From: Mobula birostris
Lineage: Eukaryota
NCBI RefSeq assembly: GCF_030028105.1
Contig: NC_092377.1
Location: forward strand, 88,256,569-88,320,568
Direction of reading: 5' to 3'
DNA: 64,000 nt
Position 1 is the stretch's first letter; every line of letters starts with the position of its first letter. A program made the translations under genes and the position numbers. The notes beneath the pieces were generated by a model. The model worked only from the letters and a program-made list of their open reading frames with translations, had not been told where the DNA came from and made no database searches. Positions 1 to 64,000 of this stretch are shown here, in pieces.

Positions 1-297
1 ACACAATGTATTAAACTGCGGTGTTATTCAAGTGGCTGAGAAAAGAAATCCCGTGCCACTTTTTTCCAGTGAAGAACAGAAAAGTTATCTTGAAACTCTG
101 ATCAATACTTGTTGTCCCTAACTATCTTCATTATTGTTGTACTGTTTGTGAGACAGGAAAATGATTATATATCAGAAACATTTCAGAAAGTATCTCTTCA
201 GTTACTAAGTGCTTTGACACACCCAAAGAGGACAGAAAAGGAGTATAGATAAACACATGACTATATATCATCTGTATAACTGGGAACTGATGACATG

Positions 298-410
298 AAT
301 CAACACAAACAAGAGAAAATCTGCAGCTGCTGGAATCCAAGCAACAGGCACAAAATGCTGGAGGAACTCAGCAGGCCAGGCAGCATCGATGGAAAGAAGT
401 ACAGTCAACC
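298..410. mobile_element. Penelope-like element terminal repeat fragment
   Basis: AAAATGCTGGAGGAACTCAGCAGGCCAGGCAGCATC motif, which recurs many times in the window in both orientations. Confidence 0.65.
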
Positions 411-879
411 AGAGCCTGGACAGTAAGACCTGCCAATTAACTTTGATCCTTACATCAGTCCTTCGTTATTGACCTACGTTTCCCAACAGGGTTTCAGTGG
501 GTAGAATCCATCTCCAGACAACTTTCCCACTTTTCTCAATTACATCCTGGGATCTTTCTCCTCTGGCCAGAAGGGGAGATTGTGTTTGATGTCTCATCTG
601 TAAGATGGCACCAACCCCCTGCAGTGCAGCTCTCTATTAGCACTGCCCTGGAGTAGCAGTTTCAATTCTGCAAGAAAGAGGCAAGAACATAGAATAGCAC
701 AGAGCAGGCCAAATGTGCACAACCCCCACCACATACCAACCCGTTCCCAAGCCAATTCCAGCATTCAGTAAGATTGTGGCTGATCTCAGCTCCAATTTCC
801 TCTCTGTTACCATAACCTCAATACCTCTGTGGACTAAAACTATATCCATTCCGACCTTTAACATTCTCAGTGACAATCT

Positions 880-1260
880 CCACAACTTCGTTGGGTAAAA
901 AGTCCTGAGAAGAAAAGTGATCCTTCACCTCAAAGCCAGTTCTTGATCTCCCAACTATAGAAAATATGCATACACTACCTCACTCTGTTGAGGTCCCTCT
1001 GAAACCTTCAATATTTCAAGAAGACCATCTCTCATTCTTCTGAACTCCAATGTGTTTAGACCCAATCTGCTTCACTTTTCCTCACAAGATGACCCTTCAT
1101 CCTTGGTAACAACCTAGTGAGCTTCTCTGACCTGCCTCCAGTGCAAGTCTGTCCCTCCTTAAATTAGGAGACAGGAAGTATATGCAAAAGTCCAAGTATA
1201 GTCTTACCAATGCCCTGTGCAACAGTGACAAGACTTCCTTTCTCTTGTGTTCCATTCTCT
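880..1260 (-). mobile_element. Degraded CR1 LINE 3' region
   Basis: Diverged similarity to the 3' end of the younger CR1 copies in this window (e.g. 50150-50550). Confidence 0.55.
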
Positions 1261-2885
1261 TTTCAATTAAAGAAACAGGAATATTTGTTATTTTTACCTC
1301 ACTGCCTGGCAGACATACAAGAAGAAGTGGAAGTACAAGTTAATTATTGAGAGATGTGTTTCTCACAGCATCAAATACAAAACTATATTTTACTGCATTG
1401 AGCTTTTCTGTTTGAATTAACATTGACCTTTCTCAAACGAGTATCACAAGTGCAACTTGCATTTTTTTGTCCGAAGGCACATCACACCTGTAAAGTCACA
1501 AGAGACTGCAGGTGCTGGAGCTGAAGCGACAAAGAAAAAAAAATTCAGCAGGTCCTGAAATGCCTATTTTCCATTACACATGCTTCCTGAACCACCAACT
1601 CCCTCCAGCATTTTGTTTGTTACACTCATGAAATATTTTGAAATAATCACTGTGGTTACAAAAGCAAGAATCTGCATTATGTCGTAATATCTCTCAAACA
1701 GTTGAGCTAATCCCTCACATCAACAATTCTGTTCCGGTGTGGTAAGAACTCTGGACAAAATACACAAAACACGCTCTTGAAACCACTGTCCATTGATACT
1801 GAAGGGTAATGTAATTGGTGAAAATGTACCTAGTTCACAACCACCGATGTTGAGTTGGGGTTCATTTTAAGATGCTAGTCTGACATGATGAGATAAATCC
1901 ATGAAGTACTTTTACTGTGATTGGTGTCCGGTGTTTGGATTACAATGGATGAGTTGTATGCTTTTTCTTAAACACAAAACCCCTCACGCCATTTTATTTG
2001 TGGTAACCTACAGTACTATTCTCTGCCCCAAAATAATTTAATTCATTTTTTGTTTTCCATACTGTTTGGATCAATAACCTACACAACCTGCTACCCTTTG
2101 GATCTAAGTCTTGGAACGCCCTGCCCAACCTTTAGCAGAAAGAATGCAGAGGATCAAGTCAGCGAATTGCCACCACTTACCACAGCAGCACTTTCATCTT
2201 GAAAATGAGAGGTAAAAATCTAATTCACACTTACAGCAAATGACATGTCATCTCAGGGTAATTTTGTAAATTAAGCTGACTAGCCCAAACTCATGTGATG
2301 CCAAGTATTGCAACAAACAGTCACACGTCCACTTGAGACAATTCAAAGATGACACGAGCTGACCAAAGAGGAAGCCAGCACTCCCCCCAAGAAAACACAT
2401 CTCATCAAAGCAAGCTGTTAGAAATACACACATCTTTAATACTGATCAAAGAAACCAGAAATCCCCACAATAAACTCACCAAACAAAACCAGAAAAGTAT
2501 GAGAAAAGCTCAGCTAGGCAGGAAACACATATGGAAGGGGAAGAAAAGTTAACATTTTAGGTTCAAGCTTCTTCATAAGAATTGAAAAATAAAAGAGAAA
2601 TGAGTTAGTTTTAGAAGGTGAGAGGTGGATGGGACAAAGGAAAGAATTGTGGTGGGGTGAAGCCAGGGTTGCTGTGGGGATAGTTGGAGCTGGAGGCAGT
2701 TATTAAGGAAAATCATGGCTGTGGAAGTGAAATTTGGTCAGTTCCTTGTTGAAGTCAAGGGAACCACTGAGGACAACAGAAATCCTGATGGAGAGCATAA
2801 AGTTGGCTCCTTTCTTCTACCTTCTTTCCTTGTGGAGTGACATATTCTATTTTGCAGTCCTCTGGAATCATGGCAGAAATCAAGT

Positions 2886-3550
2886 GATTAGATTAGATTA
2901 TGAGGACACTCAGTCCTCATTTATTGTCATTTAGAAATGCATGCATGCATTAAGAAATGATACAATGTTCCTCCAGAGTGATATCACAAAAAAAAGGACA
3001 AACCAAAGACTAACACTGACAAGACCACATAATTATAACATATAGTTACAGCAGTGCAAAGCAATACCATAATTTGATAAAGAACAGACCTTGGGCATGG
3101 TAAAAAAAAAGTCTCAAAGTCCCGAGTCCCTGATAGCAGGCAGCAAAGGGAGAAACTCCCTGCCATAAACCTCCAGGCACCGACAACTGCCAATACATTG
3201 GAAGCACCCGACCACAGCCGACTCTGAGTCCATCCAAAAACTTCGAGCCTCCCACCAGCCCCTCCAATACAGCCTCCTGAGCATCATCCTCTGCTGAGCG
3301 CTTTGACCCCGCCCCGCTGCCGAGCAACAAGCAAAGCCAAGGACTCGGGGCCTTCCCCTCCGGAGATTTCGGACCACACAGTAGCAGCGGCAGCAAAGAA
3401 GGCATTTCAAAGGTTTCTCCAGATGTTCCTCTGTGTTCTCACATCTGTCTCCATCAAATCAGGATTGTGCACGGCACCCTACTTGACAGATTACAGATAT
3501 CATTCACTGGAGTGGCCGCTGCACGCTGCGTTGCACCTCCATCTTCTCCT
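2886..3550 (-). mobile_element. Non-autonomous retroposon, Rex1/Babar-like ends
   Basis: Minus strand starts AGGAGAAGATGG and ends in a (TCTAA)n tail like the Rex1 copy ending at 8756; no RT coding. Confidence 0.55.
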
Positions 3551-3554
3551 CATA

Positions 3555-5620
3555 TTGCAAGATCACGACCAATGCATCTGCTATCTCTTCAGCAACCTCC
3601 TTCAGAGCTCTTGGATGTAGTTCATCTGGTCCAGGTGACTTAACATCTTTGTGTTTGCTTTGTACTTTCTTTGTAATAGCAATGACACTCACTCCTGCTC
3701 CCTGACACTCATGGACCTCTGGAACACTGCTAGTATATTCCACGGTGAAGACAGACGCAAAATTACATTAAGTTCATCTACCATTTCTTTGTCCCCCATT
3801 ACTACCTCACCAGCATCATTTTCCAGTGGTCCGATATCAACTCTCACCTCCCTTTTACTCTTTATATAACTGAAAAATCTTCTAGTATCCTGCTTTATAT
3901 TATTGTCTCATCTGCCCTCATATTTAATCTTTTCTTATGGCTTTTTAGTTGCCTTTTGTTGGATTTTAAAAGCTTCCCAATCATCCAACTTCCCACTCAC
4001 CTTTGCTACCTTATATGTCCTTTCCTTGGCTTTTATGCAGTCCTTAACTTCCCTTGTCAGCCATGGTTGCTGACCCCTGCCATTTGAGAACAACTTCTTC
4101 TGTGGGACATATCTATCCTATGCCTTGTGAACTATTCCCAGAAACTTCAGCTATCTCCGCTCTGCTGTCATCCCTGCCAATATCCTCCTCCAATCCACCT
4201 GGGCAAGCTCCTCTCTCATGCCTCTGTAATTCGGAATAAACCACTGCGATACTGATACATCTGACTTATGCTTCCCTCTCTCAAATTGCAGTATGAATTC
4301 AATCATATCATGATCACTGCATCCTAAGGGTTCATTTACATTAAGCTCCTTAAAAAAATATGGATATTTACACAACACCCAATCTAAGATAGCCTTTCTC
4401 CAAGTAGGCTCAAGCACAAGCTGCTCTCAAAAGCCATCTTGTAGGCATTTAACAAATTCCCTCTCTTGTGATCCAACACCAACCTGATTTTCCCAATCCC
4501 CTTGCATATTGAAGTCCCCCATTACAATTGTGTCATTACCCTTATTACATGGCCATTCCAGCTCCCTTTGCAATCTCAACCCCACATCTTGGCTACTATT
4601 TGGAGGCCTATATATGATCCCCATGATTTTTTTTTACCCTTGTAGTTTCTTAACTCCATCCACAGACTCCACATCTCTGACCCTATGTCAGCTCCTTCTA
4701 AAGATGTGATTCCATCACTTACCAACGGAGCCACACCACCACCTATCCTTCCTGCCTGTCCTTTCAATACAAAGTATATCCTTCGACGTTAGGCTCCCAA
4801 CTTTGACTTTCTTTCAGCCATGACGCAGTGATGCCTACAACGTCATACCGACCAATCTTTAATTGCGACATGAGTTTGTCCACCTTATTCTGAATGCTAC
4901 GCGTATTTAAATACAGCACCTTCAGTACTGCATTCTTCGCCCTTTTGAATGTTGCCTCTGTGGTACAAAGATTACTCTTTGCACTTTCTGCATTTGTACC
5001 CAATCATTGGCTTGTCCTTCATATTACACCCATCGTCTACTTCTCAGCCTGCTGACTCATCTTCAGCTCTATCATACTGGTACCCATCGCCCTGCCATAT
5101 AAGTTTAAACCACTCCCAACAGCTCTAGCAAACCTGCCCGCCAGGATATTGGTCCCCCTCAAGCGCAACCCGTCCTTTTTGTACAGGTCACACCTGCCCC
5201 AGAAGAGGTCCCAATAATCCAAAAAACGGAATCCCTGCCACCTGCTCCAATTCCTCGGCCACGCATTTATCCTCCACCTCATTCTATTCCTATCCTCACC
5301 GTCGCGTGGCACAGGTAGTAATCCCGAGATTACTACACTTTAAGGTCCTGCTTCTCAACTTCCTTCCTAACTACCTGTATTGTGTTTTCAAGACCTCCTC
5401 TCTTTAACAACTATGTCGTTGGTACCAATATGTACCACGACCTCTGGCTGCTCACCTTCCCTTTTCAGGATATCGCGGACTCTGGCACCTGGGAGGCAAA
5501 CTGCCAGCTGTGTTTCTTTTTCGCGTCCACGGACTCGCCTATCTGTCCCCCTAACTATAGAGTTCCCTGTCACTGCTGCCATCCTGTCCAGTTCCCTACC
5601 CTTATGAGCCACAGGGCAGA
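3555..5620 (-). mobile_element. CR1 LINE, disrupted (ORF1 SGNH-esterase-like, APE endonuclease, start of RT)
   Basis: ORF fragments GNSIVRG...VCLPGA...HIGTND (ORF1); YLNTRSI, IYRPPN, MGDFN, SDH (endonuclease); KSPGPDELHPRALKE. Confidence 0.9.
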
Positions 5621-5689
5621 CTCGGTGCCAGAGCTGCTCCCCCCCCCCCCCCCCGGTAGCTGGTTTTCCCCAAGTTTCTCGCTGTGAGC

Positions 5690-6210
5690 CTGTCCTCCCG
5701 CCTGGATTCCATATACAGACCCCGAGGCTCCGAGCCGCGATCGGTTCAGTATGTGCTCCCACACTACTCAGCGTAAACCCGGGAGCGAGTCACTGTACTC
5801 CGCTCTAGCTCCACTCCCGGATCCCTTCCCTCCGGTCCAGGATTCGGCATTCCTCGTCCAACTTTCCCTCGCTCCGCTCCGTTCCTACTTCGGGATCCGA
5901 CACCGCTCCCGGGTTCCCCACCACTCTCCCGGATCACACCGCACGCAAGCGCCGAGTTCACTCACTCAGCCAGCCGCTCTCTCCCTGATCGGTCCCGTCA
6001 CGGGGGAAAGTTGTCGCCAGCGGATCCGTACCTCATGTCGGGTCTCCTCCTCGAGCAAGAGGTGCCCGAGTCGCCGTGGGAGGAGCTGACGGGTCAAACG
6101 TCGCGAATTCAGTGAGCTCGGTGGGAGGGACGGAAATACAGTACAGTATGAAATTTCAGTCAATGTGGGAGGGACGGAAATATTAGATTTCAGTTAATGC
6201 GGGAGGGTTA
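5690..6210 (-). promoter_or_regulatory. CpG island / probable promoter and first exon of an unidentified transcript
   Basis: Dense CpG in otherwise CpG-depleted DNA; minus-strand donor-like sites (ATGAG|GTACGG near 6031, GA|GTGAGT near 5965); repeated GTGGGAGGGACGGAAAT at 6121 and 6165. Confidence 0.5.
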
Positions 6211-6714
6211 TCACTGCGACCTGGTGAAGCTATCACCCCGGCACCTCATGGTGACTGAGAGTCTCCACTTCAATGCAAGAACCCGAACGACTGGAGAGCG
6301 AAAGGAACAGATACTGTCAGTGCGAACAGCGAATAAAGCTCTCCCCCAATTAGCAGAAAAAGTGAATTAACCTTCTTTGCAATGCAAACGAACGTTTGTA
6401 TTGAGATAGTTAACTTGCCATTATCCGGTCACACTCAACAGCAAATTGTGCATTGCTCTTAGATTAACATTAACTGTTTTTAATGCTGCATCGGATCCGG
6501 AGTAACAATCATTTCCTGTGGGTGGGGGGGGGGGATCTGATGTGCGGGAGGAGAACAAAGAGGATCACTGTCTTGTGATCACTGCTCCGCACGGACCAGC
6601 GATCAGGTTTCGAGTGGGTCTGGTTCTCTGACTCCGGATCACCAAGCGATCGGTTTTGGATCAGGGCCGGTTCATTGACCTGTGATCTCTGGTCAGTTCT
6701 GCACAACCAACCTC

Positions 6715-6942
6715 TTCCCCTCCACCATCAGATTTCGGAATGGACAATGATCTCATGATCGCTACCTCACTATTTACTTGCTTCCTTTTTGCACTGCATA
6801 TATAACACAGAATTATAAAATGCATGTGGATTACTATATAGCAATTTACTTGTATCTTATAATTATGGATTGCAATGTACTGCTGCCACAAAACAACAAA
6901 TTTCACAACATAGCCCACTGACATTAAATCTGATTCTGATTC
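6715..6942 (+). mobile_element. Rex1/Babar LINE 3' UTR fragment
   Basis: CTGCCACAAAACAACAAATTTCAC motif and (TCTGAT)n tail shared with other Rex1 3' ends. Confidence 0.65.
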
Positions 6943-7559
6943 AAAATGGAAATTTGCTGCTATTCTGCCTGGAGTTGTTCTCAATGAAATAATGTCCTTG
7001 CAAAATCCCCAGTTCTGAGGTAGTTGCCTCTCTGACCCTCATCAGTATACTTGCAGCCATTCCTCTCAAAGCGGTGGCTTATTGCACAAGTATATGTGGG
7101 TCCAGTCCTGTGCAAAGAGAATCCCGTGTTGGGTGAATATTTGATGTAAATAACACCCCCTGTCGTAGTAGAGATTTGTTTACTGAAGAGGCTTTGCTGA
7201 TTAATTAGTTCTGTTCTAGGCAGGAGAAAACAACCAAGCAAGACCCCAGAAGAGGCAAAACAGTCATGACGTGATAATCTGTGCTATTGGCTGAGGGATA
7301 AATGTCTACCTGTGCATTGGTGATAATTTACCTTGTTTTCTTTTTGTCCATGGTGCTCAGTAAGCAGAGTTTTACATCTCACTGAAACAACAGCTTCCCA
7401 GGCGGTGCAATGCTCACTCCGCCCTGCCTCTTCCAGTGCTGTACTCTCTTCGTCTAACCTAATAGTAGTCCAAAGGCAGGGGCTGGAAATCAGGCAGACA
7501 ATGGTAGGACACCACGACACATGCCGGTGATAATAAACCTGATTCTGATTCTGACTGCT

Positions 7560-7745
7560 CCGCGACACCCACAAAGTGCTGAAAGAACTCAGCAAGTCAG
7601 GCAGCATCTATGGAAGTAAATAAACAATCAACGTTTACGGACAGGACCCTTCCTCAGGACTCAGTTCCCCTCTGTAGATGCTGCCTGACGTACCAAATTC
7701 CTCCAGCATTTTGTTGCTCTGGACTCTCAGCATCCTCGGAATCTC
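7560..7745. mobile_element. Palindromic Penelope-like fragment with degenerate hammerhead core
   Basis: Inverted arms of the GGCAGCATC/GATGCTGCC repeat; minus strand reads GTCCTGAGGAAGGG...TAAACGTTGA. Confidence 0.6.
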
Positions 7746-8214
7746 TTGCAGTTGAGAATGCCTTGCAGACTCGGCTGGGCAGCTTCCGTGGAGAGAGAAG
7801 GTGCATAAGATCAGGGCACGTGGTATTGGGAGAATTGATGGATTGATGATTATTTGATCAGGGTCATACATTGAGATAGAATGGTAAAGCTTTCTATGTC
7901 ATCCAGACAGATTATTCCATACATCGAGGTAGTACTGGGGAGGAGGAATGGAATGGAGAATATACTGTTACAGTTACAGAGAAAGTGCAGTGCAGCTAGA
8001 TAAATCCGCGCAGGATCACGATGAGGTAAATTGGGAAATCAAGAATTCATCTTTATGATATAAGATGTCTAATCAGAGGTTTTATAACAGGATTTAAACA
8101 CGGGATTCTGCAGATGCTGGAGATCTTGAGCAAAATACAAAATGCTGGAGGAACTCAACAAGTCAGGCAGCATCCATGGAAGGGAGTAAAAAATCGATGA
8201 TCCGGGCCAAGACA

Positions 8215-8756
8215 CTTTGTGCATTGACGGACTTTTACCGCTGTACCATTGAGAGCATACTCACCAACTGCATCTCAGTGTGGTATGGCAATTGTCCTGT
8301 ATCGGACCGCAAAGCACTCCAGCAGGGGGTGAAAACTGCCCAGCAGATTATTGGCACCCAATTGCACACCATTGAGAACATCTACCATAAACGCTGGCTG
8401 GGCGGGATGAAAAACATTATCAAGGATGCATCTCACCCTAACCATGGACTTTTTACTCTCCTCCCATCCGGTAGGCGCTACAGGAGCCTCCGCTCCCACA
8501 CCAGCAGGCACAGGAAGAGCTTCTTCTCTGAGGCTGTGACCCTGCTGAATCTCACATCACAGCGCTAAGCAGTATTGCATCCGTATTGTACTGTCTCAGT
8601 GCTTTTATATTTGCGTGCTGTAGCACTTTTTTGATTCGCAGTTATTTTGTACATAACATTATTCTTTGCATTTCTGGTCAGATGCTAAATGCATTTCATT
8701 GGCTTTGTATCTGTACTCAGCACAATGACAATAAAGTTGAATCTAATCTAATCTAA
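8215..8756 (+). mobile_element. Rex1/Babar LINE 3' end (5'-truncated)
   Basis: FYRCTIESILTNCISVWYG...HPNHGLFTLLPSGRRYRS, followed by AATAAA and a (TCTAA)n tail. Confidence 0.85.
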
Positions 8757-9290
8757 AGGTTCTCCTTGATCTTGATGGTATGTGTTCTCTGGCTTTGGTA
8801 TCTCTATCTCCTTCCTGATGGAAGGGAGTGTGTGCAAGTGCGAATGATTGAGGTGGGAGGGGACTTTCTGTTGGTTGCTTTCCCAAGGCCACGGGAAGTG
8901 TAGATGGAATCACTGGAAGGGAGGCTGGTTTGCAGGATGGACCGGGCTGAGTTAGTCACTGTCTGCGATTTATTGTGGTCTTGGACAGAGCAGTTTTCAT
9001 ACTAAGCTGTGATGCATCCGGATAGGATGCCTTTGCTGGTGCGTCTGTAAAATCTGGTGAGGCTCATCAGGGACACATTGAAGTTTTCTAGCCTTCTGGG
9101 GAGGTAGAGACACTGCTGTGCTTTCTTGGCCACTTGGCAGGACCAGTACAAATTGTTGGTGATACTCACACTAAGGAATTTGAAGCTGTCAGCCCTCTCC
9201 AGCTCAGCACCGTTGATATATGCAGGTCTGTGTATTTCACCCCACTTCTTCAAGGGTCAACTCTTTTGGTTTGCCGACGTTGAGGGAGAG
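8757..9290 (-). mobile_element. Rex1/Babar LINE fragment (its 3' part continues at ~7880-8090)
   Basis: ORF 9002-9253: SFKFLSVSI...KKAQQCLYLPRRL...FYR..ILSGCITA. Confidence 0.75.
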
Positions 9291-11000
9291 GACTGAAGAC
9301 TGGTTATCACAAAACAAAACACAGAATGAACAAGTCCTTTTAGGCTGGAAGGATATAACTAATGGAGTTGCCCAAGGAACAGTTCTCAGCCCTCAACTAT
9401 TTATGATTTGTATCAATGATCAGGAGAAAGGGGCAGAGCATTAGGTATCTGACTTTACCAATGACATGGAGATAGGTGAAAGGCCAGGTTGCTGTGAGGG
9501 CAATTGGAATGTGCAACTGATTAACTGAGTGCGTGGGTAGTAAACCTGACAAATGGCATTGAATGTGAGAATATCTGAGGCCATGCTTTTTGAAAAGAGG
9601 AATCTAAAGACGCACTTATTTACATGGCTGAAAATTGTAGAAGTACAAGGGGATGTCGGCGCCCTTGTGCACAAGTTGCCAAAAGTTAGCAGGCAGGTGC
9701 AGTAAGTGGTTGGACAAGGAAATATATTTCCCTTTATTGTCACATGGGGTTGGGGTTTAGAAAAAGTTAAGTGTTGTTATAACTAAACAGATGTAAGGAT
9801 GGAATTAAATTTTCTATAAGTGATATTTGATTCCTCCATAGTGTGGATAGAAAAGCAGTTTCCAAAATGGATTGCTACTTCTGTTTGTTCCAGCTAAATG
9901 TAAACGAATTGGTCAGTCTAGTACTGTGTTGTGTTGTAGACATTGTAGGATTTTCCACCTTCACCTTGGGTTTGAGAAACTGACAAGCTGTAGGGATAAA
10001 GGGACTGCCTTATAAAGGTGGGAAATAGATTTTACTGCAAAACATGGTGTCTCAGTTTTTAAATTGTATCCAGACTAAATAGATGATAAGGTACCACTGG
10101 GTACCAAGGGGTTGCAAGTGTATAAATGGTGCAGGGGTAATCTGCTTTAGGCTGAAGACGTAACCAAGGGAGGGACGGAGAGAGAGGGGAAAGAGGAAGT
10201 GTGAGAGAGGGAGAGGGAGAGGAAGATAGAGAGACAGACAGACAGACACACACACGCACACACCCCTGGGGTTCTCTCCAGCACCGTGTAGATCAGCCCA
10301 TGCAATGGTTGATATGTGATCCTTGTGTTTTATCCTTGAGTGTTTTTTGAAGTGATTAATATGTATATTTTGCATCACTCCAATAGTTTTTATAAGCTTC
10401 TAGCATGTGCATAGTACCTCCTTTGCAAATACCCTTGTTGCTGAATCAGAAAGAACAAGGATTGAATTTTAAAATATTTCCATTACAACAGAGTGCTGAT
10501 GAAGCCACAATTGAAGTATAGTTCTGGTTTGCCTTGGGTAAGAAAGAATACGTTGGGACGACAGGGTTGTCCTATCACGAGCGACTAAAGAAATGAGGTC
10601 AATAATTTTTGGAGTTCAGTAAAATGAGGGGAGATCTTATTGGAAATGTTCAAGGTCCTTAACGGGCAGAGCATGGTAGATGTTATAATGTTTCCATTAG
10701 TCGAGTTAAGGGAATACAGTCACAAAATTAAAAGTGTTTCTTTAAAATTGGGGTGCATAGAAAATTCTTGCAGAGAGGTGAAGCTCTGGAATTCTCTACA
10801 GCAGTGTTGTGGAGGCAGGGTCATCGTTTTTCTTAAAAGTGGAACTAGATGCATTTTTGAAAGATACAGAAATTGAAGGCTATAAGGAACTAGCACAGAA
10901 GAGGACATGAGGCTTGGGCTGTTGAGCCATGATCATATTAAATGGTGGTGGAAGTTTGAGGGACCACGTAGCCTACTTCTGCTATTTTATTGTGCTCTTA
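9290..11000 (+). mobile_element. Old degraded CR1 LINE RT/3' end, split by a solo LTR
   Basis: GVAQGTVLSPQLF motif; sequence is continuous across the 9792-10487 insertion; CR1-type 3' tail near 10990. Confidence 0.7.
9792..10487 (+). mobile_element. Solo LTR (696 bp)
   Basis: TGTAA...TTACA termini; 5-bp TSD ACAGA at 9787-9791 and 10488-10492; TATAAA at 10121; internal GA/CA microsatellite. Strand is tentative. Confidence 0.8.
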
Positions 11001-11007
11001 ATATTTC

Positions 11008-11044
11008 AGTTCTGACGAAAGACAATCATTCTGAAACATTAACT
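11008..11044 (+). ncRNA. Minimal hammerhead ribozyme-like motif (older, diverged Penelope copy)
   Basis: AGTT-CTGACGA-A-AGA(CAATCAT)TCT-GAAAC-ATT-AACT; stems I and II still pair; cleavage triplet degenerate. Confidence 0.5.
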
Positions 11045-11202
11045 CAGTCTCCCTCTCACCACAGATGCTGCCTGACCTGCTGAAGATTTGCAGCATTTTC
11101 TGTTTTATTTCATATGTTTAGCATCCGTATTACTTTTTTAGATTATTATTTAATTTTTTGTTGCCTCTCTTCTAGTACTGCCCAATACAACGATGTTCTG
11201 AA

Positions 11203-11610
11203 CACTAGGGATTCTGCCGATGCTGGAAATCTTGAGCAACACACAAAATACTGGAGGCACTCAGCAAGTCAGGCAGCATCTATGGAGAGGAATAGTCAAT
11301 GTTTAGGGCTAGACCCTTAATCAGTCCTAATGAAGTTCCTCTCCATGGATGCTGACTGACCTGCTGTGTTTCTCCAGCATTTTGAGTGTATTGTTTGACA
11401 AAGAGGTTCTGTTTTTCCCTCCAATAAAGCTGACTGACTTGCTGAGTACCTCCAGCATTTTGCGTTCGTTGTTTAACAAAGAGTTTCTGTTTTTAGCAGA
11501 ACTGCCTTTTTCAACAGTCCTGCTAAAAGATAATTGTTCAGAAACATTATTTCTTTCTCTGTATTTGCTGACTGAACTGCTGGATATCTTCACCATGTTC
11601 TGATTTATTT
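11203..11610. mobile_element. Cluster of Penelope-like terminal repeats (inverted pair plus tandem copies)
   Basis: GATGCTGGAAATC...GGCAGCATC arm, its inverse, and 2-3 further CTGCTGAGT..TCCAGCATTTTG units. Confidence 0.6.
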
Positions 11611-11779
11611 TTTAATCATAATGATAAGTTGTGTTTACACAGTGACTTTAAAGTAGCGAGACATTCTAAAGCTTTTCAGAAAGCGTTGCTAAGCAATATT
11701 TATCAATGGCAAGTACTCAGTGAAACAAGTTTATAATGTGTTTGGGTTCTTCAGTGTAGAAGAGGCCACAAAAGGTTGC

Positions 11780-11990
11780 CTTGGAGACAGATGTTCTGTA
11801 AACCAAGTGCCTTGACTATGTTTGCTTTCTCCAGTGTAGATGGAGGCCACATGGTGAACATTGAGTACAGTCTGCAGACTCTTGAATGGACTTCTTGTAT
11901 GACAATAGATAAACTCTTGATCTGCCACCCTACCTCATTTGTAACCCTAGCACTCCACTTGTTCTGTAACCGCAACATTCTATTCCGGTC
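11780..11990 (-). mobile_element. Penelope-like GIY-YIG endonuclease relic
   Basis: IYTGESKHSQGTWFTEHL resembles the PLE motif YIGETKRRLGDRFAEHL. Confidence 0.55.
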
Positions 11991-12249
11991 CAAACTCATA
12001 CATTGTCTTCCTTTTATATTTCCTTGTATTTTACGTTGTTTATCTTGTGAATGTCATATATGTTAATTTATGTGCCTTTTGATGCTGCAGCAAGTAAGTT
12101 TTTCATGGAACTTTCGCACGCATACTTGTGCCAATGACAATAAACATGAGTTTGTCCATTTCCCTCCATAAATGCTGCCTGACCCGCTGAATTCCTCCAG
12201 CATCTTGTGTGGTTGCAGTCGATTCTGCATTCTGTTTTCTTTTTACTGC

Positions 12250-12668
12250 TTCATTCGTAAGGCCAGTGATGTTGTGGGGATGGAACTGGACTCTCTGACG
12301 GTGGTGTCTGAAAAGAGGATGCTATCCAAGTTGCATGCCATCTTGGACAATGTCTCCCATCCACTGCATGATGTACTGGGTGGGCACAGGAGTACATTCA
12401 GCCAGAGACTCATTCCACCGAGATGCAGCACAGAGCGTCATAGGAAGTCATTCCTGCCTGTGGCCATCAAACTTTACAACTCCTCCCTTGGAGGGTCAGA
12501 CACCCTGAGCCAATAGGCTGGTCCTGGACTTATTTCCTGGCATAATTTACATATTATTATTTAATTATTTATCGTTTTATATTTCTATATTTATACTCTA
12601 ATCTTGGTTGTTGCAACTGCAACGAAACCCAATTTCCTTCGGGATCAATAAAGTATGACTATGACTAA
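12250..12668 (+). mobile_element. Rex1/Babar LINE 3' end (young subfamily)
   Basis: HPLHDVL...RLIPPRCSTERHRKSFLPVAIKLYN; AATAAA plus (TATGAC)n tail; near-identical to 49845-49933 + 51041-51329. Confidence 0.85.
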
Positions 12669-12789
12669 ATATGGATCGCAAAACATGTTCTTTTTCTCTG
12701 TATCTCAATACCTGTGACAATAATGAACCAGAAGCAATACCGAATGTTTCAGCTGGAATGACTGTTTGGGTCCCTGGTTGGAGGGGAAG

Positions 12790-13500
12790 AGCCACTGGGA
12801 CATCTTCCGGGAAGCGAACAAAATCGATAGCCCGCTCTCCGAGCCCCCGCGGAACTCGACCTGTCCACCAATGGGCATCGCGGGTAGGATTACGTCACGC
12901 TACCGCCTCTCCGGCGCCGCAGAGGTCACATGATCACCCAGCCTATCCCACGTGACACGTCCTTCCTCCGCTCGGTGCATTCTGGTTATTCGGTGTGTCC
13001 TTGTGGCGACATGAGCGGCCTGGCAGTACGCGGCCTGCGGGTAAGGAGGGAGGGGAGCCCGCGGCTCGGCCGCAGACGGGAAGGGGTGCGGGGAACTTCG
13101 GAGGAGGAGCAACGGGGTCCAGCAAGGAATCGTGGGGGGGGGGGGTGGAAAGGTCAGTCGGAAGACCTTGACGAGGTGGGGAGCTGGGGCGAAGGCATTG
13201 GTGTGGAAGGTGGGCCAAGGCTGCTGGTATGTGTGTTTGGGGGGTAGATTACCAGCTATAGCCGCAGTATGTGTTTCCTAATATCAATATCCGGAGACAG
13301 GCTGGGACCCCAGACCACCATGTCCAGCCAGAAATTATCGATGGCCTTGCGCTCTGGTACGGCTATCCTAAATTATCTCACTCCTCAGCTTTTTTTTTGT
13401 AAACTTCGGCTTGCTAATTTTCTCCCTGTTTGCCTTTAGCCAATAACCTTCCCGGAAGTCGAATTAGCTTTTATGGCGTCGAGTTGTGGATTCACTTGTA
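12790..13500 (+). promoter_or_regulatory. CpG-island promoter of COX7A
   Basis: CCAAT (~12868), CRE-like TTACGTCA (~12890), AGGTCACATGA (~12923), E-box CACGTGAC (~12949), ETS/GABP-like CCGGAAGT (~13453). Confidence 0.75.
13011..13040 (+). CDS. COX7A1: Cytochrome c oxidase subunit 7A, exon 1 (MSGLAVRGLR, transit peptide)
   Basis: ATG in GCGACATGA context within the CpG island; phase-0 donor CGG|GTAAGG; in frame with exon 2. Confidence 0.8.
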
Positions 13501-13737
13501 TTTTACTTTTAATGTTGCCTCTTATTTCGCTCGTGACTTAATCTGAATTCTAGAGGCAGACCCATTTGCCACAAGAAATGGTTTCTTCATTTTGTCACTC
13601 ACTTGAATAGTCTTATCAAGTTTCTTTCACTTGAGGAGAACAATTCTCACTTATCTAGCCTTCTTGAGGTGCAGCCCTGGTGTGTTTGATAAATCTCACT
13701 ACATCTGGTCCAGGGCGTATGATGTGATGCTAATAGC

Positions 13738-14312
13738 TCAGAATCAGGTTTAATATCACTGGCATATTTTGAGAAATTTGTTGTTTTGTGGCAGCAGTGC
13801 ATTGTAATATAAAATCACAATAAAAATATAGTTTTTAAATAAGTAGTGCAAAAAGAGAGCAAAAAATCGAATTAGTCCATTCAGACATCTGATGGCAGAG
13901 GGGAAGAAGCTGTTCCTAAAGCATTGGGTGTGAGTCTTCAGACTCCTGTACCTCTGATAGCAAAGAGAAGAGGGCATGTCCTCGGTGATGGAGGTCCTTA
14001 ATTATGGATGCTGTCTTTTTTGACATTGCCTTTTGAAGATATCCTCTACCCATGATGGAGTTGGAGCTGGCTGACTTCACAACTTTCTGCAGCTTTTTCC
14101 AATCACGCACACCCATTCCCTCATAGCAGAGGGTGCTGCAACCAATTGGAAAGCTCTCCCCAGAATATCTGTCGAAATTTGCGTCAGTCTGTGGTGCCAT
14201 ACTAAGTCTCCTCAAACTTCTGAGGAAATAGAGCTGCTGGCCTGCCGCCTTTGTAGTTGCATCAACGTGTTGGGCCCAGGATAGATCCTCAGATTTGTTG
14301 ACACGCAGGAAT
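13738..14312 (-). mobile_element. Rex1/Babar LINE 3' end
   Basis: SEDLSWAQH...LYFLRSLRRL...HALFSLL; FRNSFFPSAIR; 3' UTR motif. Confidence 0.85.
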
Positions 14313-14679
14313 TTTCTGGTAAATAGTAAATTGATGGTGTTTATGATTTCCCTCGACAGAAGCTTACCACAAATGATCAATCCTGTCTATGGGTTGGCTC
14401 TTTTCGATATCACCTATAACCGTCATGTTCCCAAACTGTTTCAGCCGGGAGCAGTTAAGTTGAAATGTTCTGGCACAGTAAATAGAAAGAATAATGTTTA
14501 AATATATCTTGTTTGCAATAGATTAGGGCGTGGCCATGTAGCTTTTAAGATAAAAACTAAAACGTAATTAAACGTGTATTTAATATGCATAGCAATTTTG
14601 AAGTACACTTACTGGTCAAATGAGACCCCATAGATTTAAAACTCATTTTAGAGCATTGGAGCAGCATGATATGACCCTT

Positions 14680-14871
14680 ACAACAGGAATTCTGCAGATG
14701 CTGGAAATTCAAGCAACACACATCAAAGTTGCTGGTGAACGCAGCAGGCCAGGCAGCATCTCTAGGAAGAGGTACAGTCGACGTTTCAGGCCGAGACCCT
14801 TCGTCAGGACTAACTGAAGGAAGAGTTAGTAAGAAAATCTGCCCGGCCTGCTGCGTTCACCAGCAACTTTG
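14680..14871. mobile_element. Short palindromic Penelope-derived insertion with 14-bp TSD
   Basis: TSD ATGATATGACCCTT at 14666-14679 and 14872-14885; inverted arms ATCAAAGTTGCTGGTGAACGCAGCAGGCC. Confidence 0.85.
14776..14811 (-). ncRNA. Minimal type I hammerhead ribozyme motif
   Basis: Minus strand AGTC-CTGACGA-AGGGTCTCGGCCT-GAAAC-GTC^GACT: intact CUGANGA and GAAA boxes, stems I and II, GUC triplet, loop-less palindromic stem III. Confidence 0.75.
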
Positions 14872-16441
14872 ATGATATGACCCTTTGAGTCTTGCTGGAC
14901 AAAGTGTAGTGTTTTTTTTAATGACTGGAATTATTCACTAGAAGAGCAAGATATCACTGAAACTAGTTGGTGAACTTTTGTTTCCATTGTGATGTGCAGG
15001 CTCCAGAGTTTTGTTTTCAGTTTTCAGGCTCATTGTGAGCATTGAGTTTTACCATTTTTACAGTTGGAGTCCAGGCCAGTTCTCCTGTGGGGGTGGAGAC
15101 AGTGGCTTATCAAAATCCATTACTTCCTCGTTACTTTATGCTTGTTTGACATTTTAACTTGTAATGCTATATGCTGTAGTGGTGCCTTCGTTCTTGCACC
15201 TCATTTTATGTTCACTATTTAGTTTCTATATTTTTTAAAAAAACTAAAGCTTGCTGAGCTTTGAATTTTCCCTGGTTTGTCTGCTGAGTTTGTAAGTCTT
15301 TCGTTTTCTCCTTGCCTTTTACTGCATTCATTGTATTGAAATACTGATATGCACAATACAATACCTACATGAGATGGAGCAAAAACCTTATAATAGAAGC
15401 ATATGACTTTATAAAAAAAATGGCTGGATGTTTAGTTTTGAATAGATGGTGGTATTATTGGGCATGTTGTGTGGATGACCTTTCTCAGTGTAGACTTGTT
15501 GGGATGAATGGCCTCCAATGTCACATGAGAAAAATGTAAGATAAAGGACAAACTCTCTTGGCTGAGAATCACTCCATAATTCCACCCTAAATACGCTTGC
15601 TACAGTCTCATTTGCCCTTTCTAATATCCTATGTACAAAGTACACTAATTACTTAAGAACAATATCTGACCTTTGCAACCTTTGCTATCGCAAAAGGAAA
15701 GAGCAGCAGGTATATGGAATGGCACCATCCTGACTTGCAAGTTTATCACAATTGCTGAGTTTAAATATGAGAACACAATGCAGCAGAAGCAAGCCATCCA
15801 GTCCCTCAAGTCTGCCTCAGCATTAACAGTCCTGTGCCAGTTGCCCATAACCTCAGTTCTGATCTTGCAGAACTTTATTTACTGCCTCAAGTCTTTGAGG
15901 GAGAGAATTCCAGAGATTCACCACCTTTTGTGAAAAACTCTTTGAGTGCAGCAATTTTAAATTGCTCTTTTTTTCTTGTAACTATGACCCCATGTTTGAA
16001 AGTTTGTGGGGTGGGGAGCTGTTTGGTATTTTTGGTACAGTTTCTATCCTCAGGCACATGGGCTGCACTTTTGTGTAACTTGCTGACCTCCCTCTGATCC
16101 CTTATTTGCCTGTTCTGCAATACACTGCTTCCACTTCTCAACAGAGGCATGGAACACCCTCATCGTACTAGGGAGATCAGGTTTCATAATGATTTTGCTT
16201 CCCTTGCTGGATGTTTCCATCTCCACCAACTCCCAATAGTAAGCTAGTAGGTGTCTTTCAAAGGGTGTGTGTCATTCAGCTGCGTCAGGCAGGATGGGGG
16301 ACCAAAACCCTGGGGGAGTATTCACCTCCATTCTGCGATAAACCCCATACAGCAGTGTTCTGATGTTCGGATGGATACCTGTAGCTCAAAGAACAATCCA
16401 CATAAACGAGGACATGGGCAGGGCCTGAGCCTCTGTTTCCT

Positions 16442-17156
16442 TGTGGAAGTCGAATCCAGATAAAGTCACCCAGAGACCGTATAAGTACAAACTCTTTATT
16501 CCAAGCACCTGGGGCTTACTCAGTTAGTTGTTCAAACAGGAACAGTCTATGATTGTCTATGACTGTTCCTGCCCAATCCACGAACTAACTTAACAATCCC
16601 CCTCATAACACAGATATATTTGCCTAGATACCCCCCACACAAGACAGGCTGGAGCCAAAGTTATTTACTACATGACAACCCCGAAAGACAAATTACAAAA
16701 TAGTCATAATGGCTTACACACACAGAACAGACTGAAGCTGTCTTATCTCTACATATGACTACATGAGGAGATAAGCATCTTAAAGGCTCTAGCTGACTAC
16801 CTTCAAAAGGAAATAGTGCTCTAACAAAATTCGCACATCTGTTGGTCATCAAGGTTTCTCACAGGAAAAAAAAGAGAAAAAAAAGCAGGCTGCTATGTTT
16901 AATGAAGGCTGGCTGTTGGTGTAGTGGCATCAGCGCCGGACTTTGGAGTGAAGGCTCCCGTGTTCGAATCCAGCCGGCTCCCTTGCACACTTTCCATCCG
17001 TGCTGGGTTGAGGGTTGAGCGTCGAGCTAGCAACTCAGCCTCGTAAAAATAAGAAAATGCCGTCATGACGGTGTCCCGATGACTCCACTCGGAGTTAAGG
17101 GCTTTCTTCTCTTCTTCATGTTTAATGACTGTGTTAACCTTTTACATACTTTATTA
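16442..17156 (-). mobile_element. Probable solo LTR inserted in the ERV pol
   Basis: 4-bp TSD TCCT (16438-16441, 17157-17160); removing it restores the pol frame AFEAAEETEAQALP; minus-strand AATAAA ~55 nt before a CCACA end; the other end is TA rather than TG. Confidence 0.6.
16906..17117 (+). mobile_element. tRNA-derived SINE with (TTC)n tail
   Basis: A box TGGTGTAGTGG, B box GTTCGAATCC; 11-bp TSD ATGTTTAATGA at 16895-16905 and 17118-17128. Confidence 0.85.
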
Positions 17157-18671
17157 TCCTCAGCAGCCTCGAATGCCTGTTGTTGCTCTGGACGCCACTC
17201 AAAAGTTGCTTTTTTCCTCGTTACTTTATGTGAGGGTCATAACAGAATGATTAGGTGTGGTATGTGCTGTCTCCAGGAGCCCAAAAGCCCCATGAACCTT
17301 TGGGTCCCTTGCTTATTGTTGGGGGCGGTCATTTCAGTTGTCTTGTTCCATACTTGGTCTGGGATTCCTTGATGTCCCGAGACCCACTGGATACCCAGAA
17401 ACGGGACTGTCTGGCCTGGCCACTTTATTTTCTATGAATTCATCACCCATGTAGCTTACCAGCATGTCCAGGGCTTCTGTTACCCCTTCCTAGGTGGATC
17501 CTCTTAGCATGATGTCATCGATATGTATACTACCTGTGTATCAGGCGAGAGAGTACATGCATCGAGGGCTTGCGGTATCAGTCCATGACACAGGGCTGTG
17601 CACATACCTGTGAAGCAGTCTGGTAAAAGTGTACTGCCTGCCTTCCCAAGTAAAGACAAATTGGTCCTGTGAATCTGACGGGGGAAGGTTGACCAGCTCT
17701 ATTACAGCATACCAGTCCCTGTCTCCCTGTGACACTGTCACTATGCAGCAGTTAATGGAAGGACAAACTTATTTAACTGAGGATATTCAACTGTCATCCT
17801 CCAGCTGTTGTCTGATTTCTTCACTGGCCAGAAAGGACTGTCATACTGAGGTTACATGCCTGATCCATCTTGTTTTAACAGTTCTTATGGTGTCTGTGAC
17901 ATCTGTATGTGTTAGCACTGTTTCACACAATCCATGACACTCAGAGGTGGTATTAGAAGAGGCTCCCACTTCTCTAGTTGCTATTAATATGACAAATGGG
18001 AACTACCCCAATCTAGTCGGCACTGTCTGTCTCTAGAAATGCATTTCAGTGGTATTTTCAGATAACGCGATTGGCTATCAGTACTTGGGCTTCCTTTGGC
18101 CAACCGTCCTCAATAGCCAATCGGACTGTCATTTCCCATGTTTTATTGTATTTCCTCCTAAATCCTCCTGAAGCACCTGAGGTCCCTGATGTTGGTCAGG
18201 GTTTCCAGGTATGTTCAGTACCTGTGACCAGCCCTCCGCTGGACTCGCAAGGCATTTTTAATGCTTCCCAAAATGCCATTTACCTTCGCAACCATACCGC
18301 AGCCGTTGGCCAACTTTTTGTGATTTATGCATAGTAACATCTAAATCCTTCTGTACCTGTTTGCAAAATCTTGCCATTATAAAATTGTTCACCTTTGGAT
18401 TTCTCTTACTGAAGTGCGTGACATCGCACTTGCCCACATTAACCTCAATTTGGCAGGGTTTTGCAAACTCAGCCGACCGATCTATATCCAGTTCTCAGAT
18501 CCAAATAGCATTGTTGCTGTATGCCCTCCTGCCTATTTTTGTATTGCTGCTGAACCTTCATAGTTCGTACTCCACTCACTCCTGGGTCGTTAAAGCAGGT
18601 AGTAAATAATTGGGGGACTGGAAGTCACCCTTGAGGCTCTTTGTACTTAAATGTTTGTTGTTTTTCCTCAG

Positions 18672-18761
18672 GCCTTCCAGCAGCTGTCGCGCCGGACCTT
18701 CAGCAGCACAGCTTGCAGAGGGTTGGAGAATAAGGTTCCTGAAAAGCAGAAACTTTTCCAG
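18672..18761 (+). CDS. COX7A1: Cytochrome c oxidase subunit 7A, exon 2 (AFQQLSRRTFSSTACRGLENKVPEKQKLFQ)
   Basis: Pyrimidine tract + CAG acceptor; 90 nt; CAG|GTGAGC donor; NKVPEKQKLFQ family signature. Confidence 0.95.
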
Positions 18762-19704
18762 GTGAGCAGTGTGTGTGTGATAAGGATGGGCTCTGAGCTC
18801 TTTGGGCTTAGCGGCTTTGGTTATTTTGTCAATAATTGTTAGTTTTTCCAGGCTGTGCACATATTGTCGAATGTGGTTGGGAGTGGATCTTGAGCATTAA
18901 TGCACCATCGTGTGATTGAGCCAGCAAATGCTCAACATCTTGACTATTATTTGAAAACTGTATGTTGGAATAGAACCTGCTGCTGAAACCGTTGTGTATG
19001 AATTACTAAACGCGAAAAGACATTCTGGTAATCACATGATAGAATGGTGAATAAGTTATTTGGTAACTAGTTAAAACTGATAATTCTAGGTGGGAGGTAA
19101 GGTAAAACCCAGCAAAGTGTTGGGAACCATAGGTCTAAATCTATCTCTCTTGCATGAATGCTGCACTTTTTTAAATGTCATGTCTTCAGTTAGTTGTACT
19201 TTAAAATGCTGAGTTGTCCATTTTTGCCAGCAACCATAGTGAAGGTCAAGGCATTCCTGTGACTTGACCTCCTTTGCTGTTCCACGCTCAGACTTGGATT
19301 TCAGAATGAGGACAGTGGAAAATCCCTACAGATTAGTTAGTCTCAAGTTACTGTGGCCCATAATTGCACATTTTACCAAGATGAAATCTTTTTTTTTAAT
19401 TTAAAGTTGTCACTTTATAGGCAAATCTGTGAATGGAATTGCATCCAAAAATTGAGATTTAGTGGTTTCATCAATAAAAGTAATCTTAAATTTTGTAAAT
19501 ATTTTAATCATGAAACATACTTGATAAATGGTTCCCAACCTGTGGGTGCAGCTTGAAAATCATTTTGAGGTAGTTAAAACACATTTATAGGAGAAGGCAA
19601 TCCTACAATGAAGCGAAAAAGGAAAGGAAGAGATTATGAAAGTAAATTAGCTCAAATTCAGAGGAATGAGCATGGACCTTACAGAAACATAAAATTAAGA
19701 AAGA

Positions 19705-20066
19705 TGGATAAAATAGAGGCAGGAGATTGGTTTCCGCTGGCAAGTGAGACTAGAACTAGGGGATATAGCCTCAAGATTTGCAGAAATAGATTTAGAATGG
19801 AGATGGAGAGAAATTGGTTTTCCCAGAGAGTAGTAAATCTGTAGAATTCTTTACCTGGGGAAGCAGCAGAAGCTACGTCAGTGAATGTATTTAGGATCCA
19901 GTGAGGGGGATTTTTTGTACAGCAAGGTAATTAAGGGTTATTTGGGAGGGCGGGTGGAGGAAGGCAGGTGGGTAGAACTGAGTCCATGGCCAGGTCAGCT
20001 GTGATCTTTTTGAATTGTAAAGGGTCAGACGTGGGTATTCCTGCTCCTATTCCTTATGTTCTTGTA
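19705..20066 (+). mobile_element. CR1 LINE 3' end
   Basis: FPLASETRTRGYSLKI...FSQRVVNL and CR1 3' tail. Confidence 0.8.
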
Positions 20067-20769
20067 GCTTACCACAGGAACTAGATGCAGATTAGTTGGA
20101 GAACTGGTTTGTACTCAATTTCTATAAGGATTATTGCAAACTAGGAATTGTTGAAGTAAACAAAAATTAAATGCAATTATTATTGTACTCTTGAGTATTG
20201 CAGCTTTAAGCTTCAGTATGTTTAACTCTTATACTTGGCCTTAAACTTATTTACAGCCTATCCGTTCTTCCAAAGTGAATTCTTGATTCTTTATCTTCCC
20301 TTACTTTTTGTGAAGAATTGAATTGGTTTTGAGCTTCCAACAGACATTGCTGGCTGGAGCTACGGTCAGTAGTTAAGGTGTGGATTTGTTGTGTGATTGA
20401 GCTTGACTTTTGGCTGCATGTCCATAGGTAGTATAGGTAGTTGACTAACCAAAGGCACTGAGGTGCTCTTCAGTGTTTCCAGGTGCTGGCTAAGTTCTCT
20501 AATTCCCCGCAGTGAAGAGTATTCTCCCTTACTGAACTATGTTCAACTATCTCTAAATTAATAGTGTCAGTCACTTCAGAGAATTAGTAAAACAATTTGA
20601 TTTTTTTGCATCTAAACCCTTTAATGCCTCACGCAGTGGCATAGTCTGCTTCTAACCCCTTTTGTGCAGTGATCCTGCCAATTAACCTTTGCTTTCAAAT
20701 GCTTGTCTCTATTGGGCATTTTGTGACAAAGATCACTAATCCTAACCCAGAAAGAGCAATTCTTTAAGC

Positions 20770-21140
20770 TCAAAGCTCAGAGTAAATTTATTATCAAAGT
20801 ACATGTATGTCAACATATACAACCCTGAGATTCATTTTCTTGTGGGCATTCACAGTAAGTACAAGAAACACAATAGAATCAAAGAATGATCACCCCCAAC
20901 CAATGTGCAAAAGACAACACTGTGCAAATACAAAAAGAAATAATAATAAATAAGCAATAAATATCAATAACATGAGATGAAGAGTTCTTGTGGGAACAGT
21001 TCAGTGATGGGGCGTGAAGTTGAGTGAAGTTATCCCCACTGGTTCATGAGCTTGATGATTGAAGAATAATAACTGTTCCTGAACCTGGTGGTGTGGGTTT
21101 TGGGGTCCCTGTACCTTTTTCCTGATGGCAGCAGATCCCA
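20770..21140 (-). mobile_element. Rex1/Babar LINE 3' UTR
   Basis: Similar to 38595-39060 and 44130-44560. Confidence 0.7.
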
Positions 21141-23904
21141 GGGATGTGTAGAATTGCATTTTTGTTTCATTCCAATCAGAAAAGTCAGATCTCATCAAGT
21201 TGCCAGGCACAGAGTTGATATTGCAATATTTCTGTGTCCTGTTGGAGCTGTAGTTGAGCCTCATTCTGGAATATAACTCTCCATTTGATCCTTCTGTACA
21301 GAGGATATTGATAGTGTTTCCTGCAAGTGCACCACACAATCTAGTTTGAGTAAGGGAGTTTACTTAGAAGTACAGTGACAGTTAAGAGAAGTTTGAATAG
21401 TGCTTGGAGGAAATTGTGCAAGTTATTCTGGTTTTGGTGGGGGTTGGATGTTTCTCAACTTATTTCTCACTTATCATATGTTTAAGGTCTTGTGTCTTGG
21501 AATGGATTTGCAAGAGAGAGGTTTATGCAATACTGTTGAGAAGACCATAAAGCATATAAAATGCTTTCTATCCTAATCTAAAAATGTTAAATATTTGTTC
21601 CACTAGATGTCAGATTGCAGATGTGTTCAACAATTATTCCATTGCCAGTTGGAATTAACTAACTCACAGGGTTTGCTCTGGCTTCTTTCTTCATTCTTAG
21701 TTAGCAAGCACGTTAAAACAAGGAGTAATATTTTCTCCAGGAAGAGACTGTTGCAATGAGAAATAAAAAAAAAGGGTGCGTCAGATTTTGTATTGTAAAG
21801 GCGTGACAAATATTTTGGAACATCAAAGGCAAGAGGAAAATACAATGCAAGAGGGTTTCATAAGGCTTCTGTTTCCGAAAACTGTCGTAAACCATTTTTT
21901 CTTAAGTCAGAAATATCCAGTTTCTGTGGCTATCCATATCGTATTGCTTTGTATACACTAATTTCTTCAAATATTTGCCCTAACACTACCCTTAAACTAG
22001 TAGAATATACATTATATCCATTTGTTAATGAACACTATTTTATAATTCCTATCTTGAAAATTGTTTTAAATGTTTATGTGAGGATTTGTGTAAAGTTGGA
22101 TTTCTGTTGATTGGGTAACCATGCAGCTCTGTATATAGATCATGCCTGGATCCTAATGACCTTTGAACAAAGAGATCTAGGGGTGGAAGTCCATAGCCCC
22201 TTGAAAGTGACAACACAAGTGGATAAGGTGGTAAAAAAGGCTTGTGGCAGGGTTACCTTCATTGGTTGAGGCATTGGGTGTAAAAAGTCTGGAAGCATGT
22301 TGGGGTGTATATAACTTTGGTGTGCCAAAGAGCCATGACTGTGTTGTGCAATTGTATGTTTTAAGCAAATTGCATTGCTGGCAATTCTTGGGTTGTGTGA
22401 ACTCTATGTTCTTCTTCTCACGATGCAATATGAAAAATAACAGTAAAGATCAGGAACCAACTCCATCATGTGCTTTGTGATCCCTGATAGTGAGAAGAAG
22501 CAGTTCCTCCAGGGATGAAGATTCACTCAATGCTGAACGCTCCATGCTTTTCTAGTTTCTCTACTGTAGTGCACAAGACTACTCTGCATTAAAAACAGAA
22601 AATGGCCGAGTTGTCAGGTGGAAAAATAAGGCTAACATTTTATGCTGTGGAGCTTCATGTAATCCTACACTATATATGCAGGGATATTCTCCAAGGGAAC
22701 TATAACATGACAATTTGAAATGGGGGCGATAGTCTGGGGAGGTGTACACTGCATGGTTAAATTTGGTCCTCAAATTATTAAGGGAGAGTCCAGAAGTGTT
22801 TTAAGGAGAATTGGAGTGGGATTAGGCCAGGTGATTAAATCATCTGGGGAGAGGATAGGAAAGTGGAATTAGCGATGTGGTATAGGGAGCGTGGAGCTGG
22901 CTTGCCACCACCACAAAGGCAATAACAAGTGACCTTGCCTGTGATGTCTGTGTCACAGGCCACTCATCATCCTCAATCCATCCAGATTAACCCAAATTAC
23001 AGTTGATTTAATCTGGATTATTGAGGAAAATGAGTGGCGGTTTTTTCAGCTAATCATATTTGGGTTGATTTTCAGGAAGAGATCATTGAGGTCAGCTCTT
23101 GGAGAAGAACAGGATGCCCTCCAAAGACTGCCTGGTGGATTACTTGGTCTTATTTAAAAAGGATTCATATTTAATTTGGATGTAGCAGAAACTGTGCAGT
23201 GTCTTGTTTCTAAACCTCGGCTGCCTTACGCTTTGTTGCTTTAAGAATAAGTTTGTTTTTCTGATTGAATTGTTATAATGGCAGACTTCAGGGCTTTTGG
23301 ATACAGAGCAATGAATATACTTGTCTTACAGTGGTTACTAATCTAACATTCTGCTACCTTAGTTACACACTGCAGGCAAAGCTGAGCAGATGGTTTGAAG
23401 CAGTTCCTGTTCAATAGTGTCCTGAGCAAATGCAAAACAAAGTGGGGTATATATACCCCTTTGGAGTGGAAGCCCCTTGCTTAGAATAGAGCTGGTCAGT
23501 GATTACTCTTATATTTTCATATCTTTATTAACCTTATCACTCTAAAATCTGACCTGCCTTATTCTCCAACCATCTGCCAGCATCAGTGGCCTCTGAATTT
23601 TCCATTGGGAACATCTTTGCAAAATTCCTCATCCCTCTCTGCTCCAGGTTCCCTGGGGATGAAAGCCAATATTCTCGGCCCAAAATCTTTTCCATAGATG
23701 CTGCCTGGCCTGGCCTGCTGAGTTCCTCCTGCATTTTGTGTGTGCTGCATCTGCAGATCTTTGGTTTTGGTGATTCCATTAATCTTTGTGCTTTAATCTA
23801 ATAGCTTTGGCTTTTCTGTACTGACATAATCCTTTGTTTCCATAGCTTCTGTGCCAACCTCTCTCTCCCACACTGTCCTCGTTGTAACAATGCATGCCTT
23901 CATG

Positions 23905-25480
23905 GAAACATAGAAAACCTACAGCAGAATACAGGCCCTTCGGCCCACAATGCTGTGCTGAACATGTGCTTATTTTAGAAATTACCTAGGTTTACCCATA
24001 GCCCTCTATTTTTCTAAGCTCCATGTACCTATCCAGGAGTATCTTAAAAGACCCTATCGTATCTGCCTCCACCACTGTCACCGGCAGCCCAATCCATGCA
24101 CTCACCACTCTCTGCGTAAAAAAACTTACCCCTGACATCTCCTCTGTACCTACTTCCAAGCACCTCAAAATTGTCCCGTCTCGTGTTAGCCATTTCAGCC
24201 CTGGGAAAAAGCCTCTGACTATCCACACGATCAGTGCCTTTCATCATCTTACACACCTCTGTCAAGTCACCTCTCATCCTCCACCACTCCAAGGTGAAAA
24301 GGCCGAGTTCACTCAACCTTTTCTCATAAGGCATGCTCCCCAATCCAGGCAACATCCTTGTACATCTCCTCTGCACCCTTTCTATGGCTTCCACATCCTG
24401 CCTGTAGTGAGGCGACCAGAACTGAGCACAGTACTCCAAGTGGGGTCTGACCAGGGTCCAAATACCTGTAACATTACCTCTCAGCTCTTAAACTCAATCC
24501 CACAGTTGAAGAAGGCCAATGCACTGTATGCCTTCTTAACCACAGAGTCAACCTGCGCAGCAGCTTTGAGTGTCCTATGGACTTGGACCCCAAAAATCCT
24601 CAGGTCCTCCACACTGCTAAGAGTCTATCATTAATACTGTATTCTGCCATCATGTTTGACCCACCAAAGTGAACCACCTCGCCAGTGCTTTGGTAAAGGA
24701 GATAGTACTGTGATCACTATCTCCAAAATGCTCTCCCACTGAGAGACCTGACACCTGACCAGGTTCATTTCCCAATACCAGATCAAGTACAGCGTCTCCT
24801 CTTGTAGGCTTATCTACATATTGTGTCAGGAAACCTTCCTGAACACACCTAACAAACTCCACCCCATCTAAACCCCTTGCTCTGGGGAGATGCCAATCAG
24901 TATTTGGGAAATTAAAATCTCCCACCACAGCAACCCTGTTATTATTACACCTTTCCAGAATCTGTCTCCCTATCTGCTCCTCGATGTCCATGTTACTATT
25001 GGGTGGTCTATAAAAAAAACCCAGTAGAGTTATTGACCCCCTCCTGTTCCTAACTTCTACCCACAGAGACTCAGTAGACAATCCCTCCATGACTTCCTTC
25101 TTTTCTGCAGCTGTGACACTATGTCTGATCAGCAGTGCCATGCCCCCACCTCATTTGCCTCCCGCCCTGCCCCTTCTGAAACATCTAAAGCCTAGTACTT
25201 GAAGTAACCATTCCTGCCCCTCAGCCATCCTAGTCTCTGTAATGGTCACAACATCATAGCTCAAGTACTGATCCATGCTCTAAGCTCATTGGCTTTGTTC
25301 ATGCTTCTTGCGTTAAAATAGACACATCTCAAATCATTGGTCTGAGCATATCCCTTCTTTATCACCTGCCTATCCTCTCTCTCGAACTGTCTCCAAGCTT
25401 TCTCGATTTGTGAGCCAACCGCCCCTTCCTCCATCTCTTCAGTTCAGTTCCCATCCCCCAGCAATTCTAGTTTAAACTCT
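23905..25480 (-). mobile_element. CR1 LINE with large internal deletion
   Basis: Endonuclease ORF (YRPPN, GDFN, DSDH) joined to the C-terminus (EYCAQFWSPH...); (TTTCTATG) tail at ~23905. Confidence 0.9.
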
Positions 25481-25879
25481 CTCTTCATTTCTGCCTTGCT
25501 GACCATTTGAGCAAAGGCCTGATGTGTAGGTTCCGATGAAGGATCTCAGCCCGAAACTTCGACTGTTCATTCCTCTCCATAGATGCTGCCTCACCTGAGT
25601 TCCTCCAGCATTTTGTTTGTTCCTTGTGCAGCATTCTGTTTTTCCTTAGGGGACACTTAGTGATTCTATGTTCCACCTGTTGACTGATCCAGGAGCTTTC
25701 CCCAAACAAACCCTGGATGTCTTTGCCTGCAATGTGCTTTCACAGCCAGAAGGTAGGGAATTTGAGTCAGTATCTCACTTCTATAAAACCAGAAAATGGC
25801 AGCACTGGGTTTGGGTTGTTGGGTCTTTCTGTGCAAGTTGTATTGGGGAGCTTTGATTCCTATTTTTTTTTTGTTACAG

Positions 25880-25964
25880 GCAGACAATGGGGTCCCAGTT
25901 TACTTGAAAGGAGGTACTGGAGATGCTGTGCTCTACAGGCTAACCATGGCACTCACGGCTGGAG
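25880..25964 (+). CDS. COX7A1: Cytochrome c oxidase subunit 7A, exon 3 (ADNGVPVYLKGGTGDAVLYRLTMALTAG)
   Basis: Poly-T + CAG acceptor; 85 nt; GAG|GTGAGG donor; LKGG..D..LYR.TM signature. Confidence 0.95.
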
Positions 25965-26855
25965 GTGAGGCTTATGTCCTTTTTCTCTGGATTCTCAACA
26001 GGTAACATCATGGGTCCCTGTTTACCTCAACAGGTAAAGTCACGAGAACAGGAATGAGCTATTTGCTTTTGGAGCCACACATTTGCACCCCTGCCTGGCA
26101 TTCAGTGGCTGGGTAGTTTTGTTTTTCTGTACAGCCACGGAATGCCAAACAGCGTTGCAAATGCGTGGTTTGGTTCAAGGATGAACAGCCAACTTGCTAC
26201 AGTTCCAGAGATATTGTGGATCCTGTGACCCAGTGATGACCCATGACTCGGGGATGAGATTACTCGTGGTGGAGTAGGAGATGAAGATGAAGAAATTTTT
26301 ATTTTTTTTTTACTGGCTATTAACTGTTGTTTGGTAAAAGCCAATTGTAAAGTTTGTCTCAAAAGAAAACAAGCAAATTATTAATTTGACCCAGGTTCAG
26401 ATATATACCTGGAACTAAGTAAACTATGATTTTTTTTAGCCTGGGATGTTTAGTTTTCAGATTCTAATGAGGAAAGGTAGTAGGAATAGTTACTTATGAA
26501 ATTAGTGTCCCAAGACATGGACATGAAATATGGAGCACCATATATGTTGGGTTGAGTTTATTTTGTCTCTGGACCCTTTGCCCTCTGCTGGATTGTCACT
26601 GAGTGGGATTGATGTTTCATAAGCAGGATGGTGAGATACTGTTCTCTGGCCTACTCATCCAGAATCTAGTACCCATTCCCAAGTGGAGGACAAGTTGGGA
26701 CATTAGAGTAATGATCTGGTGGGAAAGTGGTGAGTGGGGGTGTATTCTTAAAATCTTGGCAGAAGACTGCATTTGCTAAATTGAGCAGGAATGGTTATTG
26801 TATGTCTAATGGTAAATGCTGAAATGTGACTTTTTTTTGTATTCCCTTATGTCAG

Positions 26856-26911
26856 GTGCGCTTTATGTTCTCTACCAACTGTTCAACATTGCCCTGCCTA
26901 AGAAGAAGTAA
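26856..26911 (+). CDS. COX7A1: Cytochrome c oxidase subunit 7A, exon 4 (GALYVLYQLFNIALPKKK*)
   Basis: Acceptor TTATGTCAG; phase 1 matches exon 3; TAA at 26909-26911; total 261 nt = 86 aa. Paralog choice (7A1 vs 7A2) is less certain than the family. Confidence 0.9.
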
Positions 26912-27046
26912 CGTTTGTTTGCAAACATGTTTTATTCCACAACCCTGTCTAACTATGTATACTGTAACTCTTCAGGGATCTGATCTTGTGAATGGCTGTT
27001 CATGGTTTATGGGAACAGTAACTTATTTGACATAGCTTATATAACA

Positions 27047-27052
27047 AATAAA
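27047..27052 (+). terminator. Polyadenylation signal of COX7A
   Basis: AATAAA ~135 nt after the stop, followed by a GT-rich segment. Confidence 0.7.
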
Positions 27053-28361
27053 GTGATTAATTACACACTTGTTTGTCACGATTTCATTTGAATTTCTAAA
27101 TCTCTGTTGAAGTGCCTAAGTTACCATAGTGTGAGTTCAGTTTGTGTTTTTGATCTTAATGCTTGTGTATTAATGGTTGTATGTCTGTCTGGTTTCATGG
27201 TAGTCAGAAACTGTTGCTGTTACTCACTTGCACAGTGTGTTCTTCTGGCATTTGTGGCCTAGCCCTGGTTGCCCTTAACCAGGTGAAAGATTTGAGAGGT
27301 TAGTGAACCAGGCAAGATTTGAAGACAATCTGATAGCTTTGTGCTCTCATTGCTGTTGCTAACTCCTGATTTTGACTTCAAATCCAGCAACGGCTTTGGG
27401 GAGGTGGTGGGGGGGGGGGGGGGGAGAATGTAAATATGGTCTCATCCTCCAGGTATTGAGTCACACAAATTGGAAGCAGGCTCTTTGGCCTACCTTGTCT
27501 GCATTGACTATCAGAAACCCATTTACACTAATGCTACATTAATCTAGTTCCCACAACCCCACATTCTCATCAGTTCCCTGAGACTGCCACTGACTTGCGC
27601 ACCTACAGCAATTTGCCACTGACCGGTTGACTTACCCGTACACATTGGGGTTATTGGAGGAAACTGGAGCACCAGGAGGAAATGAAAGCAGTCATGGACA
27701 ATGCAAGCCGCACAAATATCACCAGAAGTTAGCAGTGTGAAGTATGAGAGACTGCACCTGTCTGTAAATGGAGTAGCAGCAGTTTTTGTGCTGCTCTTAG
27801 TTTTGTTCCTTTCCCCCTAGTTTAAGCTTCAAATTTAAAATTTTTATTTGCTGATTCTCGAGGGGGAACAATATGTCTATGTCTACGAGGAGTGGGAAGA
27901 ACTTGTCTGAACCTAGTGATAAAGGTAATGGGAAAGGAAAAATCTGATGAAATGCCACCATGGCTGAAGATATGGTTCGGACAATGAATTCAATTAAAGA
28001 TCAGAATGGGTCAATTAAAGACCAATTGCAAAAGAATAGTAATGCCAAATGAACTGTCTGGAAGGCTGTTTGGTTATCTGTATATTATTGGCATTTAGGA
28101 AAGAAGATTTATGAAGGTTACTTGGATATTTCATTGAGAGACTATAAAAGAAGTTGAAATCTGTTCATTTATTACATATTATTGGTTTCTTTTTGGAAAG
28201 ATCATCTATGGTTCAAGTATGACTTTAAATGGTTATTTGGACATTCGACTGAGAAAAAGAAGATAAAGGGACTTGTTCCTTTAACCTAATATCTGGTTTG
28301 ATGTTTTTTTTGTTTCTTAATTGGTAGTTTTTCCTACTAATGGGGTTTCTTTTTATTTATT

Positions 28362-28397
28362 TATATATACACATATACACACACACACACACACACG
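28362..28397. repeat. (TA)n/(CA)n microsatellite
   Basis: Directly visible. Confidence 0.9.
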
Positions 28398-29880
28398 TAT
28401 GTTTAGGGGAGAGCAGTGTGAAGTACATCGAGCAATGTTTTTCTCTCAGGAGACAGGAAAACCAGGAGAGTAGGACTGAATACGGCATGAAGAGGTGACT
28501 CGACTAGCTGTTTGATAGTTATAACAGAGGCACATTACCCCTTAAGTATTGACTGAAGCTGATTAAGCATCAAGCGAAGTAGAAAATAATTCTATTTAAT
28601 ATGACAATGCAACATTTGCTGATTCCCTTTCTGTTTGATCAGCATCTTGTCATTTATGGTTGTAATGTATACAGTGATTAACTCAGCAGAGGTAAGGAGC
28701 TGGTGTCTAGATTGATGGTATTTATGATGGCCCAGGCACCAGGGGAACAGGTATCAGGTAGATCCCTGAGTAATGTTTGTAACCGAGGGCAGTGTTGCTC
28801 ACTGACTTTAGTCATCATAAAAAAAATAAAGCAGCACTCTGCCAATCCAGCATTGAAAACCACAAGGGATTATTACGCCGGGTTGTGTACTCAGGAGTTT
28901 TGAACCTGTAACCCAATTTATTTTTTAATTGAAGCAATTATCAGCAGTCATTGGAAATGTAGATTAATGTCACAAGACAATCTGGAATAACTAAGCCATC
29001 AATGAATTTCACTTCATAGCATAGTAAACCATTTGGCCCTTTGATAGAGGTAGCTAATTCATCCTGCTGTCCTGGATTTTCCTTCCTTTGGAACAAGTTT
29101 GAGGATGCTCTATATTGCTGAACAATGACTTTATACACGTCAAGCCTGTAAGATAAACTGTGACCCACTGTGCTCATAACATTTCTTAAATGTGTGATAA
29201 TACAAACCAGTGTGAGAATTTGAAGTCAAAATGCTGTAGCATAACACAGAAGTGCAGCCAAACAGAGAATGGATACAACCAAGGAAGAAATTGACATGGG
29301 TGACTGAATATTTGGTCAAAGAGGTGGGAAATTCTAATGAAAATTTTGAAGGGAGGAAGGCTTGGGCATTTAGGAACAGCAGTGCAGGGCTTTGGATCTG
29401 AACTGCTGAAGATATGGATGTTTGTGGTGGGATATTGGAGGGGGATTAGTGTTGACCTTCCAAAATCTTGTAATTTTTCTGAAAGATTCCAGAAAATTAG
29501 GATATCGCTAATGTAGAGCCTCCGGTCAAAGGAATGAGTCAGAACAAGAAACAAATTTCAGTTATCAAGAAAGTGCTGAAATCCATTATCAAGAAAGTAA
29601 TAGGATATTTAGAAAATCAATATAATGAGGTAATGTCAGCATGGCTTTAATGAAAAGGAAATCATTTTTGAAATCTTAATTCTTGACGTAGGAGTAGGGT
29701 GAATAAAGGGTGAACCAGTAGACGTGTATTTGGGTTTCTTGAGGTTTAATGAGCTGCTACATCAAACGTACTGCACCATGCAATATCTCCGAGCAATTGT
29801 GTAATTTATTGGCATGGATAGAGGATTAGTTAATAAACAAACAGGTTTGGGATAAATGGAAAACTAATGAGTGGGTTCCA

Positions 29881-30044
29881 CGAGGAATTTTGCAGATGCT
29901 GGAAATTGAAGCTACACACATCAATGTTGCTGGTGAACGCAGCAGGCCAGGCAGCATCTCTAGGAAGGGTCTCGGCCTGAAGCAACGACTGTACCTCTTC
30001 CCAGAGATGCTGCCTGGCCTGCTGCGTTCACCAGCAACATTGAT
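29881..30044. mobile_element. Short palindromic Penelope-derived insertion with 14-bp TSD
   Basis: Perfect 42-bp inverted arms 29920-29961 / 30003-30044; TSD ATGAGTGGG(T/C)TCCA at 29867-29880 and 30045-30058; partial hammerhead remnant in the loop. Confidence 0.85.
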
Positions 30045-30265
30045 ATGAGTGGGCTCCAACTAAGACTGGTGGTTAGGTCTCAATAATTTGTATTAATTAT
30101 TTGGATAAAATAAATGCATGTAGTCAATTTTGCTGAAGATACAAAAATAAATGGAAAGCAGGTTGTGAGGCCAACAATATCTGGAAGGAGACATACAGTG
30201 AGCTAATACAAAGCCAAGTACTCTTATTTCTGTTTCCCAACCACCTTCCTATTGTAACCAATATG

Positions 30266-30332
30266 CAGTACTGTGCAAAAGTCTTAGGCACATATATATA
30301 GCTAGGGGGCCTGAGACTTTTCCACAGTACTG
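30266..30332. mobile_element. Tiny Tc1/mariner-type MITE (second, decayed copy at ~30440-30503)
   Basis: TIRs CAGTACTGTGCAAAAGTCTTAGGC / GCCTGAGACTTTTCCACAGTACTG; TA at the right flank. Confidence 0.7.
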
Positions 30333-30569
30333 TATATCGGTCACAATAGGAAGGTGGTTGGGAAACAGAAATGAGAGTACTTGGCTTTGTATTAGCTCAG
30401 TGGTATGATGTGTTACTTGGTAACTGGAAAGACATAATATACTGTGCAAAAGTCTTAGGCACCATAGCTATGTGTAGATGTCTAAGATTTTTGTTCAGTG
30501 CTGCAGGTAGATTATGTTAGTGAGCAAGAAAATGCTTGTTAATGAGTTTATCCGCCTTAGTAGAAAGAA

Positions 30570-31635
30570 ACACCTGGGTCAGGATGCTGTTCATCAACTC
30601 TAGCTCAGCATTTAATACCACCATTCCCACAATCCTGATTGAGAAGTTGCAGAACCTGGGCCTCTGTACCTCCCTCTGTAATTGGATCCTTGATTTCCTA
30701 ACCAGAAGACCACAATCGGTGCGGATTGGTGATACCATATCCTCACTGATGATCAACACTGGTGCACCTCACTCTACACTCTATACCCATGACTGTGTGG
30801 CTAGGCATAGCTCAAATACCATTTATAAATTTGCTGACGATACAACCATTGTTGGTAGAATCTCAGGTGGTGATGAGAGTGTGTACAGGAGTGAGATATG
30901 CCAACTAGTGGAGCAGCAACAATCTGGCACTCAATGTCAGTAAGACAAAGGAACTGATTGTGGATTTCAGAAAGGGTAAGACAAAAGAACACACACCAAT
31001 CCTCAGAAGGATCAGAAGTGGAAAGAGTGAGCAGCTTCAAGTTCCTGAATATTAAGATCTCTGAGGACCTAACCTGGTCCCAACATATCGATGAGTTATA
31101 AAGAAGGCGAGACAGTGGCTATACGAGGAGTTTGAAGAGATTTGGCATGTCAACAAATACGCTCAAAACTTCTATAGCTGTAATTGGAGAGCATTCTGAC
31201 AGGCTGCATCACTGTCTGGTATAGGGGGAGGGAGCTACTGCACAGGACTGAAAAAAAGCTGCAGAGAGTTGTAAATCTAGTCAGTTCCATCTTGGGTATT
31301 AGCCTACAAAATACCCAAGACATCTTCAGGGAGCGGTGTCTCAGAAAGACAGCGTCCATTATTAAGGACCTCCAGCACCCAGCACATGCCCTTTTCTCAC
31401 TGTTACCATCAGGTAGGATGTACAGAAGCCTGGAGGCACACACTCAGCGATTCAGGAGCAGTTTCTTCCCCTCTGCCAACCGATTCCTAAATGGACATTG
31501 AATCCTTGGACACCTCTTTTTAATATACAGTATTTCTCTTTTTGCATGTTTTTAAAATATATTCAATATACATATACTGTAATTGATTTACTTGTTTATT
31601 ATCAGTAGTATTTTTATTTTATTTTTTATTATTAT
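30570..31635 (+). mobile_element. Rex1/Babar LINE RT and 3' end (3' UTR resumes at 36561-36660)
   Basis: VRMLFI..SSAFNT, KFADDTT, ESILTGCITVWY; (TCTGAT)n tail at ~36650. Confidence 0.9.
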
Positions 31636-34600
31636 AGAAACATAGAAAACCTACAGCACAATACAGGCACTTTGGCCCATAATGTTGTGCTGACTCATGT
31701 ACTTATTTTAGAAATTACGTAGAGTTACTCATAGCCTTCTATTTTTCTAAGCTCCATGTACCTATCCAGGAGTCTTCTTAAAAGACCCTATCATATCTCC
31801 CTCCGCTGGCAGCCCATTCCACACACTCACCACCCTCTGCGTTTAAAAAAAATTTGCCCCTGACATCTCTGTACCTATTTCCAAGCACCTTAAAACTGTA
31901 CCCTCTCGTGTTAACCATTTCAGCCCTGGGAAGAAACCTCTGACTATCCACACGCTCAATGCCTCTCATCATCTTATACACCTCTATCAGGTCACCTCTC
32001 ATCCTCAGTCACTCCAAGGAGAAAAAGCCGAGTTCACTCAACCTATTCTCAAAGCGCATGCTCCCCAATCCAGGCAATGTCCTTGTAAATCTTCTCTGCA
32101 CCCTTTCTATGGCTTCCACATCTTTCCTGTAGTGAGGTGACCAGAACTGAGTACAGTACTCCAAGTGGGGTCTGACTAGGGTCCTATATAGCTGTAACAT
32201 TACCTCTCGGCTCTTAAATTCAATCCCACAGTTGATGAAGGCCTATGCACCATATGCCTTCTTAGTGACAGAATGAACCTGCGCAACAGCTTTGAGTGTC
32301 CTATGGACTCGGACCCCAATATCCCTCTGGTCCTCCACACAGCCAAGAGTCTTACCATTAATGCTATATTCTGCTATATTTGACCTACCAAAATGAACCA
32401 CCTCACACTTATCTGGGTTGAACTCCATCTGCCACTCCTCAGTCCAGTTTTGCATCCTATCGATGTCCTGCTGTAACCTCTGACAGTCCTCCACACTATC
32501 CACAACGCCCCCAACCTTTGTGTCATGGGCAAATTTACTAACCCATCCCTCCACTTCCTCATCCAGGTCATTTATACAAATCACTAAGAGAAGAGGCCCC
32601 ATTACAGATCCCTGAGGCACACCACTGGTGACTGGCCTCCATGCAGAATCTGTTCCATCTACAATCACTCTTTGCCTTCTGTGGGCAAGCCAGTTCTGGA
32701 TCCACAAAGCAAGGTCTGCTTGGATCCCATGCCTCCTTACTTTCTCAATAAGCCTTGCATGGGGTACTTTATCAAATGCCTTGCTGAAATCCATATACAC
32801 TACATCTACTGCTCTACTTTCATCAATGAGTTTAGTCACATCCTCAAAAAATTCAATCGGGCTCATAAGGCATGACCTGCCTTTGACAAAGCTATGCTGA
32901 CTATTCCTAATCATATTATGCCTCTCCAAATGCTCATAAATCCTGCCTCTCACGATCTTTTCCATCAACTTACCAACCACTAAAGTAAGACTCACTGGTC
33001 TATAATTTCCTGGGTATCTCTACTCCCTTTCTTGAATAAGGAAACAATATCTGCAAGCCTCCAATCCCCTGGAACCTCTCCCGTCCCCATTGATGATGCA
33101 AAGATCATCACCAGAGGCTCAGCAATCTCCTCCCTCGCCTCCCACAGTAGCCTGGGGTATATCTTGTCTGGTCCCAGTGACCTATCCAAATTGATGCTTT
33201 CTAAAAGATCCAGCATATCCTCTTTCTTAGCAATCTTGTCGTGAGAGGCCCCTTGGGTAAGAGTGACCATAATATGGTGGAATTCTTCATTAAGATGGAG
33301 AGTGACATAGTTAATTCAGAAACAAAGGTTCTGAACTTAAAGAGGGGTAACTTTGAAGGTATGAGGCGTGAATTAGCTAAGATAGACTGGCAAATGACAC
33401 TTAAAGGATTGACGGTGGATATGCAATGGCAAGCATTTAAAGGTTGCATGGATGAACTACAACAATTGTTCATCCCAGTTTGGCAAAAGAATAAATCAAG
33501 GAAGGTAGTGCACCCGTGGCTGACAAGAGAAATTAGGGATAGTATCAATTCCAAAGAAGAAGCATACAAATTAGCCAGAGAAAGTGGCTCACCTGAGGAC
33601 TGGGAGAAATTCAGAGTTCAGCAGAGGAGGACAAAGGGCTTAATTAGGAAGGGAAAAAAGATTATGAGAGAAAACTGGCAGGGAACATAAAAACTGACTG
33701 TAAAAGCTTTTATAGATATGTAAAAAGGAAAAGACCGGTAAAGACAAATGTAGGTCCCCTACAGACAGAAACAGGTGAATTGATTATGGGGAGCAAGGAC
33801 ATGGCAGACCAATTGAATAATTACTTTGGTTCTGTCTTCACTAAGGAGGACATAAATAATCTTCCAGGAATAGTAGGGGACAGAGGGTCCAGTGAGATGG
33901 AGGAACTGAGCAAAATACATGTTAGTAGGGAAGTGGTGTTAGGTAAATTGAAGGGGTTGAAGGCAGATAAATCCCCAGGGCCAGATGGTCTGCATCCCAG
34001 AGTGCTTAAGGAAGTAGCTCAGGAAATAGTGGATGCATTAGTGATAATTTTTCAAAACTCGTTAGATTCTGGACTAGTTCCTGAGGATTGGAGGGTGGCT
34101 AATGTAACCCCACTTTTTAAAAAAGGAGGGAGAGAGAAACCGGGGAATTATAGACTGGTTAGCCTAACGTCGGTGGTGGGGAAACTGCTGGAGTCAGTTA
34201 TCAAAGATGTGATAACAGCACATTTGGAAAGCGGTGAAATGATCGGACAAAGTCAGCATGGATTTGTGAAAGGAAAATCATGTCTGACGAATCTCATAGA
34301 ATTTTTTGAGGATGTAACTAGTAGAGTGGATAGGGGAGAACCAGTGGATGTGGTATATTTGGATTTTCAAAAGGCTTTTGACAAGGTCCCACACAGGAGA
34401 TTAGTGTGCAAACTTAAAGCACACAGTATTGGGGGTAAGGTATTGATGTGGATAGACAATTGGTTAGCAGACAGGAAGCAAAGAGTGGGAATAAACGGGA
34501 CCTTTTCAGAATGGCAGGCGGTGACTAGTGGGGTACCGCAAGGCTCAGTGCTGGGACCCCAGTTGTTTACAATATATATTAATGACTTGGATGAGGGAAT

Positions 34601-36550
34601 TAAATGCAGCATCTCCAAGTTTGCGGATGACACGAAGCTGGGTGGCAGTGTTAGCTGTGAGGAGGATGCTAAGAGGATGCAGGGTGAATTGGATAGGTTG
34701 GGTGAGTGGGCAAATTCATGGCAGATGCAATTTAATGTGGATAAATGTGAAGTTATCCACTTTGGTGGCAAAAATAGGAAAACAGATTATTATCTGAATG
34801 GTGGCCGATTAGGAAAAGGGGAGGTGCAACGAGACCTGGGTGTCATTATACACCAGTCATTGAAAGTGGGCATGCAGGTACAGCAGGCGGTGAAAAAGGC
34901 GAATGGTATGCTGGCATTTATAGCAAGAGGATTCGAGTACAGGAGCAGGGAGGTACTACTGCAGTTGTACAAGGCCTTGGTGAGACCACACCTGGAGTAT
35001 TGTGTGCAGTTTTGGTTCCCTAATCTGAGGAAAGACATCCTTGCCATAGAGGGAGTACAAAGAAGGTTCACCAGATTGATTCCTGGGATGGCAGGACTTT
35101 CATATGAAGAAAGACTGGATGAACTGGGCTTGTACTCGTTGGAATTTAGAAGATTGAGGGGGGATCTGATTGAAACGTATAAAATCCTAAAGGGATTGGA
35201 CAGGCTAGATGCAGGAAGATTGTTCCCGATGTTGGGGAAGTCCAGAACGAGGGGTCACAGTTTGAGGATAAAGGGGAAGCCTTTTAGGACCGAGATTAGG
35301 AAAAACTTCTTCACACAGAGAGTGGTGAATCTGTGGAATTCTCTGCCACAGGAAACAGTTGAGGCCAGTTCATTGGCTATATTTAAGAGGGAGTTAGATA
35401 TGGCCCTTGTGGCTACAGGGATCAGGGGGTATGGAGAGAAGGCTGGGGCAGAGTTCTGAGTTGGATGATCAGCCATGATCATAATAAATGGCGGTGCAGG
35501 CTCGAAGGGCCAAATGGCCTACTCCTGCACCTATTTTCTATGTTTCTATGTTTCTATGTTAATGTCTATATGCTCAAGCTTTACAGTCTGCCGCAAGTCA
35601 TTCCTACAATTGCCAAGATCCTTTTCCGTAGTGAATACTGAAGCAAAGTACTCATTAAGTACCTCTGCTGTCTCCTCTGGTTCCATACACTCTTTTCCAC
35701 TGTCACACTTGATTGATCCTATTCTCTCACGTCTTATCCTCTTGCTCTTCATATACTTGTAGAATGCCTTGGGGTTTTCTTTAATCCTGCTTGCTGAGGT
35801 CTTCTCATGGCCCCTTCTGGCTCTCCTAATTTTATTCTTAAGCTTCTTCCTGCTAGCCTTATAATTTTCTAGATCTCTATCATTACCTAGTTTTTTGAAC
35901 CTTTTGTAAGCTTTTCTTTTCTTGACTAAATTTTCAACAGCCTTTGTACACCATGGTTCTTGTACCCTACTATCCTTTCCCTGTTTCATTGGAACGTACC
36001 TATGCAGAACGCCACACAAATAACTCCTGGACATTTGCCACATTTCTTCCATACATTTCCCTGAGAACATCTGTTCCCAATTTATGCTTCCAAGTTCTTG
36101 CCTGATAGCCCCATATTTCCCCTTACTCCAATTAAATGTTTTCCTAACGTCTGTTCCTATCCCTCTCCAATGCTATGGTAAGGGAAATAGTATTATGATC
36201 ACTATCTCCAAAGTGCTCTCCCACTGAGAGACCTGACACCTGACCAGGTTCATTTCCCAATACCAGATCAAGTACAGCCTCTCCTCTTGTAGGCTTATCT
36301 ACATATTGTGTCAGGAAACCTTCCTGAACACACCTAACAAACTCCTCCCCATCTAAAGCCTTTGCTCTAGGGAACTGCCAATCAATATTTGGGAAATTAA
36401 AATCTCCCTTCACGACGACCCTGTCATTAATACACCTTTCCAGAATCTGTCCCCCCATCTGTTCCTTGATCTACCTGTTACTATTGGGTTGTCTATAAAA
36501 AACACCCAGTAAAGTTATTGACCCCTTCCTGTTCCTACCTTCCACCCAAA
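31636..36550 (-). mobile_element. CR1 LINE (endonuclease-RT), interrupted by a younger CR1
   Basis: ORFs 36144-36458, 35546-36070, 32992-33270 (part), 32243-32995, 31778-32200; probable TSD TTATTATTAT at 31626-31635 and 36551-36560. Confidence 0.9.
33231..35558 (+). mobile_element. Young 5'-truncated CR1 LINE with an uninterrupted RT domain (ORF 33780-35459, 559 aa)
   Basis: [24 protein letters not shown] motifs; one frameshift near 33660; (TTTCTATG)n tail. Confidence 0.95.
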
Positions 36551-38244
36551 TTATTATTATTTTTTTCTCTTCTAGATTATGTATTGCATTGAACTGTTGC
36601 TGCTAAGTTAACAAATTTCACGTCACATGCCGGTGATAATAAACCTGATTCTGATTCTGAGAACAGAAAAGTAGAATGTTTAAACATAGATAATAATGGC
36701 CCAGTTATTGATGTTCATTGTTACCATGCAGCTACAGGAAATAATTAGGATGCAAATAGTTTATTAACTTTCATGGTGAAGAGGATGGAGTATAAAAAGG
36801 TCTTGTAATAACTGCAAAGCATTGGTGAGGCTATGCTTGTATAGATTTGGTGTTCTTATTTAAGAGGGATATACTTGCAAGAATGCAGCTCAGAGAAAGT
36901 TCAGAAGGTTAATCCCTGGGATAAAAGGGAGGCGTTGAAATGTTTGGCTCTAGACTTGATGGGTTAATGAGAATGAGAGGTGATCTTATTAAAAAACACC
37001 ATTTCTGAAGGAGTTTGATAAGTAAGTGCAAAGAGTGTTTTTCCCACATAGTGGACAAAATCTAGAACCATAGTTTCAGAAGAAGGCATTGAGTTATTGA
37101 AGGCAGTATGTTCATTACTGTGATAGTTCTTTGGTTCGTAGGACCAAGAAGAGTCAGGAGAGCGGAGCTGAGGGCAAGGACAGATCCAGCATGAATGACA
37201 GAGCAGGCTTAAGGAGCCTATTCATATTCCTATGTTTTATTTTGTTTATCAAATTCACAGTTGAATTTATTGACGTATGTAGATGTATGCATTGGTGCAT
37301 TAAAACACTTACTCGGAGCAGCTTCACGGGTACAAAGCATCATATATACAACGTTCCCAAGAAAAGCATAAACTATACATCCTTTTTTACAAGAAACAGC
37401 ATAATTTGAACAAAGAAGTACCTAAATCCACAATTACACAAACCGGAAGTAGTGTACTTATCTTCACACTACTGAGGTCTTGGGGTGTTCTGGGTCAAGG
37501 TTAATTTGTGAGACTCCAGTAATCAGTTGTTGGAGAGAATTCTGTCATCCTTAGACAGACCTTTCAGGTATTTGTAAATATTCTATAATCTTTCATCTTT
37601 CTGGTTCAACTTCCATCATTTAGAACTCTGATGTCCAGATACCCAAGAAATCATATTTCTTGTCACTGTTGGCTAAAAGATAAAGGAACAACAGTGAACC
37701 AGTCAGCTCTGGATCCTATTTGACATTCACTTGGAACACAGCAGATCTGCACCGTAATTCTATCTATGTTCCCCATCTCCTCATTGTGGTCCATAATCAT
37801 TAATATTCTTATTGAACAATGTATGAATATTAGGTCTGAAATGTTAATTTGGACCCAACCTTCAGTCGTACAGCTGCTACCAATTAGCGCTCTTCGCGCA
37901 TAGTCTTTTCAGGGAAAAGGGTGCAGTCATAGTGTCATACAGCATAGAAACCGGTCCTTCAGCAAACCACATCCCTGCCAATCTTGTTGTCAATATGCAC
38001 TATACCATTTTGTCAACATTACGTCCTCAATCTTCCTATGTGCTGCCAATTCAAGCCCGTCCCTTAAAAGTTGTGATTGTAACTGAGGCCACCATGTTGC
38101 ATTTTGCATGTCTGTATTCTCCAGGGCTCCCTTGCACAGTGTGGGACATACACAGCCAGCATGCCTTTGCAAACTCCTAAGGAGAAATGATTTGTTGTGG
38201 TGGCGTTGACTGAGGAATAAAAAATTAGTCAGGACAGTAGCTGC

Positions 38245-38468
38245 TGTCTGCAGGAGTTTGTACATTTTCCCCGTGGCCACGTGGGTTTCCTCCGGGTGCT
38301 CTGGTTTCCTCCCACAATCCAAAGACTTCCCAGTTGGTAGGTTAATGGGTTATTGTATATTGTCCCATGATTAGGCTAGAGTTAAGTCAGGGATTGCTGT
38401 GTGGTGCAGCTTGCAGGGCCAGAGGGGCCTATTCTGTGCTGTATCTCAACAGATAAATAAATAAATAA
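38245..38468 (+). mobile_element. V-SINE (HE1-like) fragment
   Basis: V-domain GTGGGTTTCCTCCGGGTGCTCTGGTTTCCTCCCAC; (AAAT)n tail; relatives at ~45270-45520(-), 46485-46655(+), 61960-62190(-). Confidence 0.8.
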
Positions 38469-38594
38469 AGTGCCCTTTAATCTGAACTTGTTTCACTCAT
38501 CTGAGCAGGCAGTCGGGGCCTTGGTTGAACGTGTTATCCAGGGTCATGTACACACTCCTCAGTGCTGCACACGTGCATCTGTATAGATTCAGAA

Positions 38595-40825
38595 AGTTCA
38601 AAGTAAACTTATTATTAAAATATATATATGTCACCATCTACAACCCTGAGATTCATCTTATTGAGTATGCCTGCAAGAAATCACAAATAGAATAATGACC
38701 ATATTAGAATCAGTGAAAGACCACCCTAACTTTCATGTTCAACCAACAGGCAAAAGACGGCAATCTGTGCAAATCCAAAAAGAATGGAATAATATTAATA
38801 AGTAAATATCGAGAACATGAGATGAAGAGTCCTTGAAAATGAGTCCACAGGTTGTGAGAATATTTCAATGATGGGGCAAGTGAAGTTGAGTGACGTTATC
38901 CCCCTTGGTTCTAGAGCCTGATGGTTGAGGGATAATAACTGTTCTTGAATCTGGTAGTGTGAGTCCTGAGGCTCCTGTACCTTCTTCCTGATGGCAACAG
39001 CGAGAAGAGAGCATGGCCTGGGTGGTGGGGATCCTTGATGATGGATGTTGCATTCCTTTTCCTGAAGTCAATAATCAGTTTTAATTCTTACTGACATTGA
39101 GTAAAGTTGTTGTTGTGGCACCACTCAGCCAGATTTTCCACTTCCCTCCTATTTGCTGATTCATCACTAACTTTGATTCGGCCTATGACAGTGGTGTCAT
39201 CAGCAAACTTAAATGTGGCATTGGAGCTGTGCTTAGCCTCACAGTCAGAAGTGTAAAGCGAGTAGAGCAGGGGGCCATGCACACAGCCCTGTGGTGCATC
39301 TTCCTGATGGAGACTGTGGAGGAGATGTTGTTGCCAATCCAAATTGACTGGGGTCTGCAAGTGATGAACTCGAGGATCCAGTTGCACAGGGAGGTATTGA
39401 GGCCAGGGTCTTGAAGCTTTTGATTAGTTTTGAGGGGATGATGGCATTGGATGCTGAGCCGTAGTCAACAAAGAGCATCCTGATGTATGCATTTTTGCTG
39501 TCCAGATGTTCCAGGGTTGAGTGAAGAGCCAATGAAATGGCATCTACTGTGGACCTAGTTGCTCTGGTAAGTAAGTTGCAGCAGATCCAAGTCGCTTCTC
39601 AGATAGGAGTTGCTGTTTCATCATCAACATCTGAAAACACTTCATCACTGTAGATGCAAGTGCTACTGGATGATGGTCATTGAGACAGGATGCCACATTC
39701 TTCTGAAACACCAACATAAGTGAAGTCTGCTAAGTCTGCTTGAAGCAGGTGGGTACCTCAGATTGCCAAAGCGAGAGGCTAAAGATCTCAGTGAACACTC
39801 CAGCCAGATGATTAGCACAGGTCTTTAGTACTTGGCCATGTACCCTGTCTGGGCCAGATACTTTTTGTGGTTTCATCTTCCGGAAGGCTGCTCACACGTT
39901 AGCCTCAGAGACTAAAATCACAGGATCGTCGGGGACTGTGGGAGTTTGTGATGGTTCCTCCATGTTTTGATGGTCAAAGTGAGCATGGAAGGCATTGAGC
40001 TCATCTTGAAGTGAAACCCTGTTGTCACCTATGCTGCTTGATTTAACTTTATCAGAGTTGATAGTATTCAAGCCCTGCCATAACTAGCAAGTATCCTTCG
40101 TTGATTCAAGTTTAGAACACACTTTGCCCTTGAGATAACTTTCTGGAGATCGTACCTGAACCTATTGTAACTTTCTTGGGCACCAGACTTAAAGGCCTCT
40201 GATTTGGCTCTCAGCAGATTGCGGATCGTATCTTTCATCCAGAGGTTTTGGTTGGGGAAGACTGAGTGATTTTGTGGGGACACACTCATCCACAACTCTT
40301 AATATAGACATCTGTCAGTCTCATGAGACCATGGATTTGTGCCTTGGAAGGTTTCCAGGGCGCAGGCCTGGGCGAGGTTGTATGGAAGACCAGCAGTTGC
40401 CCATGCTGCAAGTCTCCCCTCTCCATGACACCAATGTTGTCCAAGGGAAGGGCACTAGGACCCATACAGCTTGGCACCGGTGTCATTGCAGAGCAATGTG
40501 TGATTAGGTGCCTTGCTCAAGGACACACACGCTGCCTCAGCCAAGGCTTGAACTAGCGACCTTCAAATCACTAGACAAACGCCTTAACCACTTGGCCACG
40601 CGCCAACACAACTGTTAATAAAGTCCATGACAACTGAAGTGTATTCATTCAGATCACAGATGACTCCTTGAACATGGCCCAGTCCACTGACTCATAGCCA
40701 CTCCTCTGCCTTTCATGGCTACCTCTTTGTTGTCCTAATTTCTTGAGCTTTGCTCTTTAGCCTCTGCCTGTAGGAGAAGGATTGCCAAGTGATCAGATAG
40801 CCTGAAGTGCAGTCTGGGCATGGAG
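38595..40825 (-). mobile_element. Rex1/Babar LINE, degraded
   Basis: [30 protein letters not shown]; SDH motif near 40790. Confidence 0.85.
40305..40606 (-). mobile_element. tRNA-derived SINE with CORE-like domain
   Basis: A box TGGCCAAGTGG, B box GTTCAAGCC, GTGTCCTTGAGCAAGGCAC; TSD CACAACT(C/G)TTAATA at 40291-40304 and 40607-40620. Confidence 0.8.
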
Positions 40826-43029
40826 CCTTCCTTCGTCAAAAACAGGTAGATCAACAATTTATTTAATGCGTAGAAGGATGTGGAATTAATTTCAAGAAGT
40901 ACCCTTAAATGCTTTAAATACCATAATTGACTTGGTTGTGGCAACCCTGCATGACAAAGTTGAAAATGTAAGTTCCTTCATGGAATCTCCCAATTATTGA
41001 GCATGGCACAGGGTGTGGTAGAGGTTTCTCTTTCCAAGCAGCTTCTGTCCACTATTTAGGATGAACAGAAAAAGTTCTACAGCACTCCAGAGGATGGATC
41101 ATTCTGCAGCTGTTACCTCATTGTTTTGGAGGCCATGTTTTAGTACAAAAATTAGCAACTGCATTTCCCACATTACAACAGTGATCACACACACTGATTC
41201 ATGACTATGAAGTTCTTCAAAACATTCCAAACTGTCATTGTTTCCTGAGGTATATATATGTGAAAAGAAGTAATATTAAAAGGCTTGTTGAATTTGGGTT
41301 TATGTCTCAGCTTGACTGTAAGTTGTTACAGAACAATCTTTGGGGAAGTGGAAATCCTCACAACTACCTGGGGGGGGCGGTTGTGATCATGAAATGCAGT
41401 TGCACTAGCACACCTGGAGATGGCAGTATCTGAACACTGCTCGCTTTTGTCATACTGGACACGCCCTTAGACAAACTGGTGCGATTAAACAACTTTGATC
41501 AATGAGATACATGCATCTTGTTGGGGATGGTCATACTGGGATTCCACATCACTCGGAGAGCTGATCATGTGAACGTAGAAGTCTGAAACTATCTGTCAGG
41601 GGGCTCCAGAATGCTGAGTTTCCCACCATAATGTTGGAATAAGTTACTGGAGCCAGGACTCCAGTACTCTGCTCTGTATTTTGGGTCCCATTTGTGCTGG
41701 GCTAAGGTCTAACTGTTTTATGTGGAGTGCCGTTTGAACATAGAACTAGAGAAAAGAATTGGATTTACTACTAGTGTCAGCTCTCTGAAAGAGACATCTA
41801 ATCCATTCTACATGCCCCAACCCTATAACATTTCCTTTCCATCTTATATACTCTTTTTAAAACTTATTACAGATCAAGACAACACCACTGAATAAAATAA
41901 TCTTATTTCTCTCCTGTAGTTTTTTGTCAAAGTGACTTAAAAAAATTATGCTGGAAATTTGATTCTCTTTCCACAGATCTGCCGTGTATTTACAGCTTTT
42001 TTTTGTTTTCATTTTCAATTCAATTCCTCTGGTCACTAACTGTCTTTCCAGCAGATGTGTTCTTACAGTTTTCTCTATCAAAAACTTAAATAAGTTATAA
42101 CCTCTTATTAAACTTCCCTGCTTCGAGGAGGATAATGCTAGCTTGTTCAGCTGCCACATATCTTCTCAGGTAGATGGGTGACTTGCTTCCATTCCAGTCT
42201 GTGGGCTCTGATGTGGCAACTGAAGGACACTTTTCATATAGCTCAAACTAGAGAAAGTTTTTCAAATGCCCTGATTTTAAAGTTAGAGGGTTTGCCATTA
42301 GTTGAATATTCTCTTGAGGGTTTAGATTTAGAATTTTTGTTTTTGGGTGAGGAAGATTGTTGAAAGTACAAGCAGATGGCCCACTTTAAGTGAGAGAAGC
42401 AGGGAAACAGCTGTGTACCTTACTACCAGCCAGTTTTGAAGAATTACAAAATTAACAGCGTCAAGATTTGGAAGGATATGTGAAGTTGGGCAGTGTGTGT
42501 AAATTAGAATAGGAAATTAAGAGCCTGGAATGGGCTGAGAGAAACAAAGAAAGGCAAAGAATGATAAAAACAAGAAAGAGACAGAAAAGTAATTTTTTTC
42601 CCGGCATTTTTATTACTTAAATCTCCAACAGTTGGCTATTGAAGGGATGACATATTTCACTTATATAGAGGCATTATCAGTGCTCTAAAGTTTGGTTAGC
42701 AGCAATAAGCATTACGCATGCCACTGAAAGGTTACATGTGAAATATTTCTGTGCTTAGTTTTTGTCTACTGTGCAAAAACTGGAATTTTATAACTTCCTG
42801 TGCATTCGAACAGAAAGAAAACTTTTGTTCTTAAAAAAATTATGGCAGAACAAGAACAAGAGGAGAACAATTTTCATAGACTGGGCTTTAAGTGCCTTTA
42901 ATCTATAGTTGGCATATCATTTACACCATTAATTGTTCAGCAAAATTCCACACAAAATATTTGTAAGAGACTAACCATTTTCCCTTCAAGACAGCACTCG
43001 ACACATTGTATCCTTGATCAACATTACAC

Positions 43030-44124
43030 TGTCACGCACTGTTGAGCTTGAGCGCACGTGAGGTCATTACCCACGCGTCATCCATGTCAGCACGGGAAGG
43101 AGATCAACTCCTCGAGCTTGCAAATGACGGTGGGCTGAAAAGCATGTTTGACATAACATCTCTGCCAGCATTCTAGATCAAAGTCAAGGCTAAATACCCT
43201 GAGATAGTCACGAAAGCACTGAAAACGTTGCTTCCATTTCCAACATATCTCTGCAATGAATGCAATGAAAACTAAATTGCGGAATAGACTGGACATAAGG
43301 AACCCCTTTCGAGTATCGCTGTCTCCCATCACCCCTCGATACGACCGTGTTGTTGCAGGGAACAAGTATTCAGCCCCGGGCTCCCACTGATTCACCGATA
43401 TTGGTGTGTTGCAATGATTTTATATGTTCATACGGGGAAAATATGTGCTGTGTGTTTAATATCCAAACGTTACTTAAAATGTTATGATGCTATTGACTTA
43501 TAAGTGACTTACATAACCATATAGCAATTACGGCACGGAAACAGGCCATCTTTGCCCTTCTAGTCCGTGCCGAACGCTACTCTCACCTAGTCCCACCGAC
43601 CTGCACTCAGCCCATAACCCTTCATTCCTTTCCTGTCCATATACCTATCCAATTTTTCTTTAAATGATAATATCGAACCTGCCTCTACCACTCCTACTGG
43701 AAGTTCGTTCAACACTTACTTCAAGCTCCCCTGTCCTTCCCTGATAATTGACTTATCACTATATTCATGCGAGGAAAATATGCGCTGTGTTTAATATTAA
43801 ATTCATTAGATAAACCCTTTTAGAAACGAGATTGAGTGTATTAGCCACTTATCACCTATATTCTGGTCGTGATTACCACCCGCCCCCTGAACAGAATCAC
43901 CAAAAACGATTTGTAGGAAAAAAATCAGCAAGTACAGGCATGCGCAGTGGTGCCCGCGCAAGGCTTCATGGTCATTGTAGTCTTTCTCGGGGTAAACACA
44001 ACGTATTTGACTGCTACTCTTGTCCATTGGCAACCCTACCCGCGCCCCCCCCGGATCGGCCAGTCCACAAGAATATTGTCAATATTAAACCGGTCTGCGT
44101 TGCAAAAAAGGTTGGGTACCCCTG
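43030..44124 (+). mobile_element. hAT (Buster/Charlie) DNA transposon remnant with nested SINE/CR1-tail fragment (~43525-43705)
   Basis: C-terminal dimerisation region SLPAF*IKVKAKYPEI..KALKTLLPFPT..TKLRNRLD; right TIR AAAAAGGTTGGGTACCCCTG followed by GTCTAGTT (nnnTAnnn); left TIR not seen. Confidence 0.8.
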
Positions 44125-44129
44125 GTCTA

Positions 44130-44862
44130 GTTCAAAGTAAATTTATTATCAAGGTACATATATGTCACCATATACAATCCTGAGATTCATTTTCTTGCAG
44201 GCTTACTCAAGAAATCCTATAGTGTAACCATAATAGAATCAGTGAAAGACCACACCATCAGGGTGGACAACCAGCATGCAAAAGACAATAAACTGTGCAA
44301 ATACAAAAAAAAGGAAAAAAAGAAATAATAATAATAAATTAGCAATAAATATCAAGAACATGAGTCATTGAAAGTGAGTCCACAGGTTGTGGAAACAGTT
44401 CAGTGATGGGGCAAGTGAAGATGAGTGACGTTACCCCCCCCCCCCCCCCCCGGTTCAAGAGCCTGGTTAAGGGATAGTAACTGTTCCTGAACCTGGTGGT
44501 GTGAGTCCTTTGGCTCCTGGCCCTTCTTCCTGATGGCAACAGTGAGAAGAGAGCATGATTTGGGTTGTTGTGGGTTGCTGATGATGGATGTTGCTTTCCT
44601 GAGACAGTGCTTCACGTAGGTGTACTTAATGGTGGGGAGGGTTTACCTGTGATGGACTGGACCGTATCTGCTACTTTTTGTAAGAATTCAAAGTTGCTGA
44701 CCTTCTCCACCTCTAATCTTCGGATGAGGATTGGCTCCCGTTTCCTCCTCCTGAAGTCAATAATCAGCTCCTTGGTCTTGCTGACATTGAGCGAGAGGTG
44801 GTTGTTATGGCATCACTCGGCCAGATTTTCAATCTCTCTTCTATATGCTGCTACATCACCAT
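44130..44862 (-). mobile_element. Rex1/Babar LINE 3' part with deletion
   Basis: PSGRRARSQRTHTTRFRNSYYP; 3' UTR motif. Confidence 0.8.
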
Positions 44863-45887
44863 CTAGTACCGCAGCTTCACACCACTGCAGAGAGGACTCC
44901 TGATGAGATCAGACCAACAAAATCCCTGTCTCTGTACTCGTGACGTGATGTGAACACCGCCTTCAGAGTAGAGCCTAATGTTGGGCATAATGGAGAGTTA
45001 TGGTTTAATAACTATATTGGCATATCATTGGACAAGGTGCCCGATGCAATAAATATTGAAGTAGAGTAACACTTGTGCAAAGAGAGAAGTAAATTGGAGG
45101 ACAGTTGTCATGAATTGTTAGCTTGAGAAAGCACAGTCATAAACATTGACAGAGGGATCAATTAGGCATGGTATAATAAAGCTTTCAAAGGTTCTTGAAA
45201 TGATCCAGAAATAAATGGAACAAATAACAGCAGGTCAGGCAGCAGCTGGAGATGGAAGTGAACAGTCGACATTCATTTATTTATTCAGATACAGTGTAGA
45301 ATAGGCCCTTCCAGCTCTTTGAGCCACGTCACCCAGCAATCCCCCGATTTAATCCTAGCCTAATCATGGGACGATTTATAATGACCAATTAACCTACCTA
45401 CTGGTACGTTGACGTCTTTGGACTGTGGGAAGAAACTGGAGTATCTGGTGGGAATTCCCTTACAGCAGGCACCTGTGTCACCTGCACTGCAAGGCGCTGT
45501 GTTAACCGCTACGCTACCGTGCCTTTCCGATCGAGCATCTTCATAGATCCCAAGTATTTAAGAACCAGAAACCGGAGAAGACCTGACAGGCGCTCTGGCC
45601 TGCACCAGCCTTCAATAGATTCACAGCTGCTCCTCTGTGTTAAATCCATATTCTGACTGATCTCTACCCTTGTGTGTATTAACTCATTGATCTCAGATTT
45701 AAATGTATGCCATGGCAAAGTATTCATAACTCACTGCAGCAGAAAAATCCAAAGAATTGCACCATCAGACTATGAATAAATTCTGCTTATCACAGCTCTA
45801 ACTGGCCAACACCTCTTTCGTTTGTCCCCTAGTTCTTTCTTCTCACTTTTAAGGGAAAAAGAAAGCCTTCTACTGTCTTCTCAGTCT

Positions 45888-46240
45888 TATGAGGGGTATA
45901 GAGAGGGTAGATGCAATCAGGCTTTTCCCACTGAGGTTGGGTGGGACTACAACCAGAGGTCACAGGTTAAGGGTGAAAGGTGAGAAGTTTAAGGGGATCA
46001 TGAGGGAAAGTTTCTTCACTCAGAGGATCATGAGAGTGTGGAATGAGCTGCCAGCACAAGTGGTGCATGTGGACTTGATTTCAACATTGAAGAGAAGTTT
46101 GGATAGGTACATGGATAGTAGGGATATGGAGGGTTACAGTCCCAGTGCAGGTTGATGGGAGTAGGCAGTTTAAATGGTTTGGCATGGACTAGATGGGCTG
46201 AAGGGCCTGTTTCTGTGCTGTACTTGTCTCTGTCTCCATG
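45888..46240 (+). mobile_element. CR1 LINE 3' end
   Basis: MRGIERVDAIRLFP...FFTQRIMRVWNELP. Confidence 0.85.
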
Positions 46241-47118
46241 ACTCCCATTTAGAGCTTTATATGCTTCAATGAAATAGTCTTCTGTTCTTCCAGTCTCTAG
46301 TTTTACACTAACCCTACACAAACTTGTTTTCAACGTTATTCCCAGAAATCAGTCCAGCGGATCTAAGTTGGCAGTATAAGCTTTATTCAATACTGAGACC
46401 TATAGGGCACAAAAGCTCACCCAAACACTGTAGAATTACCCTAACCTCTTATTCACCCACACCGAACCTCTTCCAATAGAAGTCACAGAGGAGTTTGTAC
46501 GTTCCCTCTGTGACCACGTGGGTTTCTTCTGGGCCCTCTGGTTTCCTCCCACAGTCCCAGATGAACCGGTTGGCAGGTGAATTGGTCACATGGGTGTAAC
46601 TGGGCGGGATGGACTCGTTGGGCCGGAAGGACCTGTTTCATGCTGTATCTCCAAATTAAATTGCTGTCTCTATATTTAACTAGTGGTTCATGAACCCGGC
46701 TGCCACGATGGCAAGATCACGAAGCCACGGATAGACAAACTCAGATGCGTAAAGGGGGTGATTTACCTAAGTTAGTCGTAGAGTGGTTTCTCCTTTGTCA
46801 GAAATAAGCAGCTTGCTCAGCTTCATTACTTGAATACTGCTTACATGAAGCAAGTCATTGTGAACCGAAGATGAAGGCTGACCTGTAGTTGACCACACAG
46901 CTGGCTATTCTGGAGGGCAATTTAGAAAGCACTTAATAATTCCAAGGGTAACGGAAATAAGGAAACTGGACAATCAGTTTCAGCTTCTGCAGCCATTGCC
47001 ACTCCAGTAACACGATCTCCACCATCACCCCAGCAATCAACCTGCCAGATTTTCACCATCGGGATGGAGGTGTACGGAACAAGAGTAGATAAAGAGAGCA
47101 GAGATCTCCTTGCCATAG

Positions 47119-47298
47119 ATTGGTGGATCAGGCTCCACAAGCATGGTGAATCCTTGGATAACTTGGGCTGTAGATGGTTCTGATCCTGGACGTGCTGGAT
47201 CTGGAGGGGAAGTGGGTCATTCTGCGCTTGCCACCCCCAAATCCACTGGAGAATGTGATGTGCAGAGTTCCCCTCCTCCGGTCTCGGGGAGGAACCAG
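47119..47298 (+). other. Orphan exon candidate (180 nt, open frame)
   Basis: CTCCTTGCCATAG acceptor, CAG|GTACGT donor, AGCATGG Kozak context at 47143; product not recognised. Confidence 0.3.
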
Positions 47299-47504
47299 GT
47301 ACGTGCTGCGCACGGCGCCAGTGGGTCGAGGCGTGCAGGCATGTTGGCCGGCAGCAGATTGTTACAATTCTCTCCTTGGCAACTGAGAGGTGCTGGTGCT
47401 GCTGGAGGGGGACCTGGGATCTCTTGTCCCTGGCCTGGCCTGGCCCATGAGACCCTGTGACCCCCCCCCCCGTTTACGTCACTCCTGTGTCCCTGTGACC
47501 CCGT

Positions 47505-47970
47505 TACTTACTTACTGCTTGTTACATTGCAGATGTTTAGGGCTGCAATGAGGGTCTTCCATCTCTGCTGGTTTTCAAGGCTTCCTTCACCATGTCAGTA
47601 GCTTCCTCTTGGATTTCACTCATGCCGCTCCCAGGTAGAGACTCAGATGGGTAAAATAAGATTGTGACTGAAACAGCAATGAAGAATTCTTCTACATCAT
47701 TACATTTGGATGTAGAAGAATTCTTCATTGCTATTTCCCTAACAATCTTGTTTTACCGGTCAGAGTTTTTAACCTTGAGCTGAAGCCCCGAACCTGAAGT
47801 ACCTGTGGACCACTCTTAGTCCGGCCTCTACCCTTTGACCTGTTTGCCATGGGTGACCCAACCAAGACAGCCAAAGCATAAGGCCCAAACTCCAGCCAGC
47901 ACAACTCTCTGGATCATCGAGGCACGCAAACCTCCAAACCACGACAAGGTTGTGGTCCCCTTGGAGGAAT
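47505..47970 (-). mobile_element. RTE-related non-autonomous retroposon
   Basis: (TAAG)n tail at the left end; RTE-type 5' segment; family assignment is tentative. Confidence 0.5.
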
Positions 47971-48395
47971 GACCTGTTACCCCATGTTTACTCTGCTCCC
48001 CGTGTCCCAGTGACCCCGTCACCCTGGTTACTCTGCTCCCTGTGTCCCAGTGACCCCGTCACCCCCAGTTACTCTGCTCCCCGTGTCCCAGTGACCCCGT
48101 CAGCCCCGTTACTCTGTTCCTTGTGTCCCAGTGACTCTGGCTCCCTGTGTCCCAGTGACTCTGTCACCCCGGTTACTCTGCTCCCTGTGTCCCAGTGACC
48201 CCGTCACCCCCAGTTACTCTGCTCCCTGTGTCCCAGTGACTCTGTCACCCCGGTTACTCTGCTCCCTGTGTCCCAGTGACTCTGTCTCCCTGTGTCCCAG
48301 TGACTCTGTTACCCCATGTTTACTCTGCTCCCTGTGTCCCAGTGACCCTGTCACCCCCAGTTACTCTGCTCCCTGTGTCCCAGTGACTCTGTCCA
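47970..48395. repeat. Minisatellite, ~40-bp unit TTACTCTGCTCCCTGTGTCCCAGTGACCCCGTCACCCC
   Basis: About 10 tandem degenerate units, some shortened. Confidence 0.9.
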
Positions 48396-48777
48396 TTTAA
48401 ACGTCCAGCTCCATTTACAGCTGTCCATCAGTATTTTCACAAGCTAGTCCTTGGCAGTAGTAGGGTGATAATTTAGAGGCTGATAGTTGCGGCTGGGTGA
48501 ACTCTAGTTAACAATTCTAGTTGGACACATTTCTATTGCCTTTATCCTTTCCCTTTTCCCACCGACTATCCCCCCTCCCCTAGTTCCTGCCGACAATCAC
48601 TCAACTAACCTTTGGAACGTGTAAAATGGAAAATGGACAGATTCTGCTACTCAATAAGGAAATTATTGATATGATCAAAAGAGTTTGGTTTCTGTTGCTA
48701 TTATTTTTATAATCAATAAACAAAGATACTAACTGAGAATTAAAACAATAATACTTCAATTATTTTTCACCCAGGTT

Positions 48778-49040
48778 TTATCGAGGTGAGAAGACTGCAA
48801 TTAGCGGGGCACTGTCTATGCCCCCAAGCTACCTGCCAGCCTAATGATCATATGGGAGCCCAAGCATGGGAGGATGAACCCTGGGCATCCTCCTAAGACT
48901 ATGGTCAACACGCTCCTAGAAGACAGCAGTTCGGCTAACGTAGGTGAACTGAACACACTGATGAGGGAGAGGGAGAAGTGGAGAGTCCGTCATCGTGCCC
49001 AGTGCCGGCCCCGTAGGCCTGAGTCGATGTAGTAGTAGTA
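48778..49040 (+). mobile_element. RTE/RTEX-clade LINE 3' end
   Basis: RRLQLAGHC...IIWEPKHG...LMREREKWR; (GTA)n tail. Confidence 0.7.
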
Positions 49041-49059
49041 ATGTTCTGGGGATGAACCT

Positions 49060-51329
49060 TCAATTCCTACCTGCTGAACCATGTCTACACCCACCTGGAC
49101 AAGCCAGCGAGCACTGTGAGGGTCATGTTTTTTGACTTCTCCAGTGCGTTCAACACCATCCGCCCTGCTCTGCTGGGGGAGAAGCTGACAGCGATGCAGG
49201 TGGATGCTTCCCTGGTGTCATGGATTCTTGATTACCTGACTGGCAGACCACAGTACGTGTGCTTGCAACACTGTGTGTCCGACAGAGTGAACAGCAGAAC
49301 TGGGGCTCCACAGGGGACTGTCTTGTCTCCCTTTCTCTTCACCATTTACACCTCGGACTTCAACTACTGCACAGAGTCTTGTCATCTTCAGAAGTTTTCG
49401 GATGACTCTGCCATAGTTGGATGCATCAACAAGAGAGATGAGGCCGAGTACAGGGCTACAGTAGGAAACTTTGTCACATGGTGTGAGCAGAATTATCTGC
49501 AGCTTAATGTGAAAAAGACTAAGGAGCTGGTGGTAGACCTGAGAAGAGCTAAGGTACCGGTGACCCCTGTTTCCATCCAGGGGGTCAGTGTGGACATGGT
49601 GGAGGATTACAAATACCTGGGGATACAAATTGACAATAAACTGGACTGGTCAAAGAACACTGAGGCTGTCTACAAGAAGGGTCAGAGCCATCTCTATTTC
49701 CTGAGGAGACTGAGGTCCAATAACATCTGACGGATGATACTGAGGATGTTCTATGAGTCTGTGGTGGCCAGTGCTATCATGTTTGCTGTTGTGTGCTGGG
49801 GCAGCAGGCTGAGGGTAGCAGACACCAACAGAATCAACAAACTCATTTGTAAGGCCAGTGATGTTGTGGGGATGGAACTGGACTCTCTCACGGTGGTGTC
49901 TGAAAGGAGGATGCTGTCCAAGTTGCATGCCATAGAAACATATAAAATAGGTGCAGGAGTAGGCCATTCGGCCCTTCGAGCCTGCACCGCCATTTATTAT
50001 GATCATGGCTGATCATCCAACTCAGAACCCTGCACCAGCCCTCCCTCCATATCCCCTGATCCCCGTAGCCACAAGGGCCATATCTAACTCCCTCTTAAAT
50101 ATAGCCAATGAACCGGCTTCAACTGTTTCCTGTGGCAGAGAATTCCACAGATTCACCACTCTCTGTGTGAAGAAGTTTTTCCTAATCTCAGTCCTAAAAG
50201 GCTTCCCCTTTATCCTCAAACTGTGACCCCTCGTTCTGGATTTCCCCAACATCGGGAACAATCTTCCTGCATCTAGCCTGTCCAATCCCTTTAGGATTTT
50301 ATATGTTTCAATCAGATTCCCCCTCAATCTTCTAAATTCCAACCAGTACAAGCCCAGTTCATCCAGTCTTTCTTCATATGAAAGTCCTGCCATCCCAGGA
50401 ATCAATCTGGTGAACCTTCTTTGTACTCCCTCTATGGCAAGGATGTCTTTCCTCAGATTAGGGGACCAAAACTGCACACAATACTCCAGGTGTGGTCTCA
50501 CCAAGGCCTTGTACAACTGCAGTAGTACCTCCTTGCTCCTGTACTCGAATTCTCTCACTATAAATGCCAGCATACCATTCGCCTTTTTCACCGCCTGCTG
50601 TACCTGCATGCCCACTTTCAATGACTGGTGTATAATGACACCCAGGTCTCGTTGCACCTCCCCTTTTCCTAATCGGCCACCATTCAGATAATAATCTGTT
50701 TTCCTATTTTTGCCACCAAAGTGGATAACTTCACATTTATCCACATTAAATTGCATCTGCCATGAATTTGCCCACTCACCCAACCTAACCAAGTCACCCT
50801 GCATCCTCTTAGCATCCTCCTCACAGCTAACACTGCCGCCCAGCTTCGTGTCATTCACAAACTTGGAGATGCTGCATTTAATTCCCTCATCAAGTTATTA
50901 ATATATATTGTAAACAACTGGGGTCCCAGCACTGAGCCTTGCGGTACCCCACTAGTCACTGCCTGCCATTCTGAAAAGGTCCCGTTTATTCCCACTCTTT
51001 GCTTCCTGTCTGCTAACCAATTCTCTATCCACATCAATACCTTGGACAATGTCTCCCATCCACTACATAATGTACTGATTGGGCACAGGAGTACATTCAG
51101 CCAGAGACTCATTCCACCGAGATGCAACACAGAGCATCATAGGAAGTCATTCCTGCCTGTGGCCATCAAACTTTACAACTCCTCCCTTGGAGGGTCAGAC
51201 ACCCTGAGCCAATAGGCCGGTCCTGGACTTATTTCCTGGCATAATTTACATATTACTATTTAATTATTTATGGTGCAACTGTAACGAAAACCAATTTCCC
51301 TCGGGATCAATAAAGTATGACTATGACTA
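49060..51329 (+). mobile_element. Rex1/Babar LINE (RT to 3' end), interrupted by a CR1
   Basis: FDFSSAFNTI, GAPQGTVLSP, FSDD; resumes at 51041; (TATGAC)n tail. Confidence 0.9.
49934..51040 (-). mobile_element. Young CR1 3' fragment, same subfamily as 33231-35558
   Basis: Near-identical protein (ORF 50022-50858) and 3' UTR. Confidence 0.95.
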
Positions 51330-51421
51330 ATTGCTGGAGATTCCAGGTCTCGTTCAGCCACTTCCAGACTAGGATCAACCTGGAATCTCCAGCAAATGAA
51401 GGTTGCTGAAATGGTGACAGG

Positions 51422-51503
51422 CTGGGTTCGGAGGTTAAGTCAGGTGGAAGCTGGGTTCGGGGGTTAAGTCCGGTGGAAGCTGGGTTCAGAGGTTAAGTCC
51501 GGA
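51422..51503. repeat. Short tandem repeat, ~29 bp x3
   Basis: GCTGGGTTCGGAGGTTAAGTCAGGTGGAA units. Confidence 0.8.
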
Positions 51504-53029
51504 GAGTGGAGTTGATATAGGTCACCCCCAATCTAATTCAAAGGAGGAACAAGCCCAAGGTGCTGCTGGGTTTCCTCCCGTTTCCTCATCCATATGGTTA
51601 TTACTGGGCAAGAAACAAAGGGGGTATTTAGGAAATTTTTTTTGCACAGTGGTTTGTTTGGATGCTTCACCACCAAATTCAACAGTAATGTAAACATTTG
51701 AAAAATGTGCATGAGAGGCATAGATAGGGTAGACAGAGTTTTTATTTTCCTTGGGACAAATACAAGAGGGTTAAACTTTAAGGTGAGACTGGGAGTTGCA
51801 AGGTAATGTGCCCAGAGCATCCAGCCAGACAAATAGTGGAAGCAGACACATTAGCAACATTTGGGCAGACATATGAACAGGGGGATGGCGGGGGGAGGTT
51901 GGTGGAAATAGAGGAACATGGACCATATGCAGGGAGATGGGAATAGTTTAAAATGGCATCATGATTGGTGTAGATATCACAGGCTGAAGGGGCTGTTCCT
52001 GTGCTATACTCTCCTGTGGTCCATGTTCTAAGATGTGCAGGCCGCAGGTGACTGTGTCAGGGGAACTGCCAGCCTTTGGTTGAGCTAGCCAACTCCCTGT
52101 TTGTTTCCAGCTACAAATCTCCTGGTTCTTACTCAGGCAAGCAGTTTCTTCAAGCCTTATGAGCCCCACTGAAGTCTTCAGTTGCAACCTGGACTACAGA
52201 GCGTCAGACTGAAATGAACATGGTTTGGTCTGATAATTAGGGAGGGGGGATGTGGGGTGGGTATTGGCTTGGAGGTATAGACTGTAGAAACCTTCTTAAA
52301 TCACAGAAATGAATAATGTTCTATAATTGTTTTGGTCTGATTTTGACAGTTGTGACGCAAGTATCAGTCTGGAACATTGTGCAGATGACAAAGGATTTTA
52401 TCTTGTTTTGATTTGCTCTGTTTTGATTTTAAAGCCGTTTGCCATCAGTGTCCACTATTTGCTTTTGTAACAGTGTGATCAGCCCCCAATAACTTAATCA
52501 TCATCCGAACCAAGTTAAAATATAATTAGCGCAGGATTAATATAAATGGGAGCTTGATGGTTGGTGTAGATTCGATAGACAAAAGGACCCGTCTCTTTAC
52601 TTGTTTATCTCCATGACATGAACTACTGTTAAGTCCAGAGAGAACTTTTAAAAAGTTCTTGATTAGACTGGAATTTCATTATTGTTGGCATGCCTATTCA
52701 TTCGGATCTCTTTCCAACAATCTTCCCAATCCATAAATGTCTTTGCCATGTTAAGGACTCGGAGACTGTCCGTTTTATGGAAATACATGGTATAAATATC
52801 TAGCCTGATTTCTTCCCACAGAATATGCTTTTAATGAACCTAAAACAATATAGCACATGAACAAGCCTGTCACCCCACAGTGTCTGCACTGACAAACATG
52901 ATGACAAATTAAATTAGTTCTCTTTTGTCTGTACATGATCACTGGATGGGAAGTGTTTCCCTACACAAACTTCTGTCACCTGTCTCATTCTCTTATCATG
53001 ATGAAGTATTGCACGCTCTCTCATTGGGA

Positions 53030-53660
53030 CTTCTACCTACTGATTAAGGAAACTTTTCTGAACACATTTGATCGACTCTATCCCATCTAGTCCTTTTACA
53101 GTATGGGATTCCCAGTCAATATGTGGAAAGTTAAAAAGACCTGCGATAACAACCTTATGTTTCTTGCAACAGTCCGCAATCTCGCTAAATCCAGTCGACT
53201 GTAATATAGCCCCATCAATGTGGTCATACCTTTCTTCTTTCTCAGTTCCATTCATAAAGCTTCACTAGGCGAATTCTCCAGTCTGTCCTGACTGAGCAGT
53301 GCTACGACATTTTTCCTGACTAGTAACATATTCATACGTCTATAAGCCTCTTAAACCCACTATCATACCATACCCAGGCAAGTATTTCTCTCTGTATTAA
53401 AAAAAACCTTGCCCTTCACACCTCCTTTAAACATTCCGACTCTCGCTCTTGTATTTCTACGCTGGGAACACGATTCTGACTGTGTACTGTATCTATTACT
53501 TTCACAGTCCTGTATACTTCTGTAGGGTCTCCCCTCAGCCCCCGCGGTTCCAGAGAAAAGAACACGTTTGTCCAATCTCTCCTTATTGTTGCACCCACGT
53601 ACCTCCCGTAATGGAGTGACCAAAAATGCTCACAATACTCCAGGTGCGGCCTCACCACTT
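53030..53660 (-). mobile_element. Two CR1 fragments (endonuclease; C-terminus)
   Basis: FNFPHIDW; VRPHLEYCEHFWS. Confidence 0.75.
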
Positions 53661-54761
53661 ATCTTGCTCATGGGCTGTTGGCAGTGCTGAGGAGCGACCT
53701 TTGAGACTCCTTTGAAAACTGACTGGTAGCCCTGTATGGGGTGATTCTCATGGACTCCATGCTATCTGGAAGCTGCATTGCTGGCTCCCATTTTTAAGTC
53801 CCAGACAGAATTTCAGATTCAGATTTATTTATCACATGTACATCGAGACACACAGGGAAGTGGGTTGTTTGCATTAACAACCAACACAGCCAAGAAAGTC
53901 TTGGGGGGGGCTGCCTGCAAGAGATGCCCCACTTTCTGGCGCCACCATGCTTGGCAGAGCAACACTGAGCACAACAAAACAGGAACACACCAAGTGACAA
54001 AGCAACAACCGCAAAGCACACCCTCCCACCCACACACATACACAGCCCTCCAAACCCAGGGCAGGCCGTCTTCTTTGGCCCCTAGTGGTCTTGTCGATTC
54101 GCAGGCACTGGGCCTTTGCCTTCCCCAGTGAACCCTCAGAGCTTCGCGGGCTTGCGGCTGGGCCATCGGGTTGTCGTTTCAGATGCTTCTTGTCACATCG
54201 GGGCTGGGCTGGTTGCTTATCCTCGCCAGGATCTGACAGGGCTGCCAGAAAGGGGTGGCGAGTTCATAATGTACTCCTCTTTCTTCCTTCAAAAACTGGA
54301 AAAGTTGTTTTCAACTGAGTTCTGAACCTAGCCCTGAGCCAAGGGTTATGGAGGGTGGATGAAAAAGTGGGGAGGTGGGGTAGGATGTAGAAGGTGAAGA
54401 GCTTTTCTTTTCACAGCTAATGCAGTGAAAACACATTTTATTTTTCAACTTCCTCACTTTGCAAATCGAGGTGGCAATGAAGCACTGTCCATAGAACTGT
54501 ATAACTTGCACGGAGCCAAGAAGAGTCAGAGTCAGACAGTGTTTAAACAAATCTTTCAGCCTATCATTTCTGCTCCAGCCATTAAACATACATTTACCCA
54601 AATTCCAAACAACTCCCCTCCCCAATTTTCCTGCCACCCTTCTTCACCGGTGGCAGATTTACCAATCAACTGCACCACAATAACAACTATCTGCAGAACC
54701 AACTATGTCACACTGACTTCTGTGCAGGGAGCGAATTAGTGATTGAACCATAGAGAGAAAG

Positions 54762-54890
54762 GTCCTGCCAAAGGGTCTCGGCCCAAAATGTTGACTGTGC
54801 TCTTTTCCATAGATGCTGCCTGGCCTGCTGAGTTCCTCCAGCATTTTGGGTGTCTTGCTTTGATCTTCAGCATCTGCAGACTTTCTCTTG
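54762..54890 (+). mobile_element. Penelope-like terminal repeat with decayed hammerhead core
   Basis: GTCCTGCCAAAGGGTCTCGGCCCAAAATGTTGAC followed by the GATGCTGCCTGGCC arm. Confidence 0.65.
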
Positions 54891-56709
54891 CTTCAGAAAA
54901 AGGTCCGTCAGCCTTCTGCATCCACGTCAATCATCAAAGACTGAACTACACAAGCCACAAGGAATCGCTCCTGATACTTCTGCCATTTGCCGACAGAGGC
55001 AAATTTACAATAACCAATGAACACAGCAACTAACTGTGTCTCACTGATCACCATCTGTGGACAGGTCAAGTCCAACGTCAGGACACAAAGCCATTCCTCT
55101 GCTTGAACCACAGTTCCATGAGAGCTTTGCCTGCGGCTTGATAAACTTGCAGTGCTGATTCACAGCCTGCATTGGGAAGCAGGGTGGAGTAATCCTGCTG
55201 CTTGTGTCCCACTTCGAACTTCCATCTACTCACCCGTCCCTTCCTTTGACTGCTGATGCAGCGGCAATTGGATTTGAACTAACGGTCCTTTTCCAATCCT
55301 AACTCTTCTTGCCCCTCTATATCTCTGTACTTGTTTCAATCCCACTGGGCTTCAAGTCCCTGCAGTCCGCCACCAGAATATCTTTGTTCTTCTACTATCC
55401 TGGTCCTAAGCTCTGACATTCCCTCCCATAACATTCCTCACCCCTTCAACCCAGCTTAAATTTTTTCTCTAAAGCCTGATCCTTCATTAAGGTTATGATT
55501 ATTTGGTTCAATGTATGTTGATCTTCAGAAGATGAAGTCAGCTTTTTTTTTGTAGGATACTGATGCTACGTTAATTCAGATGGGAAAAGCGTAAACAGAA
55601 CTGCAGATGCCGGAAACCTAAAATATAAACAAACAGGTTGGAATGCTTGGCTGGTCAAATGAGCGGGGCACAGTTTCAAGGTTAGGGGCTGATCTTTTAA
55701 ACCCAGGGCATGTAGAGTATTCTTCTCAGAGGATGGTGAATCCTTTGCCCCAGAGAAAGATAGAAGCTGGTTCATCAGAGAACTTAAGACGGTGATGGAT
55801 ACATTTTTGAAAGATTGAGAACGATGGGGACCTGGTTGAGGCCTGGGGTAACTGAGCCAGAGTTATGCAGCACAGAAACAGGCCCCTTGGCGCAAGAATA
55901 GACGAGTCCCATTTGCCCGTGTTTGGCCCATATCCATCTATAAGGCTTTCCTATCCATGATAAACACTGTAGTTGTACCCACCTCTACAGCCCCCTCTGG
56001 CAGGTCATTCATTCCATCCATCAGCCTTGATGTGAAAAAGCTACCCATCATGTCTCTTTAAATCTTCCTGCTCTCACTTTAAATGATTTCCCTCTGATTT
56101 TAGATTCCCCCCCCCACAAACTGTGCCCTCTTGAATTAGCCATTTCAGCCCTGGGAAAAAGCCTCTCATCATCCTATACAACTCTATCAGGTCACCTCTC
56201 ATCCTCTGTTGCTCCAAGGAGAAAAGGCCAAGTTCACTCAACTCAATATAAAGCCACCCTTCAAACTCACAGCCTCTTACGCTCCAGGGGAAAACATGTC
56301 CCAACTTATCTAGCCTCTCCTTATCATTCAAGCCCCCAGTCCGAGTAACTTACACGTGACCCTTTTCTGCACCCTTCCTGCTTCCTGTATCCTTCCTATA
56401 GCTGGGCAACCACAGTGGCCCACAATATTCCAACTAAGATCAGCTATTATTATAGTGAATAGCAGAGCAGGCTTCCTGCTCCTGTTCCTATCTTCTTGTG
56501 TTATAAACTCACTGAGTCACAGGGTCGTTGCTTTGCTGCTGCTTATGCGTGGGATGGGGGAGGTGGGGGGGCTTTGAGGTTCTAATATTCATTCTTTGGG
56601 GCACTCCTCTGTTTTCGTAGATGTTTGTGAAGAAAAAGAATTTCAGGATATATGTTGTACACATTTCTCTGACATTAAATGTAGTACCTGTTGAAACCTA
56701 TTGGCCTAT

Positions 56710-59700
56710 TGAAAAGTACAGTACAGTAACAGGCCCTTCGGCCCAACTAATCTGTGTTGAACCATTCAAACTGCCTATTCCCACTGACCTGCATCCGGAC
56801 TATAGCCCTCCATACCCCTGCCATCCATGTGCCTATCCAAACATCTCTTAAACATCGAAATTCAGCTTGCAAGCACCACTTGCACTCTCTTTCCACACTC
56901 TGATGACCCTCTGAGTGAAGAAGTTTCCTCTCATGTTCCCCTTAAACTTTTCACACTACACCCATGATTTCTAGTTGTAGTCCCACCCAACATCAGTGGA
57001 AAGAGCCAGCTTGCATCTACCCTATCTATTCCCCTCATAATTTTGTATGCCTCTATCAAATCCACCCTCAATCTTCTATGTTCCAAAGAATAAAGTCCTA
57101 ACCTATTCAATCTTTCTTTATAACTCAGATCCTCCAGTCCCGGCAACATGCTTGTAAATTTTCTCTGAATTCTTTCAATCTTATTTACATCTTTCCTGTA
57201 GGTAGGCAACCAAAACTGCACACAATACTCCAAATTAGACCTCAACAGTGTCTTATACAATTTCAACATAACATGCCATCTCCTGTACTCAATACATTGA
57301 TTTATGAAGGTCAATGTTCCAAAGGCTTTCTGTATGACTTTACCCGTGGCACCACTTTCAATGAATTATGGACCTGTATTTCCAGATCCCTTTGTGCTAC
57401 CACACTCCTAAGTGGCCTACTATTCACTATGTAAAACTTACCCTGGTTGGTTTTACTGAAGTACAACACCTTATACGTGTCTGCATTAAATTTCATCTGC
57501 CATTTTTCCATCTGGTTCACCACTGCCAGCTCTGATAGTCTTCTTTCCTGTCCACTACATCCCCAATCTTGGTGTCATCTGCAAATTTGGTGATCCAGTT
57601 AACCACATCATCATCCAGATCATTGACATAGATGACAAACAAAAACAGACCCAACACTAATCCCTGTGGCACACCTCTAGTCACAGGCTTTAGTCAGAGA
57701 GGCAACCATCTGCTACCACTCTCTGGCTTCTACCACAAAGCCAAAGTCTAATCCAATTTAGTACCTGGCCTTGAATACCAAGTGACTGAACCTTCTTGAC
57801 CGGCCTCCCATGTGAGACCTTGTCAAATGCCTTGCTAAAGTCCATGTAGACAACAGCTACTGCTTTGCCTTCATCAACTTCCTGAAAAAAAACTCAATTA
57901 GATTGGTTAGACATGACATACCACACAGAAAGCCAAGCTGACTATCCCTAATCAGTCCATGTCTATCCAAATACTCATATATCCAGCCCCTTACAATACC
58001 TGTCAATAACTTTCCCACTACTGATGTCAGGCTCATTGGCCTATAATTTCCTGATTTATTTTTAGAGGCTTTCTTAAACAGTGGAGCAACACTGGCTATT
58101 CTCCAATCCTTCGGTACTTCACCCATCGCTAAGAATGACATAAGTATCTCTTCTGTACTTGCAATTTCTGTACTTGCCTTCCACAGGGTCCGAGGGAACA
58201 CCTTATCAGGTCCTAGGGATTTACCACCAGAATTTGCCTCAAGACAGTAAACATCTCCTCCTCTGTAATCTGTATAGGTGCTTTGCCTCACTTCTATAGA
58301 CTCTGTGTCCAGCTCCTGACTAAGTATAAATGCAAAAATTCCATTTGAGATCTTCTGCATCTCTTTTGGCTCCATGCATAGATTACCATTCTGATATTCC
58401 AGGGGAAGAATTTTGTACCTTGCAATCAATTTGCTCTTAAAGTATCTAATGAATTCCTCGGGGTTCTCCTTCACTTTGTCTGCTAGGGCAACCCCATGTC
58501 TTCCATTAGCCTCCTGATTTTGTCATGTTCTGGATCGGGGTCCCTTTAAATTTACTTTGTTTATGTTACGATCCGGACCGTTGACTCCCTGTTTCCCTTT
58601 GGTTCCCTGTTTTCCCGTGTCCCTCGGCATTGGTGATTAGAGGCAATTTACTCTGGGCTGAACCGGTAGTATATAGTCTCCGGCTTTCAGCCGTTCAGCG
58701 CAAGAGCATCTGCAAAGTCACCAAGGTACGGCATGCCAATGTCATCTGGCCGGACCAGGCCTGGTCTCCGCCCGAAGTGAGTGCCAGTAATTCGCCTTTC
58801 CTCACCGGAGCAACCCTGTCAAGTTACCTCGCCAAAGCGAGCCTGCAAAGTTTCCTCACCGAGGTGGGTCTGTCAGTTAACCCGCCGGAGGGAATCAAGA
58901 ACCGCTGTCTACTGTTCCCAGGCTGAGTTGAGAGCTCGCCACTACCCGGAGGCTCCAAGTCAAGTCCTGGCTCCGGGGGCATCCAAGTTCCAAGTCAAGT
59001 CCTGTCCCTGGCAGCATCCAAGTACTGAGTCAAGTCCTGGCCCTGGCGGTCTATGATTCCTGTCCTGCCCCCCATCTGTATCCGTTCTCTGCCCCTCTCG
59101 CTTCTAGCCCTCGTCTGCAGCTCTCACCTGCACTTCAGTCTAGTTCTATCACCGGAGCTAGATAGGTACTGTCTGGTGTTCTTTCGTGTTGGTCTTGTCT
59201 TGTTCTCGCCTCCGTGGGGTAAGTCAGGCCGTCTTGCCGTTGCCCTGTGGGGGGGAGTCATGTCTTGTCGTGTCTTGTTCTTGCCTCCATGGGGTAAGTC
59301 AGGCCATTTTGCCATTGCCCCGCGGGGGGTCATGAGTCCCGGCTCTATGTCCTGTACCCAAGGAGGGGTCCCGGCTCTCTGTTCTGTGTATGTGTCCATG
59401 GTTCCATTTACCTGCTCCCCAAGACCAAGGCTCTGTTTTCCATGTTCCTCCTCTCCCTAGCCCATGTCATGTCCATGCCTGGTTCTGGGGTCAGAGCCCG
59501 AGGCAAGACCCAGGTACTGGGTCCTTGCCCAGTCCCTGGCTCGGAGTCCATACCGTAGCCTCTTCATGTCTCCTCTAGTTCTGGGAGCCGATTCCGAGTC
59601 CAAGCCCAGACCCTTGGTCCCTGCCTAGTCATAGTCCTGAGTCCTTGTCCAGTTCGCTATTTCCGCTCCTGCCTTGCTCTCCTGGTATCGAACAATAAGC

Positions 59701-61950
59701 TAAATTTAACTAACCTCACAAAATATGTCTTGCATTTGGGTCCACCCTTGCTCCCAATGCCCACCCACTGTGACAGAACGCTCTCACCAAACGTGAACCC
59801 AGCAGACACAAACACTGTGTTTCCAAACTCTTGTCAGCCTGAAAGTCAAGGTGTTGTTGTTCTGTTCTGCCCGCCGGCCAAAACCCCCTCCACCCACCCG
59901 AGTCATCGATAATACAGGCAAAACTGTTGGTCGCCTGGAGGCTCCCATTTGGGGGGGGGGGGGGGAGCTGTCATGGTCCGCATTGGGGTCCCTTTAAATT
60001 TACTTTGTTTATGTTACGATCTGGACCGTTGACTCCCTGTTTCCCTTTGGTTCCCTGTTTTCCCGTGTCCCTTGGCCTTGGTGATTAGAGGCAATTTACT
60101 CCCGGCTGAACCGGTAGTTTATAGTCTCCGACTTTAAGCCGTTCGGCGCGAAAGCGTCTGCAAAGTCACCAAAGGTACGGCGTGCCAATGTCCTCTGGCC
60201 GGAGCAAGCTTAGTCTCTGCCCGAAAGGAGTGCCGGTAATTTGCCTTTCCTCACCGGAGTAACCCTGTCAAGTTACCTCGCCAAAGTGAGCCTGCAAAGT
60301 TTCCTTACCGAAGTGGGTCCGTCAGTTAACCCGCTGGAGGGAATCAAGAACCGCTGTCTACTGCTCCCAGGCCAAGTCGAGAGCTTGCCACTACCCGGAG
60401 GCTCCAAGTCAAGTCCTGGCTCCGGGGGCAGCCAAGTTCCAAGTCAAGTCCTGGCCCTGGCGGCATCCAAGTTCCGAGTCAAGTCCCGGTCCTGGCGGCA
60501 TCCAAGTACCGAGTCAAGTCCCGTCCCTGATGGCATCCAAGTACCGAGTCAAGTCCCGCCCTGATGGCATCCAAGTACCGAGTCAAGTCCCGCCCTGATG
60601 GCATCCAAGTTCTGAGTCAAGTCCCGGTCCTGGCGGCATCCAAGTACCAAGTCAAGTCCCGGCCCTGGCGGCATCCAAGTACCGAGTCAAGTCCCGGCCC
60701 TGGGCGGTCTATGATTCCTGTCCTACCCACTGTCTGAATCCCTTCTCTGCCCCTCTCGCCTCTAGCCCTCGTCTGCGGCTCTCACCTGCACCTCGGTCTA
60801 GTTCTATCGCCGGAGCTAGATAGGTACTGTCTGGTGTTCTTTCGTGTTGGTCTTGTCTTGTTCTCGCCTCCATGGGGTAAGTCAGGCCGTCTTGCCGTTG
60901 CCCCGTGGGGGATCATGTCTTGTTGTGTCTTGTTCTCGCCTCCATGGTGGAAGTCAGGCCGTCTTGCCGTTGCCCCACGGGGGGGTCATGTCTTGTCATG
61001 TCTTGTTCTTGCCTCCCTGGGGGAAGTCAGGCCGTCTTGCCGTTGCCCCGCGGGGGGGGGGGGGGGTCATGTCTTGTCCTCGCCTCCGTGGGGTAAGTCT
61101 GGCCATTTTGCTGTTGCTCCGCGGAGAGTCATGAGTCCCAGCCTCATGTCCTGTACACAAGGAGGGGTCTCGGCTCTCTGTTGTGTGTGTGAGTCCCGGC
61201 CCTATGTCCTGTACCTAAGGAGGGGTCCCGGCTCTCTGTTCTGTGTATGTGTCCATGGTTCCATTTACCTGCTCCCCAAGACCGAGGCTCTGTGTTCCCA
61301 TGTTCCTCCTCTCCCTAACCCATGTCATGTCCATGCCTGGTTCTAGGGTCCAAGCCCGAGGCAAGACCCAGGTACTGGGTCCTTGCCCAGTCCCTGGCTC
61401 GGAGTCCATACCGTAGCCTCTTCATGTCGCATCTAGTTCTGGGATCCGATTCCTAGTCCTAGCTTGCCCAGCCTAATCGTAGTCCTGAGTCCTTGTCCAG
61501 TTCGCTATTCCTGCTTCTGCTTTGCTCTCCTGGTATCGAACAATAAGCTAAATTTAATTAACCTCACAAGATGTGTCTTGCATTTGGGTCCACTCTTGCT
61601 CCCAATGCCCCCCCCCCACTGTGACAGATTTCTTCTTAAGTGTTCTCTTGCATTTCTTATGCTCGATAAATACCTCATTTGTTCCGACCTGCCTATACAA
61701 TTTTTTCTTAACCAGGGCCTCAATAACTCCTGAAAATCAATGTTCCATAAACCTGTTATCTTTACCCTTTATTCTGCCAGGAACATGCAAGCTTCGTACT
61801 CTCAAGATTTCACTTTTGAAGGTCTCCCGGTTACCAAGTACACTTTTGCCAGGAAACAGTTGTCAGATCCTTTCCGATACGATCAAAATTGACCGTTCTC
61901 CAATTCAGAATCTCACCCTGCTGACTCTTTTTTCCATATTTACTGTGAAA
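56710..61950 (-). mobile_element. CR1 LINE split by the LTR element at 58521-61626
   Basis: ORFs 56931-57314, 57311-57523, 57857-58474; CR1 sequence resumes at 61627. Confidence 0.85.
58521..61626 (+). mobile_element. Non-autonomous Ty3/Gypsy (sushi/chromovirus-like) LTR element: LTR 58521-59775, 193-bp interior, LTR 59969-61626
   Basis: Both LTRs are TGTCA...TGACA; TSD GATTT at 58516-58520 and 61627-61631; poly-G PPT at 59951-59967; gag-start-like GTGAACCCAGCAGAC and a PPPTRVID linker remnant. Confidence 0.9.
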
Positions 61951-62399
61951 CTGTTATTTGTTTATTTATTGAGATTTGTTTATTTATTCAGAACTGGCCA
62001 ATTTAATCCAAGCCGAGTCATGGGACAGTTTACAATGTCTAGTTGACCTACCAACCTTACTGGAGCACCCGGAGGAAACCAGTACAATCATGGGGCGAAC
62101 ATACAAACTCCTTACAGGCAGGGGTGGGAATTGAACCCCGGGCCGCAGGAACTGTAACGCACTGTACTAACCACTCCACTGCTGTGCTGCCCACCTCCTC
62201 CTGGTGACTTAAGGCTCATCTACACAAATACTTTGAATGCCAGCAGGTTGAAAGTTAAATACCTTTAGTGTAGGTAGGCATAACGGTTGGCCTAAACATG
62301 CTGGCCCGGCAGCTCAGACAGGCAACATCTATGGACAGAGTAACAACAGTTCACATTTTAGTTCGATGTTTTTTCCATTGCAGTTTAAAATGATGGTGG

Positions 62400-63500
62400 T
62401 TGACATTTGTACCGACTCCTGCTTTATGCGCACCAGTTAACGCGAGCGGAGTTTTCCGCCAACTATGACCGTGACCAGCTCCATCAGAGAAGTCATGGAC
62501 CGTTCGCCTCGCAGGCGCCTAGCCCGGGCTACCTGGCAGTGCACTTTAACGCTGGCCGCCGCCTCCGCCTCCGCCTCACCATGTCTTTGCCGATCTATCA
62601 CAGTGGATAATCGGCCGGCCATGCTTTTAATCGTTTTAAGGCGGCCAAGATTTGCGTTAAATCCCATCGTTTCCTCCCAGGGAGCCCAAGGTCACTAGAG
62701 AGCTACCGTTCTTCCGAAAGGAAGTTGGAAGCGCCGACGCTGGCGAGAGTAGGGCGCTCATTGGGCGTGGGAGCGCAGTGACTCAGCCCTGTGCAAGGCT
62801 GCGGGCTGCTGAGGACAGTGATGCCGAGAGAGGCACGGCCACATTCCCTCTCGACCATTCACTGCCACGTTATCCCACCCAGCCGAGAGGATGGCGACCT
62901 CTCGCCACTATGGGAGATCTCCGAAGGACATTGCCAATGTGATGCAGAAATTACAAGGTGGGGTTGAGTTATTTTTTTTGTGCAGTTATACAGTACTTAT
63001 TCCCGCGCCCTCGCGGTGTAATGCTATCCGGTGGCGTGAGTGTTTCGGACTGTTTTTAAAAGGATTTATTCACATTGTTCCAGTTAGCAAGTTGTATTTT
63101 TAAGCCGAGTTATGCTTTAATTTAGGCAAATACTGTGGCGGGCTGCTGAGTCAAAAACGGAACAGCTGCACCTTTTGAGACACCTGGCACTCTGACATTG
63201 GCGGTAGTAGGTGAAACCTCTGACAAACTATGCGCTGATTGGGGGCCGAGTGTAGGTTTACAAGGGGTGCAGATGTTTTAATGCAGAAAGCCACAGGTCG
63301 GTCGTCCTGAGTGTAAACAGCAGCCTGCACACGCAGGACGCAGCCTCAGTTAAGGTCAGAGCCAGGCTATGGATGGAGAGAGTCAGCAGGTTGTGCCGGT
63401 ATTAATCCACGCATCAAGGACGAACCCTTGGCGGGCTGCAAATCTGCACGATCCACGCTCTCCCTGAACTGTTGGTCGCTAGGGATGCCAACGCGAACAC
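62400..63500 (+). promoter_or_regulatory. CpG island / promoter of the nesprin gene
   Basis: High CpG; reverse CCAAT (ATTGG ~62760), GC box GGGCGTGGG, AP-1 TGACTCA (~62779), ETS-like GGAAG sites. Confidence 0.7.
62891..62957 (+). CDS. SYNE1: Nesprin-1-like, first coding exon (MATSRHYGRSPKDIANVMQKLQ, phase 1); gene continues beyond the window
   Basis: Matches the recalled human nesprin-1 N-terminus MATSRGASRCPRDIANVMQRLQ(D); 67-nt coding part; AAG|GTGGGG donor; AGGATGG Kozak. Orthologue vs paralogue is unresolved. Confidence 0.8.
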
Positions 63501-64000
63501 CACACACACACAAAAACGGCTGCTCTCTGGAATCATGAGCGAGTTTGAAAAGATTTCTTTTACTTGTTTACAGTTGTTTCCAAGGAGTTAGTAGTCACTT
63601 TCAGTCAGTCAGACAGCGCACACTAGCGCAAATGAAACTCTGCTCCTTAAACCAGCGTTGCTGGTGCATTTGGCAGTTCCTGCTGCAACGAGACGGCAAC
63701 TCTCCGTGAAAAGAGCAACTTTTTGACACTCACTGTTTAAGAGTTACCGGTTTTCCGGAGAGGAGTAAAAAAAAATCATCGCAACTCCCGCTTCCGGACG
63801 GACATTGGATTCCCTGACCAAGTTTTGTCGGAAATGTGTTGACTTCGGGGCGAACTAGGCAAGAGTTGGACGATGGCATCAGAACTGGTTTGATGCAGGA
63901 GCGAGTGTTGCGATTAGTTTTAGGTGGTCAGAAGCCAGATCGAACCCATCAGATCCTGGGACATGGGGTACATTGAGTATGGGGGAGAGAGAGGCGGGCC

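What the first reader, a model, noticed from the sequence alone, without database searches (positions are those of the whole stretch)
14666..14885. Miniature palindromic Penelope-derived insertion carrying an intact minimal hammerhead ribozyme
Seen: a 192-bp insert with a 14-bp TSD and inverted arms, containing on the minus strand AGUC-CUGACGA-AGGGUCUCGGCCU-GAAAC-GUC^GACU. Established: Penelope-like elements carry minimal type I hammerheads whose palindromic, loop-less stem III suits dimeric cleavage. Decayed copies occur at ~7630, 11008, 11300, 25530, 29965 and 54762, and a GIY-YIG relic at ~11800. Inference: the most abundant short repeat here is a ribozyme-bearing PLE end, possibly a non-autonomous family. 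This copy is antisense to the COX7A pre-mRNA, so it would not cut it.
Basis: partly seen in the sequence, partly recalled or inferred. Interest (0 to 1): 0.7.

Follow-up and report, generated by a model that had tools for sequence, protein, structure and literature searches.

The report
Penelope jumping-gene stump with hammerhead
This 192-base hairpin-shaped insert is a cut-short, head-to-head end of a very abundant Penelope-type jumping gene, likely in a ray, and the small self-cutting RNA motif it carries is the kind already known from such elements and is predicted to be folded shut in this copy, so the find is ordinary.

Summary
Observation confirmed: exact 14-bp target-site duplication, 43-nt inverted arms, and a complete minimal type I hammerhead motif on the minus strand (cut predicted after 14780), antisense in intron 1 of a COX7A2-like gene. 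The insert is not a family unit. Bases 14836-14680 are the 3' pseudo-LTR end plus tail of a young RT/GIY-YIG Penelope-like element (Neptune/Nematis type). A near full-length copy exists, and the 34-nt core occurs exactly 22,090 times. The other 35 bases are a locus-specific inverted piece. Of 81 sampled sister insertions, 36 have such a piece, and all 27 classifiable ones carry the tail on one end only. This is the published PLE footprint, and the motif is the published min-HHR. 'Intact' needs a caveat: pair 10.1-11.1 is G-U rather than G-C, and upstream pLTR sequence is predicted to mask stems I and II. Cleavage is untested. Copies pile up at the motif's front edge, rarely at the cut. Two nearby pairs of insertions share fold-back junctions, which is unexplained. 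The scan noted this kind before, in this and other genomes. New member of a known kind; low interest.

The parts
14666..14679 (.). Left copy of the 14-bp target-site duplication
   Evidence: sister insertions show 10-18-bp TSDs in 45 of 73, against 0 of 73 controls
14680..14836 (-). 5'-truncated 3' end of the PLE pseudo-LTR, sense copy, positions -56 to +100 from the predicted cut nucleotide
   Evidence: 92-100% identical to 39 other loci, most over query 36-192; contiguous with the GIY-YIG/RT ORF in longer copies
14680..14707 (-). Tail (about +73 to +100), present on this end only
   Evidence: continues the 5' pLTR towards the ORF in L089; bimodal ends
14776..14811 (-). Minimal type I hammerhead motif: stem I 4 bp, core CUGACGA, bulged A, stem II 4 bp with two G-U pairs, GAAA, palindromic ACGU, cut predicted between 14780 and 14779
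   Evidence: majority motif in random copies
14812..14836 (-). Upstream pLTR pyrimidine tract and hairpin predicted to mask stems I and II
   Evidence: stem I probability 0.005 with it and 0.60 without; 7 of 200 shuffles of the tract mask as strongly
14837..14871 (+). Inverted, 5'-truncated second copy of the pLTR end (about +59 to +24, short end, no ribozyme); its outer 3 bases overlap the TSD by microhomology
14872..14885 (.). Right copy of the target-site duplication
13041..18656 (+). Host intron 1 of a COX7A2-like gene, boundaries approximate
   Evidence: exon 1 read by eye

Best explanation
The insert is a 5'-truncated end of a young, very abundant endonuclease-bearing Penelope-like retrotransposon with a second, inverted, shorter end joined head-to-head, likely built at this site by the element's own RT/GIY-YIG protein, and its hammerhead motif is the element's pLTR ribozyme, predicted to be folded shut in this copy. 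Shown: homology to the pLTR of a near full-length element, TSD, one long and one short end, locus-specific junction. Inferred: the endonuclease nicks both target strands about 14 nt apart. Each nick primes reverse transcription inside the element's RNA, one at the distal start (~+100, giving the tail) and one at the proximal start (~+60). Both cDNAs stop early and join through a few bases of microhomology. The ribozyme would act, if at all, at the 5' end of the parent's transcript, which likely starts at the motif's first base (-31), probably with help from the protein. Here it is a passenger, antisense to the host gene.
For: Longer sister copies run upstream into GIY-YIG (Pfam PF01541, 22.9 and 22.7 bits, cut-off 22.6), a CxxxxCxxC linker, and an RT with YIDD and DKG motifs (RVT_1 E 9e-6 but below the cut-off). 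L089 has a 5' pLTR with the motif, a 1017-codon frame with 4 internal stops and a 3' pLTR. Its closest named relatives are ray proteins at 75-93% identity. The core occurs exactly 22,090 times, control 0. In 81 sister insertions, sense lengths run from -30 to -1837; 36 have an abutting inverted piece; 27 of 27 with both ends classifiable pair one long with one short end (14 + 13); TSDs of 10 nt or more occur in 45 of 73 against 0 of 73 controls, mode 13-14. This layout is described in Craig 2021 and Arkhipova 2013, and two internal RT starts bounding the tail were shown in vitro for an anole PLE. 5' ends fall at -38 to -30 in 22 of 84 copies, against 11 over -85 to -39. In random DNA only 2 of 73 hits start near the cut.
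Against: Nine of 36 inverted pieces could not be classed as long or short. Two pairs of insertions 390 and 605 kb apart share one fold-back junction but have different flanks, so whole fold-backs may sometimes be copied or converted. Arkhipova 2013 proposes self-priming on an antisense template rather than two-nick priming, and my data do not separate the two. The sample had to contain -30 to +3, which truncates the distribution. The start site at -31 is inferred only from copy ends and an initiator-like YYANWYY (consensus recalled). No intact ORF was seen among the 20 long copies examined.
Confidence: 0.88

Rival explanations
1. The 192-bp palindrome is the unit of a non-autonomous family (MITE-, SINE- or retrozyme-like) that is transcribed, cut by its hammerhead and re-inserted whole by PLE proteins.
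For: 17 of 81 sampled insertions are fold-backs of 300 bp or less. L002 and L036 have junctions near this one. Two pairs of long fold-backs share junctions at different sites. Animal retrozymes are described as non-autonomous PLE derivatives.
Against: This junction occurs whole only here among 40 scored of 147 candidates. The nearby junctions differ in sequence and lie at a short microhomology. Retrozymes are head-to-tail tandems with a hammerhead in each unit; this insert has one motif and no tandem. The junction-sharing pairs share 0 and 1 rare variants, against a background of 197 of 6407 pairs sharing one.
Confidence: 0.07
2. The hammerhead in this lineage is an inactive relic; transposition does not need it.
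For: The U11.1 core outnumbers the canonical C11.1 core 22,090 to 5,158, although G10.1-C11.1 is described as highly conserved. The double-hammerhead secondary structure scores -9.5 kcal/mol, against -28.3 for the best cofold and -10.0 per monomer, with tertiary contacts not modelled. HHR mutants did not affect insertion in vitro for the anole element. Few copies start at the cut.
Against: Young and old lineages differ in majority base at 3 of 36 motif positions (N7, 11.1, and C17 by CpG decay) against 9 of the next 24, alignment-dependent. RNA starting at -31 is predicted to form both stems (probability 0.56-0.97). The anole motif does cut with protein present. Four arms start at +1 to +5, a weak hint.
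Confidence: 0.3
3. This copy acts on the host gene, through a double-stranded hairpin in COX7A2 pre-mRNA or a self-cutting antisense transcript.
For: The plus strand folds at -94.5 kcal/mol, z -9.3. Contigs of a related organism run 22-27 nt into the element at the left junction and 22 nt at the right, so the insertion is likely shared.
Against: Such hairpins are a common product (36 of 81 insertions carry inverted arms). It lies deep in the intron, about 1.6 kb from exon 1 and 3.8 kb from exon 2. The motif is antisense and predicted masked.
Confidence: 0.03

Closest known systems
Minimal hammerheads (min-HHR) in pLTRs of metazoan PLEs, including fish Neptune (Cervera and De la Pena 2014, PMC4209133; parts 1-2 of 4 read: abstract, results, discussion; supplements not seen)
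   Same: Type I; core CUGANGA/GAAA/UH; no helix III; palindromic 15.2-16.2; unpaired base before stem II; helix I of 4-5 bp; thousands of single dispersed copies; sits in both pLTRs.
   Different: Helix II is 4 bp with G10.1-U11.1 rather than the conserved G-C. Sharks and rays are not named in the parts read; the unseen supplement may list them.
Insertion units of EN+ PLEs, Neptune/Nematis type (Craig et al. 2021, 10.1101/2021.04.23.441226, passages; Arkhipova et al. 2013, PMC3846280, passages)
   Same: Heavy 5' truncation, adjacent inverted 5'-truncated copy, 30-40-bp tail on one end, TSD, C-terminal GIY-YIG, CX2-5CxxC linker.
   Different: TSDs are longer here (mode 13-14, against 8-10 in the rotifer cases) and copy number is very high. 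Neptune versus Nematis was not resolved by a tree.
PAc, Poseidon element of the green anole (Frangieh et al. 2024, PMC11167929; main text and part of the methods read)
   Same: Two RT start sites bounding the tail; hammerhead near the pLTR-ORF junction; uncut RNA appears to be the main template.
   Different: PAc's ORF starts inside the hammerhead; here the first ATG lies about 135 nt after the cut. Different clade.
Non-LTR retrozymes (Li et al. 2026, 10.64898/2026.07.22.740005; parts 1-2 of 5 read)
   Same: Short, non-coding, type I hammerhead, PLE pLTR origin.
   Different: Retrozymes are head-to-tail tandems with a motif in each unit; this is one motif in a head-to-head unit with a TSD.

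Membership tests
min-HHR of metazoan PLEs | Catalytic core C3-A9, G12-A14, A15.1-U16.1, H17 | tested here: met
   majority base in 15 young and 40 old random copies
min-HHR of metazoan PLEs | Helix I of 4-5 bp and a pairable helix II | tested here: met
   4 Watson-Crick pairs in stem I; 4 pairs (2 G-U) in stem II
min-HHR of metazoan PLEs | Palindromic 15.2-16.2 without loop 3; bulged base between 9 and 10.1 | tested here: met
   ACGU; bulged A in 143 of 145 motif hits
min-HHR of metazoan PLEs | Conserved G10.1-C11.1 pair (typical, not part of the descriptor) | tested here: not met
   G-U here; 22,090 U against 5,158 C exact cores
min-HHR of metazoan PLEs | Located in the pLTRs of a PLE | tested here: met
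   both pLTRs of L089
min-HHR of metazoan PLEs | Self-cleavage as a dimer or with protein | not testable with these tools
   bench assay needed; folding only
EN+ Penelope-like element (parent) | Single ORF with RT and C-terminal GIY-YIG | tested here: met
   both domains in one open frame in L081; GIY-YIG above cut-off; RVT_1 below cut-off
EN+ Penelope-like element (parent) | pLTRs, inverted truncated copy, tail on one end, TSD | tested here: met
Neptune/Nematis clades | CX2-5CxxC linker between RT and EN | tested here: met
   criterion
Neptune clade | RT phylogeny with reference Neptune elements | not tested
Non-LTR retrozyme | Head-to-tail tandem with a hammerhead in each unit | tested here: not met
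   single motif, inverted arrangement
Non-autonomous family with a fixed unit | Many copies with the same ends and internal junction | tested here: not met
   (40 of 147 candidates scored)

The most novel reading that the evidence does not exclude
The pLTR works as a position switch. In RNA that starts at the motif's first base the hammerhead folds, while the 25 bases upstream mask it in the 3' pLTR and in read-through RNA, so only the 5' end of the element's own transcript can be cut. In addition, whole fold-back units are sometimes re-inserted nearby, which would make them a nascent non-autonomous form.
Probability: 0.2. Interest if true: 0.6.

Novelty: new member of a known kind. Interest (0 to 1): 0.2.

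Why it matters
This copy itself matters little. The family is useful because the role of PLE hammerheads is still open, and tens of thousands of young insertions give a natural record of where reverse transcription starts and stops, how long the TSD is, and whether cut RNA is ever the template. The strict one-tail rule and the pile-up at the motif's front edge put numbers on a known pattern.

Tried and rejected
Rfam: no hammerhead model hit. The generic core pattern is not above chance. A genome search with the 3' part alone returned nothing because common words are skipped, so an unbiased set of 5' ends came only from 36 random 10-kb stretches and from flanks. The Pfam COX7a family gave no hit in the genome or on single exons; PDB sequence search identified the gene. 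tblastn found no GIY-YIG relic at 11800. An extra G from a cap at the start site cannot be told apart, because base -30 is itself G. Scars at the cut site, claimed in earlier notes: 4 of 242 arms start at +1 to +5, one exactly at +1, in a biased sample, so inconclusive. Stem covariation between lineages: too few intact old copies (0 of 40 with core and stems). No RNA holder listed; runs were contigs only and cannot show starts or cuts. Depletion of sense copies in introns was not testable without annotation. Paper searches for this family in sharks and rays found no dedicated study, but Repbase and Dfam were not available, so this is not evidence of novelty. Two papers checked for the effect of G10.1-C11.1 (passages) gave no rate for G-U; that it slows cleavage is recalled.

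Full report
Observation. The 192 bases between two identical 14-mers (14666-14679, 14872-14885) carry 43-nt inverted arms at 91% and fold far better than shuffles on both strands. The minus strand holds the motif as quoted, with the cut predicted between 14780 and 14779. The bare core pattern is not rare and Rfam has no hit, so the case rests on the full anatomy and on the family. The six decayed copies are among 18 window hits, and this repeat tops the window's repeat coverage. The GIY-YIG relic near 11800 is weak (E 0.23). The host gene is COX7A2-like on plus, so the motif is antisense in intron 1.

What it is part of. A genome search matched mainly query positions 36-192 at 97-100% (40 of 202 candidates scored); the first 35 bases match only as an inverted echo. 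Sister copies extend upstream into a GIY-YIG domain, a CxxxxCxxC linker and an RT. L089 shows the whole plan: a 5' pLTR with the motif, running through the tail into a 1017-codon frame with four internal stops, and a 3' pLTR that ends without the tail. None of the 20 long copies examined had an intact frame. The closest named proteins are from rays, so the host is likely a ray. The 34-nt core occurs exactly 22,090 times. Related ends gave 73 hits in 360 kb of random DNA, which extrapolates to roughly 800,000 arms; this is a rough figure from 36 stretches on 9 contigs.

How the palindrome arises. I mapped 84 exact-core sites from the start of contig C1, out of the 100 places listed. One unmapped site and two mirror duplicates were dropped, leaving 81 insertions. 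Their 3' ends are bimodal: 42 long, 34 short, 5 other. An inverted piece abuts the 5' end in 36. In all 27 with both ends classifiable, one end is long and the other short; 9 could not be classed. TSDs of 10-18 nt occur in 45 of 73 (8 ran off the locus), against 0 of 73 mismatched controls. The window copy is sense -56 to +100 plus inverted +59 to +24, an ordinary case. Its junction is found whole only here (40 of 147 scored); two near neighbours have other junctions at the same short microhomology. This is the published footprint of endonuclease-bearing PLEs, and the two ends match the two internal RT starts shown for the anole element. Priming from both target nicks is my inference; self-priming on an antisense template is the published alternative.

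The ribozyme. It meets the min-HHR description of Cervera and De la Pena except for G10.1-C11.1, which is G-U here and in the larger lineage (22,090 against 5,158). Young and old lineages keep the motif better than the next 24 bases (3 of 36 against 9 of 24 majority differences), a modest sign of past constraint. Of random copies aligned, 5 of 15 young and 0 of 40 old keep core and stems. RNA starting at -31 is predicted to form stems I and II. Adding the upstream 25 bases, as in this copy, drops stem I to 0.005 and stem II to about 0.05; 7 and 19 of 200 shuffled tracts mask stems I and II as strongly. The double-hammerhead fold is not favoured in a nearest-neighbour model. Published min-HHRs did not cut as monomers and cut weakly as dimers; the anole one needs protein and is dispensable for insertion in vitro. 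5' ends pile up at -38 to -30 (22 of 84; sample forced to include -30), and only 2 of 73 random hits start near the cut. Four of 242 arms start at +1 to +5, which neither confirms nor excludes the cleavage scars reported in earlier notes.

Age and host effect. Contigs from a related organism enter the element by 22-27 bases at the orthologous junctions, below the tool's 31-base bridging rule, so a shared insertion is likely but not shown. Nothing points to a host function.

Results against the reading. Two pairs of long fold-backs, 390 and 605 kb apart on C1, share a junction yet have different flanks, and L053/L060 have different TSDs. For L053/L060 no other sharer appeared (40 of 676 scored); for L106/L110 a few looser matches did (40 of 1820 scored). 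They share 0 and 1 rare variants. Local re-copying or gene conversion of whole units is possible, but it does not involve the window's unit.

Verdict. A real feature, correctly read as Penelope-derived with a min-HHR, but not a family of its own and not shown to cut. Earlier notes of this scan reached the same kind of reading in this and other genomes. Supplements of the papers were not seen and may name elasmobranch motifs.

Noticed in passing
L053/L060 (G000:C1:3954204 and 4345088) and L106/L110 (C1:7858819 and 8463032): Two pairs of nearby fold-back insertions share the same inversion junction at different sites; no microhomology was found for the first pair. Possible local re-copying or gene conversion.
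   Followed up: partly
window 29883-30050: A second young fold-back insertion, long end on the left and short end on the right, joined at about +11/-22, so its hammerhead core is incomplete.
   Followed up: partly
window 11213-12224: Cluster of older pLTR ends on both strands around the weak GIY-YIG relic; probably one or more old insertions with inverted ends.
   Followed up: partly
window 12745-12787 (minus): Short relic of the PLE linker/EN region (nhmmer E 0.01) about 230 bp upstream of the COX7A2-like start codon.
   Followed up: no
window 14811-14817 (minus) and older lineages: The sequence before the motif looks both like an initiator and like a 3' splice site (pyrimidine tract plus AG); in D. 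virilis an intron ends at helix I. Splicing could also explain the pile-up of copy ends.
   Followed up: no
window 30204-30395 and 47656-47752: Other long hairpins that gave sub-threshold microRNA matches in Rfam; probably unrelated inverted repeats.
   Followed up: no
L088, oriented positions 3224-5023: A 600-codon open frame that looks like a hAT/GTF2IRD2-type transposase (recalled, not tested) next to a PLE copy.
   Followed up: no
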